In this document: one piece after another, positions 1 to 64,000 of the stretch | Layout: the number at the start of each line of letters is the position of its first letter | How positions within the stretch are numbered: the stretch's first letter is position 1 | Notes under the pieces: generated by a model | Told to the model about the DNA's origin: nothing | The model's input: the letters and a program-made list of their open reading frames with translations, nothing else | Databases searched by the model: none | Assembly: GCA_951406725.2 (NCBI GenBank) | Contig: OX597839.1 | Span: 38,440,001-38,504,000, forward strand | Reading direction: 5' to 3' | DNA: 64,000 nt | DNA from: Octopus vulgaris | Taxonomy: Eukaryota | Position numbers and translations under genes: made by a program

Positions 1-123
1 GTAGAATGGAACAAGAAATGGTGAAAAGAAATGTTTTGCTAAAGAATACCACGTGCCGTCTGGTCTAGACCACTAAGCCTCATACCTTCACCTTATGTCT
101 GTGAAGTAGAAACGGGGTTAGAT

Positions 124-460
124 CGCTAGTTCTCAACAGGGGTCCATATAATATTAGGAGTGGGGGTACAAAACAAAATAGCAAATTGGGGATCCACGGT
201 GGTATTTCAAGCGCCTCTGAAAAATGTTTGCTTTAGATGTATGTGTTATGTATTGCAAGAAAAGAGTTAGGTTTATTTCTCCAACATTTTACGCAGTTCA
301 ACTTACACAAGTTAATGTGTGAAAGAGAAAATAAGAATTTTGAAAGAAGTTTCTATAAAACTAGTTTTTGAACATCGAAAGGCCAGGGGGTCTATCAGAC
401 TAGAATGGTAACCACACAGGTCCATTGATAAAAGAATAAAAAAACGGTTGAGAACCACTG
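124..460. mobile_element. hAT (Charlie-like) MITE
   Basis: TIRs of CAGTGGTTCTCAAC type; degenerate 8-bp TSD ggttagat/gattcgat. Related fragments at about 13404-13505, 27044-27250 and 39972-40590. Confidence 0.7.
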
Positions 461-699
461 GATTCGATGGTCGCGTCCGGAAAGCGTTTTACAAAGTTGC
501 TGGGTCAAGAAAGTCCTGTTGTTAAACAACAATAACAACAGCAACATCATTGCTTTCACAGATGTTGTTTCATCTTCTTCGCCTCCCGTCTTGCTTTCTC
601 CACAACTTGATGGCTGATGTTTTGTTAAAATCTCGTTGACGGTCAGCCGAGAAAGTACGAGACTCTCCATCATTAACAAACATCACACACACCATCACT

Positions 700-1001
700 T
701 CGACCATTTCCTCTCTGTATCTACCTATCTATCTATCTATCTATCTGTCTGTCTATCAGTGTTACTCTTTCTGTGTATGTGTCTCTCTCTATCTCTTTAT
801 CTCCCACCCTTTCTCTATTTATCTGTTTCTCTCCTCTCTCTTTCTCTGTGTGACTTTATTTATGTATCTATCTTCCTTTCTCTCTCTCTCTCTCTACCGG
901 TCTATCTACTTATTTATCTATCTATCTTCCTTTCTCTCTCTCTCTCTACCGGTCTATCTTTTTGACAAAGCAATAACTTTCGATACATATTTTATTCGTT
1001 T

Positions 1002-1036
<35 letters not shown>

Positions 1037-2096
1037 CTATCTATCTTTCCCTGTCTTTGTTTCCGAAAACAATAACTGCCACCTATCCCCTATCTTCTTC
1101 TCTTCTATTCTCTTTCTTTCTGTTACTCTCATTCTATTTCTCTGTATGTCTCTCTCCCTTCTCCTCCCTGTCTTTCATTCTTTGTTGTATATCTGTTTTT
1201 CAACCTCCAACTCTCTTAACTTCTCTCTCTCTGTTTCACATCTCTGCCTCTCTGCGTTTCTTTCCTCTCCCTTCGCCTTCCTTTGCCTTGTTTATCTCTC
1301 TCTATCTACCTCTACCTTCTCCTCTTTTTCCTCAAACTTTCCTTTCTTTCTCTCTCTTTCTACTACTCTGGTGGTTCACTTTCTTTCTTTCTTTGTTGTT
1401 CAACTCGCTTAACTTCCTCCTTCCCTTTTCCATCTATTCTCACTCTTACTGTCTCTCTCTCTTTCTCTCTTTCTTTCTTCTCTTCTTGTTTCATTTCTTT
1501 GTTATTTCTCCGTCGTTTCTTCAATTCTATCTCTCTCTCTCTTTCATTCTTCCCTTCCCATCAATTTATATCTTTATCCTCCTCCTTTCTCTATTTTCTT
1601 TATTATCCTCTTCCTCCTTCCTTTCTCTTAAGCGTTTTACTTCCAGCCCTTCCTCCTCCTTATTCTTTCGTTTCTTTGTGTTCCATTATATTTCAATCCT
1701 TTCTCTCTCTCTCTCTCTTTTCTGCTCTACTTTATCTCCTTCCTCCTCCCACTTTCACTCCATCTCTTTTACTTACATTATTTCTCTCTTTATTTCCCCC
1801 TCACTCTATCTATCACTTTTCACTCTCTATCTTCATTACTTCTGTCTATCACTTTTCCCTTCACTCTTACTTTTTTTCTTGCAACGCTGTCTCTATCTCT
1901 TTTTCTCCTCTCTTTCTGTTTGTTTCTCACCTTCTCTATTCTTGTTCCCCCTCTCTCTTTCTCTTATATATCTATCTATCTATGTATGTATAACTTTTAC
2001 TATCTCTCCCTCATCCCTTAACTATCTTAAACTAATTACTATAACACTCCTTCCTTCTCACATCTGTCTCATTCTTTTCCCCATCGCTCTCTCTAC

Positions 2097-2139
<43 letters not shown>

Positions 2140-2276
2140 CCTATCTATCTACCTATCTGTCTATCTATCTATCTATCTACCTGTCTATCTATCTACCTAC
2201 CTATCTATCTATCTACCTACCTATCTACCTATCTATCTATCTATCTACCTATCTATCTATCTGTCTATTCATCTAC

Positions 2277-2335
<59 letters not shown>

Positions 2336-2660
2336 CCTATCTATCTATCTATCTATCTACCTATCTATCTACCTATCTCTCTCTATCTGTCCAGCTCAAC
2401 TTCCGTGCCTCTCTTCCGCTCTCTCTTTATATTTCCTCTTTTTTACCTGTCACTTCCTTCCACTCTTTTTCTTTCTTTCTTTCTCTTTCTCTCTCACCCT
2501 CACCTCTTCCTTGTCACTTCCCTCACGCCTTTGTTTCTCTTTCTCTTTCTCTTCGATCTATACATACGCACCACCACCTCTACCTCTCTTTTATTACACA
2601 TCTCTCTATCTTTCTATTTTGCTCTCTCTCTCTCTCTCTCTCTCTCCTCTCTCTTTCTCT
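700..2660. repeat. Polypyrimidine low-complexity tract with (CT)n and a (CTAT)n array at about 2090-2380
   Basis: Direct reading of the sequence. Confidence 0.95.
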
Positions 2661-2730
2661 AAAACACACTTGTCTTGGGCCTTCAAAATTCTGATAGAGT
2701 CGTACGGGTGTACCGTAATGACTAGCTTAC

Positions 2731-2917
2731 AGCAAACCAGTTTTTTTCCATCTGTCGCGATTGTATGTCAAGGATTGGCCTAGGAATAGAGCGAGCAGTG
2801 ACGTTCTCAGTTAACGATTTCCTTGTCCATTCTTTGACGCCATCCATTTCTTCTTCTTCTTCACTCCCACCTTTTTCATGGTTCATAGAAGAAATGGGCT
2901 TCGCAACGTCACTGGAT
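2731..2917 (-). CDS. Candidate exon of an unidentified minus-strand gene (..MNHEKGGSEEEEEMDGVKEWTRKSLTENVTARSIPRPILDIQSRQMEKNWFA)
   Basis: Island of unique, protein-like sequence between low-complexity tracts. GTAAGC donor at phase 0. The 5' boundary is uncertain (exon start after AG at 2917 or 2911, or ATG at 2886). Confidence 0.5.
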
Positions 2918-2963
2918 CTTGTTATATGGCCAAATACGCACGCAAACATATACACACACACAT

Positions 2964-2994
<31 letters not shown>

Positions 2995-3217
2995 CACGCG
3001 CGCATTGCCGTCTTGAGACACGGGCACGTCGGGCAGTTTTGCCCGGGGGTGTGGGATGCCGACATATCCTGGGACCGAATTCGAATTTGAATATACAGTT
3101 TGTTTTCAATAAATATATATATATATATATATATCGGGCCCTATGCATTGATTTGCCGGGAAACGGCTCCATGTGTGTGCGTGTATATATATATATATAT
3201 ATATACATATAACATAT

Positions 3218-3255
<38 letters not shown>

Positions 3256-3379
3256 TGTGTAATGTCTGTATATAAGTCTCTTTGTCTTTTTTCCGTGTCG
3301 TTCCTTGTCAAGTCCTTCCTCCTACTTCCTCCCAACATTACTCTTCCTGCTACCCTTTCTGTCTGTCTATTTCTCTCTC

Positions 3380-3668
3380 CCTCTCTCTCTCTTACTTTCT
3401 CCTCTCTTTCTCCGTCACACGTTTCTTACCTTTCTCCTTCTCTTACCACTCTCGCTAACACACCGTCCCCTCTCTCTCTCTCTCTTACTTCCTCCTCTCT
3501 TTCTCCGTCACACGTTTCTTACCTTTCTCCTTCTCTTAACGCTCTCGCTAACACACCGTCCCCTCTCTCTCTCTCTCTTACTTCCTCATCTTTTTCTCCG
3601 TCACACGTTTCTTACCTTTCTCCTTCTCTTACCGCTCTCGCTAACACACCGTCCTCTCTCTCTCTCTG
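3380..3668. repeat. Minisatellite, 93-bp unit x3
   Basis: CCGTCACACGTTTCTTACC recurs at 3412, 3505 and 3598. Confidence 0.9.
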
Positions 3669-3884
3669 TCTCATACTCATTCGTCCTGCCACTTTCTTTC
3701 TCTCTCTTTGCCATTTTTTTCCTTCTCCCTCACACTTTTTCAAACGTCTCACCATCTGTCATCACTCCCCGCGAGGCATCGTCCTCCCTGTTTCCCTTTC
3801 TCCCTCACCTCACACTCACACTCATCCACTTTCTCTATCTATCTCTTTCACTCTTCCTCACACCGTCTCTCATACACTCACCTA

Positions 3885-4140
3885 AACACCACCACCCTCT
3901 CTGTCTCTCTCTATCTCTCTATCTATCTATCTATCTCTCCCATTCACTCCGTCCATCCCTCTCACCAGCACCACTTCACCACCACCCTCTCTCTCTATCT
4001 CTCCCATTCACTCCGTCCATCCCTCTCACCAGCACCACTTCACCACCACCCTCTCTCTCTCTCTCTCTCTTTCTCTCTATCCATCTATCTATCTCTCCCA
4101 TTCACTCCGTCCATCCCTCTCACCAGCGCCACTCACCACT
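3885..4140. repeat. Minisatellite (CTCCCATTCACTCCGTCCATCCCTCTCACCAGC..) x3
   Basis: Direct reading of the sequence. Confidence 0.85.
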
Positions 4141-5731
4141 CCTACTCCTCCTATTCCACTTCCTCCTACTCCGACACTAATCTCTCCTACCACTACCACC
4201 TCTCCTCTCACTCAACCACCAAGCTACCCGCTATCCTACTCAAAGCTCCACTGTTGTTGCCCAGCTAACTTTATATTCCGGGTACATTCTACCAACTGTT
4301 TCACAAACTTTCCTCTTTCACCACCACTTCCCCCCTCTCTTCCACCTTACTCTTAGGTATTTATATCATATTTATACATTATATTATTTATATATTATAT
4401 TGTTTATACACCTTCCATTCATATGTCTGTCTGTTCGTCTTACTGGCCTCTGATGTGTGTATATATATATATATACATACATACATATATATATTATATA
4501 CACACATACGTTATCTGTATGTTTATATAGTTTTATAGTATATATTTGCATATAGTTATTGAATATTATCAGTGTGTATAGAATTATATATCGTCCTATT
4601 AAATTACTGTATATATGTAAATCTGTAGTGTGTATATAATATATATATATGTATATATACATACATTATATGTCCCGTCTTTGTGTTCAAACCGTTGTTC
4701 CTCCACATGGGACAATTCTCATATTCTGTATAGATTTGTGTGTGTATATATTGAATGTGTGTGTTTGTGTATATATATATGCCTGTGCATGTATGTATGT
4801 ATGTGTATGTATATATATATATATATATATATATTATACACGTGCGTTGTATAGTGTTTATATACATAAACACGCATACATATAGTGCATATATACACAC
4901 AAAGTCTTATGGCCATGATGGAGCACCGCAGTAAAGCCTTTGTATATATTTTGATTTCTTGGAAAACATGCGTGTTTGTATATGCTATACATATTTTACA
5001 GATGTGTGTATACACATCTTATAAACGTGTATATATACATGACAAAATACCTACACACTGTGTATGTTCCAACATTCGGGCTTGGGTGTTTTTTTTTCTT
5101 CCAGATTTGAAACACTTTTAACATAACGTCCACATGTGTATACACACACATATATATATGTATGTATGTATGTAGAATATATTACTTTATATATAGTACA
5201 CACACACACACATACACTCATCACAGCTGCTTTCTCTGACACTATACACAATATATAGCTTTAAACACACAAAACATATAAAGACTTGCCAACAATTGCA
5301 CCAGACTGGTTTTTTGTCTATTGATGTTGATTAATAATAATAATAATAATGATATGATTTCTGATAGATACGCAAGAGAGGACTGGATGTGTTAGTCGAT
5401 TATATTAATTCAAATTCCGCCGAGGTCGACTTTGCCTTTCATCCTTTCGGGGGTCGATAATAAAGTACCAGTTACGCACTGGGGGGAGGGGTGTCGATGT
5501 AATCGACTTAATCCCTTTGTCTGTCCTTGTTTGTCCCCCTCTATGTTTAGCCCCTTGTGGGCAGTAAAGAAATATATATTATTAATTCTCGTTCGTACTC
5601 CAATAGTACTTTTTTTTTCTATCGACCCAGGAAGGGTGAAAAAGCAAAGTTTAGACGTCAGTGGGATTTGAACTTGGAACGTAAAGTTCACTAAGGTGAT
5701 GATGATGATGATGGTCAAAGGATACAGAGCG

Positions 5732-5768
<37 letters not shown>

Positions 5769-7126
5769 TTATGAATGTATATGTGTGTGTGTGGGTTTAT
5801 GAATGTATATGTATGTGTATGAATGTATGTGTGTGTGTGTGTATATAATTCGTATGTAACAATACCGGAAATATAAAATAACAAAGAAAACAACTACTCT
5901 GATCCTAGACGCAGACATGTGCCTATACACATATATATATATGTGTGTCCTTATAAGATATGCACTTTTGAATATATATATATACTTCTGTGTATTTGTA
6001 TATACCTGAATATTTATATAAAGGCGATGCTCCAGCATGGCCGCAGTCAAATGACTGAAATAGGTAAAAGAGTATGTATATTTATATGCTTACACGTATA
6101 TATATGTGTGTATTTATATACATACATGTGCATAAATGCATACACGTGTGAATATGTATATATATATACATCTGTGTGTGTGTGTGTATATTCCATCACG
6201 TTATTTTATGATGTTTAGATATATATATGTATATAGTCATGTATGCACATCAACATATACACAGGTTTACATGTATGTATGTATGTGTTATAGACGTGTT
6301 TGAACTATATATGTACGCATCTTTCTACATGTGTGAATATATGTATTCCAGTATAAGCAGTGTATACATCTGAGCATCAATACACATTGTCCATCTCTGT
6401 CACATCTGTCTCTATATATATATATATGAGGGAAAACAGCGTGTGAATATATCCGTGATTACATGTGTATGTGTGTGTCTTTATATGTAGGTATGTATGT
6501 ACGTACACATTCAATCTGGGATGTGTTGAGTGTGTTTAGATTTAATACCGATCACGAATCGTGAATGAATGAACATCACGACGCAACAGCCCTGTCCTAA
6601 CCACCCCGTTCTTCCCTCTTTCTTTTCTTGACCTCCCACGTTACCGCGCACGACACATTTTTTTTTTGTTCCCCGCTAAACATGTGATGTTATCCCAGGA
6701 CAAATATATTCATCTTCTCTCTCTCTTCCATTGATGCTTAAATGAGAAGAATGTCTAAGCCCCTCATCATTGCTGTCTTTGTTGCTCGCCCCTTTCTTTC
6801 ACTGCCCCCTGTCTTTCTTTGCCGATTCAACCCTTACCGTATTCCCCGTGCCAACGTGCTGGGGTCGCTGTCGCTCGATCCGTTAGAAATAGCAGCCAGA
6901 CGTCGCAAATTACAACCTTACCAACCGTCTGAAAATATAAGATAGTGCGTGTGTGTGTGTGTGTATCTTTTGCCTGCTTCAGTCATTGGACTGCGACCAC
7001 GCTGGGGCACCGCCTCGAATGGGTTTAGTCGAACAAATCGACCCTACTGAAGTTGTTTTTGTTTTTCTTTTATCGTGCTTCTTTGCCGAGCCGCTAATCA
7101 TGAGACTTCAACACGCCAGCACTGTT

Positions 7127-7517
7127 GGGACTGTGTGGTTAGTAGCCCTGCTTACCAACCACATGGTTCCCGGTTCATTTCCACTGCGTGGCACCGTGGG
7201 CAAGTGTCTTCTGAAGCCTCGGGTCCACCAAAGCCTTTGTGAGTGGATTTGGTAGGCGGAAACTGAAAGAAGCCCGTCGTATGTACGTATAATATATATA
7301 TATATATGTATGTGTGTGTATATGTTTGTGTGTCTGTGTTTGTCCCCCCAACATCGCTTGACAACCAATGGTGGTGTGTTTACGTCCGCGTAAACTAGCG
7401 GTTCGGCAAAAGGGACCGATAGAATAAGTACTAAAGAATAAGTCCTGGGGTCGATTTGGTCGACTAAAACCGGTGCTCCAGCATGGCTGCTGTCAAATGA
7501 CTGAAACAAGTAAAAGA
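7127..7517 (+). mobile_element. tRNA-derived SINE family A
   Basis: Pol III A/B-box-like head, CCTTGGGCAAGT-type core, internal (TA/TG)n, 3' ...GACTGAAACAAGTAAAAGA tail. More than 20 full or partial copies in the window. Confidence 0.85.
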
Positions 7518-7534
7518 TATATATATATATACAC

Positions 7535-7896
7535 TCTACTCTCTTTTACTTGTTTCAGTCATTTGACTGCGGCCATGCTGGAGCACCACCTTTAATCGAG
7601 CAACTCGACCCCAGTACTTATTCTATCGGTCACTTTTGCCGGACCGGTAAGTGACGGAGACATAAACACACCAGCATCGGTTGTCAAGCAATACTAGGGG
7701 GACAAACACAGACACATATATATACATACACATATATACGACGGGCTTCTTTTCAGTTTCCGTCTACCAAATCCACTCACAAGGCTTTGGTCGGCCCGAG
7801 GCTATAGTAGAAGACACTTGCCCAAGGTGCCATGCAGTGGGACTGAACCTGGAACCATGTGGCTGGTAAGCAAGCTACTTACCACACAGCCACTCC
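7535..7896 (-). mobile_element. SINE family A
   Basis: Reverse-complement copy adjacent to 7127-7517. Confidence 0.85.
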
Positions 7897-8190
7897 ATAT
7901 ATATATATGGCTTCTGCATAGCTTCTTGCAACCAAATTCACTTACAGTGGGATCGAGCCAACGTTGTTGTAGAAGGACTAAGGGGCTGTGCAGTTTTACT
8001 GACCTCGGAAAGCACGTGGTTGCAAAGCGAGCATCTTAGCCAGGAAGAAAATGAGACGGCCATGGTTGGAATTGAACTGTTGGATCACTGCTGACACGAG
8101 GCTTCGTCACTACCACTATCGCCATCACCATCGTTACCAGAACAAGCACACCTCTACTGCCATCAACACCCGAACTACTGCTACCGCCTC

Positions 8191-8785
8191 AAATACCTAT
8201 TTCTTTACTACCCACAAGGGGCTAAACACAGAGAGGGGACAAACAAGGACAGACAAATGGATCAAGTCGATTACATCGACCCCTGTTTATTTAATCGACC
8301 CTGAAAGGATGAAAGGCAAAGTCGACCTCGGTGGAATTTGAACTCAGAACGTAGCAACAGACAAAATACTTATTTCTTTACTACCCACAAGGGGCTAAAC
8401 ACAGAGGGGACAAACAAGGACAGACAAATGGATCAAGTCGATTACATCGACCCCAGTGCGTAACTGGTACTTATTTAATCGACCCCGAAAGGATGAAAGG
8501 CAAAGTCGACCTCGGCGGAATTTGAACTCAGAACGTAGCGACAGACAAAATACTTATTTCTTTACTACCCACAAGGGGCTAAACACAGAGAGGACAAACA
8601 AGGACAGACAAATGGATCAAGTCGATTACATCGACTTCTGGGTAACTGGTACTTATTTGATCGACCCCGAAAGGATGAAAGGCAAAGTCGACCTCGGTGG
8701 AATTTGAACTCAAAACGTCGTGGCAGACGAAATACTGCTAAGCATTTCGCTTGGCTTGCTAACGATTTTGCCGGACATCGCCACC
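8191..8785 (-). mobile_element. SINE family B (MetaSINE-like) multimer: one head plus three ~180-bp body/tail units
   Basis: B box GAGTTCAAATTCC. Central GTCGACTTTGCCTTTCATCCTTTCGGGGTCGATAAATAAGTACCAG resembles the Meta domain and is repeated three times. Confidence 0.85.
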
Positions 8786-8939
8786 ACTGCCAACACCATC
8801 ATCATCATCGCTAACACCACATTCACACCGTCGCTACTAACATGCCTTCCATCCTCATAACCACCCTCCAACTACCATACCATCACTACTTTTGGGCTAT
8901 GGAATCGTCCTGACCACCCAGCCTCCCCTTAATAAACTC

Positions 8940-9543
8940 CCTATAGCTTACAGGGACATAAACACACCAGCATTGGTTGTCAAGCGATGTTGGGGTGGGG
9001 ACAAACACAGGTACACAAACACACAAATATATGACTGGTTTCTTTCAGTTTCTGTCTACCAAATCCACTCACAAGGCTTTGGTCAGGCCAAGGCTATAGT
9101 AGAAGACACTTGCCCAAGGTGCCACGCAGTGGGACTGAACCTGGAGCCATGCCACTCCTGCGCCTCTCTCTCGCTATATATATACTCTTTTACTTGTTTC
9201 AGTCATTTGACTGCGGCCATGCTGGGGCACCGCCTTTAATCGAGCAACTCGACCCCGGGACTTATTCTTTTGTAAGCCCAGTACTTATTCTATTGGTCTA
9301 TTTTGCCGAACTGCTAAGTTACGGGGACATAAACACACCAGCATCGGTTGTCAAGCAATGCTAGTGGGACAAACACAGACACACAAACACACACGCACAT
9401 ACATATATACGACAGGCTTCTTTCAGTTTCCGTCTACCAAATCCACTCACAAGGCATTGGTCGGCCCGAGGCTATAGTAGAAGACACTTGCCCAAGGTGC
9501 CACGCAGTGGGACTGAACCCGGTGCCATCCCACTCCTGCGCCT
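8940..9543 (-). mobile_element. Two tandem SINE family A copies
   Basis: Both carry the same deletion of about 30 nt in the head. Confidence 0.8.
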
Positions 9544-9772
9544 CTCTCTCTCTATATATATATAAATATATATATATACTGCATTTAGTGGTAAGGTATC
9601 AGGTTTCAAACAGAACAAATGAATTGACGCTGTTGTCACTTTTTGGTCAACTTGTAAGTGTGTGTGTGTGTGTTTGTCCTCCCTCCACTGCTTGACAACC
9701 ATTGTTCATTTGTTTACATCCCTGTAACTTAGTGGTTTTGCAAAACAGACCCCATATGAAAGAAAGGCGAAA

Positions 9773-10140
9773 GAGTGGCTGTGTGGTAAGTAGCTGTAGC
9801 TTGCTTACCAACCACATGGTTCCGGGTTCAGTCCCTCAGCATGGCACCTTGGGCAAGTGTCTTCTACTATAGCCTTGGGCCGACCAAAGCCTTGTGAGTG
9901 GATTTGGTAGATGGAAACTGAAAGAAGCCTGTTGTATATATTTATATATATATATATATATATGTTTGTGTGTCTGTGTTTGTCCCCCCCAACAACGCTT
10001 GACAACTGATACTGGTGTGTTTACATCCCCGTAACTTAGCGGTTCAGCAAGAGACTCCAATAGAATAAGTACTAGGCTTGCAAAGAGTAACTCCTGTGGT
10101 TGATTTGTTCGACTAAAGGCGGTGCTCCAGCATGGCCAAA
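9773..10140 (+). mobile_element. SINE family A
   Basis: Homology to other copies. Confidence 0.85.
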
Positions 10141-10256
10141 ACAAAAGGAATAAATGGTGGGGTTGACTTGTGCTACTAAAGCCCTTTGGGGCTGTGCCCC
10201 CAACATATCTGCAGTCCAGTGACACATAAATGATAAACAGTAATCATTATCTAGCC

Positions 10257-10432
10257 CAGTGCTCCGCAACCGGTATTCCATGGCATACTGGTGTTCCACA
10301 AGACGGTGCTAGATGTGCCACAGTGTAACTTGAATATAATTTTTCCCCCCCATACGTTTAGTTGTATTTTTGGTTCAGGTGTGCTGCTGAATTTTGGAAA
10401 GAATATAAGTGGGAAAAGGTTGCAGAGCACTG
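10257..10432. mobile_element. hAT MITE
   Basis: TIRs CAGTGCTCCGCAACC / GGTTGCAGAGCACTG; 8-bp TSD atctagcc/atgtagac, close to the NTCTAGAN Charlie target. Confidence 0.75.
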
Positions 10433-10730
10433 ATGTAGACCCTTAGAAGTGTCTCCCTGCAAAATTTCATTCAAAGATATGCATTTCCCAAAACATTATG
10501 AGCAAATAGGTACAGCTGTGTGGTAAGAAGTTTGCTTTCTAACCAAATGGTTCCAGGTTCAGTCCCACCTCTTGACACCGTGGGCAAGTGTCCTCTACTA
10601 TAACCCCAGGTTGATCAATGCCTTGAGAGTAAATTTGTGTGAGGTTCAGTCCCGCTGTGTGAGTAGATTTCAGGGACAAAAGCTGAAAGAATCTAGTTGT
10701 GTGTGTGTATATATGTATATGTGTGTGTGA

Positions 10731-11054
10731 AGGCACATGGCTCAGTGGTTAGAGCGTCGAGCTTATGATCGCAAGGTTGTGAGTTCAAATCCCGGACCAA
10801 GCTGCGTATTGTGTTCTTGAGCAAGACCCTTTATTTCACGTTGCTCCAGGTCACTCAGCTGTAGAAATGAGTTGTGCCAAACTGTATCGGCCCCTTTGCT
10901 TTTCCATTGGATAACACTGGTGGCGTGGAGAGGGGAGGCTGATATGCATGGGCGACTGCTGGTCTCCCATAAACAACCTTTTACCTGGACTTGTGCCTAG
11001 GAGGGTCACTTTCTAGGTGCAATCTCATGGTCAGTCATGACCGAAGAGGGTCTT
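10731..11054 (+). mobile_element. tRNA-derived SINE family D
   Basis: Head TGGCTCAGTGGTTAGAGCGTC..GAGTTCAAATCCC, core GTGTTCTTGAGCAAGAC..TTGCTCCAG. Other copies at about 15610-15905(-), 17340-17652(-), 31217-31880(+), 51205-51410(-), 52305-52628(-), 53845-54125(+). Confidence 0.8.
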
Positions 11055-11434
11055 AGCATATACCATCAGCAGTTAATTTCTGCATGTGGCATCTTGGTTT
11101 CCGGATCTCAATACTGTTATCTCTATGTGTGTTTTTGAATCTGTGTTTGTCCCCCCCCCCAACACCACCACTAGATAGCCGGTGTTGCTGTGTTTACACC
11201 CTATGACTCAGCAGTTCGGCAAAAAGAACTTGGTAGAGCGAGTACCAGGCTTAAAAGTAGAAGTCCTGGGGATGATTCATTCGACTAGGAGTCTTCAAGG
11301 CAGTGCCCCAGCATGGCCACTGAACTGTAAGTGAAACAATAAAAACAAAGTCAGTGGGGTACCAAAGTGTAATTATGCCTATCTTGTGTTGTTTGTTCTG
11401 TTAGATTTAATGGCTATATTTTCTCTCTCACAAA

Positions 11435-11830
11435 GTGGTGAGCTGGCAGCATGATTAACACGCTGGGCGAAATGCTTCGCAATATTTTGTGTCGTTACGT
11501 TCTGAGTTCAAATTCCACCACAGTTGACTTTGCCTTTCATCCTTTCGGGGTCGATAAATTAAGTACCAGTTGCATACTGGGGTTGATCTAATTGACTGGT
11601 CCCCTCCTCCAAAATTTCGGGCCTGGAGTGGAAAAGTATATTTTAATGCAGTGAGCTGGCAAAAATGTTAGCACACAGGGCGAAATGCTTAGCGGTATTT
11701 CGTCTGTCTTTACGTTCTTAGTTCAAATTTGGGGGTCGATAAATTAAGTACCTGTTGCGTACTGGGGTTGATCTAATCGACTGGCCCCCTCCCCCCAAAT
11801 TTCAGGCCTTGTACCTAGAGTAGAACAGTA
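11435..11830 (+). mobile_element. Two tandem SINE family B copies
   Basis: GAGCTGGCAG head and Meta-like core. Confidence 0.8.
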
Positions 11831-12624
11831 TATTTTCTCCCTCTCCTCTCTCTTTATTCTCTTAATCAGAAAGCTTCCATGTAAGACACTGGCCCCTTTT
11901 CAATGTAACTGCCAAATTCCCTTCAATAAACTCCAAGCCCCTTTAATTTTTTTTTTTTTTTCATCTCTTAGAAAAAGATAGGGACTGCATGATGGTGTCA
12001 CCAGCAAAGCTTTCTACGCAGCATGTTGACATACCCAGCATAATAAAAACCCCGCATTTCTGTAATAAAACAGCTATCACTGCCTTTCACATAGGAACCG
12101 CAGGAGCTTGAGGCAGGAGGAAGAGATCTGGGTGTAAGGTTACTTGATTAGATCAATGCAATAGCCAAATGTCTTGTCAATAAACCCCACCAAATTTTCT
12201 CACGATAGTCACAATAGGGCTGGTTAGTCAGCCAGCCACCTGCTCTCTCTTCCACCCCACCTAGGTAGGTCACCCCCCACCTGCCATCCACCTGAAACAG
12301 TTCTGACTGGCAGAGTTGGATTCGAAGGTATACAGGTAGTAGCTTTTATCTTTTGCTTGTTTCTGTCATAAGATAGTGGCCATGCTGGAGCCCCACTTTG
12401 AGTAGTTCTTTTTTTGTTTTGTAGAATGAATTGATCCCAAGACTTATTTTTGGTGTAACGCCTGGTGCTTATTCTAGCGGTCTTTTGTTGAACCGCTAAG
12501 TTACTGGGATGTAAACATAACACCAGATGTCAAGTGGTTGTGGGGGACAGACAGACACACACACACACACACAGGGTCTTTCTGTTTCCGGCTATCAAAT
12601 GTGTATATATATATATATATATAT

Positions 12625-12825
12625 TCTTTTATTCATTTCAGTCATTTTGACTGCGGCCATACTGGAGCACTATCTTTAATCGAACAAATTGACCCCAAGA
12701 CTTATTCTTTGTAAGCCTAGTACTTATTCTGTGTCTCTTTTGCTGAACTGCTAAGTTATGAGGCCGTAAACACACCAACATCAGTTGTCAAGCGATGGTG
12801 TGGGGACAAACACAGGCTCACAAAC

Positions 12826-12880
<55 letters not shown>

Positions 12881-13048
12881 CATTTATAGACACACACAAC
12901 AGGCTTCTTTCAATTTCTGCCTACCAAATCCACTCACAAGGCTTTGGTCGGCCCGAGGCTATAGTAGAAGACATTTGCCCAGGATGCCACACAGTGGGAC
13001 TGAACCCGGAACCATGTGGTTGGGAAGCAAGCTTCTTACCATACAGCC
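12625..13048 (-). mobile_element. SINE family A
   Basis: Homology to other copies. Confidence 0.8.
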
Positions 13049-13056
13049 TCTCTCTC

Positions 13057-13087
<31 letters not shown>

Positions 13088-13710
13088 CTCTCTCTCTATA
13101 TATATATATATTGTAGATATTCTTTGTATAGGTGTGTGTGCTAATGTATATGTCTGTGTAAGTTGCTAATATTTATATATATACACTGTATATATCAGCA
13201 GTGTGTTATTTATAAGTGAATAACTTCATACGTGCTTGATAAGCACATCCACCCTTACTGTACTGTGACCCCGAGATTGGGGCCTCTCAGCTGTACCACT
13301 TGTATATATATATATGTCTGTGTACATTCCCAACCATGTGGTTTCAGGTTCAGTCTCATTGCATGACATCTTTGGCAAATGCCTTCTACTATAAGCCCTA
13401 GGCCAGTGGTTCTCACTCAACAAGGGTCCATATGCTCCCTGAGAGTCCACACAAGAAAATAGTGAATTGGGGATCCACAATAATATTTTAAGGGCACCTG
13501 AAAAAGGATTGCTGTCAATGCTGGTGTGTTTACGTCCCCGTATCTTAGCGGTTTTGGCAAAAGAGACCGATAGAATAAGTACTAGGCTTACAAAGAATAA
13601 GTCCTGGGGTAGATTTGCTTGACTATAGGCGGTGCTCCAGCATGGCTGCAGTCAAATGTCTGAAACAAGCAAAAGAGTAAAAGTGTAACTTTTTTGTACA
13701 ATTCCTTGGC

Positions 13711-14213
13711 CTCATGCCAGTGGCACGTAAAAAGCACCATCTGTTCGTGGCCGTTGCCAGCCTCGCCTGGCCCCCATGCCGGTGGCACGTAAAATGCCCC
13801 ATCCGATCGTGGCCATTGCCAGCCTCGCCTGGCCCCCGTGCCGGTGGCACATAAAAAGCACCATCCGATCGTGGCCGTTTGCCAGCCTCGCCTGGCCCCC
13901 GTGCCGGTGGCACATAAAAAGCACCATCCGTTCGTGGCCGTTGCCAGCCTCGCCTGGCCCCCGTGCCGGTGGCACGTAAAAAGCACCATCCGATCGTGGC
14001 CGTTTGCCAGACTCGTCTGGCACCTGTGCTGGTGGCACATAAAAAGCACCCACTACACTCACGGAGTGGTTGGCGTTAGGAAGGGCATCCAGCCGTAGAA
14101 ACATTGCCAGATCAAACTGGGCCTGGTGCAGCCTTCTGGCTTCCCAGACCCCAGTTGAACCGTCCAACCCATGCTGGCATGGAAAGCGGACGCTAAACGA
14201 TGATGATGATGAC
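13711..14213 (+). mobile_element. Family E repeat: ~60-bp tandem units plus RTE-like 3' tail ending in (GAT)n
   Basis: About 6 units GTGCCGGTGGCACGTAAAAAGCACCATCCG.., then GGTTGGCGTTAGGAAGGGCATCCAG...GGACGCTAAACGATGATGAT. Confidence 0.8.
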
Positions 14214-14544
14214 AAATCACTGCTCTACAGCCATAAAAATCGTGTTCTAGACCTGTCTTTCATACTTCTCATCATCCAGCACAAAGCCACTTCTCTCTCT
14301 CTCCCCAGTAACCCTGCTCAGTTGGGATCCTCACTAGTGCTGGTGGCATGAGAAAGAACCACCCAGTATACCTTGGGAAGTGGTTGCCTTCAGGAAAGGC
14401 ATCCAGCTGTAGAAACAATGTCAAAGCAGATATGGGAGCACAATGTGGTTCTTGGAGCTATTGGGTCCTGTCAAATTATCCAATCCATTCCAGCATGGGA
14501 GATGGAGGTCAAAAGGTGATGGTGATGATACTGAAAACTACAGT

Positions 14545-14915
14545 AGGTGCAGGAGTGGCTGTGTGGGAGGTAGGTTGCTTAACCAAACCACATGGTCCTG
14601 GGTTCAGTCCCTCTGCATGGCACCTTGGGCAAGTATCTTCTACTATAGCCGACCAAAGCATTGTGAGTGGATTTGGAAGATGGAAACTGAAAGAAGCCCA
14701 TCATATATGTGTGTGTCTGTGTTTGGCTCCCATCATTGTCTTTACAACTGGTGTTGGTGTGTTTACATCCCTGCTTGGCAAAAGAGGCCAATAGAATATA
14801 TACCAGGCTTTGCACCAAATGTAAGTACTGGGGTCGATTCATTCATTCAGCTAAAAATTCAAGGCAGTGCCCCAGCATGGCCGCAGACTAATGGCTTGCC
14901 AAAACATAAACAACA
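14545..14915 (+). mobile_element. SINE family A (diverged)
   Basis: Homology to other copies. Confidence 0.75.
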
Positions 14916-15216
14916 GAATAGAAGCTCATGTTGGTTAGGCAGTATGTTTGAGCCCATGTATGTCACGTAGTGTCACAACAGCTTCCTGTTGGTGCAGGGC
15001 TGTCGCAGTGTGTTGCAGTATGCTATGTTAAGTATAGATGTGGCTGTCTCATTCAGAAGCATGCTTTGCAATCTCATGGCTTTGGGTTCTGTCCCTCTGC
15101 GCAGCATTTTGGGCAGATGTCTTCTGCTCTAGCCCTGAGCCAACCCATGCCTTGTGAGAGCATTTGCTAGATAGAAGAAACTGTATTGAAGCCTCTTGTG
15201 TGTGTATATGTATATA

Positions 15217-15602
15217 CTAGCAGTATCGCCCGGCGTTGCTCGGGTTTGTAAGGGAAATAACTATAAAGCATTTTTAGAGAGTTATAGCCAAAAAAATGCA
15301 TTAAAAATGGAAAAATATGATGGTAATTTTTTTTTTAAATCGTTGATTCATCGTAGACATTTTTAGAGAGTTACTTCCCTTTTATATTAAAAAAAATATG
15401 CATTAAAATGGAAAAAAATGATGGTAAATTATTTTTAAAATTGTAGACTCATCGTAGACGCGTGCTAATACCCAGAAGGGCTCGATATGAATCACGACTA
15501 TAAGATACCCGGTTTTGGTTAAACTGCACTGCAAAATGTGGGAGTAGTTAGGAATCTAAATCGGAGTAGACAGACACACAACCTTACTTTTATATATAAA
15601 GA
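15217..15602 (-). mobile_element. Non-autonomous Helitron-like element (inverted second copy)
   Basis: Reverse complement of 21894-22236 with the same TC / hairpin / CTAG ends and an internal duplication. Confidence 0.8.
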
Positions 15603-16072
15603 TATATATGAGGAGCACTCTGTTGGTTACAATGATGAGGGTCCCAGCAGATAGGATCAACGGAGCAGCTTGCTCATGAAATTAACATGCAAGTGGCTGA
15701 GCGCTCCTCAGACACGTGTACCCTTTACGTAGTTCTTGGAGAGATCCAGCGTGACACACAGTGTGACAAGGTTGGCCCTTTTTGAAATACAAGTACTACT
15801 CATTTTTGCCAGCTGAGTGAACTGGAGCAATGTGAAGCAAAGTAGCTGGGTATTGAGCTCACGACCTTACCATCATGAGCCAAATGCCCTAACCACTAAG
15901 CCATGTACTTATGTATGTATATATATATATGTGTGTGTATATATATGTGTGTGTGTATATATGTATGTATATACATATCTATGTATGTATATATATGTGT
16001 GTGTGTGTGTATATATATATGTGTGTATATATATATATATGTGTGTATGTATATATATATGTATATTATATA

Positions 16073-16113
<41 letters not shown>

Positions 16114-16126
16114 GTATATATGTGTG

Positions 16127-16161
<35 letters not shown>

Positions 16162-16216
16162 ATGTATGTATATATGTGTGTGTGTGTGTGTGTCTTTGTG
16201 TTTGTCTTCCGCTATG

Positions 16217-16253
<37 letters not shown>

Positions 16254-16489
16254 TTTTGTCTTCCGCTGCATGACAACCAGTGTTGGTTTGTTTACATTAT
16301 TAATGTTGCAGTTCAGCAAAAGAAACAGCGAACACCAAACTTAAAACAAAAAAAAAAGCAAAACCACCCAGATGTACTGGAGTCTGTTTATTCAAGTTAA
16401 GCCCTTCAAAGCAGTGCTCCAGCAAAGCCACAGTCTAATGACTGCAACAAATAAAAGGGAAAGGTATTCTTTTACTAGGCTTTGCACCA

Positions 16490-16525
<36 letters not shown>

Positions 16526-16844
16526 TACAATATATACACATGTACGTACACACACGTAGGAGTATGTGAAGCAGACAGACAAGGAAACGAAGATAGATGC
16601 ATTGTACACACAGGTCATGGTATATAAAAAGTCACACTTAGTCTGTGGCCATGCTGGGGCACCACTTTGAAGAATTTTAGTCTAAAGAATCAACCCCAGG
16701 ACTTGATTCTTTTTGTAAGACCTGGTACTTTATCAGTTTCTTTCATCCACTTTGGATGGAGTTTATTGAGACACCTTCTATGGCCTGGTGCACTTCCTGT
16801 CGCCAACCCTCACCCGGTTACAAACACTTTTTCTTCTCTCTCTT

Positions 16845-17035
16845 TTTTACTCTTTTTCTTGTTTCAGTCATTTGACTGCGGCCATGCTGGAGCACCGCCT
16901 TTAATTAGGACTTATACTTTTGTAAGCCCAGTACTTATTCTATCGGTATCTTTTACCGGACCGCTAAGTAACGGGGACATAAACACACCAGCATCGGTTG
17001 TCAAGCAATGCTAGGGGACAAATACAGACACACAA

Positions 17036-17080
<45 letters not shown>

Positions 17081-17247
17081 CACGACGGGCTTCTTTCAGT
17101 TTCCGTTTACCAAATCCACTCACAAGGCTTTGGTCGGCCCGAGGCTATAGTAGAAGACACTTGCCCAAGGTGCTATGCAGTGGGACTGAACCCGGAGCCA
17201 TGTGGTTGGTAGACAAGCTACTTACCACACAGCCACTCCTGCGCCTA
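16845..17247 (-). mobile_element. SINE family A
   Basis: Full length, ends in the CCACTCCTGCGCC head. Confidence 0.85.
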
Positions 17248-18162
17248 TGACCAAACATTTTTTTTTTTTTGCAGAAGTAGCACTGCTTGCTTGTATGACA
17301 GTGGCGCTTTTACAGCTACTCCACTATCTCACACTGGCCCTCTGTTGGCCACAACGATGAGGGCTCCAGTTGATCTGATCATGGGAACATCCTGCTTGAG
17401 AAATTAATGTGCAAGTGGCTGAGTACTCCACAGACATGTGTACCCATAACATAGTTCTCGGGGAGATTCAGCTTGATACAGAGTGTGACACGGCTGGCCC
17501 TTGGAATAACAAGTACAACTCATTTTTGCCAGCTGAGTGGACTGGAGCAATGTGAAATAAAGTGTCTTGCTCAAGGAATGGTGTGCCACCGGGAATTGAG
17601 CTCATGGCCTTATGGTCACGAGTTGAATGCTCCTAACCACTAAGCCATGTGCCTTCTCTATGTCAAGACAAGGAGACACGTACATGCATGTGTGAAGAGC
17701 TTTCAGCCTCTACCAAATCCACTCACAGAACTCTGGTTAGTCCCGGGCTATAATGGGCTTGAACCCAAGACCATGAGGTTCGGAAGCAAACTTCTTAACC
17801 ACACAGCCACATTTGCACCTTCTGTTGTTATAAACAGTGAGGTGTGATAGTATAATGAGTGAAGTTGTTGTATATGTAGTACTTTTCTGTGTGCTATTGG
17901 AGTTTAGAGTCCCTCTCAAATATGCCCAGGTATTGTTTGTTATCAAGATTAAAGGTCTAGGCTCAGTAGTTAATGAATTGAGTTTCATTATGAGAGTCTC
18001 TGAGGCACATCGTCAGTACCATCAACATTTTGCATCTGTTTTTCTGTGCTAGCATTTATGTAGTTCTCGTAAAATTAGACAGCATTTTACGGCTGGTGAC
18101 CTGAAGGGTCTGCTACTTCTTACGAAATGCAGTATACTTATTGTGAACCCTAGATATACTGT

Positions 18163-18551
18163 GGAGTGGAAGCACTCCGTCGGTTACGACGATGAGGGTT
18201 CCGGTTGATCCGAATCAACGGGACAGCCTGCTCGTGAAATTAACGTGTAAGTGGCCGAGCACTCCACAGACACGTGCACCCTTAACGTAGTTCTCGGGGA
18301 TATTCAGCGTGACACAGAGAGTGACAAGGCCGGCCCCTTGAAATACAGGTACAACAGAAACAGGAAGAAAGAGTGAGAGAAAGTTGTGGTGAAAGAGTAC
18401 AGCAGGGATCACCACCATCCCCTGCCGGAGCCTCATGGAGCTTTTAGGTGTTTTCGCTCAATAAACACTCACAACGCCCGGTCTGGGAATCGAAACTGCG
18501 ATCCTATGACTGCGAGTCCACTGCCCTAACCACTGGGCCATTGCGCCTCCA
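18163..18551 (-). mobile_element. tRNA-derived SINE family C (young copy)
   Basis: Head GGAGGCGCAATGGCCCAGTGGTTAGGGCAG..GTTTCGATTCCC; perfect 13-bp TSD CTAGATATACTGT. Confidence 0.9.
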
Positions 18552-18704
18552 CTAGATATACTGTACATAGTATCTAAATGTGACTGTCGACAGGTTTGAA
18601 TTGATGCTAGTGGTCTGGGTTTTGCGTACTGTATCATGTTGACCATTCACCTCTCTCTATTGATCTGCCACTCTCATGAACTCTTCCTCATACACCCTAT
18701 ACAA

Positions 18705-18905
18705 TTTTTACTTGTTTCAGTCATTTGACTGCGGCCATGCTGGAGCACCGCCTTTAGTTGAGCAAATCAACCCCGGGACTTATTCTTTGTAAGCCCAGTA
18801 CTTATTCTATCGGACTCTTTTGCCGAACCGCTAAGTGACAGGGACGTAAACACACCAGCATCGGTTGTCAAGCAATGCTAGGGGGACAAACACAGACACA
18901 CAAAC

Positions 18906-18936
<31 letters not shown>

Positions 18937-19109
18937 CATATATACGACGGGCTTCTTTCAGTTTCCATCTACCAAATCCACTCACAAGGCATTGGTTGGC
19001 CCGGGGCTATAGCAGAAGACACTTGCTCCAAGATGCCACGCAGTGGGACTGAACCCGGAACCATGTGGTTGGTTAGCAAGCTACTTACCACACAGCCACT
19101 CCTGCGCCT
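18705..19109 (-). mobile_element. SINE family A
   Basis: Full-length copy. Confidence 0.85.
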
Positions 19110-19715
19110 ATTTCCTGGACTATTTCTCTTATTTTCTTCCCTCTTATAACTTAATACCTCTGCACCATCACCTCTCCTTTTCTCAACAAGAGTAGCCATG
19201 TATCTCCTGCTTTACACCTGTTTCTGTACTCCTACTGTGCTTATTGTCAACACCTGTCACAAGGCCACCTCCCTCAATACGACATCCCTCCCCACCCTCA
19301 GCTGATAAGAAGGGGGGGGGTTGTTTTGCAGGCTAATTGATGTCACTAGTTAGTGCCTGAGGTCGACTTTGCCTTTCATCCTTTCGGGGTCGATTAAATA
19401 AGTACCAGTTACGCACTGGGGTCGATATAATCGACTTAATCCATTTGTCCCTTCTGTGTGTAGCCCCTTGTGGGCAGTAAAGAAATAAGTTAGTGCTTGA
19501 GCCGTGTAAGAAGCGTCCCCTACATCTCAAGTGGTTGGCATTGGGAAGGACATCCAGCTTTAGAACCCATGAATAAGATATTGGAGCCTGGCACAGTTCT
19601 CTGCCTTGTCAGCGCCTGTCAAACCGTCCAACTCATGCCAGCATGGAAAACGAACTTTAAATGATAATCTTTTGTTTTTTTTGTGAATTGTTTCAGTACC
19701 TCCTTCCATACATCA

Positions 19716-20167
19716 GGTAGTGTTTTGAATAGTGTTAACATATTCTTCCAACATATGAAGTTGTATTTTCGTAGTGTAGCCTATTTGGAATACTGGCTCA
19801 CCTTTTCAAACTCCACCCATCTAACACCCGTGGACATATTTACAAAGTCAGAAAACAGCACAGCTCCCATGACTTCAGGAAACATTTTTTCACGCTGAGA
19901 GTTGCTGAAGCATGGAACAAACTGCCGGCATCAGTTGTTAGTTGTCGGAGCACTGCATCCTTCAAAACTTCCATGCTTCCTGAGATTCGCCAACACTACA
20001 CCTGATCTTTACCCCCCTCCATACACACACAAGCATGTATCTGACTCATACACTGTTCCCTTTCCAGACATTTGTACATTATTGCATATACTCTATACGC
20101 ACTTTCTGACAAGTTGTGGTGCACCTGAGTACTGTATACAATTAATTTCATTATTATTATTATTATA
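19716..20167 (+). mobile_element. 5'-truncated CR1-clade LINE (ORF2 C-terminus, 3' UTR, (TTA)n tail)
   Basis: Translates SNTRGHIYKVRKQHSSHDFRKHFFTLRVAEAWNKLPASVVSCRSTASFK*, the CR1 TRGH..RK.FF..RV...WN.LP motif. A 15-bp direct repeat TCCTTCCATACATCA lies at 19701-19715 and 20168-20182. Confidence 0.85.
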
Positions 20168-21200
20168 TCCTTCCATACATCAAAATGTTTGGAATTCAAC
20201 AATTTTTCTTACCATTGCGTGGTTGTCGCTCCCCAGCAGCATAAAACCTGTTTTTCTATACACCAGAGGCTCTCAATCGGGGTTCACGGTAATTGTTTGT
20301 CATTTGACTGCGGCCATGCTGGAGCACCGCCTTTAGTCGAGCAAATCGAGCCTAGTACTTATTCTATCGGTCTCTTTTGCCGAACCGCTAAGTTACGGGG
20401 ACGTAAACACACCAGCATCGGTTGTCGAGCAGACAAAGAGCAAACTTTTCCGAGAAGCGAGCCGCACTTCTTACTGAAAGAAAAATAATTCAAGGTAATT
20501 TTTCGTTTAGGCGTGCCCTTTAGAAAGTCTCGCGGGCCGCAGCTTGCACGTGACTGAGAACTATCTCTCTTCAAAGGTACTCTACAGACACAATCTTGTC
20601 TCTTACTGCTGTGACGAGACCCCTGTTCAAACAAACAAACAAACAAGCAAGCAAACCTAAGATCAAAGACAGTCCAGTCGCGACCACCTGAATTCTTTTT
20701 CGGACGCACAAGGATCCCAACGTACGAATGCGATGGAGAAAGATTTGACTGCTATTTCTAGCTTGTGAAACGACCACTCGAAGGCTTCGGTCGTTCCCTC
20801 GTTGTTATGACTGTTGCTAAGTCTCATTTCACTGCATCCCCCTTCCTCCCTCTTTTTGTCTAGCTCGTCTCATTCCTCTCTCTATATTTCTTTCTTTCTC
20901 TCTCTCTCTCTCGTTCTTTATCTTTCATCCCACGTGTGTCTTCTGTTTATCTGTATCTTCGTCTATTTCCTTGTGTGCCTTTTTATATACCACGACCTGT
21001 GTTGTACAATGCAGCTATCTTCGTTTCCTTGTCTGTCTGCTTCACATACTCCTACGTGTGCGTGCGTATATACTCTTTTACTTGATTGAGTCATTTGACT
21101 GCGGCCATGCTGGAGCACCGCCTTTAATGAGCAACTCGACCCTGGGACTTATTCTTTTGTAAGCCCAGTACTTATTCTATCGGACTCTTTTGCCGAACCG

Positions 21201-21231
<31 letters not shown>

Positions 21232-21235
<4 letters not shown>

Positions 21236-21521
21236 CGTGACCGACCAGGCCATCAGATGTTGTTACACATCGCTGGTCACAATGCGCTTCGCATTGTTTT
21301 AGCCTTCAAATGACGCCACCCCGCTGGCTAAGCGAGCAGGCCAACAGAAGAAAGAGTGAGAGAAAGTTGAGTACAGCAGGGATCGCCACCCCCTGCCGGA
21401 GCCTCGTGGAGCTTTAGGTGTTTTCGCTCAATAAACACTCTCAACGCCCGGTCTGGGAATCGAAACCGCGATCCTACGACCGCGAGTCCGCTGCCCTAAC
21501 CACTAGGCCATTGCGCCTCCA
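21232..21521 (-). mobile_element. SINE family C with alternative tail
   Basis: Same head as 18163-18551 but a different 3' region (..GATGGCCTGGTCGGTCACG). Confidence 0.8.
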
Positions 21522-21813
21522 TATATATGTATATATATATATAGAGAGAGAGAGAGAGACGGAAACTGAAAGAAGCCCGTCGTATATATGTTTTTGTGTG
21601 TCTGTGTTTGTCCCCCCCAACATCACTTGACAACCGATGCTGGTGTGTCTACGTCCCCGTAACTTAGCGGTTCGGCAAAAAAAAAGAGACCGATGGAATA
21701 AGTCCTGGGGTTGATTTGCTCGACTAAAAAGGTGGTGCTCCAGCATGGCCGTTGTCAAAATGACTGAAACTAGTAAAAGAATATGTATATACATTATGTA
21801 TGAGAATATATTT

Positions 21814-21850
<37 letters not shown>

Positions 21851-21893
21851 GCGTGTCTTTATCTGCATGTAAACATGTATTTATATATACATA

Positions 21894-22236
21894 TCTTTAT
21901 ATATAAAAGTCAAGTTGTGTGTCTGTCTCCTACGATTTAGATTCCTAACTACTCCCACATTTTGCGGTGCAGTTTAACCAAAACCGGGTATCTTATAGTC
22001 GTGATTCATATCGAGCCCTTCTGGGTATTAGCGCGCGTCTACGATGAGTCTACGAATTAAAAAAAAAATTTACCATCATTTTTTTCGCTATTATATAAGG
22101 GAAGTAAATCTCTAAAAATGTCTACGATGAGTCAACGATTAAAAAAAAAAATTACCATAATTTTTTTTCCATTTTTAATGCATTTTTTTGCTATATTTTG
22201 GCTATAAACCCGAGCAACGCCGGGCGATACTGCTAG
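21894..22236 (+). mobile_element. Non-autonomous Helitron-like element
   Basis: A|TC 5' end, 3' hairpin CCCGAGCAACGCCGGG followed by CTAG|T, no TSD. Second copy at 15217-15602. Confidence 0.8.
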
Positions 22237-22825
22237 TCTGTATATATGAGTTCATTTAGGTGATCTTTATATATATTTTATGCTCCATGTATCTGTTTCT
22301 TATATATTATAAAGCCTGATTATGCTTATCTGAATCACTACCTCTCATCACACACACACATACATACATACGTTTACACTGGCATAGACACATGTGTTGC
22401 TCTGGCGGTGTCCAATTAGAACGGGGTGAATCCTCTACTTCAAGTTTTTTTTCATATTATAAACTGATACCGGGTGAATAAACTAGAGAATATGAATTTG
22501 TATAGCTTTCGCTCGAGAGTGAGACATAAGTTACCGGCTGAATAACGAGAGAGCGATAGCTTAGACGATAACGAGTGGGAGACACTTGGTAGGCCTGAAG
22601 AGGTGAGACGACGTGGGAAAGGCATTGGTTATATATATGATAGAGGAGAGGTCAGAGGGCAAGTCGGGTGAATAGTGTGGTATGGTGAATGAGTATAAGA
22701 TAGCTTAGACGGGAGAGAGGGAGGAGTGTTTGTTAGGTAGATGAGTGACAGAGAGGGAGAGAGAGTTAATTTTTGTTAGACAGACGTAGATTGTTAGGAA
22801 GGGGGAGGAGAAAAGTAATAGATTG

Positions 22826-23100
22826 AAAGAGAGAGAGAGAGGAAGAAAGATATAGGTGACGAGAGAGAGAGAGGAAGAAAGATATAGGTGACGAGAGAGA
22901 GAGAGAGAGGAAGAAAGATAGAGGTGACGAGAGAGAGAGAGTGGAAGAAAGATATAGGTGACGATAGAGAGAGAGGAAGAAAGATATAGTTGACGAGATA
23001 GAGAGAGGAAGAAAGATATAGGTGACGAGAGAGATAGAGAGTAAGAAAGATATAGGTGACGAGAGAGAGAGGAAGAAAGATATAGGTAACGAGAGAGGAA
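22826..23100. repeat. Purine-rich minisatellite ((GA)nGGAAGAAAGATATAGGTGAC) x~9
   Basis: Direct reading of the sequence. Confidence 0.9.
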
Positions 23101-23643
23101 GAGATGTATGTTGTTATTAGAGAGAGGAAGGAAAAGGGAGAACAGTTAGATAGGTAGAAAGTGTAGAGAGAGCGAGAGAGAGAGAGATGAAGGGGAGTGA
23201 ATGATTGATGAAGCTAAGATCTAGGAAGGTGGTGGTGGGGTCTTTCAGATGAAGAGGCAGGCTGCTGTCGTGGTACTTTTCTCCCGCCACAAAAATCTTT
23301 TAACAAAGCTTTCTTGGTCTCGTCTTGGACAGACAGGCATGTAGATGTATGTATACAGACATACATACGTATAAACTCTCTCTTGTCGGTGTGTATATTA
23401 TTACAATCATTTCCAAATTCTTTGTTTTTTTCTTTTTTGTGTGTGTGTGTGTGTGTATGTGTTTTGATGTTGTATATGTATTAGTGTGTATATTAATATG
23501 TATATATTTAAGAAGTTCGTTATATATCTATATATATATATATTAACAAGAGTTTAACATATATATTTGTATGTTACTCGGGACACACGGACATCCAGCA
23601 ATATATATTTTAATTTACTCAGGTACCTGTATTTTTGTCTCTG

Positions 23644-23692
<49 letters not shown>

Positions 23693-23711
23693 CATAATTA
23701 AATCTCAGAAT

Positions 23712-23760
<49 letters not shown>

Positions 23761-24792
23761 TTATTTATATTGTGTGTGTATAGTGTACACACCTAATATA
23801 CACACACGCCTCGGCTTTGTTGAAGTGGTGTGTATATATTTATTTTCAGTGATTCATACATCCTGCCTTTATCCATACACTTTGTGTATGTATGTGTACA
23901 CAAATATTTATATATGTGTGTAACTTTGCTAGAAATTTATATATCCTGTCTGTCTCTTTTATGCATACGGTTTGGGTGTATATATATATATATATATATA
24001 GATAGATATAGCATTATTCTAATTATTTTAAGGCTTCATGAATCTTTATTGTAGATCGAAACAGTAGGAAGACGAGAGAAGAGACATCGTATTTAATTTA
24101 ATTCTCAGTTCGTTAGACATCATAGGACACACGCGTTACTCAGAGAAGGGGTCCCGGACCAGGAATTCAATCCCTGTAAAGCACACACAGACACAAAGAT
24201 ATCTCTGCTCTACTCTCTTTCTCCCTCTGCACCTTTGAGTTTTGATATCTTTTACTGCGGCCATGCTGGGGTGTTATTATCGCTTTGAAGGGCTTTAGTC
24301 GGACAAATCAAACCTTAGTATTTATTTTTTTTTTCTTTTTCAAATCTAGTACCTGTACCTTCTATCGATACCTTTTGCCAAGCCACTAAGTTACGTAGAC
24401 GTAAACAAACAAACACCGGTTGTCAAGCGGTGGATGGACAAATACACACACATGTATATGTGCATTTATGCTGTTTGTATATGTATTTATATTTTATGTA
24501 TTGTTTGTATATCATCACAGATTTGTTTCTCTACATATTTGTTGTACGTGCTTGTATTATCATATCGTCATTATATATATATATAGATATAGATAGATAT
24601 CTTGTTTCTGTAATTTGATTGCGATCATGCTGGGGCACCATCTTGGGTGGTTTTAACCGAACAAATCGATCCCATGGCTTTTTTTTAAAGCCTCGTACTT
24701 ATTTTATTGGTCACTTTCGTCAAACCGCTTGTCTTATGGGGACGTAAACACACCAACACCGGTTGTCAAGCAGTGATGCGGGACAAACACAC

Positions 24793-25426
<634 letters not shown>

Positions 25427-25427
<1 letters not shown>

Positions 25428-25462
25428 ATGTTTTGATTTTGTCGAGTTATATCGAAAGAATG

Positions 25463-25509
<47 letters not shown>

Positions 25510-25647
25510 CGGGAAGCTTTATGAAAATAGACAAAAGACGAAGGCAGGTGGAAAACAAACAAACAATTGTATTAGTATGGCGCTCAGGAAATATAAATAT
25601 ATGTATATAGGCATTCTTTCGATATAACTCGACAAAATCAAAACATT
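25427..25647. repeat. Perfect 44-bp inverted repeat enclosing (TA)n and another repeat fragment
   Basis: 25427-25470 is the exact reverse complement of 25604-25647. Confidence 0.85.
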
Positions 25648-26772
25648 TCAGCTCGGGTATTTCCGTGGATTGTGGAGTATAGATATAACGAAACTATGCC
25701 AGCAAGGTCTCGTTTTAAACTTGCATATTTGTTCTTGCCTGTTCCATGTGTGTATGTAAAATCCGCAAATTTCCAAGCAGAAGACAAGAATCGAACTGTC
25801 ATTTGCTTCCACTGAAATACCCGAAGTGGAATGTGTTCACTTCGGGTACATACACACGATGGGCTTTTTTCAGTTTCCGCTTACCAAATCCACTCACAAG
25901 GCTTTGGTCGGTCCGATGCTATAGTAGAAGACACTTGCCCGAGGTGCCACGCAGTGGGATCGAACCCCGGATCCATGAGACTGGGAAGCAAGCAACTCTC
26001 CACTGTGCAGCTAGGCTAACCAAATACCTTGTGTGTTTGGCTAGCAGAACCTGAAAGAAGCTGGTCACGTGTGCATATTCATGTTTTTTGGCATCATCAC
26101 TGCCCCCCCCCCTACTCGTAAACAAATGCTACCGTTATATATGCGGTGTTGTTCACTTGCAGTCTTTTGTGAAAACATGCCCAGCATTTTGCTCTTCGTG
26201 TTTCAAGGTCTAAGGGTTGGTGATAGGGAGAGCATCTGGCCTTAGAAAATCTGCCACACCCGATTTCACCTGATCTTGGCAAGCATGAGAAAGTGGATGT
26301 TAAAATGATTTAGAGATGATTGACACACATTAGATATATGCATGCACACATACACACTTTATTTCTTAGTCAAGAAGGCTACCATTGGTTTTATGCCGAA
26401 AGAAATCTTAGTAATTATCTAACCTGCTATATGGGGAGTTGGTGCTTGTCTCCATCTTTGTTCACCCACAAATAAAGAGATTATTTATCCACCAATGCGG
26501 TGTTGAGCACTCATTCCCATTGTTCAATATTAGCGTGCGTATATAAAAAAGCACCATCCGTCCGTGGCCGTTTGCCAGCTCCGTCTGGCTCCTGTGCGGG
26601 TGGCACGTAAAAAGCACCCACTACACTCACGGAGTGGTTGGCGTTAGGAAGGGCATCCAGCCGTAGAAACACTGCCAGATCAGACTGGGCCTGGTGCAGC
26701 TTTCTGGCTTCACAGACCCCAGTTGAACCGTCCAACCCATGCTAGCATGGAAAGCGGACGCTAAATGATGAT

Positions 26773-26815
<43 letters not shown>

Positions 26816-27456
26816 ATGTATATCCATCTTTGTCCATTATTCAGGGATGAGATGTGGGGGTAGAATCATCAAGTACTTCCTCCGTAGTTTTCTAACAGAA
26901 GTTTTGTGGCTGGATTCTCAAGAGTGACAGAGATTATGGATGTTATAGTACCATCTATCTTTTTCTTGGTCTACCCCCTAGATCCACAAGTTGTCTCAGC
27001 TTGAAGAATCTATCTTGAGGTTCTTTCCTACGACAGTCTAATCCAATGGTTCTCAACCATTTTTTTTATCTATGGACCCTCTTTGATTCCCTTTTTGGTC
27101 CCTCATAGCCATTTGATGTTTTTAAAAAATCTCATATTTTTAGAATTAAATTTTATTAGGAATTGCCAAAAAATTTATCATTTGGTGTTTTTTAGATGTA
27201 TAAGCAATTTATTGCGCATAAATTTGAGCAAAAAAATCTTATATGGACCCCGACTAAGACCAGCTGTCCTAATCACATCCATAATACCAAAGCTGTGACT
27301 TCTAAATGCAGAGAAGTAGCATAGTGGCCTGGAGAAATCCCTGATCTGCAAGTTCTCAACTCTGCTGAGTGACATTACTCTATAGATCCTTTGGAAGAAT
27401 TCCATTTGGTCACTTGGTTTTCTCAGTCATACACTTCCGGTCATTACTCAACATAT

Positions 27457-27816
27457 AGGCATAGGAGTGGCTGTGTGGTAAGTAGCTTGCTTACGAACCA
27501 CATGGTTCTGGGTTCAGTCTCACTGCGTGGCACCTTAGGCGAGTATCTTCTACTATAGCATCGGGTCGACCAAAGCCTTGTGAGTGGATTTTGTAGGCGG
27601 AAACAGAACGAAGCCCATCGTATATATGTGTTTGTTCCCCCAACATCACTTGACGACCGATACTGGTGTTTATGTCCCCGCAACTTAACAGTTCAGCAAC
27701 AGAGACCGATAGAATAAGTACTAGGCTCACAAAGAATAAGTCCTGGGGTTGATTTGCTTGACTAAAGGCAGTGCTCCAGCATGGCCACAGTCAAATGACT
27801 GAAACAAGTAAAAGAG
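27457..27816 (+). mobile_element. SINE family A
   Basis: Full-length copy just upstream of the first RCC2 coding exon. Confidence 0.85.
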
Positions 27817-28056
27817 TATATATGACCCGGGATGATGGTAGGCACAGAAACCGAATTGAAGATAGCAAGTTTGAATCTTTTACCAGAGTGATTTTGTATC
27901 AATTTGGTAGGCATCGTCCATGTAACAAGATGTGTTGTTTTTATGATTATTATTATTAATGTCTGTTCTTTTCATTCCTTTGTGTCCTTTCTCAAAGACC
28001 TGTGACGCTGAAGAATTAGCGGTGAGTTTGCAAAGAGGGAAGAGAATTAAGCAACA

Positions 28057-28194
28057 ATGCCTCCAAAGAAGAGAATTGGCGATGATGACGCCAGTTTAAA
28101 TGTGAAAAGACGTCGGAAGAAGAATGGCGAAGACATGGAATTCGGTAACAATTCCAGTTTAGATGCTGATTCTGATGATGAAAATTTGGATATT
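28057..28194 (+). CDS. RCC2: RCC2 coding exon 1 (MPPKKRIG...DENLDI), basic NLS-like plus acidic N-terminus
   Basis: ATG at 28057 in ACAATG context. Donor GTAAGT at 28195, phase 0. An upstream acceptor (tcctttctcaaAG at 27996-97) implies a further 5' UTR exon. Confidence 0.85.
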
Positions 28195-31100
28195 GTAAGT
28201 TTAAGATATCTTTTCTTTTTTTTCTCTCTCTCTCTCTTTTATTCGTTTCAGCCCAAAGACTGTGGCCATGCTGGGGCACTGGTGTGTAAATATGTGCTTG
28301 TGTATATCTTCTGGTGTTTGTTTCAGTTGTGGGATTGTGGCCACCTGGAAGGGTTTTAGTCGAACAAATCAGCTCTAGCATTTACCCTTTTTTTTCCCCC
28401 CAAGCTTGTTACTTATTCTATCACTCTCTTTTGTTAAGTTACAGGGATGTAAATAAACCAGCCCTGGTTGTCAAGCAGTGGGCGGGGACAAACGTGTATA
28501 TGTATATTCATATATATATATGTGTGTGTGTGTATATATATATATATATTAATCAAAATAAAAACATGATGCCAAGAATTCAGCGGTACATATGTTTCGG
28601 GCCTTTATTAGACGGATTTATAACAATGCATAATGTGTGTCTATGGCCTTCTTCAGCCGCGCACAATTACTACCTCAAGGACATGTATTACATCAAAAAT
28701 TCTACGTTGGGGATGCAAATCCTCTCATTCGCGTACGACATAATGCGGCAACAGCACAAAAATGAAGCGTCCGACGAGATGGACGCTTCATTTTTGTGCT
28801 GTTGCTGCATTATGTCGTACGCGAATGAGAGGATTTGCATCCCCAACGTAGAATTTATGATGTAATACATGTCCTTGAGGTAGTAATTGTGCGCGGCTGA
28901 AGAAGGCCCGAAACATATGTACCGCTGAATCCTTGGCATCATGTTTTTATTTTGATTAATTTACTCCACCAAACGGTATATACAGGTGCTTACAATTATC
29001 AAGTACTCACCCTGAATTTATATATATATATATATATATATATATCTGAAGCTCACTTTGAGTTCAGTCCCACTGTGTTGCATCTTGGCTAAGTATCTTC
29101 AAAAGCTCCAGTCTGGTCAATACCTTGTGTGTATAAGTACTGGGGTAGATTTGTTTGCCAGCCCCTGTCAAACCATCCGACCCATGGCAACAAAGAAAAA
29201 CAGATATATAGGCGCAGGAGTGGCTGTGTGGTAAGTAGCTTGCTAACCAACCACATGGTTCCGGGTTCAGTCTCACTGCGTGGCACCTTGGGCAAGTGTC
29301 TTCTACTATAGCCTTGGGCCGACCAAAGCCTTGTGAGTGGATTTAGTAGACGGAAACTGAAAGAAGCCCGTCGTATATATATATATATATATATATATGC
29401 GTTTGTGTGTCTGTGTTTGTCCCCCTAGCATTGCTTGACAACCGATGCTGGTATGTTTATGTCCCCGTTACTTTGCGGTTCGGCAAAAGAGACCGATAGA
29501 ATAAGTGCTGGGCTTACAAAAGAATAAGTCCCGGGGTCGAGTTGCTCGATTAAAGGCGGTGCTCCAGCATGGCCGCAGTCAAATGACTGAAACGAGTAAA
29601 AGAGAAAAGAGACCGATAGAATAAATGCTGGGCTTACAAAAGAATAAGTCCCAGGGTCGAGTTGCTCGATTAAAGGCGGTGCTCCAGCCTGGCCGCAGTA
29701 ATGATGAGGATGGATGTATGCTTGTGTCGTGTCTTGACAGCATGTGATAGTTGTCCACAAGCTGTGCCATCTTCGAAAGCCAAGTATCGCTCGTTTCCAG
29801 TCATCCATGAAAAACGTTGTCCAACCATGCGGAGGAAACATTGGCTTTGCATTTCCTTGATCGGAAAACTGGTGAAGGCTATGGCACCACGAAAGGGCAT
29901 TTGGCTGTAAAAAAAAAGAGAGAAAAAATCTGCCTTGATGAATGCTGTGTGGGTGATGCAAGTATGGAAACGGGGCCATAAAAACGATTTTGATGTTTTG
30001 TATTATTATTATTATATATCAGAAACTGGAAGGGTCCCTCGTAAACGGAGAAGTGTTGTTTGCTGGTGGTACCAATTGGTGTATGGTTGGACGCAGCCAT
30101 CTACCTAAAGGAGGTCAGTTTTCTTTCTTACTTTTTTTTATATTTTAACAGTCCGATGGACATGCTACTAAAGTCACTCTTTTTATTTATTTCTAATTGC
30201 TGTCTCACCTCTGTAAGCACCCTGTCCCCTCTCTTCGCTATGTCCCTACTCTACAATCAATGTCACACTCCACTCGGCACTCATTGTGCTACACTCCACC
30301 ATACACAATCAGTATTACATCCCATTCTATACATTAATACAGGGTGGGCCAAAAGTTATGCACACAAAATAAGTTCAATGCAGTCGGGAATTGTCTCAAA
30401 GATAAGCTTTTTTTTTTTTCTTGTTTTTTTTATAAAATTAAATAAAATGCAAAAATGCATTGTACCGCTGAGTCTCCCTGAGAACGACATTAAAGGTACA
30501 CGTGTCTGTGGAATACTCAGCCACATGCACATTAATTTCACGAGCAGGCTGTTCCATTGATCAGGTCAACTGGAACACTTATATCCAAAAAAGTGCCTGA
30601 TCTCCCCTCTTCTAATACTTCATTCTTTGATCACAAATAACTCTTGCCATCATGACCACCCCCACCAAAAACTATTGTGATTTAATATTTTTTGTATTTT
30701 TTTTTCCTTATGTACCCACAGTGAAGAACGGTGGCGGTCACAACCTATGGGGACCGCATCGTATAGCCAACCTTTGCGGAGTGAGGGTGCGTACAGTGGT
30801 TTCTGGCTGCACAGCTTGTCATTGTGTTGTCATCACAGCTGAAGGTCAAGTCATGACATGGGGTGAGTACCAGTTTTATTTGCGTGTGTGGGTTCCTGTT
30901 TTGTGCATCCAGTGAAAAATGGTGTGTTGGGTGACTGAACAGGTTGACAATTGGAGATTAAGAACTAGATCCTGGGGTCACTGTGTGTGTGAGCACCAGT
31001 GTAAAATGATGTGCCAAGTAACTTAGGCATGGTGGACAAATTTTTGATTGTGTACTTCCTGAACCAGTACTTCTATTACTAGGAGCATTCCTTCTATGAC

Positions 31101-34100
31101 CATCCTGGCAGGATGTAATCTGAGGAAGATCTGGCTGCTATTTCTAGGATTCAGATTGGGTTGGCTGTCACTAATGCCATTCAAAGTTCTTCTGATATGC
31201 ACTTATATATAACTGAAGGCCCGTAGCCTAATGGTTAGGGTGTTGCACTCTTGTTCACAAGATCATGATTTCAATTCCCAGACTGGGTGGTGTGTTGTGT
31301 TCTTGAGCAAAACATTTCATCTCTCATCTTTTTTTTTTTTAATTCTTAATTGCCCACAAAAGGCTAAACATAGAGGGGACAGACAAAGGGACTAAGTCAA
31401 TTACATCGACCCCAGTGCATAACTGGCACTTAAGAAAGGCAAAGTCAACCTTAGTGGAATTTGAACTCAGAACGTAGCGGCAGACAGAATACCTATTTCT
31501 TTACTACCCACAAAGGGCTAAACACAGAGAGGACAAACAGATTAAGTCGATTATATCGACCCCAGTGCGTAACTGGTACTTAATTTATCAACCCCGAAAG
31601 GATGAAGGGCAAAGTCGACCTCGGCAGAATTTGAACTCAGAGCGTAGCGGCAGACAAAATACCGCTAAGCATTTCGCCTGGCATGCTAACGATTCTTGTA
31701 GCTCACCGCCTTCATCTCACATTGCTCTGCAATCACTTGACTCGTGGTACACCTTGCACCTGTTCAGACAACGTTGACTTGCTGGAGAGGATGAACTAAT
31801 GTGCGGCACGAGCATTTGATCTCTACAAACAAACCATTTCCACAGGTCATTCGGCAAAAGCTGAATGCTCATTGGTTGTCTTTGACGGGGCAGTCCATCA
31901 TTATTACTCTTTTACTTCTTTCAGTCATTTGACTGCGGCCATGCTGGAGCACCGCCTTTAATTGAGCAACTCGACCCTGGGACTTATTCTTTGTAAGCCT
32001 AGTACTTATTCTATCGGTCTCTTTTGCCGAACCGCAAAGTGACGGGGACATAAACACACCAGCATCGATTGTCAAGCAATGCTAGGGGGACAAACACAGA
32101 CACACAAACATACACGCACACACATATATATATATGTGGTCGTTGCCAGTGCTGCCCCGACTGGCCTCGTGCCAGTGGCACGTAAAAAGCACCATCCGAT
32201 CGTGGCCGTTTGCCAGCCTCGTCTGGCACATAAAGAGCACCCTCTACACTCACGGAGTGGTTGGCGTTAGGAAGGGCATTCAGCCGTGGAAACATTGCCA
32301 GATCAGACTGGGCCTGGTGCAGCCTTCTGGCTTCCCAGACCCCAGTTGAACCGTCCAACCCATGCTAGCATAGAAAGCGGACGCTAAACGATGATGATAA
32401 TGATGATGATACATACATATATACAACGGGCTTCTTTCAGTTTCCGTCTACCAAATCCACTCACAAGGCTTTGGTCGGCCCGAGGCTCTAGTAGAAGACA
32501 CTTGCCCAAGGTGCCACGCAGTGGGACTGAACCCGGAACCATGTGGTTGGTATGCAAGCTACTTACCACACAGCCACTCCTGCGCCTATGTGTGTGTGAT
32601 ATCTATGTGAAACCTATCTTTTCTGTTTGCTTAATTGTTGCTGTGTGTGGTGGGCTTTCTAATGTATGTTCTTTTCTCTACACTTCTGTAACATGTGTTT
32701 CCCATCCTCTTTGTTAGGTCGCAATGAAAAGGGCCAGTTAGGCCACGGAGATGATATCCGCAAAGATAGCCCCACCGTGGTTGAAAGTTTAGCCAACGAT
32801 GTGATCATCGATGCTGCTTGTGGTAAGAACCACACCCTTTTCCTAACAGGTGAGTTGTTCATTAACCTTTTACTCTCTTTTACTTGTTTCAGTCGTTTGA
32901 CTGTGGCCATGCTGGAGCGCCGCCTTTAGTCGAGCAAATTGACCCCAGTACTTATTCTGTTAGTCTCTTTTGCCGAACCACTAAGTTACAGGGGCGTAAG
33001 CACACCACCATCGGTTGTCAAGCGATGTTGTGGGGACATACACATACATATATACAACAGACTTCTTTCAGTTTCCATCTACCAAATCCACTCACAAGGC
33101 TTTGGTCGGCCCGAGGCTATAGTAGAAGACACTTGCCCTAGGTGTCATGCAGTGGGACTGAACCCAGAACCATGTGGTTGGTAAGCAAGCTACTTACCAC
33201 ACAGCCACTCCTGCACCTATCTGATTGTTTATTTTTAAAATGACACTGTAAAGTAGGTGTGAAGGGTCACATCTGGCTGGTTTAAACCATTAGTATTCAG
33301 ATTATTTTGTCAAATGCCATCTTTATTTATTCACATTGTTTTCAATAATCATGCGTTATTTTGTAAAAATCATGCCAAAACTGACCTCACCTGTGCTGGT
33401 GTCAGGTAAAAAAAAAAATACTCAGTCCACTCTGCAGAGTGGGTGATGTTAGGGAGGACATCAGCTGTAAAAACCCTGCCAAAACAGACACAACAGCCTG
33501 AAGTAGTCTTCTACATGGCCGGTTCCTGTTAACTGTCCGACCCATGCATGCTTGGGAGACGGACGTTAAATGATGATGATGATTGTTTATGTTTTTTTAG
33601 AATGACATTCTAGGGTAGGTGTGATGGATGGGATCTAGCTGATTTCAGAGTAAAGCAGGGCCCAGAAAGGGCCAGTTTAAATGCTTTACAGGACAGGGAC
33701 CATTTTTTTCTATTTTAGCAATTGTCCCCATGTTCCTGCTGAAATAAATTGCATTCGTTTCAATTAATTATATAAAATAATGTTCCCCTCCCTTTTGCCA
33801 GTGTGTTTTTTAATTTTTCATGGTTGTTATTTTTCTTTTTTTTTTCTAGAGAGAGGTAAGGTTTATGGTTGCGGAGACAATAAGATGAGCCAACTTGGTA
33901 TTGGTCACCAGAGTCCTTGTGTACCAACCCCTGTCAGAGTGAGTATTCATTGGATTTATATGGTCTTGTTGAATACCTGTAGCCTCATTTATCACCGCCA
34001 ATGATCGAGACAAGTGTATTCTCTGCTAGAGTAGGTAGACAATCAAGAAAATGTGTGAAGATGGAAACTTTGCCGTTGCGGGCCATGACTTTGGTATCAT

Positions 34101-37100
34101 TGGATCTACCATTCCATTTACAAAATGCATAGAAATGATTAATTTATTGTGTTTTGTGAGGAATGAAACCCCTGGGATAAATGAGAAGAGATGTATTTTG
34201 TTCAGTTTTAGGGTCTCCCTACCGCTGTGAGAAATAGCAGCTAGATCTCCCTCAGATCCCACCCTACCATTTTTAACTCTTTTGTTGCCATATTTCTGTT
34301 GAGATATGTTGCCTTTGGTTCAGTTAGTTTTGAATTTAGCAGTTCCGCTGTCAATAAGGGTGGGGTGCATCTTGCTTGTTGATGTTCAATGTCGGTTCAG
34401 TTAAACTTTAACCGTTTAGCATTCTGTTTGTTCTGTCGAATGTAATGCTTATTTATTCACAATGTTTTGAATTAATCATGCATTATTTTGAAGCTTTGAG
34501 ATTTTATTGATGTGATTGTTTATTTTTCGAGTGACATTGTAGGGTAGGTGTGAAGAACGAGATCTGGCTGGTTTGAACATAAGATAGGTAGAATATTTGG
34601 GTTGGATGTGGCCAGTTTAAACACTGTAGGGTTAAGCTGTAGAGATCTCAGTAGTTCTGGCGAGCTGGCAGAGACGTCAGCATGCCAGGTGAAATGCGTA
34701 GCCATATTTTGTCTGCTGTTACGTTCTGAGTTCAAATTCCGCTGAGGTTGACTTTGCCTTTCATCCTTTTGGGGTCGATAAATTAAGTACCAGTTAAGCA
34801 CTGGGGTCGATGTAATCGACTTAACCCTTTTGTCTGTCTTTGTTTGTCCTCTCTATGTTTAGCCCCTTGTGGGCAATAAAGAAATAAGTAGTTCCAACAA
34901 GCTTATGATGGCCACAGGCACTGCCCCTTTCTTCCATAATTTACCAAATCAAAGCTCAGCTAACCCATCTTTTCTTTATTTTCCTCGATACAGATCCATT
35001 ACAAAGGTCCACCAGTGCGGAAAGTGGCCTGTGGCGCAGAGTTCAGTATGATAGTTGACATACGCGGTAACCTGTACTCCTTTGGATGTCCAGAACATGG
35101 TCAGCTAGGTAAGTTTTGTGTCTCGGCAGAGCAAACATAGCAAAGGAAATGGGACAATGCCAGATTAAATTCTCTACAGGTTCTTTTTAGTTTCAGCCAT
35201 TTTAGGTTCTGGGCTGGGGTTTTGACTTGTGTAGTTTGGATTATGTGGGGGCGTGGCCGGAGTGTGGTGCTGGGTGCATAAACAGTGGCCAGTGTTGTTT
35301 GTTTCAAGTTTTCCATATTAACATGTCTGGACTGTTTGTTCAACAGACTACCAGAATTAGTAATACAAAGGGCATCCAGCTGTAGGAAACTCAGACCCAA
35401 GGGCGGCGAGCTGGCAGAAACGTTCGTACGCCAGGCAAAGTGCTTAGCGTTATTTCGTCTGCTGCTATGTTCTGAGTTCAAATTCCGCCGAGGTCGACTT
35501 TGCCTTTCATGCTTTCAGGGTTGATTAAATAAGTACCGGTTACGCACTGGGGTTGATATAATCGACTTAATCCGTTTGTCTGTCCTTGTTTGTCTCCTCT
35601 GTATTTAGCTCCTTGTGGGTAGTAAAGAAATAGGTATTTCGTCTGCCGTTACGCCCTGAGTTCAAATTCCGCCGAAGTTGACTTTGCCTTTCACCCTTTC
35701 GGGGTTTCGAGGCTATGGATCGGGAGGGGCACTGTTGACTGGATGCATTGTCAAGTTTGATCAACCCTGGCTGGGTCACCTGAGTGAGGGTGTCCGATGT
35801 TGAAAGATCTAAAGCATGTAATACACCCAGAAAACATAACGTCGATGTGTCCAGGTGCATCACTGGATAACGTATGGAAAAACCATATATATACATACAT
35901 ATACACATAAATAATGTTCTCTCTCCATCTGTTTCTTTCAACAGGTAACAACTCTGATGGGAAATACTTTGTAACCAGCAATAAACTGTCGTTCAAGTGT
36001 GAACTGGTGCCAAAGAAACTTCATGTGTTTATTGAAAAGACCAGAGATGGCCATATCATTCCTGTCACTGATGTGGAGATTAGAGATGTTTCCTGTGGAT
36101 TGAATCACACGGTAAGGGTCATTGCTTCTCTCTCTGCACGCACACACACGTGTAATCTAGCTGTGGATTAACCCTTTAGTGTTCAGAATACTCTGTTAAA
36201 TGTAATGCTTTTTCACTCAAATTGTTTTGAATTAATCATGCATTATCTTATAGCTTTGAGGTTTCAATGATGTGATTGTTTATTTTCAGAATGGCATTGT
36301 AGGTTAGGAGTGAGAGGCCAGATATCACCAGTTTGAATATAAAACATGTAGAATATATTTGGCCGGTTTAAACACTAAAGGGTTAAATCATATTTATGTG
36401 TGTGTGTGTGTGTGTGTGAATCTGGTACGAGAATGTCCAAGGTGAGTGTCTTCCATTATAGCCGTGGGTTGACCAAAGCCTTGTGAGTGGATTTGGTTGA
36501 AAGAATCCCATTGTGTGTGTGTGTCTTTGTGTATTCATTCCCAACCGGTGTTTTGTGTTTTCATCTCCATAACTTAGAACTTAGACCAATAGAATGAGTG
36601 TCGGGCTTCAAAAATAATTACTGGGGGTCAGTTCATTCAACTAAAATTCTTCACGGCAGTGCCCCAGCATGGTCGCAGTCTAACGACTGAAACAACATAA
36701 AGACGAAAAGATGCGTATGTGAATGTGCCACATATAGGCACGGGAGTGGCTGTGTGGTAAGTAGCATGCTCACCAACCACATGGTTCCGGGTTCAGTCCC
36801 ACTGCGTGGCATCTTGGGCAAGTGTATTCTACGATAGTCTCGAACCGACCAATGCCTTGTGAGTGGATTTGGTAGACGGAAACTGAAAGAAGCCTGTTGT
36901 ATATATGTGTGTGTGTGTATATATATATATATATGTATGTATATGTGTATATATATATTTATGTTTGTGTGTCTGTGTTTGTCCCCCTAGCATTGCTTGA
37001 CAACCGATGCTGGTGTGTTTACGTCCCGGTCATCTAGCGGTTCGGCAAAAGAGACCGATAGAATAAGCACTGGGCTTACACAGAATAAGTCCCGGGCTCG

Positions 37101-38249
37101 ATTTGCTTGACTAAAGGCGATGCTCCAGCATGGCCGCAGTCAAATGACTGAAACAAGTAAAAAAGAATAATAAAAAAAAGCGTGTATATATATATATATA
37201 TATATATATATGTAGCAGAGAAATGTTAGACTCATGATGCGGGTTGGTTGTTAATTGAACTCTTTTAGTTCATCGTCTGAAGGCATCGACAGTGTTCTGC
37301 TTTCGAGGGTCGTTTTTTGGCTTAGTGATGTAAAATGACTGCAGCAAATAGGGTTATTTGCATGCAGGACGGGCATTGGATTCAGTTGTCCCTTAACCCG
37401 TTGATTTTATTGTGGGAGGTAATTCCGTATGGCAAAGTTGCAAGGGAGATAACTCCATGAAATCTAGAACGCGAGCCAATTGGGACATGGGGATTAAGAA
37501 GCTCGCTTTGCAGTTTCGTCCCAATGCGTAAAACCATGGGCCTAGTGTCTTCTACTATATCCCCAGGCTGACTAATTCCTTGTATATGGTTTTGGGAGCC
37601 TGTCCTGTGCACATTTGTGCCTTCGTGTTTGTCCCCTCTTCCTTAGTAACGGGTGTTGGTTTGAGTCTCTGTAATTTAGCAGCTTGAAACCATCATTATT
37701 ATTATTATTATCATTATTATTATTATTGAGTGAGAGAGCAGTTCAAGCCAAATATACCCATCATGACTACCCGTCTGATAAAGGTACACCAGGCACATGC
37801 ATCACAACCATATGTGCGCGACATGGTGATCTCATATCAAGATAAACAGCACATGACCTTGCAGGTGGGGCCTAGTTAGAATTTTCTTCAGGTTGAGTAG
37901 CCCATCCCGCTCAAAAGGTCCCTGAATAAGGGTTGTTTAAGGATGTTGAAAGAACCACCCATGTTTCCAGAGGTGAACTATTCAAACCCCAAAGAATCCC
38001 TCTCAACACATGGCTATGATGCTCCCCCACTACTTCTGCTCGTGATCAGAGATGCACATATCGTCAGCCACTAAGGGACATGCTCAACTGGTTACGGTCA
38101 AACAACTGACAAGCAAATCTGTGGTATTGAGCAGAATATTTGCTGTAGCCCATCTTTTATACCAAGATAAAACAATGTACATGATAACACTTCCAATCAG
38201 TTAAGATCAGAAGCCATGAGAGCCACTGCCTGGTACTGCATCAGGGCAC

Positions 38250-38280
<31 letters not shown>

Positions 38281-41200
38281 CATTATTATTTTTATTATTA
38301 TTATCATTATTATTATTATCATTATTATTTTTATTATTATTATTAAAATTATTATTATTATTATCATTATCATCATCATTATTATTATTATTTATCCTAT
38401 TTTCTGCAGGTAGCACTCGATTCCAAAAAACGGGTGTTCACTTGGGGTTTCGGTGGCTATGGACGATTAGGGCACTCGGAACCAAAGGACGAGTTTGTGC
38501 CACGGCACCTGAAATTCTTTGATGGACCAAACCGAGGTGCCGGCCAGATATTTTGCGGCTCAACATTTTGTCTTGCTGTCAATGAATTAGGTGAGTAATT
38601 TACCATTTTTCCAGTCACCCTACTTTGCTATACATTTGTTTCTCTCACTTTGCAACTGTGCAACTGTATGGTTCTGGGTTCAGTCCCACTCTGCAGCACC
38701 TTGGGGAAGTGTCTTCTATAACCCTAGGCTGCCCATATCTGTGTGCTTGTCTTGTGTTTGTCCCTCCCACTAGGCAACTGGTACTTCCATAACTAAGTGG
38801 TTCAACTAAAATCCTTCATAGCAGTGCCCCAGCATGGTCGCAGTCCAATGATTTAACCCTTTAGTGTTCAGATTATTCTATCAAACATAATGCTTATTGA
38901 TTCCCATTGATTTGAATTAATCATGCATTATCTCATATCTTTAAGATCTTGATGGTGTAATTACTTAATGTAGAATAACATTGTAGGGTAGGTGTGAGAG
39001 CCTGGATCTGGTCAGTTTGAACATAAAACAGATTAGCTATTTTTGCCGGATATGGCCGGTTTAAATACTAAAGGGTTAAAGTGGTCATATCCAGCCAAAT
39101 TATTCCATGTTTTATGCTCAAACTGGGCAGATCTGGCCTCTCACACCTATCTTACAATTTTCACCTGAAGAAGGCTGGAGGGGTATATCAGCTGAAACGT
39201 TAACAACAAACAAGATGAGGACAAATATCCGTCGAATGTAAAAATTGTTCCAATGTTCTGTTGCCCTAATGTACTCATGAGGCATTGGTTAACTTGAGGC
39301 TTTAGTTAAAGACAATCTTATTTCTTTATTGCCCACAAAGGGCTAAACATAGAGGGGACAAACAAGGACAGACAAAGGGATTAAGTCGATTAGATCGACC
39401 CCAGTGCGTAACTGGTACTTAATTTATCGACCCCGAAAGGATGAAAGGCAAAGTCGACCTTGGCGGAATTTGAACTCAGACCGTAGCGGCAGACGAAATA
39501 CGGCTACGCATTTCACCCGGTGTGCTAACGATTCTGCCAGCTCGCCGCCGTAAAAGACAATCTTGCTAACTGCCATGCTGTGGGATTGAACCTAAAACTA
39601 TGTAGTTGCAAAGTGAGCTTCTGAACCACACGACCCTTCTGGGGCCCAGAGTCTTGTTATATTTATTGTTTCTGAAACTGAATGCTCTTCTCTTTTGCTC
39701 CTTCTATCACTAAATCAGTCAATATTTATCTGGTCCTATTACATTCTGCACCCTTTTTTTTTTCTTTCTCACTTGTTTGCAGGTAGCCTGTATTTCTGGG
39801 GTCAGACAAAATCAACAGGTGAGGCCTCCATGTACCCGAAACTGGTTCAGGACTTATCAGGATGGAGAGTGAGAAGTGTTGGCTGCTGGTCAGTTTTCTT
39901 TTTTTTTTTTTTTTTCTTTTATGTTTGTGTATGTAATAGATTAGGGCCTGTGGTGGTTTTATTGTCTAGAGCAGGGGTTCTTACTTAACCAACCATTTTT
40001 TTTATCTATGACCCCCCTTCGATTACTACTTCATTCTGGTGGACCCCTTTAGCCATTTGATGTTTAAAAACCAGTTTTATAGAAACTGTTTTTAAAAACC
40101 CCTATTTTGTTTGTCACCCATTAACTTGTGTAGGTTGAAATCTGTAAAATGTTAGAGAAAGAAACCTAGCTGTTTCTTACAATGCATACCAATACATACA
40201 TCTAAAGTAGGGGTTCTCAACTGTTTCTTTGTCTATGGGTCCCTTATTCTGGTGGACCTCTATTGCCATTTGATGTTTAAAAACCAGTTTTATTAAAACT
40301 TCTTTCAAAATTCCTATTTTGCTTTCCACACATTAACCCTTTTGATACTGTATCTATTTTGAGATGCTCTGTGTTTCTTTCAATCAATTTTAAATATAAC
40401 AAAGAATTTAGTAAAGTAACTTAGTTATCATTAAGCTAGTGTTAGGAACATAAATTGTGACTAAGATTTGGTGGAAGATTTTAATTCAAAACTTATGAAA
40501 ACAAGACATTTGTACTACAGAGCCAGAGCCGGTTTCAGCCGGGTTGGTATCAAAAGGGTTAACTTGTGTTGGTTGAACAATGTAACTTAGAAAGATTTCT
40601 GCCTTGCATTGTTAGGTCCTGCCCATGTGGGCCAGCCATTTGGTTGACCCATTCATCACCTGCTCTCCCTTCTCATTACTACAGAACCAGGTTTTTTTAA
40701 TATACTGTGAATTGACTAATGCATTTGTCTCTCTCTCTCTCTCTCTCTCTTTTCTTCCCGTTTCCAGCAACAAGAGTATTGTCGTTGCTGCTGATGAAAG
40801 TGTTGTAAGCTGGGGACCAAGTCCTACATATGGAGAACTGGTATGTGTTAAAGTTATTAGTTGATTTGTTATCATATTTCGGTAGAAACCTAAATGGAGA
40901 TGAAATTTTTATAAAAGGCTTTTATTTAAAACTCTTTAGCAATGTAGCATTTAAACAGGCCGTATGTGGCCCAAATATTTACAACTGACCAGATTCAACC
41001 TCTCACAGTTGCTCTATGATATCATTCTAAAAATATACAAACACATCAATGAAATCTTGGGACTACAAGATTAATTTGTAATCAATTACTCTTTTACTCC
41101 TTTACTTGTTTCAATCATGTGACTGTAGTCATGCTGGAGCACCGCCTTTAGTCGAGCAAATCGACCCGAGGACTTATTCTTTGTAAGCCTAGTACTCATT

Positions 41201-42572
41201 CGAGCAAGTGTCTTCTACTATATCCTCGTGAGTGGATTTGGTAGATGGAAACTGAAAGAAGCCCGTCGTATATGTGTGTGTGTCTGTGTTTGTGTCCCCA
41301 CCATCGCTTGACAACGGATGTTGGTGTTCACATTCCCATAACTTAGCAGTTCAGCAAAAGAGACGATAGAATATGTACATGGCTTAGAAAGAATAAGTAC
41401 TGGGCTCGATTTGTTCGACTAAAGGCGGCGCTCCAGCATGGCCACAGTCAAATGACTGAAACACATAAAAGGTTGAAGTTTTGTAAATTAATTTTTGTCA
41501 TTGTTAAGAAGCTGGCGTTTGGAACTCAAAATCAACATGAAAGTTTGATTGAAGGTTTTAATTTAAAACATTTAAATCCGTTTCTTAACCACATTTTTGA
41601 TGAAAAACACTTCTCTTCAATTAATTTTTGTAATTATCGAAAAATGAAGCAAAATAATTTTAAGTAGGTGTGTAACAAATAAGGAGGAAATTCTGATGAG
41701 AGACTCTAATTTAAATCATTTCAGCACTTTTTGTTTGCCTAGAATCATAATAAAAGATATTTTCCCAAGGTGCCAGCCTCGCCTCGACTGGCTTCTGTGC
41801 CGGTGGCACATAAAAAGCACCATCCGAACGTGGCCGATGCCAGCACCGCCTCAACTGGCTTCTGTGCCGATGGCACATAAAAAGCACCATCCGAACATGG
41901 CTGATGCCAGCACCGCCTCGACTGGCTTCTGTGCCGGTGGCACATAAAAAGCACCAACCGATCGTGACCGATGCCAGACCCCTCTGGCACCTGTGCAGGT
42001 GGCACGTAAAAAGCACCCACTACACTCGCGGAGTGGTTGGCGTTAGGAAGGGCATCCAGCTGTAGAAACACTGCCAGATCAGACTGCAGCTTGGTGCAGC
42101 CCCTGGCTTCCCAGACCCTGGCTTCCCAGACCCTGGTCGAACCGTCCAACCCGTGCTAGCGCGGAAAACGGACGTTAAACGATGATGATGATGTGCTGTG
42201 CAGTGGGATTGAACATGAAATTATATGATTGCAAAACAAGCTTCTTAACCACGCAGCCATGCCCATGCATCTGTTCCTCTCTCTTTTCCTCCTTCCTGTC
42301 TCTGTGTCTGTCTATCATTTCTCCTCCTCCTCCTATTCTATCTTTCATTGCTCATCGGAGGTTTTATTTATTTTTTTTTTTCTTTTGAATATTTTCAGGG
42401 TTATGGAGAGAACAAGCCTCACTCCTCTACAGTGCCGCAGGAGGTTAAGACTCTGGACGGCATCTACATCCACGGCGTTGCCTGCGGCTATGGCCACTCC
42501 CTCTACCTGGCACGGGCGGACACCGAAGCCAACAGACAGAAACTGGAACGATTGCCAGTCTTCTCACCATAA
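28057..42572 (+). CDS. RCC2: RCC2 (TD-60, RCC1-like beta-propeller) gene span: 11 coding exons, 1407 nt CDS, 468 aa
   Basis: The spliced translation follows vertebrate RCC2 throughout (KLEGS..GGTNW..GR, NLWGPHR..L.GVRVRTVVSG, WGRNEKGQLGHGD, VACGAEFSMI.D..GNLYSFGCPE.GQLG, IEKT.DG.I.PV, WGFGGYGRLGH, MYPK.VQDL.GWR, AADES..SWGPSPT.GELGYG, QEVKTLDGI). All 10 introns are GT-AG and phases join without frameshift. Recognised from remembered sequence; no database search run. Confidence 0.97.
28583..28660 (-). ncRNA. Type I hammerhead ribozyme motif with long stem II
   Basis: GCGG-CTGAAGA-aGGCCaTAGAC...GTCTAataaaGGCCc-GAAAC-atat-GTA|CCGC on the minus strand. Confidence 0.7.
28893..28925 (+). ncRNA. 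Minimal type I hammerhead ribozyme motif
   Basis: GCGG-CTGAAGA-aggccc-GAAAC-atat-GTA|CCGC: stem I GCGG/CCGC, intact core, palindromic stem III ACATATGT, GUA cleavage triplet. Confidence 0.65.
29211..29700 (+). mobile_element. SINE family A with duplicated 3' end (RCC2 intron 1)
   Basis: GGCGCAGGAGTGGCTGTGTGG head; the last ~95 nt are repeated in tandem. Confidence 0.85.
30023..30113 (+). CDS. RCC2: RCC2 coding exon 2 (KLEGSLVNGEVLFAGGTNWCMVGRSHLPKG)
   Basis: AG at 30021-22, donor GTCAGT, phase 0-1. Matches RCC2 KLEGS..G.TNW..IGR. Confidence 0.93.
30722..30862 (+). CDS. RCC2: RCC2 coding exon 3 (VKNGGGHNLWGPHR...GQVMTWG)
   Basis: cacAG acceptor, GTGAGT donor, phase 1-1. Confidence 0.96.
31345..31712 (-). 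mobile_element. SINE family B dimer inserted in a family D SINE (RCC2 intron 3)
   Basis: Same junction as the 8191-8785 multimer. Confidence 0.8.
31905..32588 (-). mobile_element. SINE family A split by a family E insertion (32135-32410)
   Basis: The two halves flank the family E element, which sits in the internal microsatellite. Confidence 0.85.
32718..32849 (+). CDS. RCC2: RCC2 coding exon 4 (RNEKGQLGHGD...ACGKNHTLFLT)
   Basis: ttAG acceptor, GTGAGT donor, phase 1-1. RCC1 repeat signature. Confidence 0.96.
32868..33220 (-). mobile_element. SINE family A (RCC2 intron 4)
   Basis: Homology to other copies. Confidence 0.85.
33850..33938 (+). CDS. RCC2: RCC2 coding exon 5 (ERGKVYGCGDNKMSQLGIGHQSPCVPTPVR)
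   Basis: Poly-T ctAG acceptor, GTGAGT donor, phase 1-0. Confidence 0.95.
34412..34631. mobile_element. piggyBac-like MITE (family 1)
   Basis: TTAA flanks and homologous body. Another interrupted copy at about 33283-33690. Confidence 0.7.
34658..34886 (+). mobile_element. SINE family B (RCC2 intron 5)
   Basis: Full length, TSD AGTAGTTC. Confidence 0.85.
34994..35108 (+). CDS. RCC2: RCC2 coding exon 6 (IHYKGPPVRKVACGAEFSM...PEHGQL)
   Basis: tacAG acceptor, GTAAGT donor, phase 0-1. Confidence 0.96.
35402..35705 (+). mobile_element. SINE family B with partial second unit (RCC2 intron 6)
   Basis: GGCGGCGAGCTGGCAGAA head; the tail rejoins the body at GTATTTCGTCTG. Confidence 0.85.
35945..36111 (+). 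CDS. RCC2: RCC2 coding exon 7 (GNNSDGKYF...SCGLNHT)
   Basis: aacAG acceptor, GTAAGG donor, phase 1-0. Confidence 0.96.
36172..36382. mobile_element. piggyBac-like MITE (family 1)
   Basis: TTAA|CCCTTTAG...CTAAAGGG|TTAA ends. Confidence 0.8.
36737..37165 (+). mobile_element. SINE family A (RCC2 intron 7)
   Basis: Full-length copy. Confidence 0.85.
37728..38248 (-). mobile_element. ~520-bp non-coding interspersed element embedded in (TAA)n
   Basis: Flanked on both sides by (ATT)n. A closely similar partial second copy at 63231-63598 also abuts (ATT)n. Strand is assumed from a (TAA)n tail. Confidence 0.75.
38410..38590 (+). CDS. RCC2: RCC2 coding exon 8 (VALDSKKRVFTWGFGGYGRLGH...AVNEL)
   Basis: tgcAG acceptor, GTGAGT donor, phase 0-1. 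Confidence 0.96.
38857..39075. mobile_element. piggyBac-like MITE (family 1)
   Basis: TTAA TSD, CCCTTTAG TIRs, homologous to 36172-36382. Confidence 0.8.
39320..39550 (-). mobile_element. Young SINE family B (RCC2 intron 8)
   Basis: Full length, TSD AAAGACAATCTT at 39308-39319 and 39553-39564. Confidence 0.9.
39783..39888 (+). CDS. RCC2: RCC2 coding exon 9 (GSLYFWGQTKSTGEASMYPKLVQDLSGWRVRSVGC)
   Basis: tgcAG acceptor, GTCAGT donor, phase 1-2. Confidence 0.95.
40337..40558. mobile_element. piggyBac-like MITE (family 2) nested in a hAT MITE
   Basis: TTAA|CCCTTTTGATAC...GTATCAAAAGGG|TTAA. The host hAT sequence resumes after it (compare 40117-40140). Confidence 0.8.
40768..40840 (+). CDS. RCC2: RCC2 coding exon 10 (CNKSIVVAADESVVSWGPSPTYGEL)
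   Basis: tccAG acceptor after a (CT)n tract, GTATGT donor, phase 2-0. Confidence 0.95.
41770..42193 (+). mobile_element. Family E repeat (4 units), RCC2 intron 10
   Basis: Same structure as 13711-14213. Confidence 0.8.
42399..42572 (+). CDS. RCC2: RCC2 terminal coding exon 11 (GYGENKPHSST...LERLPVFSP*)
   Basis: ttcAG acceptor, TAA stop at 42570-72. Matches the RCC2 C-terminus (GYG..KP.SST..QEVKTLDGI). Confidence 0.96.
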   Translation, partial: GYGENKPHSSTVPQEVKTLDGIYIHGVACGYGHSLYLARADTEANRQKLERLPVFSP

Positions 42573-42844
42573 ATATCACCAAACCCCACTCGGGCCCACT
42601 TTCTCTTCTTGCTCCTCCACTTAACCCCTCCTCCTCCTCTCCAATTTTCATTATTCCCCTCCCACCCCTCCCCATGTCCTCACTCTATCTCCTCCTCTTC
42701 TATTTCCTCTTCACGCCATATAATTCCATTTTGCCTTCCATTTATCCAAAGTCAGTTATTTTCATCTGTTCCATTCATCTTATCCTTTTTTTTTCATTCA
42801 TTTTATTACTATTATTATTATTATTATTATTATTATCATACTTG

Positions 42845-43070
42845 ACGGCAAGGTGGCAGAATCATAACCACGCTGGACTAAATGCTTAGTTGCATTTCAT
42901 CAGGCTTTACGTTCTGAGTTCAAATTCCGCCAGGGTCGACTTTGCCTTTCATCCTTTCAGGGCCAATAAAACAAGTACCAGTTGTGCACTGGGGTTGATG
43001 TAATCGACCGATCCACTCCTACAAAATTTCCAGCCTAGAGTCATGTCTATAATACAAAGAAAGAATTTTA

Positions 43071-43116
<46 letters not shown>

Positions 43117-45387
43117 GGCGGCGAGCTGGCAGAATCGTTAGCACACCGGACAAAATACTTGGAAGCATCTCACCCGTCTTTACGTTCTGGGTTCAAATTC
43201 CACCAAGGTCGACTTTGCCTTTCATCCTTTCACGGGTTCATAAAATAAGTACCAGTTGAACACTGGGGTCGATGTATTCACCTTACCCCCTCTCCCAAAA
43301 TGTCAGGCCTTGTGCCTTTAGTAGAAAGGATCATTATTATTTTTATCAGTAATGATATTTTCTGAATTCAAAACCTGCTGGGGATGCGAGGGGGGTTCAG
43401 TAAAATAAAGTACCAGTTACATACTGGGGTTGGCATTGTGATCGGCTAATCTCCACCTCCCGCTGCTCTTCAACATTTGCTGGCCTTGTGCCTAAATGAG
43501 AAACCATTATAACCATCATCATCACCATCATCAGACTTTTACCAATTGCATCTATCTGCCACTCTGATGGTGATGCTGGTGGTGATGATGATACTGTTTA
43601 TGAATCCTTGTGACAAATAAAAGACATAATTGTTATTAGTATTATGACATTATTATTACTATTACTGTTAATAATCATCTTCATCAACAGATTGCTAGAG
43701 TCGGTAGAGCATCAAAAATATACACCCAATGAGAGTATACATAAACCTAAGATTTTTTTTTTTTTTTTTTTTTTTGGTTATATTTTCATTCCTTTGCTTG
43801 GAGCGTGAATGGAAGGGATACCATAATGTACCAGTCCTTCATTTAACCCTTGATTGGTGTGTGGGGGCCAGTAGATCAAGATTTTTAACCCCTTCCTTGC
43901 ACCTGTACCAAATCTGTGGCCTTGAGTCATCATTGTCATTGTTCTTATTAATGTGGCACTGAGCTGGCAGGATTGTTAGTGAACCAGACAAAATTCTTAG
44001 AAGCATTTCGTCCATTCTTTACATTTGACAGATGTTTGTCCTCATCTTGTGTGTTGTTAACACGTTTCGGCTGATATACCCTCCAGCCTTCATCAAGATG
44101 TGAAATATCCGTCAAATGTAAATAATGTGCATAATTCCTCATCTCTTCAATATACAACATTTCGTTTGTCTTTACATTCTGAGTTCAAATTCTGCCGAGG
44201 TCAGCTTGGCCTTTCATCCTTTCGGGGTTGATGAAATATTTACCAGTTGAGTACTGGGGTCGATGTAATCGACTGTTCCCCTCCCCCAAAATTCCAAGCT
44301 ATGTGCCTACAGGGAAAGTGCATAAGAAGACAGTGACCTGGTAAGAATTGTTAACATGTTGGGCAAAATTGCTTGGTAGTGTTTCATCCAGAATTTACAT
44401 TCTGAGTTCAAATTCCAGCAAGGTTGACTTAACTTTTCATCCTTTGAGGATCAGTGAAATAAATACCAGTGGAACACTAGGGTTCATGCCACTGACTAAC
44501 CCCCGCCCTACAGATTTCAGGCTTTGTGCCTAATATATAGAAAAGATAATTATCAAGGCAGAGTCGTTAAGCATGCCAGACAAAATGCTTTGTAGCATTT
44601 CTCTCAGCTCTTTGCCTTTCGTCCTTCCAGGATTGATATAACGAGGTACCAGTCGACTACTGGGGTTGATGGTAATCAACAGACCCCTCCCTCAAAACTG
44701 CTGGTCTGATAGGAAAGTTTGAAACCATTATGAAATCATTATATAAAGTGCCTAGTGGGTAGAATTGTTAGTGTGTCAGAGGAAATGCTTTGCACCATTT
44801 CTTTTAGTTTCTTGTGTTCTGGGTTCAAATACTGCTGAGGCCAGTTTTGTTTTTCATCCTTTCAGGGTTGATGAAATAAAAGCACCAGTTGAGCCCCAGG
44901 GTCAATGTACTCAGCTTGCCCCCTATCCTTCTAAAGCTACAGGGCTTCTGCCAAAATTTGAAACCATTATTGTTAGCAGTCCAGGCAAAATGCTTTGCGG
45001 CATTTCTGCTGTCTTTATGTTCTGAGTTCAAATTCCGCCAAGGTTGACCTTGGCTTTCATCCTTCTGGGGTCGATAAATTAAGTACCAATGAAACACTGG
45101 GGTTGATATAATCAGCTTTTCCCCTCTCACCATAAATGGCTGTCCTTGCAGCAGAATTTGAATCATTATTATTGTCATCATTATAATTATTGTTAGTGTT
45201 GTTGTGGTGAACTGGCAGAATTGCTAGCACATTAGGCAAAGTGTTTTGCAACATTCATCCATCTTTGTTCCGAGTTCAAATTCCGCCGGGGTTGATAAAA
45301 TTAAGTACCAGTTACACACTGGGGTTGATTGAATTGACTTGCACTCCCACCCCAAAAAATGGGTGCCCTTGTGGCAAAATTTGAAAC

Positions 45388-45421
<34 letters not shown>

Positions 45422-45620
45422 GTGGTGAGCTAGCAGGATTGTTAGCACGCTGGGCAAAATGCTCAGCGGTATTTTGGCTGTCTTTATATTCTGAGTTCAA
45501 ATTCTGCCATGGTCGACTTTGCCTTTCATCCTCTCGGGGTCAATATAATTGACAAGTCTGTCTCTTCTCCCACTCACCTCAGATTTCAGGCCTTGTACCT
45601 ACAGTGGAAAGGATTATTAT
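42845..45620 (+). mobile_element. Cluster of about 10 head-to-tail SINE family B copies, many separated by (ATT)n
   Basis: Repeated GGCAGAAT.GTTAG head and GCCTTTCATCCTTTC core, all on the + strand. Confidence 0.85.
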
Positions 45621-47668
45621 CAGGGTTTAGTTTGTGTTTATGTATAAATATGACGGGGGTGGGGTGATCAATTTATCTTCACCCGCTTAATTTACTGGTC
45701 TTGTGCCAAAATTTGAAACCTGTATTTGGTTTCTTTTTTTTTTTTTTTTTGCCTTAGGGGAAAATTACAAATTGGGGTTTGTAAAATGGGAGCGGTTTTT
45801 ATATTCGTATCTTGGAAAATAAGGGGTATGGGAACAAAAAAAATCCAAACAAAAATTAGAAATAATCCCAAATAAATGGGGTGGGGTGAAGGGTACACGG
45901 GTCAAAGATAACTCTGACCCCTTACCTATAATAGGAAGGTGCCTAGAAACATGGGCAGGAAATTGCCAGAGGGTGTGGTCAGGGGTGGATTAGATAGTTC
46001 ACTGTTGACTGATTTTTGTTACTTATTTACCAGTAATGTAATGGGGCCCATTTCTTTATTGGAATTTTTATCAGGTTTTTATTTCTTATTTAAAGAAATC
46101 ATCATTGATGTCATCAAAATATATATTTTTAAAAAATTTTTTACCTTTATAATTGTGCCTGGTATGGGAGCGTGTAAGTAATGGGTGTGTTACCTAGCTT
46201 AGTACCCTGCAACCATTTTCACTTGTGGTACTCTTATATTCTTTTCAAACTTTAACGGCACACCTGAACTAAAATTGTAACTAGAAGTCATCATCATCAT
46301 CATCTCGTTTAACATCCGCTTTCCATGCTAGCATGGGTTGGTCGATTTGACTGAGGACTGGCGAACCAGATGGCTACACCGGGCTCCAATCTTGATCTGG
46401 CAGAGTTTCTACAGCTGGATGCCCTTCCTAACGCCAACCATAGTGAAAAAATTAGATTCAGGTTACACTGTGGTACACTTGGCATTGTCTGGTGGCATTC
46501 GTGTGCCAACTAGTTTCCAAGCAGACTGGGACGTTCCGAGTTATGTGCCTTGTTTTTCAGGGACTCGTCTGGCACCTGTGTCGGTGGCACATAAAAAAAC
46601 ACCATCCGAGCGTGGCCGTTTGCCAGCCTCGTCTGGCACCTGTGTCGGTGGCACATAAAATCACCCACTACACTCTCGGAGTGGTTGGCGTTAGGAAGGG
46701 CATCCAGCTGTAGAAACACTGCCAGATCTGACTGGACTGGTGCAGCTTTCGGGCTCCCCAGACCCCAGTTGAACCGTCCAACCCATGCTAGCATGGAAAG
46801 CGGACATTAAATGAAAATGATGAATTGGTAAGGATTGGGTTTGTATTTCATTGCTGCTCCACCACTGGATTGTGCAGTATGAATAGACCCCATCTTGTCA
46901 GCCAGGTGAACTGGGTTCAATCCATGTGCCTTGCTCTGGACCCACTGACACTGGATGATGTGAGGTTTGATCTCGTTATGTTGTAACTTTTTACCTCAAT
47001 ACTAATAATAATAATGACTCGGAAGTTTGGTACAAAATCAGCAAATTTTGATGGGAAGGGTGTTCAATTATTTCCCTAATATTTAACTGGTACTTTATTT
47101 TATCCTCCTCAACGGGATCTATACCAAAGTTTGCCTTGGCAAGATTTGATCTTGGAATGTACAGAACAAATACCATCAGACATTATTCATCATCATCATC
47201 ATTTAACGTCCGTTCTCCATGCTAGCACGGGTTGGACGGTTCGACCGGGGATCTGGGAAGCCAGAAGGCTGCACCAGGCTCCAGTCTTATCTGGCAATGT
47301 TTCTACAGCTGGATGCCCTTCCTAACGCCAACCACTCTGTGTGTGTAGTGGGTGCTTTTTATGTGCCAGGCGCAAGACCTGAAATTTTGGCAGAGACTGG
47401 TCTGTGCCTTCAAACTCAGTACATTTATCTTCATTATCACAGGTTCTGGTTTCAGAACCACACTGATTAATGAGTCGTCCCCGTGCTCGTTGTAAATGGA
47501 ACAAATGCTAGATTCGCAGACATCAGACTTAGAGCGGCAAAGTTCCACTGTGATTTTTTTTTTTTTTGGATCATCTAACCTTTTTTCCTGTAGAGAATTC
47601 ACTCGTCTACATTGTTCATTAGGATCAGACGCCTATCATTGTGAAATAAATGCTAGATTCACAGACAT

Positions 47669-48035
47669 AGGCGCAGGAGTAGCTGTGTGGTAAGTAGCTT
47701 GTTTACCAACCACATGGTTCCGGGTTCAGTCCCACTGCTTGGCACCTTGGGCAAGTGCCTTCTGCTATAGCCCCGGGCCGACCAAAGCCTTGTGAGTGGA
47801 TTTGGTAGGCGGAAACTGAAAGAAGACTGTCGTATATATGTGTTTGTCCCCCTAGCATTGCTTGACAACCGATGCTGGTGTGTTTATGTCTCCGTTACTT
47901 AGCAGTTTGGCAAAAGAGACCGATAGAATAAGTACTGGGCTTAGAAAAGAATAAGTCCCGGGGTCGATTTGCTCGATTAAAGGCGGTACTCCAGCATGGC
48001 CGCAGTCAAATGACTGAAACAAGTAAAAGAGAGAG
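47669..48035 (+). mobile_element. SINE family A
   Basis: Full-length copy. Confidence 0.85.
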
Positions 48036-50014
48036 AGAGTATCAGAATTATAGCACCAAAGTTCTCCTGTAGAGCATTCACTCACCTACATCATTCATTA
48101 GGATCAGATGCCTATCATTATCAAACAAATGGTCGATTCACTGATACCAATCCTGTGGCTCACAGAAGCGATGCTTCTGTCATCACGTTTCTTGAATCAT
48201 TTTTACTTTTTCCTGAAGACAGTACATTTGTTATTAAACGCCTTCGTATTTTTTTCTCTTCACTGGTTCTGTGTTGAGCACAGGTGTGTAAATCCATATT
48301 AAAAAAAAAAAACCAAAAAAACACAGCCTTGCAGCACCGTCATGTAAACCCAAGCGGCGGTCAGGGCATTTTGGGTGGTCACTGGGATATGCTTTTGTGA
48401 TACAAGCAGAATCTTTGGCAGATTGCTGACCTGTGTCATCACACATTGACCATTGATGAACGAGGGTGCATGTACTTGACTTGTACTTTATTTTATTGAC
48501 CCTGAGAGGATGAGAGGTAAAGTCAGCTTTGCTTGGATTTGAACTCGGAATAAAGATTCATAGAAAAAATGCTAAGCACTTTGATTCTACCAGTTCACTG
48601 CCTTGATGATGAGGATGATGATAGTACACATGCATAATACTCTTAGAAAGGAAAACCAATTGTGGCCAGGAGGGGGCACTTAACCATGTTTCTGTTGATA
48701 GTTAGTCCTGGGTAAGGCTTTACACAACAGATCCAAGTGATCTGGGGTGTTTCAGGCTCAGTGTACCTAGGGCTACATTAGTCAGTGTTCAAGTGGGAAG
48801 GGTGTAATTTTGCAGGGGAAAGATTTGGCTGTTGTTTTTAGCAGGTTTGAACAACCACTCTGAGGCTCTGTTGTTAGCTTATGGTAGTGATGATGATGAT
48901 GTTATTAGGTCAAGTATGAAATTTTTAGAAAAGAAAAAAGTTAGCCAATGTTTTATAAACACAAAGAATAGTTTTCTTCATCAAAGTATGCAGCACCCAT
49001 ATTGTCAATACACTTTTGCCATTTCAGTGGTAGCTTGTCCAGCCTGGAACTGTAAAAGCCTGTAAAACTGTACTGCTTTCCAACTTATCCATCTCTAAAC
49101 AAAAATAGCAGAAAACGATTTATAAATACTTTACAAAGCGTAAAATGAGTTAGAATAAAGAAATAGATCTGTCAGCTTTCTAACAAAAATTAAAGATTAT
49201 CAAAACATAATAATGGCTCAAAATGAGCAGCTGTCAAAGTTTACCATATACCTTACTACAAATTTCATACATGATCACTTAATATTTAACACCAACAGAC
49301 CTATGATCAGAGATGTTTGCTGGTTATGACCAACCTGTTACCTTTTTTAAGGTTTTATGTAGGGCATTGTCTATTTTTCCTTTCTCTTTAAATCAGGATA
49401 TTGCTTGAGGGGAGATTTGGCTGCTTTTTCTAACAGATTGTTGGGCTTGAAATTACAGTTACAGTAGGGCTGCCAACACTTAGCATTAATTGATGTATCT
49501 GATTATTGTGTTGTATGGATCCAAGGTGATGCCCCAGCATGGCCTCACTTCAGTGATTGAAATGGGTAAAAGATAAAAAAAACATTTTATTGAGCATGTG
49601 AACAGTTTTAAGAGGATAGGGTTTACTTTTGAGAAAGATTTGACTGCTGTTTCTAGCAGACTGAATGACCATGTAAGGGTTCCTTCTGTTGGAATTGTGG
49701 TGGTGGATGTTGTTTGGTTGGGTGTGGCATTCTTAATCCTCGCAACGAAAGATGCCTTCTTTGTGGAGATTGCAATACAATCATAATCTGAGATTTAACG
49801 GGTAATAAATGAATGAGGGCTCCACCTACATAGGTTTGGGTGAGAGTTTAACAGTTGGACACACTCAAGTGTCAGGGTAGGTGTATGTATGCAGGTATAT
49901 ATGGATCCAATGACAAATCAACTGTGGATGACATCAGGTAGCCTAAACGGTGAAAGTGCTTTGATCAGCATACTACTAAACCTACCCAAAGTCCAAATAA
50001 TTATATATATGTGT

Positions 50015-50556
50015 CACGTGACCGACCAGACCATCAGATGTTACACATCGCTGGTCACAATGCATTCGCATTGTTTTAGCCTTCGAATAACGCTACCCCG
50101 TTGGCTAAGCGAGCAGGCCAACAGAAGAAAGAGTACAGCAGGGATCACCACCCCCTGCTGGAGCATCATGGAGCTTTTTAGGTGTTTTCGCTCAATAAAC
50201 GCTCACAACGCCCGGCCTTGGAATCGAAACCGCGAGTCCGCTGCCCTAACCACTGGGCCATTGCGCCTCCACATATATATATATATGTGTGTGTGTGTGT
50301 GTATATATATAAATAAACATACACAGGGTATTTGTTGTTTTTTTTTTTTTTTGTTTTTCCAGTTTCAGCTCTTGAGCTGTGGCCATGCTGGGGCACCGCC
50401 ATTGTGGTGAAAGAGTACAGCAGGGATCACCACCCCCTGCCGGAGCCTCGTAGAGCTTTTAGGTGTTTTCGCTCAATAAACACACACAACGCCCGGTCTG
50501 AGAATCGAAACCGCGATCCTGCGACCGCGAGTCCGCTGCCCTAACCACTAGGCCAT
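50015..50556 (-). mobile_element. Two SINE family C copies (50015-50272, 50403-50556)
   Basis: Homology to 21232-21521. Confidence 0.8.
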
Positions 50557-50774
50557 AAGAGAGATAGCTCCTGGAAGAAAAGCTGTCTTTGAAAACAAAT
50601 TGGTAGGAATAATCTTGAGAATCCCTTTATCTCACCTATTCACTGAGTTCCCTTTTAGTATCAATGGTTGCTTCAGTAAGGGGTTGGAAGCATTGACATG
50701 TCCGAATCAGATGATCCTTATCAATTTAGGACATAACACTGGTTATTGCAGACTCGGGAGATTATATAGGGGTG

Positions 50775-51075
50775 CTGACTGACCCCTCGAATATACCCCC
50801 ATATGTAATAATAGTACAGTGGAGTGAGGGCTGGGGAGCTAGAAGGCAATGTGCCTCGGAGGACATGATCATAGAGATGGCACGCATCCACGGTTGGGTT
50901 GTCCTAGCCTTGTGACACAGTGCAGAGTTTTTGTTGGAAGACGTATAGTCTTCTGTTGTGTAACCCCTCGATCCAGGGCCTTGCAACTATCTCCAATATC
51001 TCTCTGTTGACAGCAACATGACACACCTCTTGTTGCTCATGGCTCCCGAAACCATCACAGTTGCTGGGAACTTAG
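50775..51075 (-). pseudogene. Degenerate Tc1/mariner-superfamily (maT/DD37D-like) transposase catalytic-domain fragment
   Basis: Across frameshifts it reads KFPATVMVSGAMSN / EILEIVARPWIEGLHNRRLYVFQQ / NSALCHKARTTQPWM / LPSSSPALTPLYYYYIWG, matching the motifs KFPASVMV, YVFQQDSAP.H, WPPSSPDLNPLDY..WG. Confidence 0.8.
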
Positions 51076-52984
51076 CTGAAAAGTAAGGTTAAAAAATTAA
51101 TTTAGGATTAGAACTCTTGGAAGAGGTGTCCTCAAAAACACTGATGCGCTCTGTGTGTATGGAATTTACTTGTGGCTGACTATATATATATATATAAAAT
51201 AAATGCACCCTTCTAAAGCCTAGCCAGGCTCATGGGCCCAGTTTCTGTGGTGTATGTGTTTCGCAGCATTACTCATTTTTGCCAGCTGAGTGGACTGGAG
51301 CAACGTGAAATGAAGTGTTTTGCTCAAGAACACAACGCATCGCCCGGTCAGGGAATCGAAACCACAATCTTACGATCATGATGCTGACACCCTAACCACT
51401 CGCCTCCACACACACACATATATATACACACACGTGTGTATGGAATTTACTTGGGGCTGACTAAGGCACCTTACAATCAAAAGTTCTGGAGCTTCTTGTG
51501 TGTGGATTTGTTTTGAGTGGGTTCAGTGTTGCACAGTATATACACGACAGGCTTCTTTCAGTTTCCATCTACCAAATCCACTCAGAAGGCTTTGGTCGGC
51601 CCGAGGCTATAGTAGAAGACACTTGCCCAAGATGCTATGCAGTGGGACTGAACCCGGAACCATGTGGTTTGTAAGCAAGCTACTTACCACAGCCTCTCTT
51701 ATATGGTTTATTGCTTTTAAACCGTGGTATAAAACTGGTACTTATTCTATCCTCTCTCTCTCTTACCCATTTCCATGGGAAGAAACGCACTGCTGACTTC
51801 AGGGTTTGAACTCTTGACCTGAGCATTGAGCATCTGTTTCTACAGTCATGTCATCTGTCATTATATATTTACATGTTTGTATGTGTGTAGATATGTATAT
51901 ATCATCATTGTTTTAACATCCACTTTTCTATGTTTGCATGGGTTAGATGTAGGTCTATTGAGACAGGTTTCTCTGTAGCTGGATACCTTTCCTGTTGCCA
52001 AGGAAACTGATATTGCCCCATGACCAGGCATGTTTCTACTAAATATTGGAAATGAACGACACTGTTTGTATGACAATGACACTCATTTACATGGACACAC
52101 GTACACCAAATCCACAGACAAGGCTTTGGTCAGCTTGGACCTATAGAGAAGACACTTGCCCAAGGCAGCACACAGTGGGATTGAACCTGGAACCACATGG
52201 TTGGAAACCAAACTTCTCACACAGCCATGCCTGTGCCTATAGATAAACACACACACATACATGTATTTATATATAAAAGCATGTGTATGTATATATATAA
52301 ATCTGAGACCCCCTTTGGTCACAAGACTGACCATGGGATTGCATCCAGAAAGCCACCCTCCCAGGCACAAGTCCGGGCAAGGTTGTTTTTATGAAAGACC
52401 AGTTGCCCATGCATACCGGCCTTCCCTCTCCACACCACTGATGTTATCCAAGGGAAAGGCAAAGGCCAATACAGCTTGGCACCTGTGACATCGCAACTCA
52501 TTTCTACACCTGAGTGAACTGGAGCAATGTGAAAATGAAGTGTCTTGCTCAAGAACACAACATGCAGCCTGGTCCGGGATTCGAGCTCACAATTGTAAGC
52601 TCGACATTCTAACCATTGAACCATGCACCTTTTATATATATATATATAAAAGCATATATATATTTGTTTGCATTTGCAAGCTATCACTAATGTTGTTTTC
52701 TCATGCGTCTACAAATTATCCGTTTATTTCTTATCTAACACATGTAAAAGAAGAGATCTCTGGTCTGAAAAACATGTAAGGATGGGTTAGAGACAGGAAA
52801 GGCATCCACCTATAAAAACAGTATTTTAATATATTCACCTAACCCTTGCAGCTTGGTATAAAAAAATAAACTGGTGTAAAGACCATGCTTATATATGTAT
52901 TTATATGTACATTGATATATATATTGGGTTGACGGATAAATTTGTTTTGTTTTTTGTCCATTTATTTTAATTCTATCAAGTGAA

Positions 52985-53250
52985 GGTGATGGTACCATAA
53001 GTCATCCCATCTGTTGGGCTAATTTCCTATTGGAATGGCCTGGATCCTTGCAGATGAGCTTCAATCAGACCTCATTGGACTGAACAGGTTGGCTGGAACA
53101 CAGAGAGTCTGTGAAATTAACTTTCCCCTTCTTCAAGTGTGAAATGAAAACCATTTCTGTACAGTCCCCCCCACCCATAACTATTTTCTCCATACACAAC
53201 ACAAATATCTCGGATGGCTTTTGGTAGTTTTGGAACCTTGATTAAGAGCA
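52985..53250 (-). pseudogene. Degenerate mariner transposase N-terminal (HTH) fragment
   Basis: Reads GSKTTK/AIRDICVVYGE..TVQKWF..KKGKVNFTDSLCSSQPVQSNE*..ICKDPGHSNRKLAQQMG with stops and frameshifts, matching the mariner A.RNIC.VYG..T..KWF.RF..G.F.L.D..RSGRP..DPR...RELA pattern. Confidence 0.75.
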
Positions 53251-53622
53251 AGAAGCAGGGGTCAAAAATGCTAACATTTTTTTTCTTGTTTTTTTTTTCC
53301 TAAATACTTCATCGTCATATGTCTGGAAAGGGAAAATTTATTCAAATTTCAAAAAGAAACAGAAGTTGTTGGAAGAGTACAGCTACACAAAGAACCTCAC
53401 GAAACACCACAATAAAAATATTTTCTGTATTAATATTCAAATATCATTGGAAAGAAACAAAGAAATTTATCTGGAAACCCAATATATATATATATATATA
53501 TATGGTCTCTCTCTCTCTGTCTATATATATATATATAGAAGAGTTTTTATGATTGTGAGGAAAAGAATATATTAATTACAGAAATTCGAACTTAGTCTAA
53601 TTTTCACATTATATTTGCAATT

Positions 53623-53797
53623 TTTGCAATATTGAAATAAACTAGTACTTTAATGCGTTACACAATCTTCAGGTTTATGTAGTGACAATCATGTTCCACA
53701 ATTGACAATAGTTGTCAATTATAGAACACAACTGTCACTACATAAACCTGAAGATTGTGTAACACATGAAAGTACTAGTTTATTTCAATATTGCAAA
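53623..53797. repeat. Fold-back element (~86-bp arms, 3-nt loop)
   Basis: 53623-53708 is the imperfect reverse complement of 53712-53797. Confidence 0.85.
53742..53783 (+). ncRNA. Minimal type I hammerhead ribozyme motif
   Basis: ATAAAC-CTGAAGA-tTGTGtaaCACAt-GAAAGTACTA|GTTTAT: 6-bp stem I, stem II TGTG/CACA, palindromic AGTACT stem III, CUA triplet. Confidence 0.7.
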
Positions 53798-55009
53798 TAA
53801 TAAAAAGTTGGAATTTCATTGATTTATATATATATATAATGTGAAAGCAGATGACCAAGTAGTCAGAGTCTTGGATGCATGATCACTAGATCATGGGGTT
53901 GATTCCCAGACTGGACAGTGGGTTGTGTTCTTGAGCAATACCCTTCATTTTACATTGCTCCAGTGGACTCTGCTGTGAACGGGTAATACTGCAAGGGGAT
54001 GACTGTTCTGGTCAGGGGAAATGTTGGCCTGATCACCTAGCCAACAGAGTGTCATCACCCAAAAGCTAAACCGATGCAAAGCGCATTGTGACCAGCGATA
54101 TATAACAACATCCAATAGTCTGGTCAATAAAAGGATTATATATATAATCTATATACACACACACACACACATATATATAGAGACATGCACACATTGCTAC
54201 CCAGAATGACTGCAATTTTTTTTTATGCCATCACCTAGCACAGCAACCTGAACCTAGTAATGAAACACAAAACCACAAGTATTTTCGTTTCTCTAATATT
54301 TTATACAAAAACAGTGTTTATTCTTCTCTTAATTTTTATCACAACATTCTGGTATTATATATACACCCACTGTAGAGTTCAGAGTCAATAAATTAAAATT
54401 TTGTTTTCTAGAAATTCTCGTCTCTGTTTTTTGTATTATTATTATTATTAACCCGTGGCCTTTACCAGGGATGTAGCCAGCCCACTTATGCATACCTTTC
54501 GTTCTTTGGACACAAAACTCTGCTTGCGAAGACCTGTTGAGGCAAGTGAAATCGAAATTGAACCAAATTCGATGACTGGCACTCGTGCAAGTGGAGCACT
54601 AACAGCTCCATCCGAGTGGGATCACTGCCAGAGCGGATGTCTGGCTTCCATGCCGGTGGCACGTAAAAAGCACCATTTGAGCGTGATCGTTACCAGCGTC
54701 GCCTTACTGGCACGTGAACAAAACATTTGAGTGAGGTCATTGCCAGTGGTGCTGAACTGACTCCTGTGCAGGTGGCACATAAAAAACACCATTTCGAGCG
54801 TAGCTGTTGCCAGTATCGCCAGACGGGCATGTAAAAGCACCCACTACACTCTCGGAGTGGTTGATATTAAGAAGGGCATCCAGGTGTAGAAACTCTGCCA
54901 GGTCAAATTGGAGCCTGGTACAGTCATCTGGTCTGCCAGTCCTCAGTCAAATCATCCAACCCATGCCAGCATGGAAAGCGGACGTTAAATGATGAATGAT
55001 GGTGATTAT

Positions 55010-55450
55010 TAAGCGGCGGAGCTGGCAGAATACTTAGCAGCATTTCGTCTGTCCTTACATTCTGAGTTCAAATTCCACCAAGGTTGACTTTGGCTTTCAT
55101 CTTTTCAGGATCGATAATAAAATAAGTACCAGTTATGCACTGGGGTCAGTGTAATTGACTTAGCCTGTAGCATGAACTTGCTTGTCTTGTACCAAAATTT
55201 GAAACCATTATTATTAAGGCAGGATTTTGTCCGTCTTGATGTTCTGAGTTCAAATTTTGCTGAGGCCAATTTTGCCTTTCATCCTTTCGGGGTCGATAAA
55301 ATAAATACCAGTTGAGTACTGGGGTTGATATAATTGACTAGTCCCCTCCTTCAAAATTTCAGGCGTTGTGCCTAGAGTAGAAAGGATTATTGTTATTATT
55401 AAGTGAGCTGGCAGAGTCGTTAGTACGCTGAGCGAAATGCTTAGTGGTTG
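55010..55450 (+). mobile_element. Cluster of 2-3 SINE family B copies
   Basis: Same motifs with (ATT)n spacers. Confidence 0.8.
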
Positions 55451-55486
55451 CCAAGAGATGATGGAGAGACAAACATATATTTTGGG

Positions 55487-55898
55487 TTACTCTTTACTCT
55501 TTACTTTTTACTTGTTTCAGTCATTTGACTGCGGCCATACTGGAGCACCGCCTTTAGTCGAGCAACTCGACCCCGGGACTTATTCTTTTGTAAGCCCAGT
55601 ACTTATTCTATCGGTCCCCTTTACCGAACCGCCAAGTAACGGGGACATAAATACACCAGCATCGGTTGTCAAGCAATGCTATGGGACAAACACAGACACA
55701 CAAACATATACACACACACATATATATATATACATATATACGATGGGCTTCTTTCAGTTTCCATCTACCAAATCCACTCACAAGGCTTTGGTCAGCCCGA
55801 GGTTATAGTAGAAGACACTTGCCCAAGGTGCCACGCAGTGGGACTGAACCCGGAACCATGTGGTTGGTAGACAAGCTACTTACCACACAGCCACTCCT
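55487..55898 (-). mobile_element. SINE family A
   Basis: Full-length copy. Confidence 0.85.
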
Positions 55899-56054
55899 GT
55901 TGTCCGGAAAGTTTGTGCCGATTTTTAAAGGAAAGAAAAAGGTCAATAAATACTTGCCATTACATTTTTAATCAACCAAATATGAACCATTTTGTTGCAC
56001 ACTGCATCTCCATCTTTCCTTTAACTTGAAAATACCCTCTTCCCAGAATTGAGG

Positions 56055-56620
56055 GGGTAGCTGTAGTACAGTAGCGGTAGCTGTAGTGTTACAGTGTTGG
56101 TTGTAGTACTCCAGTGTTGTGGTAGTGTTCTTAGTTTTAGTGGTGTTGTTAGTAGTAGTATTGCTGTAGTATTGGTTATAGTATAATGGTTATGTTATTA
56201 GTTGTAGTGGTGTTGCAGTGTTGGTTGTAGTGGTGTTGTTAATAGAAGTATTGGTTATTGTATAGTGGTGGTGCTGTTAGTTGTAGTAGTGTAGTGGTGT
56301 TGGTAGTAATAGTGTTGCAGTATTGACCATAGTTTAAAAGGAGGTGTTGTCAGTTGTAGTAGTTGGTAATAGCAGTGCAGTAGCGGTAACTGTAGTGTTG
56401 CAGTGTTTGCTGTAGTACTGCAGTATTAGTTGTAGTATTGGGTGGTGCTTGTTGTTATAATAGTGTTGTGGTGGTGTTGGTGATAATAGTGCAGTTGTAG
56501 CTGTAGTGTTGCAGCATTGGTTGTAGTGTTTTGGTGGTGCTTGTTGTTATAATAGTGTTCTGGTGTTGGCTGTGGTGCAGTGGTGTTTGTAGCCATAGTA
56601 GAGTTGTGGCAGTAGTTGTC
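56055..56620. repeat. Degenerate (GTA/GTG/GTT)n low-complexity tract
   Basis: Direct reading of the sequence. Confidence 0.85.
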
Positions 56621-57324
56621 TGTAAATGTGGTGACTGAAATTTCTGGTAAAAGTTCAAGAAAAAAAGAAACAATTTTTAATAGAAAATAATTTTTATGTC
56701 TTTAATATTTCACACGCAAAAGTATAAAATGTGATGTTGAGATGTTGATTCATTTCCCAAACACAAATAAGGATTACGCTGATGAAAAGTAATGTTGTGA
56801 TGTTGATGCCTTTCTCAAACACAAACGATGATGACTTCAGTGAAAACATTAACCTTTCAGCATCTCATACAAGGAAATATACAATGCAATGTTGTGATAT
56901 TGATGCCTTCCCCCAAAACAAACGATGACTGTTTAATAACATCTAATGCGATGCTTAATAACATTTAATGTGATGTTGTGATCTTGATGACTTTCTTAAA
57001 GAATATATGTAACTTATATAGTAGCTATATAAATAGGGAAAATTTAGTTATTTTTCTGTAGATTGAAAAAAAAACAAAAACAGACTTAACTGATTTCCGG
57101 ACCTTATTCGACTCTAATCAGAGATATCTACATCAATTTGTCCAATCTCAGAACTTTGGATAATTATCATTTAGTGCCTCCATCTCATTTCAGAGATTCA
57201 TCAGAAATGATATTTTTACAGAAAATATATACCTTTTATATATATGTTAGTTCTGGATTTTTTTTCAAATCTGTATGGTACATCACTTCAAAAATTTTAT
57301 ACATACATACACACACACATGCAC

Positions 57325-57362
<38 letters not shown>

Positions 57363-57678
57363 TATTATTTTTTTGCTAAAAACAATGTAATTTTCTTTTT
57401 TCCCCCTCCTTGCATTTAAAAAAAAATTTTTTTCTTTGCAATTCTTGAAAAGTCACATTATTACGAAAACCGGTTTGAATTAATATATATATATATATAT
57501 ATATTATCAATTTTTCAAAAACTTTTTCCATACACCCATTTTCATTAAAATTTTCTTTCAATTTAGCATTCTGCCTTTTTACAATTTTTCCTCGCTTATC
57601 ATTTCTCCATGTGCGGTCAACACAATCCCACCATTTATTGATCTATATATATATATCTATATATATATATATATATAT

Positions 57679-57918
57679 AATTAAGACACAAACCTCTATT
57701 TAGTTATTCCATCAATAGTGAAAAGATATTATCTATAATAACCACATAGAAATTAATTAAATATCTTATAATTATTATTCTAAAAATCTCAAAACAAATC
57801 AAATGTTTGATTTTTAGAATAATAATTATAAGATATTTAATTAATTTCTATGTGGTTATTATAGATAATATCTTTTCACTATTGATGGAATAACTAAATA
57901 GCGGTTTGTCTCTTAATT
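57679..57918. repeat. Fold-back element (110-bp arms, 20-nt loop) in (TA)n
   Basis: 57679-57788 pairs with 57809-57918 with about 2 mismatches. Confidence 0.9.
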
Positions 57919-59029
57919 ATATATATATATTGTGAATTTTGATTTAGTGTGCTATATATATATATATAATATAATATGATATAATATAATATAATATAAT
58001 ATATATATATATATTAAGGAAAAGGAGACAGTCAGAATTTTGGATAATTCCTTAATATAAGGTAGAAGAAATTTTTTGTGCATTATACTGTGAAGAATTT
58101 GACTGAATGATTGAAAACGCCAACAAAGAATTATCCAAAATTTTGACTGCCTCCTTCCGTCTTCTTAATATACAATATCTGTACACCACTTCAAACACTA
58201 TATACATGTGTGTGTGTGTTTGTGTGTGTATGCATATATATATGTATATATATGTATGTATGTGTGAATATGTATGCCTGCATATAAGTGTGTATGCATG
58301 TGTGTATTCATACATGTTTGTCCTTGTTTCATTGACAGGAAGAGGATCAAGGAGATTGTATCATTGTATGGTACCTACTGACAGCTAGATAGACTGTGCC
58401 ATTATGTGGTACCTATAAATAGCTATGTAGACTGTACCACTCTGCTGTTTCTACCTAAATCTAGGGGTGGGGACTAATTCAGTTTAGTACTTATTGATAG
58501 CTAGATGGACTGTGCTTAATTAAAATTAGGGGAATGTTGATTAATTAGTAAGAAATGGGTTATGGCTATTTAGCAATATGTGAATTGTGATTAACTAATG
58601 GAAAGTGGATCGTGATTAATTGGTCAATTAATGATAAGGGAACTGTGATTAGGCAGGCCTTGATAGAGTGTAGCAAAATTGAGAGAAAAATCAAAATAAA
58701 GGGTCAGGACAGAAACATATGAAATGAGATCCTGAAGGAATTCCTCAGGGGTGAGGAAGGTGTACCTGAGGTTTATTGACCAGTTCTGAAAATCCTGCAG
58801 TATACATAGGCACAGGTATGGCTGTGTGGTTAAGAAGCTTGCTCCCAGTCTGTGTGTTCTCGGGTTCAATTTCACTACACAGCATGTTGCATGAGGAGTC
58901 CTTTTTTAATATAGCTTTGGACTGATCAAAGCCTTGTGAGTGGATTTGTTGTGAAATAAATTCTCCCCACCCCTCAAAAAAATGTGGTATGTGTCAGTAT
59001 GCATGTGTGCAATTGTACCGCCACCCCGA

Positions 59030-59416
59030 CTAGCCTCCGTGCCGGTGGTATGTAAAAGCACCATCCGTTCGTGTCCGTTGCCAGCCTCACCTGGCCCCTG
59101 TGCCAGTGGCACGTAAAAGCACCATCCGTTCGTGGCCGTTTGCCAGCTACATCTGGCTCCTGTGCCGGTGGCACGTAAAAGCACCATCCGTTTGTGGCCG
59201 TTTGCCAGCTCCGTCTGGCTCCTGTGCGGGTGGCACGTAAAAAGCACCCACTACACTCGCGGAGCGGTTGGCATTAGGAAGGGCATCCAGCCGTAGAAAC
59301 ACTGCCAGATCAGACTGGGCCTGATGCAGCCTTCTGGCTTCACAGACCCCAGTTGAACCGTCCAACCCATGCTAGCACGGAAAACGGACGCTAAATGATG
59401 ATGATGATGATGATGA
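59030..59416 (+). mobile_element. Family E repeat (4 units)
   Basis: Same structure. Other copies at 26545-26773(+), 32135-32410(+), 46290-46440(-), 46560-46822(+), 47185-47368(-), 54450-54995(+), 62198-62430(-). Confidence 0.8.
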
Positions 59417-59738
59417 TATTAAATTCTGATATAATCGTAATCTACACACACTGAAAAATATTGGTCAAAATTTTCGTATAAAAATACCGATTATTTTGAA
59501 AGTTATGAGGAAACAAATCTAACTCATGTGAATTTTCTGAAACTCCTTTCCTTACTCCCCAACAATGTTTTTTCACAAATGAGTAAAAGATAAAAATAAC
59601 GGTAAAATGTATTTCACTAGTAATTCTTCATTGGTTTATAACTGTCCGTTCTTTTAACATGATTGTATTCCATCTTGTAGCTTGACTTTATGCGTTCCAT
59701 TATCCATATTTGAGCTTCAGTCGTGTTGCATGTCCTGC

Positions 59739-59812
59739 ATGCACACCATATGCACACCATATGCACACCATATGCATACCATATGCATATGCAATATGCA
59801 CACCATATGCAT
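59739..59812. repeat. 11-bp minisatellite (ATGCACACCAT)n
   Basis: About 6 copies. Confidence 0.85.
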
Positions 59813-60482
59813 ACTTACACATAAACATTATAGGAATATAGGATACAATGATATCAAACAAATGTAAAAACATGCTATCTTAAAGGTAGTGTGTATACAC
59901 ACACACTCACACGCACACACACACACACACATATATATTTATATACACACATACTCACACACACATATAATATATGCTCAATGTTTTTAACATTTGGGCA
60001 TTATGAAAAGACATTTCTAGGGAGGCTATCCCCACATCAAATAAGTATACAAGCAAAAGAAATGTTATGTATGTGACATTGATAATACTTACATTATTAA
60101 TGTTACTTTAAGTCCAATATATATATATGTATATATTTATACACAAATTCTCTTTTTTTATGTGTACATAAAAATGTACAATAGAATAGAAATATAAGTG
60201 GGCAAATAACTGGTATGAAGTTAAATTATGATATTCATGTATTAAAACGAAGTTTGAGTTGTTACGTGAGTATAGATGATGAGAAGGAATGAAGTAAGAA
60301 AGGGTGCAAATAGTTCCTTACACCTGTTTCAAGACTAGATGTACAGATGGTGCATTTCCTTGAAAAAGGACAGTAGCCAGCTATAGAGTAGTGATGTCTT
60401 TCATCATCAGAGAGAGAATTAAATAGGACCTTAAAAGAAAGCTTTGGTCAACAACTAGTATAAGATACAGAGGAAAGTTTAA

Positions 60483-60702
60483 CCCTTTTCTGTTCAGATT
60501 ATTCTATCAAATGTGATGTTTGTTTATTTATATTGTTTTGAAATAATCATGCATTGTCTTGTAGTTTAGAGATTTTGCTGGTGCGGTTGTTTAGTATTAG
60601 AATGACATTGTAGGACTGAGGTGAGAGGCCAGATCTGACCAGTTTCAACATAAAACAAGTTAAATATTTTGGCCGGACATGGCCAGTTTGAATGCTGAAG
60701 AG
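60483..60702. mobile_element. piggyBac-like MITE (family 1)
   Basis: TTAA flanks and homologous body. Confidence 0.7.
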
Positions 60703-60824
60703 TTAAAGGAAGAGAGGCAGAGAAAACAAGGTCATAATAACTGACTATCATGGCAAGATCTATAAATTTCTAGAGTTAGCGGAAGATAGAAAGGGACAGC
60801 TAGTACCAGTATGGCCTTAGCGTA

Positions 60825-60945
60825 AAAAGGTTGTGTAGTGGACCAGACTGAAAGGGCTGAAGACAGATACTTTTCTCTATGGCCAAGCCCTGATTAACTT
60901 TTTCAAGTTTTACTTGAAAAGGGAAGGGATTGTGGAAAAGGGATC
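60825..60945 (+). mobile_element. Probable degenerate L1/Tx1-like LINE ORF2 C-terminal fragment
   Basis: Translates V*WTRLKGLKTDTFLYGQALINFFKFYLKRE. Resembles remembered octopus Tx1-like ORF2 C-termini; not verified. Confidence 0.4.
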
Positions 60946-61462
60946 AGTGCATTGATTTGTCTGGGGTCCTACATTAGTAGCAACATGGACACTTTCAGTC
61001 TTCTTGCTCTATTAGAGCTTTTGAGTAAAATTATATTAATGTGTCCAACTGATCAAAAATTCTATTTATTTATTTATGCAACTGAGGATAGCCCTGCATT
61101 TAAATTGATGTAATGATTGCATTGTTCAATTAAATGGATCCACTTCAAATGGTTGCACTGCATCACCTCTTGATATCCCGTTGCTTATTTTGAATTTATA
61201 TATATTCATACTGGTTATGCGGTTAGTGCTGTTGTTACACGTATTCCCTGTTTCTCGTCTTGTTCATTGGCTGAGCATAATGCACAAACTGAGCTGTAAA
61301 GGAGAAATGAAATCTTAGTCAGACACAGAAAGGGTAATAGTGTGATGGTGGTGTTGGTGGTGGTGGTGGTAGCCTTTGAGTTTTTTCCTCCCAAAGATTT
61401 TTAACCCAATATTTTACATGCTATTTTCTATAGTTTTATCTGCTTCAAGTTCCACTGTTAAA

Positions 61463-61502
<40 letters not shown>

Positions 61503-61505
<3 letters not shown>

Positions 61506-61857
61506 CGAATGAGTGGCTGTGTGGTAAGTAGCTTGCTTACCAACCACATAGTTCCGGGTTCAGCTCTTCTGCTATAGCCTTGGGCTGACCAAAGCCTTGT
61601 GAGTGGATTTGATAGACAGAAACTAGAAGAAGCCCGTCGAAAATATGTATATATATATATATATGTGTGTGTGTATGTTTGTGTGTCTGTGTTTGTCCCC
61701 CCAACATCGCTTGACAACTGATGCTGGTGTGTTTATGTCCCCATAACTTAGCGGTTCAGCAAAAGAGACCAATAGAATAAGTACTAGTCGATATGCTCGA
61801 CTAAAGACAGTGTTCCAGCATGGCCACAGCCAAATGACTAAAACAAGTAAAAGAGTA
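61503..61857 (+). mobile_element. SINE family A
   Basis: Near full-length copy with small deletions. Confidence 0.8.
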
Positions 61858-61983
61858 TATATATATATATATATATAGTATTCAATAAAGGGTGGAATTT
61901 AATTAATTTAATAAAATTAATCAATTTCACCTAGTAGATTTGTCGGTATGGAAAAGACCATATTTGGTAAGGGTTATAATAGT

Positions 61984-62082
61984 TATAATAAAGGATTAAA
62001 TGCAACAAGTTGCTCAAAACCACATAATATTTTCTAATATTTTCGGTATGTGGTTTTGAGCAACTTGTTGCATTTAACCCTT

Positions 62083-62089
<7 letters not shown>
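61984..62089. repeat. Inverted repeat (43-bp arms) next to (TA)n
   Basis: 61984-62026 pairs with 62047-62089, one mismatch. Confidence 0.85.
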
Positions 62090-62135
<46 letters not shown>

Positions 62136-62570
62136 TGAAGGCTGTTAATAAGCACAGAATGTGTAGATGAAGGGCGTAAAGTAAAAACAAATAATAATCA
62201 TCATCATCATCATCGTTTAGCATCCGCTTTCCATGCTGGCATGGGTTGGACGGTTCAACTGGGGTCTGGGAAGCCAGAAGGCTGCACCAGGTCCAGTCTG
62301 ATCTGGCAGTGTTTCTACAGCTGGATGCCCTTCCTAACGCCAACCACTCCATGAGTGTAGTGGGTGCTTTTTATGTGCCAGACGAGGCTAGCAAACAGCC
62401 ACGATCGGACGGTGCTTTTTACGTGCCACAATGTGCAGCGAAAAAGAAAAAAAAAAGAAACAAAATAAAAAAGAACAAATAGGGTGTGAGGGTGGGGAAG
62501 GTGGGGAGAGAAGTGAAAAAGAAAAAAAAGAAGCCAATGATTAACTAATTTGTTGGTGCTGATCACTTAC

Positions 62571-62888
62571 GGAGAACAATGCCTGTTTGTGTCACTTGGG
62601 GTTGTTGAATGCAATGAAAGGCTGGCGAATAATGGCTGGTTGAATGTAGGGATATAGCATCCTGATAGGAGGGCTCAAAGTCCTGTCTAAATGGCTCAAC
62701 TCTCACTGGGTCAACTGCCGCTGGTTCAGCCCTTGTTGCTTCAGTCATGGTGGCTGCATCAAATCTGTTTGAGTTTGGCTCAGTAGTATCTGGTACTTTC
62801 AAAGCAGTCTCGCTACTAATAGAACAATCACGAATCGACGAAGAGCTTCCTAGGCCCAATTCTTCTCCAGATGCATTGCTTTCTTGAC
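62571..62888 (-). CDS. Candidate internal exon of an unidentified minus-strand gene (QESNASGEELGLGSSSSIRD...QVTQTGIVL), Ser/Thr/Pro/Glu-rich
   Basis: 318 nt of non-repetitive open frame. Pyrimidine-rich acceptor ending gaAG, strong GTAAGT donor, symmetric phase 1-1. Confidence 0.65.
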
Positions 62889-63154
62889 CTTCATTAACAG
62901 AAAGTGATTAGAAAGAGAAATTGTTAATTAACTAGGTTCAATACTGTTAATTTGATAGAGCACAATCATGAATACAAGAGGTTGAAATGGGGTTCTTCTG
63001 AAGGGTCTCTTGAGAAAAGTTGCATAACCCTATTTACATTCAATGGATATTTGTCCTCATATTGTTTGTTGTTAACACAATGTTTCGGCTGATATACCCT
63101 CCAGTCTTGGGGAAATTTCGAACCTGGGTTCTCATTCCTAAGGTATTTTTTCTA

Positions 63155-63214
<60 letters not shown>

Positions 63215-63230
63215 CATTATTATTATTATT

Positions 63231-63598
63231 GAGTGACACTGGGGTAAAATATACGAAGCCCAGTATACCCATCATGACTACCTGTCTGATAAGGTTACAC
63301 CAGGCACATGCATCACAACCATATGTGTGTGACATGGTGATCTCATAACAAGATAAACAGCGCATGACCTTGCGGGTGGGGCCCATTTAGAATTTTCTTC
63401 TGGTTGGGTAACCCATCACACTCAAAAGGTCCCTGACTAAGGGTTGTTTAAGGATGTTGAACGAAACACCCATGCTTCCAGAGGGGAATTATTCAAACCT
63501 CAAAGAATCCCTCTCGACACATGGCTCCCCCGCTACTTCTACTCGTGATCAGAGATGCACATATCGTCAGCCACTAAGGGACATGCTCAACTGGTTAA
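63231..63598 (-). mobile_element. Second, truncated copy of the (TAA)n-associated element
   Basis: Homologous to 37728-38095. Confidence 0.75.
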
Positions 63599-63830
63599 GT
63601 GCATTGAAAAGGAAGGAGACTACATAGAAGAGGGATGTACTTGTTTATCTCCTGCTTTTGTGTAAATATATTGGAAAACAAGAATGCTTATAATTTTTCA
63701 CTCTCCATTCTATATTTATTATGTTTAATATGTATGAAAGTGTACAAAATTTTTTATTTTGTTTATAATTTATAATCTTTATAGTTTTTTTTTAATAATT
63801 TTATTTTCATTCCTGTTGGATCCCACTTAT

Positions 63831-63953
63831 CTGTCCACAACATCTTTTTTCCAATTTGGCTGCAGTCATTTTCTCTACGTCCACCCCCAGGATGGAGCAA
63901 TAGTTTAGCTGAACCTAAAGAACGCATTCCGTCAGCAGTGCAGGAGATAATTC
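63831..63953 (-). CDS. Candidate upstream exon of the same gene (IISCTADGMRSLGSAKLLLHPGGGRRENDCSQIGKKMLWT)
   Basis: catttcAG acceptor, only one open frame, 123 nt, phase 1-1 if the donor is the non-canonical CAG|ATAAGT. Confidence 0.4.
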
Positions 63954-64000
63954 CTGAAATGCTTCAAAATGTGTTTCTCGATGTTAAGGATAGATTTGAA

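What the first reader, a model, noticed from the sequence alone, without database searches (positions are those of the whole stretch)
28548..29020. 180-bp hairpin in RCC2 intron 1 with a hammerhead on each arm; the sense copy has lost most of stem II
Seen: a near-perfect fold-back about 350 nt after the first coding exon donor, inserted in the microsatellite of a SINE. The antisense arm has a full hammerhead. The sense arm lacks 45 nt between two AGGCC direct repeats, leaving an intact core with both remaining elements (GGCC, ACATATGT) self-complementary. Inference: the RCC2 pre-mRNA carries a long dsRNA stem (ADAR or Dicer substrate) and a potentially self-cleaving motif that is either disabled by the deletion or masked by the hairpin.
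Basis: partly seen in the sequence, partly recalled or inferred. Interest (0 to 1): 0.7.

Follow-up and report, generated by a model that had tools for sequence, protein, structure and literature searches.

The report
Folded-back Penelope retroelement stub in RCC2
The hairpin is a short head-to-head double copy of the end of a jumping gene that has well over a thousand copies in this genome; it sits in an RCC2 intron, one copy has lost part of its self-cutting RNA motif, both motifs are predicted to be buried in the hairpin, and it is likely an ordinary neutral insertion.

Summary
The fold-back is real: 179 paired bases, 3 mismatches, an 8-nt loop, and 45 nt missing from the + arm. It is the 5'-truncated, head-to-head 3' end of a young Penelope-like retroelement (PLE) of the Hydra clade. 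One 29-nt hammerhead junction occurs 1,732 times in the genome, and about half of a sample sits in such fold-backs. Longer copies carry a reverse transcriptase/GIY-YIG ORF with the Hydra motifs. The long helix II is the family form (1,470 copies); total loss of helix II was found only here. The intact arm folds as a type I hammerhead with a palindromic helix III. The deleted arm cannot, and either fold costs about 56-58 kcal/mol inside the hairpin. The host is RCC2, but this is at least intron 2: an upstream exon ends at 4356. Editing, small RNAs and cleavage are untested. Inverted ends, one-sided tails, (TA)n targets and hammerheads are published PLE features, and this scan has reported such octopus fold-backs on other DNA several times.

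The parts
4315..4356 (+). 3' end of an upstream, likely non-coding, RCC2 exon; donor GT at 4357
   Evidence: Loose end of a run X20 contig maps only here. The next 12 nt differ from 27986-27997 at 3 places, matching the 3 other letters in the laid contigs.
27998..28194 (+). First coding exon of RCC2 (ATG 28057); donor GT at 28195
   Evidence: Contigs of 4 of 4 RNA-type runs stop fitting exactly at 28194 and go on with other sequence; sequence.
28195..30022 (+). Host intron (intron 2 or later)
   Evidence: GT at 28195 and AG at 30021-30022. The 3' splice site is predicted from sequence and frame, not shown by a read joint.
28411..28520 (-). Decayed 3' half of a SINE-like repeat next to the left microsatellite
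Evidence: 66% over 133 columns to the SINE-like repeat at 29206-29604.
28496..28548 (.). Left (TA)n/(TG)n target microsatellite
   Evidence: Sequence
28549..28772 (-). Inverted, tail-less 3' end (pLTR piece) of the Hydra-clade PLE; family-typical sequence
   Evidence: 98-100% to the 43 best other full-length matches; 99.1% to the 3' end of the ORF-bearing copy in L037
28583..28660 (-). Intact type I hammerhead: helix I GCGG/CCGC, core CUGAAGA+A, 49-nt helix II closed by GGCC/GGCC, C+GAAA, palindromic helix III ACAUAUGU, triplet GUA, predicted cut between 28587 and 28586
   Evidence: MFE equals the hammerhead fold; helix I p about 0.8, helix II p about 0.87, helix III p about 0.24; z = 0.43 against shuffles
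28606..28650 (-). The 45 nt present only in the left arm (one of several equivalent placements because of the AAGGCC repeat)
   Evidence: Alignment gap; family form in 1,470 copies
28773..28780 (+). 8-nt loop: the extra 5' bases of the right arm, joined bluntly to the left arm
   Evidence: Matches element sequence just 5' of the paired part
28773..28959 (+). Sense 3' end of the PLE, with the 45-nt deletion and two private substitutions (28806, 28857)
   Evidence: 0 of 59 and 0 of 68 motif occurrences in other loci carry these letters
28893..28925 (+). Degenerate hammerhead lacking helix II
   Evidence: The deletion junction occurs once in the genome; alternative fold preferred
28960..29018 (+). 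PLE tail (start of the next tandem unit, leading toward the ORF start), with a 12-nt deletion between CCACCA repeats
   Evidence: The same sequence lies about 70 nt before the ATG of intact ORFs in L065, L066 and L067; 12-nt gap against sister copies
29019..29045 (.). Right (TA)n target microsatellite
30023..30113 (+). Next RCC2 coding exon (predicted bounds)
   Evidence: Best PDB match RCC2 5gwn_A residues 16-41, E=0.019; downstream exons colinear at 92-135, 261-318 and 380-436

Best explanation
This is a 5'-truncated, head-to-head (fold-back) insertion of the hammerhead-bearing 3' end of a young Hydra-clade Penelope-like retroelement in a (TA)n tract of an RCC2 intron, and it is likely neutral. 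SHOWN: the repeat identity, the link to RT/GIY-YIG ORFs, the one-sided tail, and that the 45-nt deletion is private to this copy. INFERRED: the element's endonuclease nicked the (TA)n, and reverse transcription started at two sites on the element RNA, one at the tail end and one at the tail start, giving one tailed and one tail-less arm joined at coupled 5' truncation points. Whether the second arm came from second-strand priming on RNA or from copy-back on the first cDNA is open. The 45 nt were then lost from the tailed arm between 6-nt repeats that helix II brings together, by slippage or microhomology repair. PREDICTED: in RCC2 pre-mRNA the arms zip into a roughly 180-bp duplex, so nothing self-cleaves. 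The intron is spliced out, and the duplex may be edited incidentally, like other repeat-derived intronic dsRNA.
For: Copy number: 865+867 exact matches of the intact junction, 0 for the control; 1,470 with full-length helix II against 2 shortened. Linkage: the unit ends the element in L037, downstream of an RT + GIY-YIG ORF in two frames, and directly precedes the ATG of intact 842-aa frames in L066 and L067 as a partial tandem. Hydra motifs DKT, CxCX5C, CxxC and CxH are present in 7 of 7 full-length frames as defined in PMC8557442 section 11. Fold-backs: of the first 100 listed matches, 24 pairs are head-to-head within 6 kb, against 1 tail-to-tail and 1 same-strand. The tail is on exactly one arm in 23 of 24 pairs, on neither in 1. 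Arm 5' ends differ by 0-44 nt (median 7) in 13 small fold-backs whose truncation points span about 210 nt. Two RT start sites flanking the tail and extension of both target strands were shown in vitro for another PLE (PMC11167929). Masking costs 56-58 kcal/mol. Spliced-type contigs end at the donor in 4 of 4 runs.
Against: Pfam gave no RVT_1 or GIY-YIG hit for this family's ORF and PDB gave none. RT identity rests on motifs, a weak pairwise match to another PLE ORF (23%, E=2e-6) and Atlas neighbours at 0.96-0.98 that include GIY-YIG and RT clusters. The element (about 4.4-4.8 kb) is longer than typical Hydra elements (<3 kb), and RWK reads RWA. No target-site duplication can be seen in the microsatellite, and no empty allele was found. 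Neutrality is inferred, not tested. No tree was built.
Confidence: 0.92

Rival explanations
1. Co-opted regulatory element: the hairpin is edited or diced, and this changes RCC2 splicing or level, or exposes a hammerhead.
For: Near-perfect 179-bp stem 354 nt from a donor; 121 A's in the hairpin. Cephalopod editing outside coding sequence is concentrated in repeats, UTRs and introns (PMC9068888 passages).
Against: The insertion is young (98-100% to sisters) and one of hundreds of like fold-backs. The + strand motif cannot fold even when freed, and the intact motif is antisense to RCC2. Other long inverted repeats lie in the same gene's introns.
Confidence: 0.04
2. The deleted + copy is a minimal hammerhead that works as a two-molecule dimer sharing one GGCC:GGCC helix II.
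For: The fold is topologically nested and evaluates at -15.1 kcal/mol; PLE hammerheads are proposed to act as dimers (PMC4209133).
Against: It is no better than two misfolded monomers (-15.0) and 9 kcal/mol above the cofold MFE (-24.0). It occurs once in the genome, so it was never amplified, and it is buried in the hairpin.
Confidence: 0.02
3. Assembly artefact (long-read fold-back chimera).
For: Palindromes are artefact-prone, and no laid contig spans the whole structure.
Against: The arms differ by 3 substitutions, a 45-nt gap and a one-sided tail. Both ends stop at family-defined sites in (TA)n, and the same design recurs at 23 other loci examined.
Confidence: 0.02

Closest known systems
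Hydra clade of C-terminal EN+ Penelope-like elements (Craig et al. 2021, PMC8557442; includes Hydra-1_Obim of Octopus bimaculoides)
   Same: RT then GIY-YIG in one ORF; DKT, CxCX5C, CxxC and CxH motifs; (TA)n target; 3' type I hammerhead. Many listed Hydra hammerheads also have an extra unpaired base on each side of helix II (T.T there, A.C here) and a 4-bp helix I. Penelope-13_HM is annotated with a 5'-truncated inverted copy.
   Different: Hammerhead sequence unrelated by eye to the Hydra-1_Obim row, so a different family. Helix II spans 49 nt against about 10-24 nt in the Hydra rows (a PLE-X row in the same table has about 53). 3' UTR is 1.7-2.1 kb and the unit 4.4-4.8 kb, against generally <3 kb. 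RWK reads RWA.
5'-truncated inverted pLTR insertions with a one-sided tail in EN+ PLEs (PMC8557442 Fig. 2 legend; Adineta vaga Penelopes, PMC3846280; anole PAc, PMC11167929)
   Same: Head-to-head arrangement, slightly unequal arms, tail on one arm, microhomology-mediated internal deletions.
   Different: The tail here is about 70 nt (59 after the local deletion) against 30-40 nt, and lies in the 5' UTR rather than in the ORF start. No ORF is left at this locus.
Minimal/palindromic-helix-III PLE hammerheads (Cervera and de la Pena 2014, PMC4209133)
   Same: Type I, short helix I, extra base after A9, palindromic helix III. The cofold gives the double-hammerhead dimer at -37.6 against 2 x -12.9 kcal/mol.
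   Different: No G10.1-C11.1 pair in the best register; a much longer, three-segment helix II.
Non-LTR retrozymes (bioRxiv 10.64898/2026.07.22.740005)
   Same: Non-coding, type I hammerhead, PLE-derived.
   Different: Retrozymes are head-to-tail tandem arrays. Here the copies are head-to-head (24 pairs against 1 same-strand within 6 kb) and belong to an ORF-bearing element.

Membership tests
Hydra-clade PLE | Single ORF with RT followed by C-terminal GIY-YIG, linked to this unit | tested here: met
   818-850-aa open frames with YRDD and VIY...YIG in L064-L068, L071, L072; unit adjacent at both ends. Pfam itself gave no hit; support.
Hydra-clade PLE | DKG motif modified to DKT | tested here: met
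   ADKTG in all 7 full-length frames and in L070
Hydra-clade PLE | CxCX5C linker; CxxC and CxH near the end of the endonuclease | tested here: met
   CNCxxASEC, CQLC and CIH in 7 of 7 full-length frames
Hydra-clade PLE | CCHH motif absent | tested here: inconclusive
   By eye only one Cys-x-n pair pattern unlike the Neptune-type ORF of L038; no alignment to published endonucleases was run
Hydra-clade PLE | N-terminal RWK motif | tested here: inconclusive
   IRWAA at the expected N-terminal place; K replaced by A
Hydra-clade PLE | Insertion into (TA)n | tested here: met
   Both ends here, and nearly all ends printed
Hydra-clade PLE | Hammerhead near the 3' end | tested here: met
   (fold only; activity untested)
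Hydra-clade PLE | Generally shorter than 3 kb (a tendency in the paper, not a diagnostic) | tested here: not met
   At least 4.67 kb in L037; ORF end to unit end 1.7-2.1 kb
Hydra-clade PLE | RT phylogeny groups with Hydra | not tested
   No reference sequences were held as usable data; no tree built
Type I hammerhead (left arm, - strand) | Core CUGANGA / GAAA / UH with helices I, II, III | tested here: met
   MFE structure in both subfamilies; helix III is weak as a monomer
Type I hammerhead (left arm, - strand) | Covariation in the helices | tested here: inconclusive
   Two subfamilies differ at 3 positions in helix II, keeping a 5-bp inner stem by a register shift, not by a paired change; too little diversity
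Type I hammerhead (left arm, - strand) | Self-cleavage | not testable with these tools
   Needs an in vitro assay
Type I hammerhead (right arm, + strand) | Helix II can form | tested here: not met
   Only one GGCC remains; hammerhead-constrained fold -2.9 against MFE -7.5 kcal/mol
Non-LTR retrozyme | Head-to-tail tandem array of hammerhead units | tested here: not met
   Head-to-head pair here

The most novel reading that the evidence does not exclude
This Hydra family carries an active, dimer-gated hammerhead with a 49-nt helix II (two to four times the published Hydra length), and its one-tailed fold-backs record priming at two RNA sites on both nicked target strands. The RCC2 copy, whose tail-less arm kept 45 nt that the tailed arm lacks, would then be a snapshot of the two arms being copied separately from RNA rather than one from the other.
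Probability: 0.25. Interest if true: 0.4.

Novelty: new member of a known kind. Interest (0 to 1): 0.15.

Why it matters
As a locus it matters little: one recent, damaged retroelement stub among more than a thousand. As a family it is a usable resource. It has intact 842-aa ORFs, about 1,500-1,700 near-identical hammerheads with an unusually long helix II, and hundreds of fold-back junctions. These could test how PLEs build inverted ends and whether their hammerheads need a dimer or the element's protein. Intronic fold-backs are also a ready source of perfect dsRNA in an animal group with heavy A-to-I editing, but nothing here shows that this one is used.

Tried and rejected
Rfam: nothing at gathering level in the window and no hammerhead model at E<=10 over 28400-29150; mir-15 and similar hits reflect the palindrome centre. 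Pfam and PDB did not recognise the ORF. The GIY-YIG-like ORF next to L023 is not shared with other copies and was dropped as an unrelated neighbour, as were the L034, L038 and L043 ORFs. Naiad was rejected because the endonuclease is C-terminal. No RNA holder is on record as RNA; the four runs used are RNA by guess. Presence/absence: laying four DNA-type runs was swamped by repeat contigs, and no piece spanned the insertion or an empty site, so no verdict. Editing: the four RNA-type runs showed 1-2 A>G and 2-3 T>C places each, like the DNA runs. A>G at 28643 is in DNA, and the 28687 G is in genomic copies L078 and L083. These are contigs of many family copies and cannot show or exclude editing. 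Unique intron bins without cover in those runs are no evidence. The isolated hammerhead is no more stable than shuffles (z = 0.43). The timing of the 45-nt deletion (at insertion or later) is unresolved: sister arms differ by 0 to about 5% mismatches, so most arm differences are probably post-insertion. Literature searches 'Penelope+hammerhead', 'Penelope+octopus+retrotransposon', 'Penelope+inverted+hairpin+pLTR' and 'hammerhead+octopus' listed no paper on this family. The O. vulgaris repeat paper has no 'hammerhead', 'ribozyme' or 'Hydra' in its main text; its supplements and Repbase/Dfam libraries were not seen and may hold the family.

Full report
OBSERVATION. The inverted repeat is as described. 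Aligning the - strand of the left half with the + strand of the right half gives blocks 28772-28651 / 28781-28902 (122 bases, 2 mismatches) and 28605-28549 / 28903-28959 (57 bases, 1 mismatch), one 45-nt gap and an 8-nt loop. The gap is bounded by a 6-nt direct repeat, AAGGCC. The + arm runs on for 59 nt (28960-29018) with no partner. Both ends abut TA-rich microsatellite. Rfam gives nothing at gathering level and no hammerhead model at E<=10.

HOST GENE. A six-frame motif scan found RCC1-type exons on the + strand. Four of them match human RCC2 (5gwn_A) in order, at residues 16-41, 92-135, 261-318 and 380-436. RCC2 is the top hit for the first (E=0.019) and last (E=9e-21); UVR8 outranks it for the two middle ones, and in the one alignment shown its score is summed over seven repeat matches. 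Contigs of 4 of 4 RNA-type runs (RNA by the tool's guess) stop fitting exactly at the donor, 28194. The loose end upstream of that exon maps once, at 4315-4344, and is followed by 12 nt and a GT at 4357. The hairpin is therefore in intron 2 or later, 354 nt after the first coding exon. That the host is an octopus is my inference from genome size and repeat landscape; earlier scan notes on this genome say the same. The SINE claim holds on the left flank only.

IT IS A REPEAT. The left arm found 1,646 candidates; 40 were scored, giving 52 matches, the 43 best other full-length ones at 98-100%. A 29-nt pattern over the intact helix II/core junction occurs 865 + 867 times, control 0. The deletion junction occurs once, here. 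Between the two core halves, 1,470 copies have a 40-56-nt spacer and 2 have 30 nt or less: this one, and one on C4 that keeps both GGCC strands (spacers of 31-39 nt were not searched). The long form is thus the family form, and the deletion is a private lesion.

WHICH REPEAT. In L037 the unit is the 3' end of a 4.67-kb stretch: a 5'-truncated ORF in two frames with PADKTG, YRDD, CNCISASEC, VIY...YIG, CQLC and CIH, then a 2.1-kb low-complexity 3' UTR. The endonuclease part finds at least 150 matches, the number scored. Of 12 loci fetched around such matches, 7 hold full 818-850-aa frames with all of these motifs, 3 hold long frames lacking one end, and 2 hold no frame of 400 aa; all 12 have the unit nearby. 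In L066 and L067 the hammerhead plus tail runs straight into the ORF's ATG about 70 nt later, and L065 has the tail alone there; 3 other loci have different sequence before the ATG and 2 lacked the ATG motif. So the tail is the start of the next tandem unit. These motifs are the diagnostics of the Hydra clade (PMC8557442, section 11 read whole). Against: Pfam and PDB do not recognise the protein; BLASTP to a Pfam-recognised PLE ORF in L038 gives only 23%, E=2e-6; the Atlas's nearest clusters (0.96-0.98) include GIY-YIG and RT sets; RWK reads RWA; the element is longer than the usual <3 kb; no tree was built. The published octopus member Hydra-1_Obim has a different hammerhead (supplement part 2 of 59), so this is another family.

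FOLD-BACKS ARE THE FAMILY'S HABIT. Among the first 100 of 1,732 listed matches (all on C1), 24 neighbouring pairs within 6 kb are head-to-head, 1 tail-to-tail and 1 same-strand. In 25 loci chosen because they seemed two-armed, 24 gave a pair, including this one; the tail is on exactly one arm in 23 and on neither in 1. In 13 small fold-backs the arms' 5' ends differ by 0-44 nt (median 7) while the truncation points span about 210 nt, so the two arms are made in one coupled event. Inverted 5'-truncated copies with a one-sided tail are textbook for PLEs (PMC8557442 passages; PMC3846280 passages, which also reports microhomology-mediated deletions and small-RNA silencing). For an anole PLE, both target strands are cut and extended and RT starts at two sites that bracket the tail; its hammerhead cleaves only with protein and is dispensable for insertion in vitro (PMC11167929, parts 1-2 of 4). 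Applying this here is inference.

THE HAMMERHEADS. The isolated intact 82-mer folds, as its MFE (-12.9 kcal/mol), into helix I (p about 0.8), a three-segment 49-nt helix II (closing pairs p about 0.87) and a 2-bp helix III (p about 0.24). Two copies cofold into the double-hammerhead dimer (-37.6), as proposed for PLE hammerheads, which cleave weakly in vitro (PMC4209133, parts 1-2 of 4). The fold is not more stable than shuffles (z = 0.43), and the second subfamily keeps it by a register shift, not by covariation. The deleted + copy prefers another fold (-7.5 against -2.9; helix I p 0.02-0.03). A dimer sharing one GGCC helix scores -15.1, equal to two misfolded monomers and 9 above the cofold MFE. 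Inside the hairpin either hammerhead costs 56-58 kcal/mol, and helix I probability is about 1e-38 even for transcripts ending just past the motif. On the RCC2 strand the partner arm is transcribed first, so masking should be immediate (inference).

THE DELETION. The + arm carries two private substitutions (0 of 59 and 0 of 68 motif occurrences elsewhere; 17 loci were dropped, being this locus or overlaps, and some overlap may remain), the 45-nt deletion, and a 12-nt deletion between CCACCA repeats in the tail. The left arm's one difference is also seen in 3 of 80 other occurrences. Sister fold-backs range from identical arms to about 5% mismatch, which suggests ageing after insertion. Microhomology loss across the helix II hairpin, at insertion or afterwards, explains the lesion; I cannot order the events.

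RNA FATE. No test of editing, dicing or cleavage was possible with contigs (see Tried and rejected). Squid data show editing of repeat-derived intronic and UTR RNA to be common (PMC9068888 passages), so incidental editing is plausible and would not imply function. Other long inverted repeats lie in RCC2 introns (7131-7889, 38977-39161).

VERDICT. Observation largely right, with intron number and SINE context corrected. It is a new member of a known kind. I also read part 1 of 5 of bioRxiv 10.64898/2026.07.22.740005 and passages of PMC13282606. After I had reached this reading, the scan's own unreviewed notes showed the same kind of element on other DNA, including long helix II and one-sided tails; none overlap this place or sequence. 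Interest 0.15.

Noticed in passing
window 53623-53797: Another fold-back (90% over 175) with a CTGAAGA...GAAA core on both strands and a short TGTG/CACA helix II flanked by T on each side, like the Penelope-14_HM row; likely a second Hydra-type family.
   Followed up: no
window 38977-39215: Decayed inverted repeat (73%) in an RCC2 intron, next to a minimal-hammerhead-like core at 39165; the isolated piece does not fold as a hammerhead.
   Followed up: partly
window 7131-7889, 57667-57930, 61975-62099: Further long palindromes (77%, 94%, 83%); the first lies in the 23.6-kb RCC2 5' intron. No canonical core was found there by the scan.
   Followed up: no
window 4357-27997: RCC2 has a 23.6-kb intron between an upstream exon and the first coding exon.
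   Followed up: partly
L020/L026 (G000:C1:113257011-113257782): A fold-back whose centre holds several short re-copied pieces of the same 35-60 nt, suggesting repeated template jumps at the junction.
   Followed up: no
L037:6950-7170 and L067 ORF: Asn/Thr/Gln-rich low-complexity linker between RT and endonuclease, reminiscent of the N-rich inserts described in Adineta Penelopes.
   Followed up: no
L037 against L064, L065, L068, L071, L075: Two subfamilies are about 88-90% alike in the ORF, 74-80% in the 3' UTR, and 89-93% in the terminal hammerhead region, hinting at constraint on the 3' end.
   Followed up: partly
L038:5466-7982, L043:501-3470, L034:7688-9247: Other PLE ORFs lie near family copies: two Neptune-like ones with RVT_1 and GIY-YIG Pfam hits (L038, L043) and a diverged Hydra-like one (L034).
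   Followed up: no
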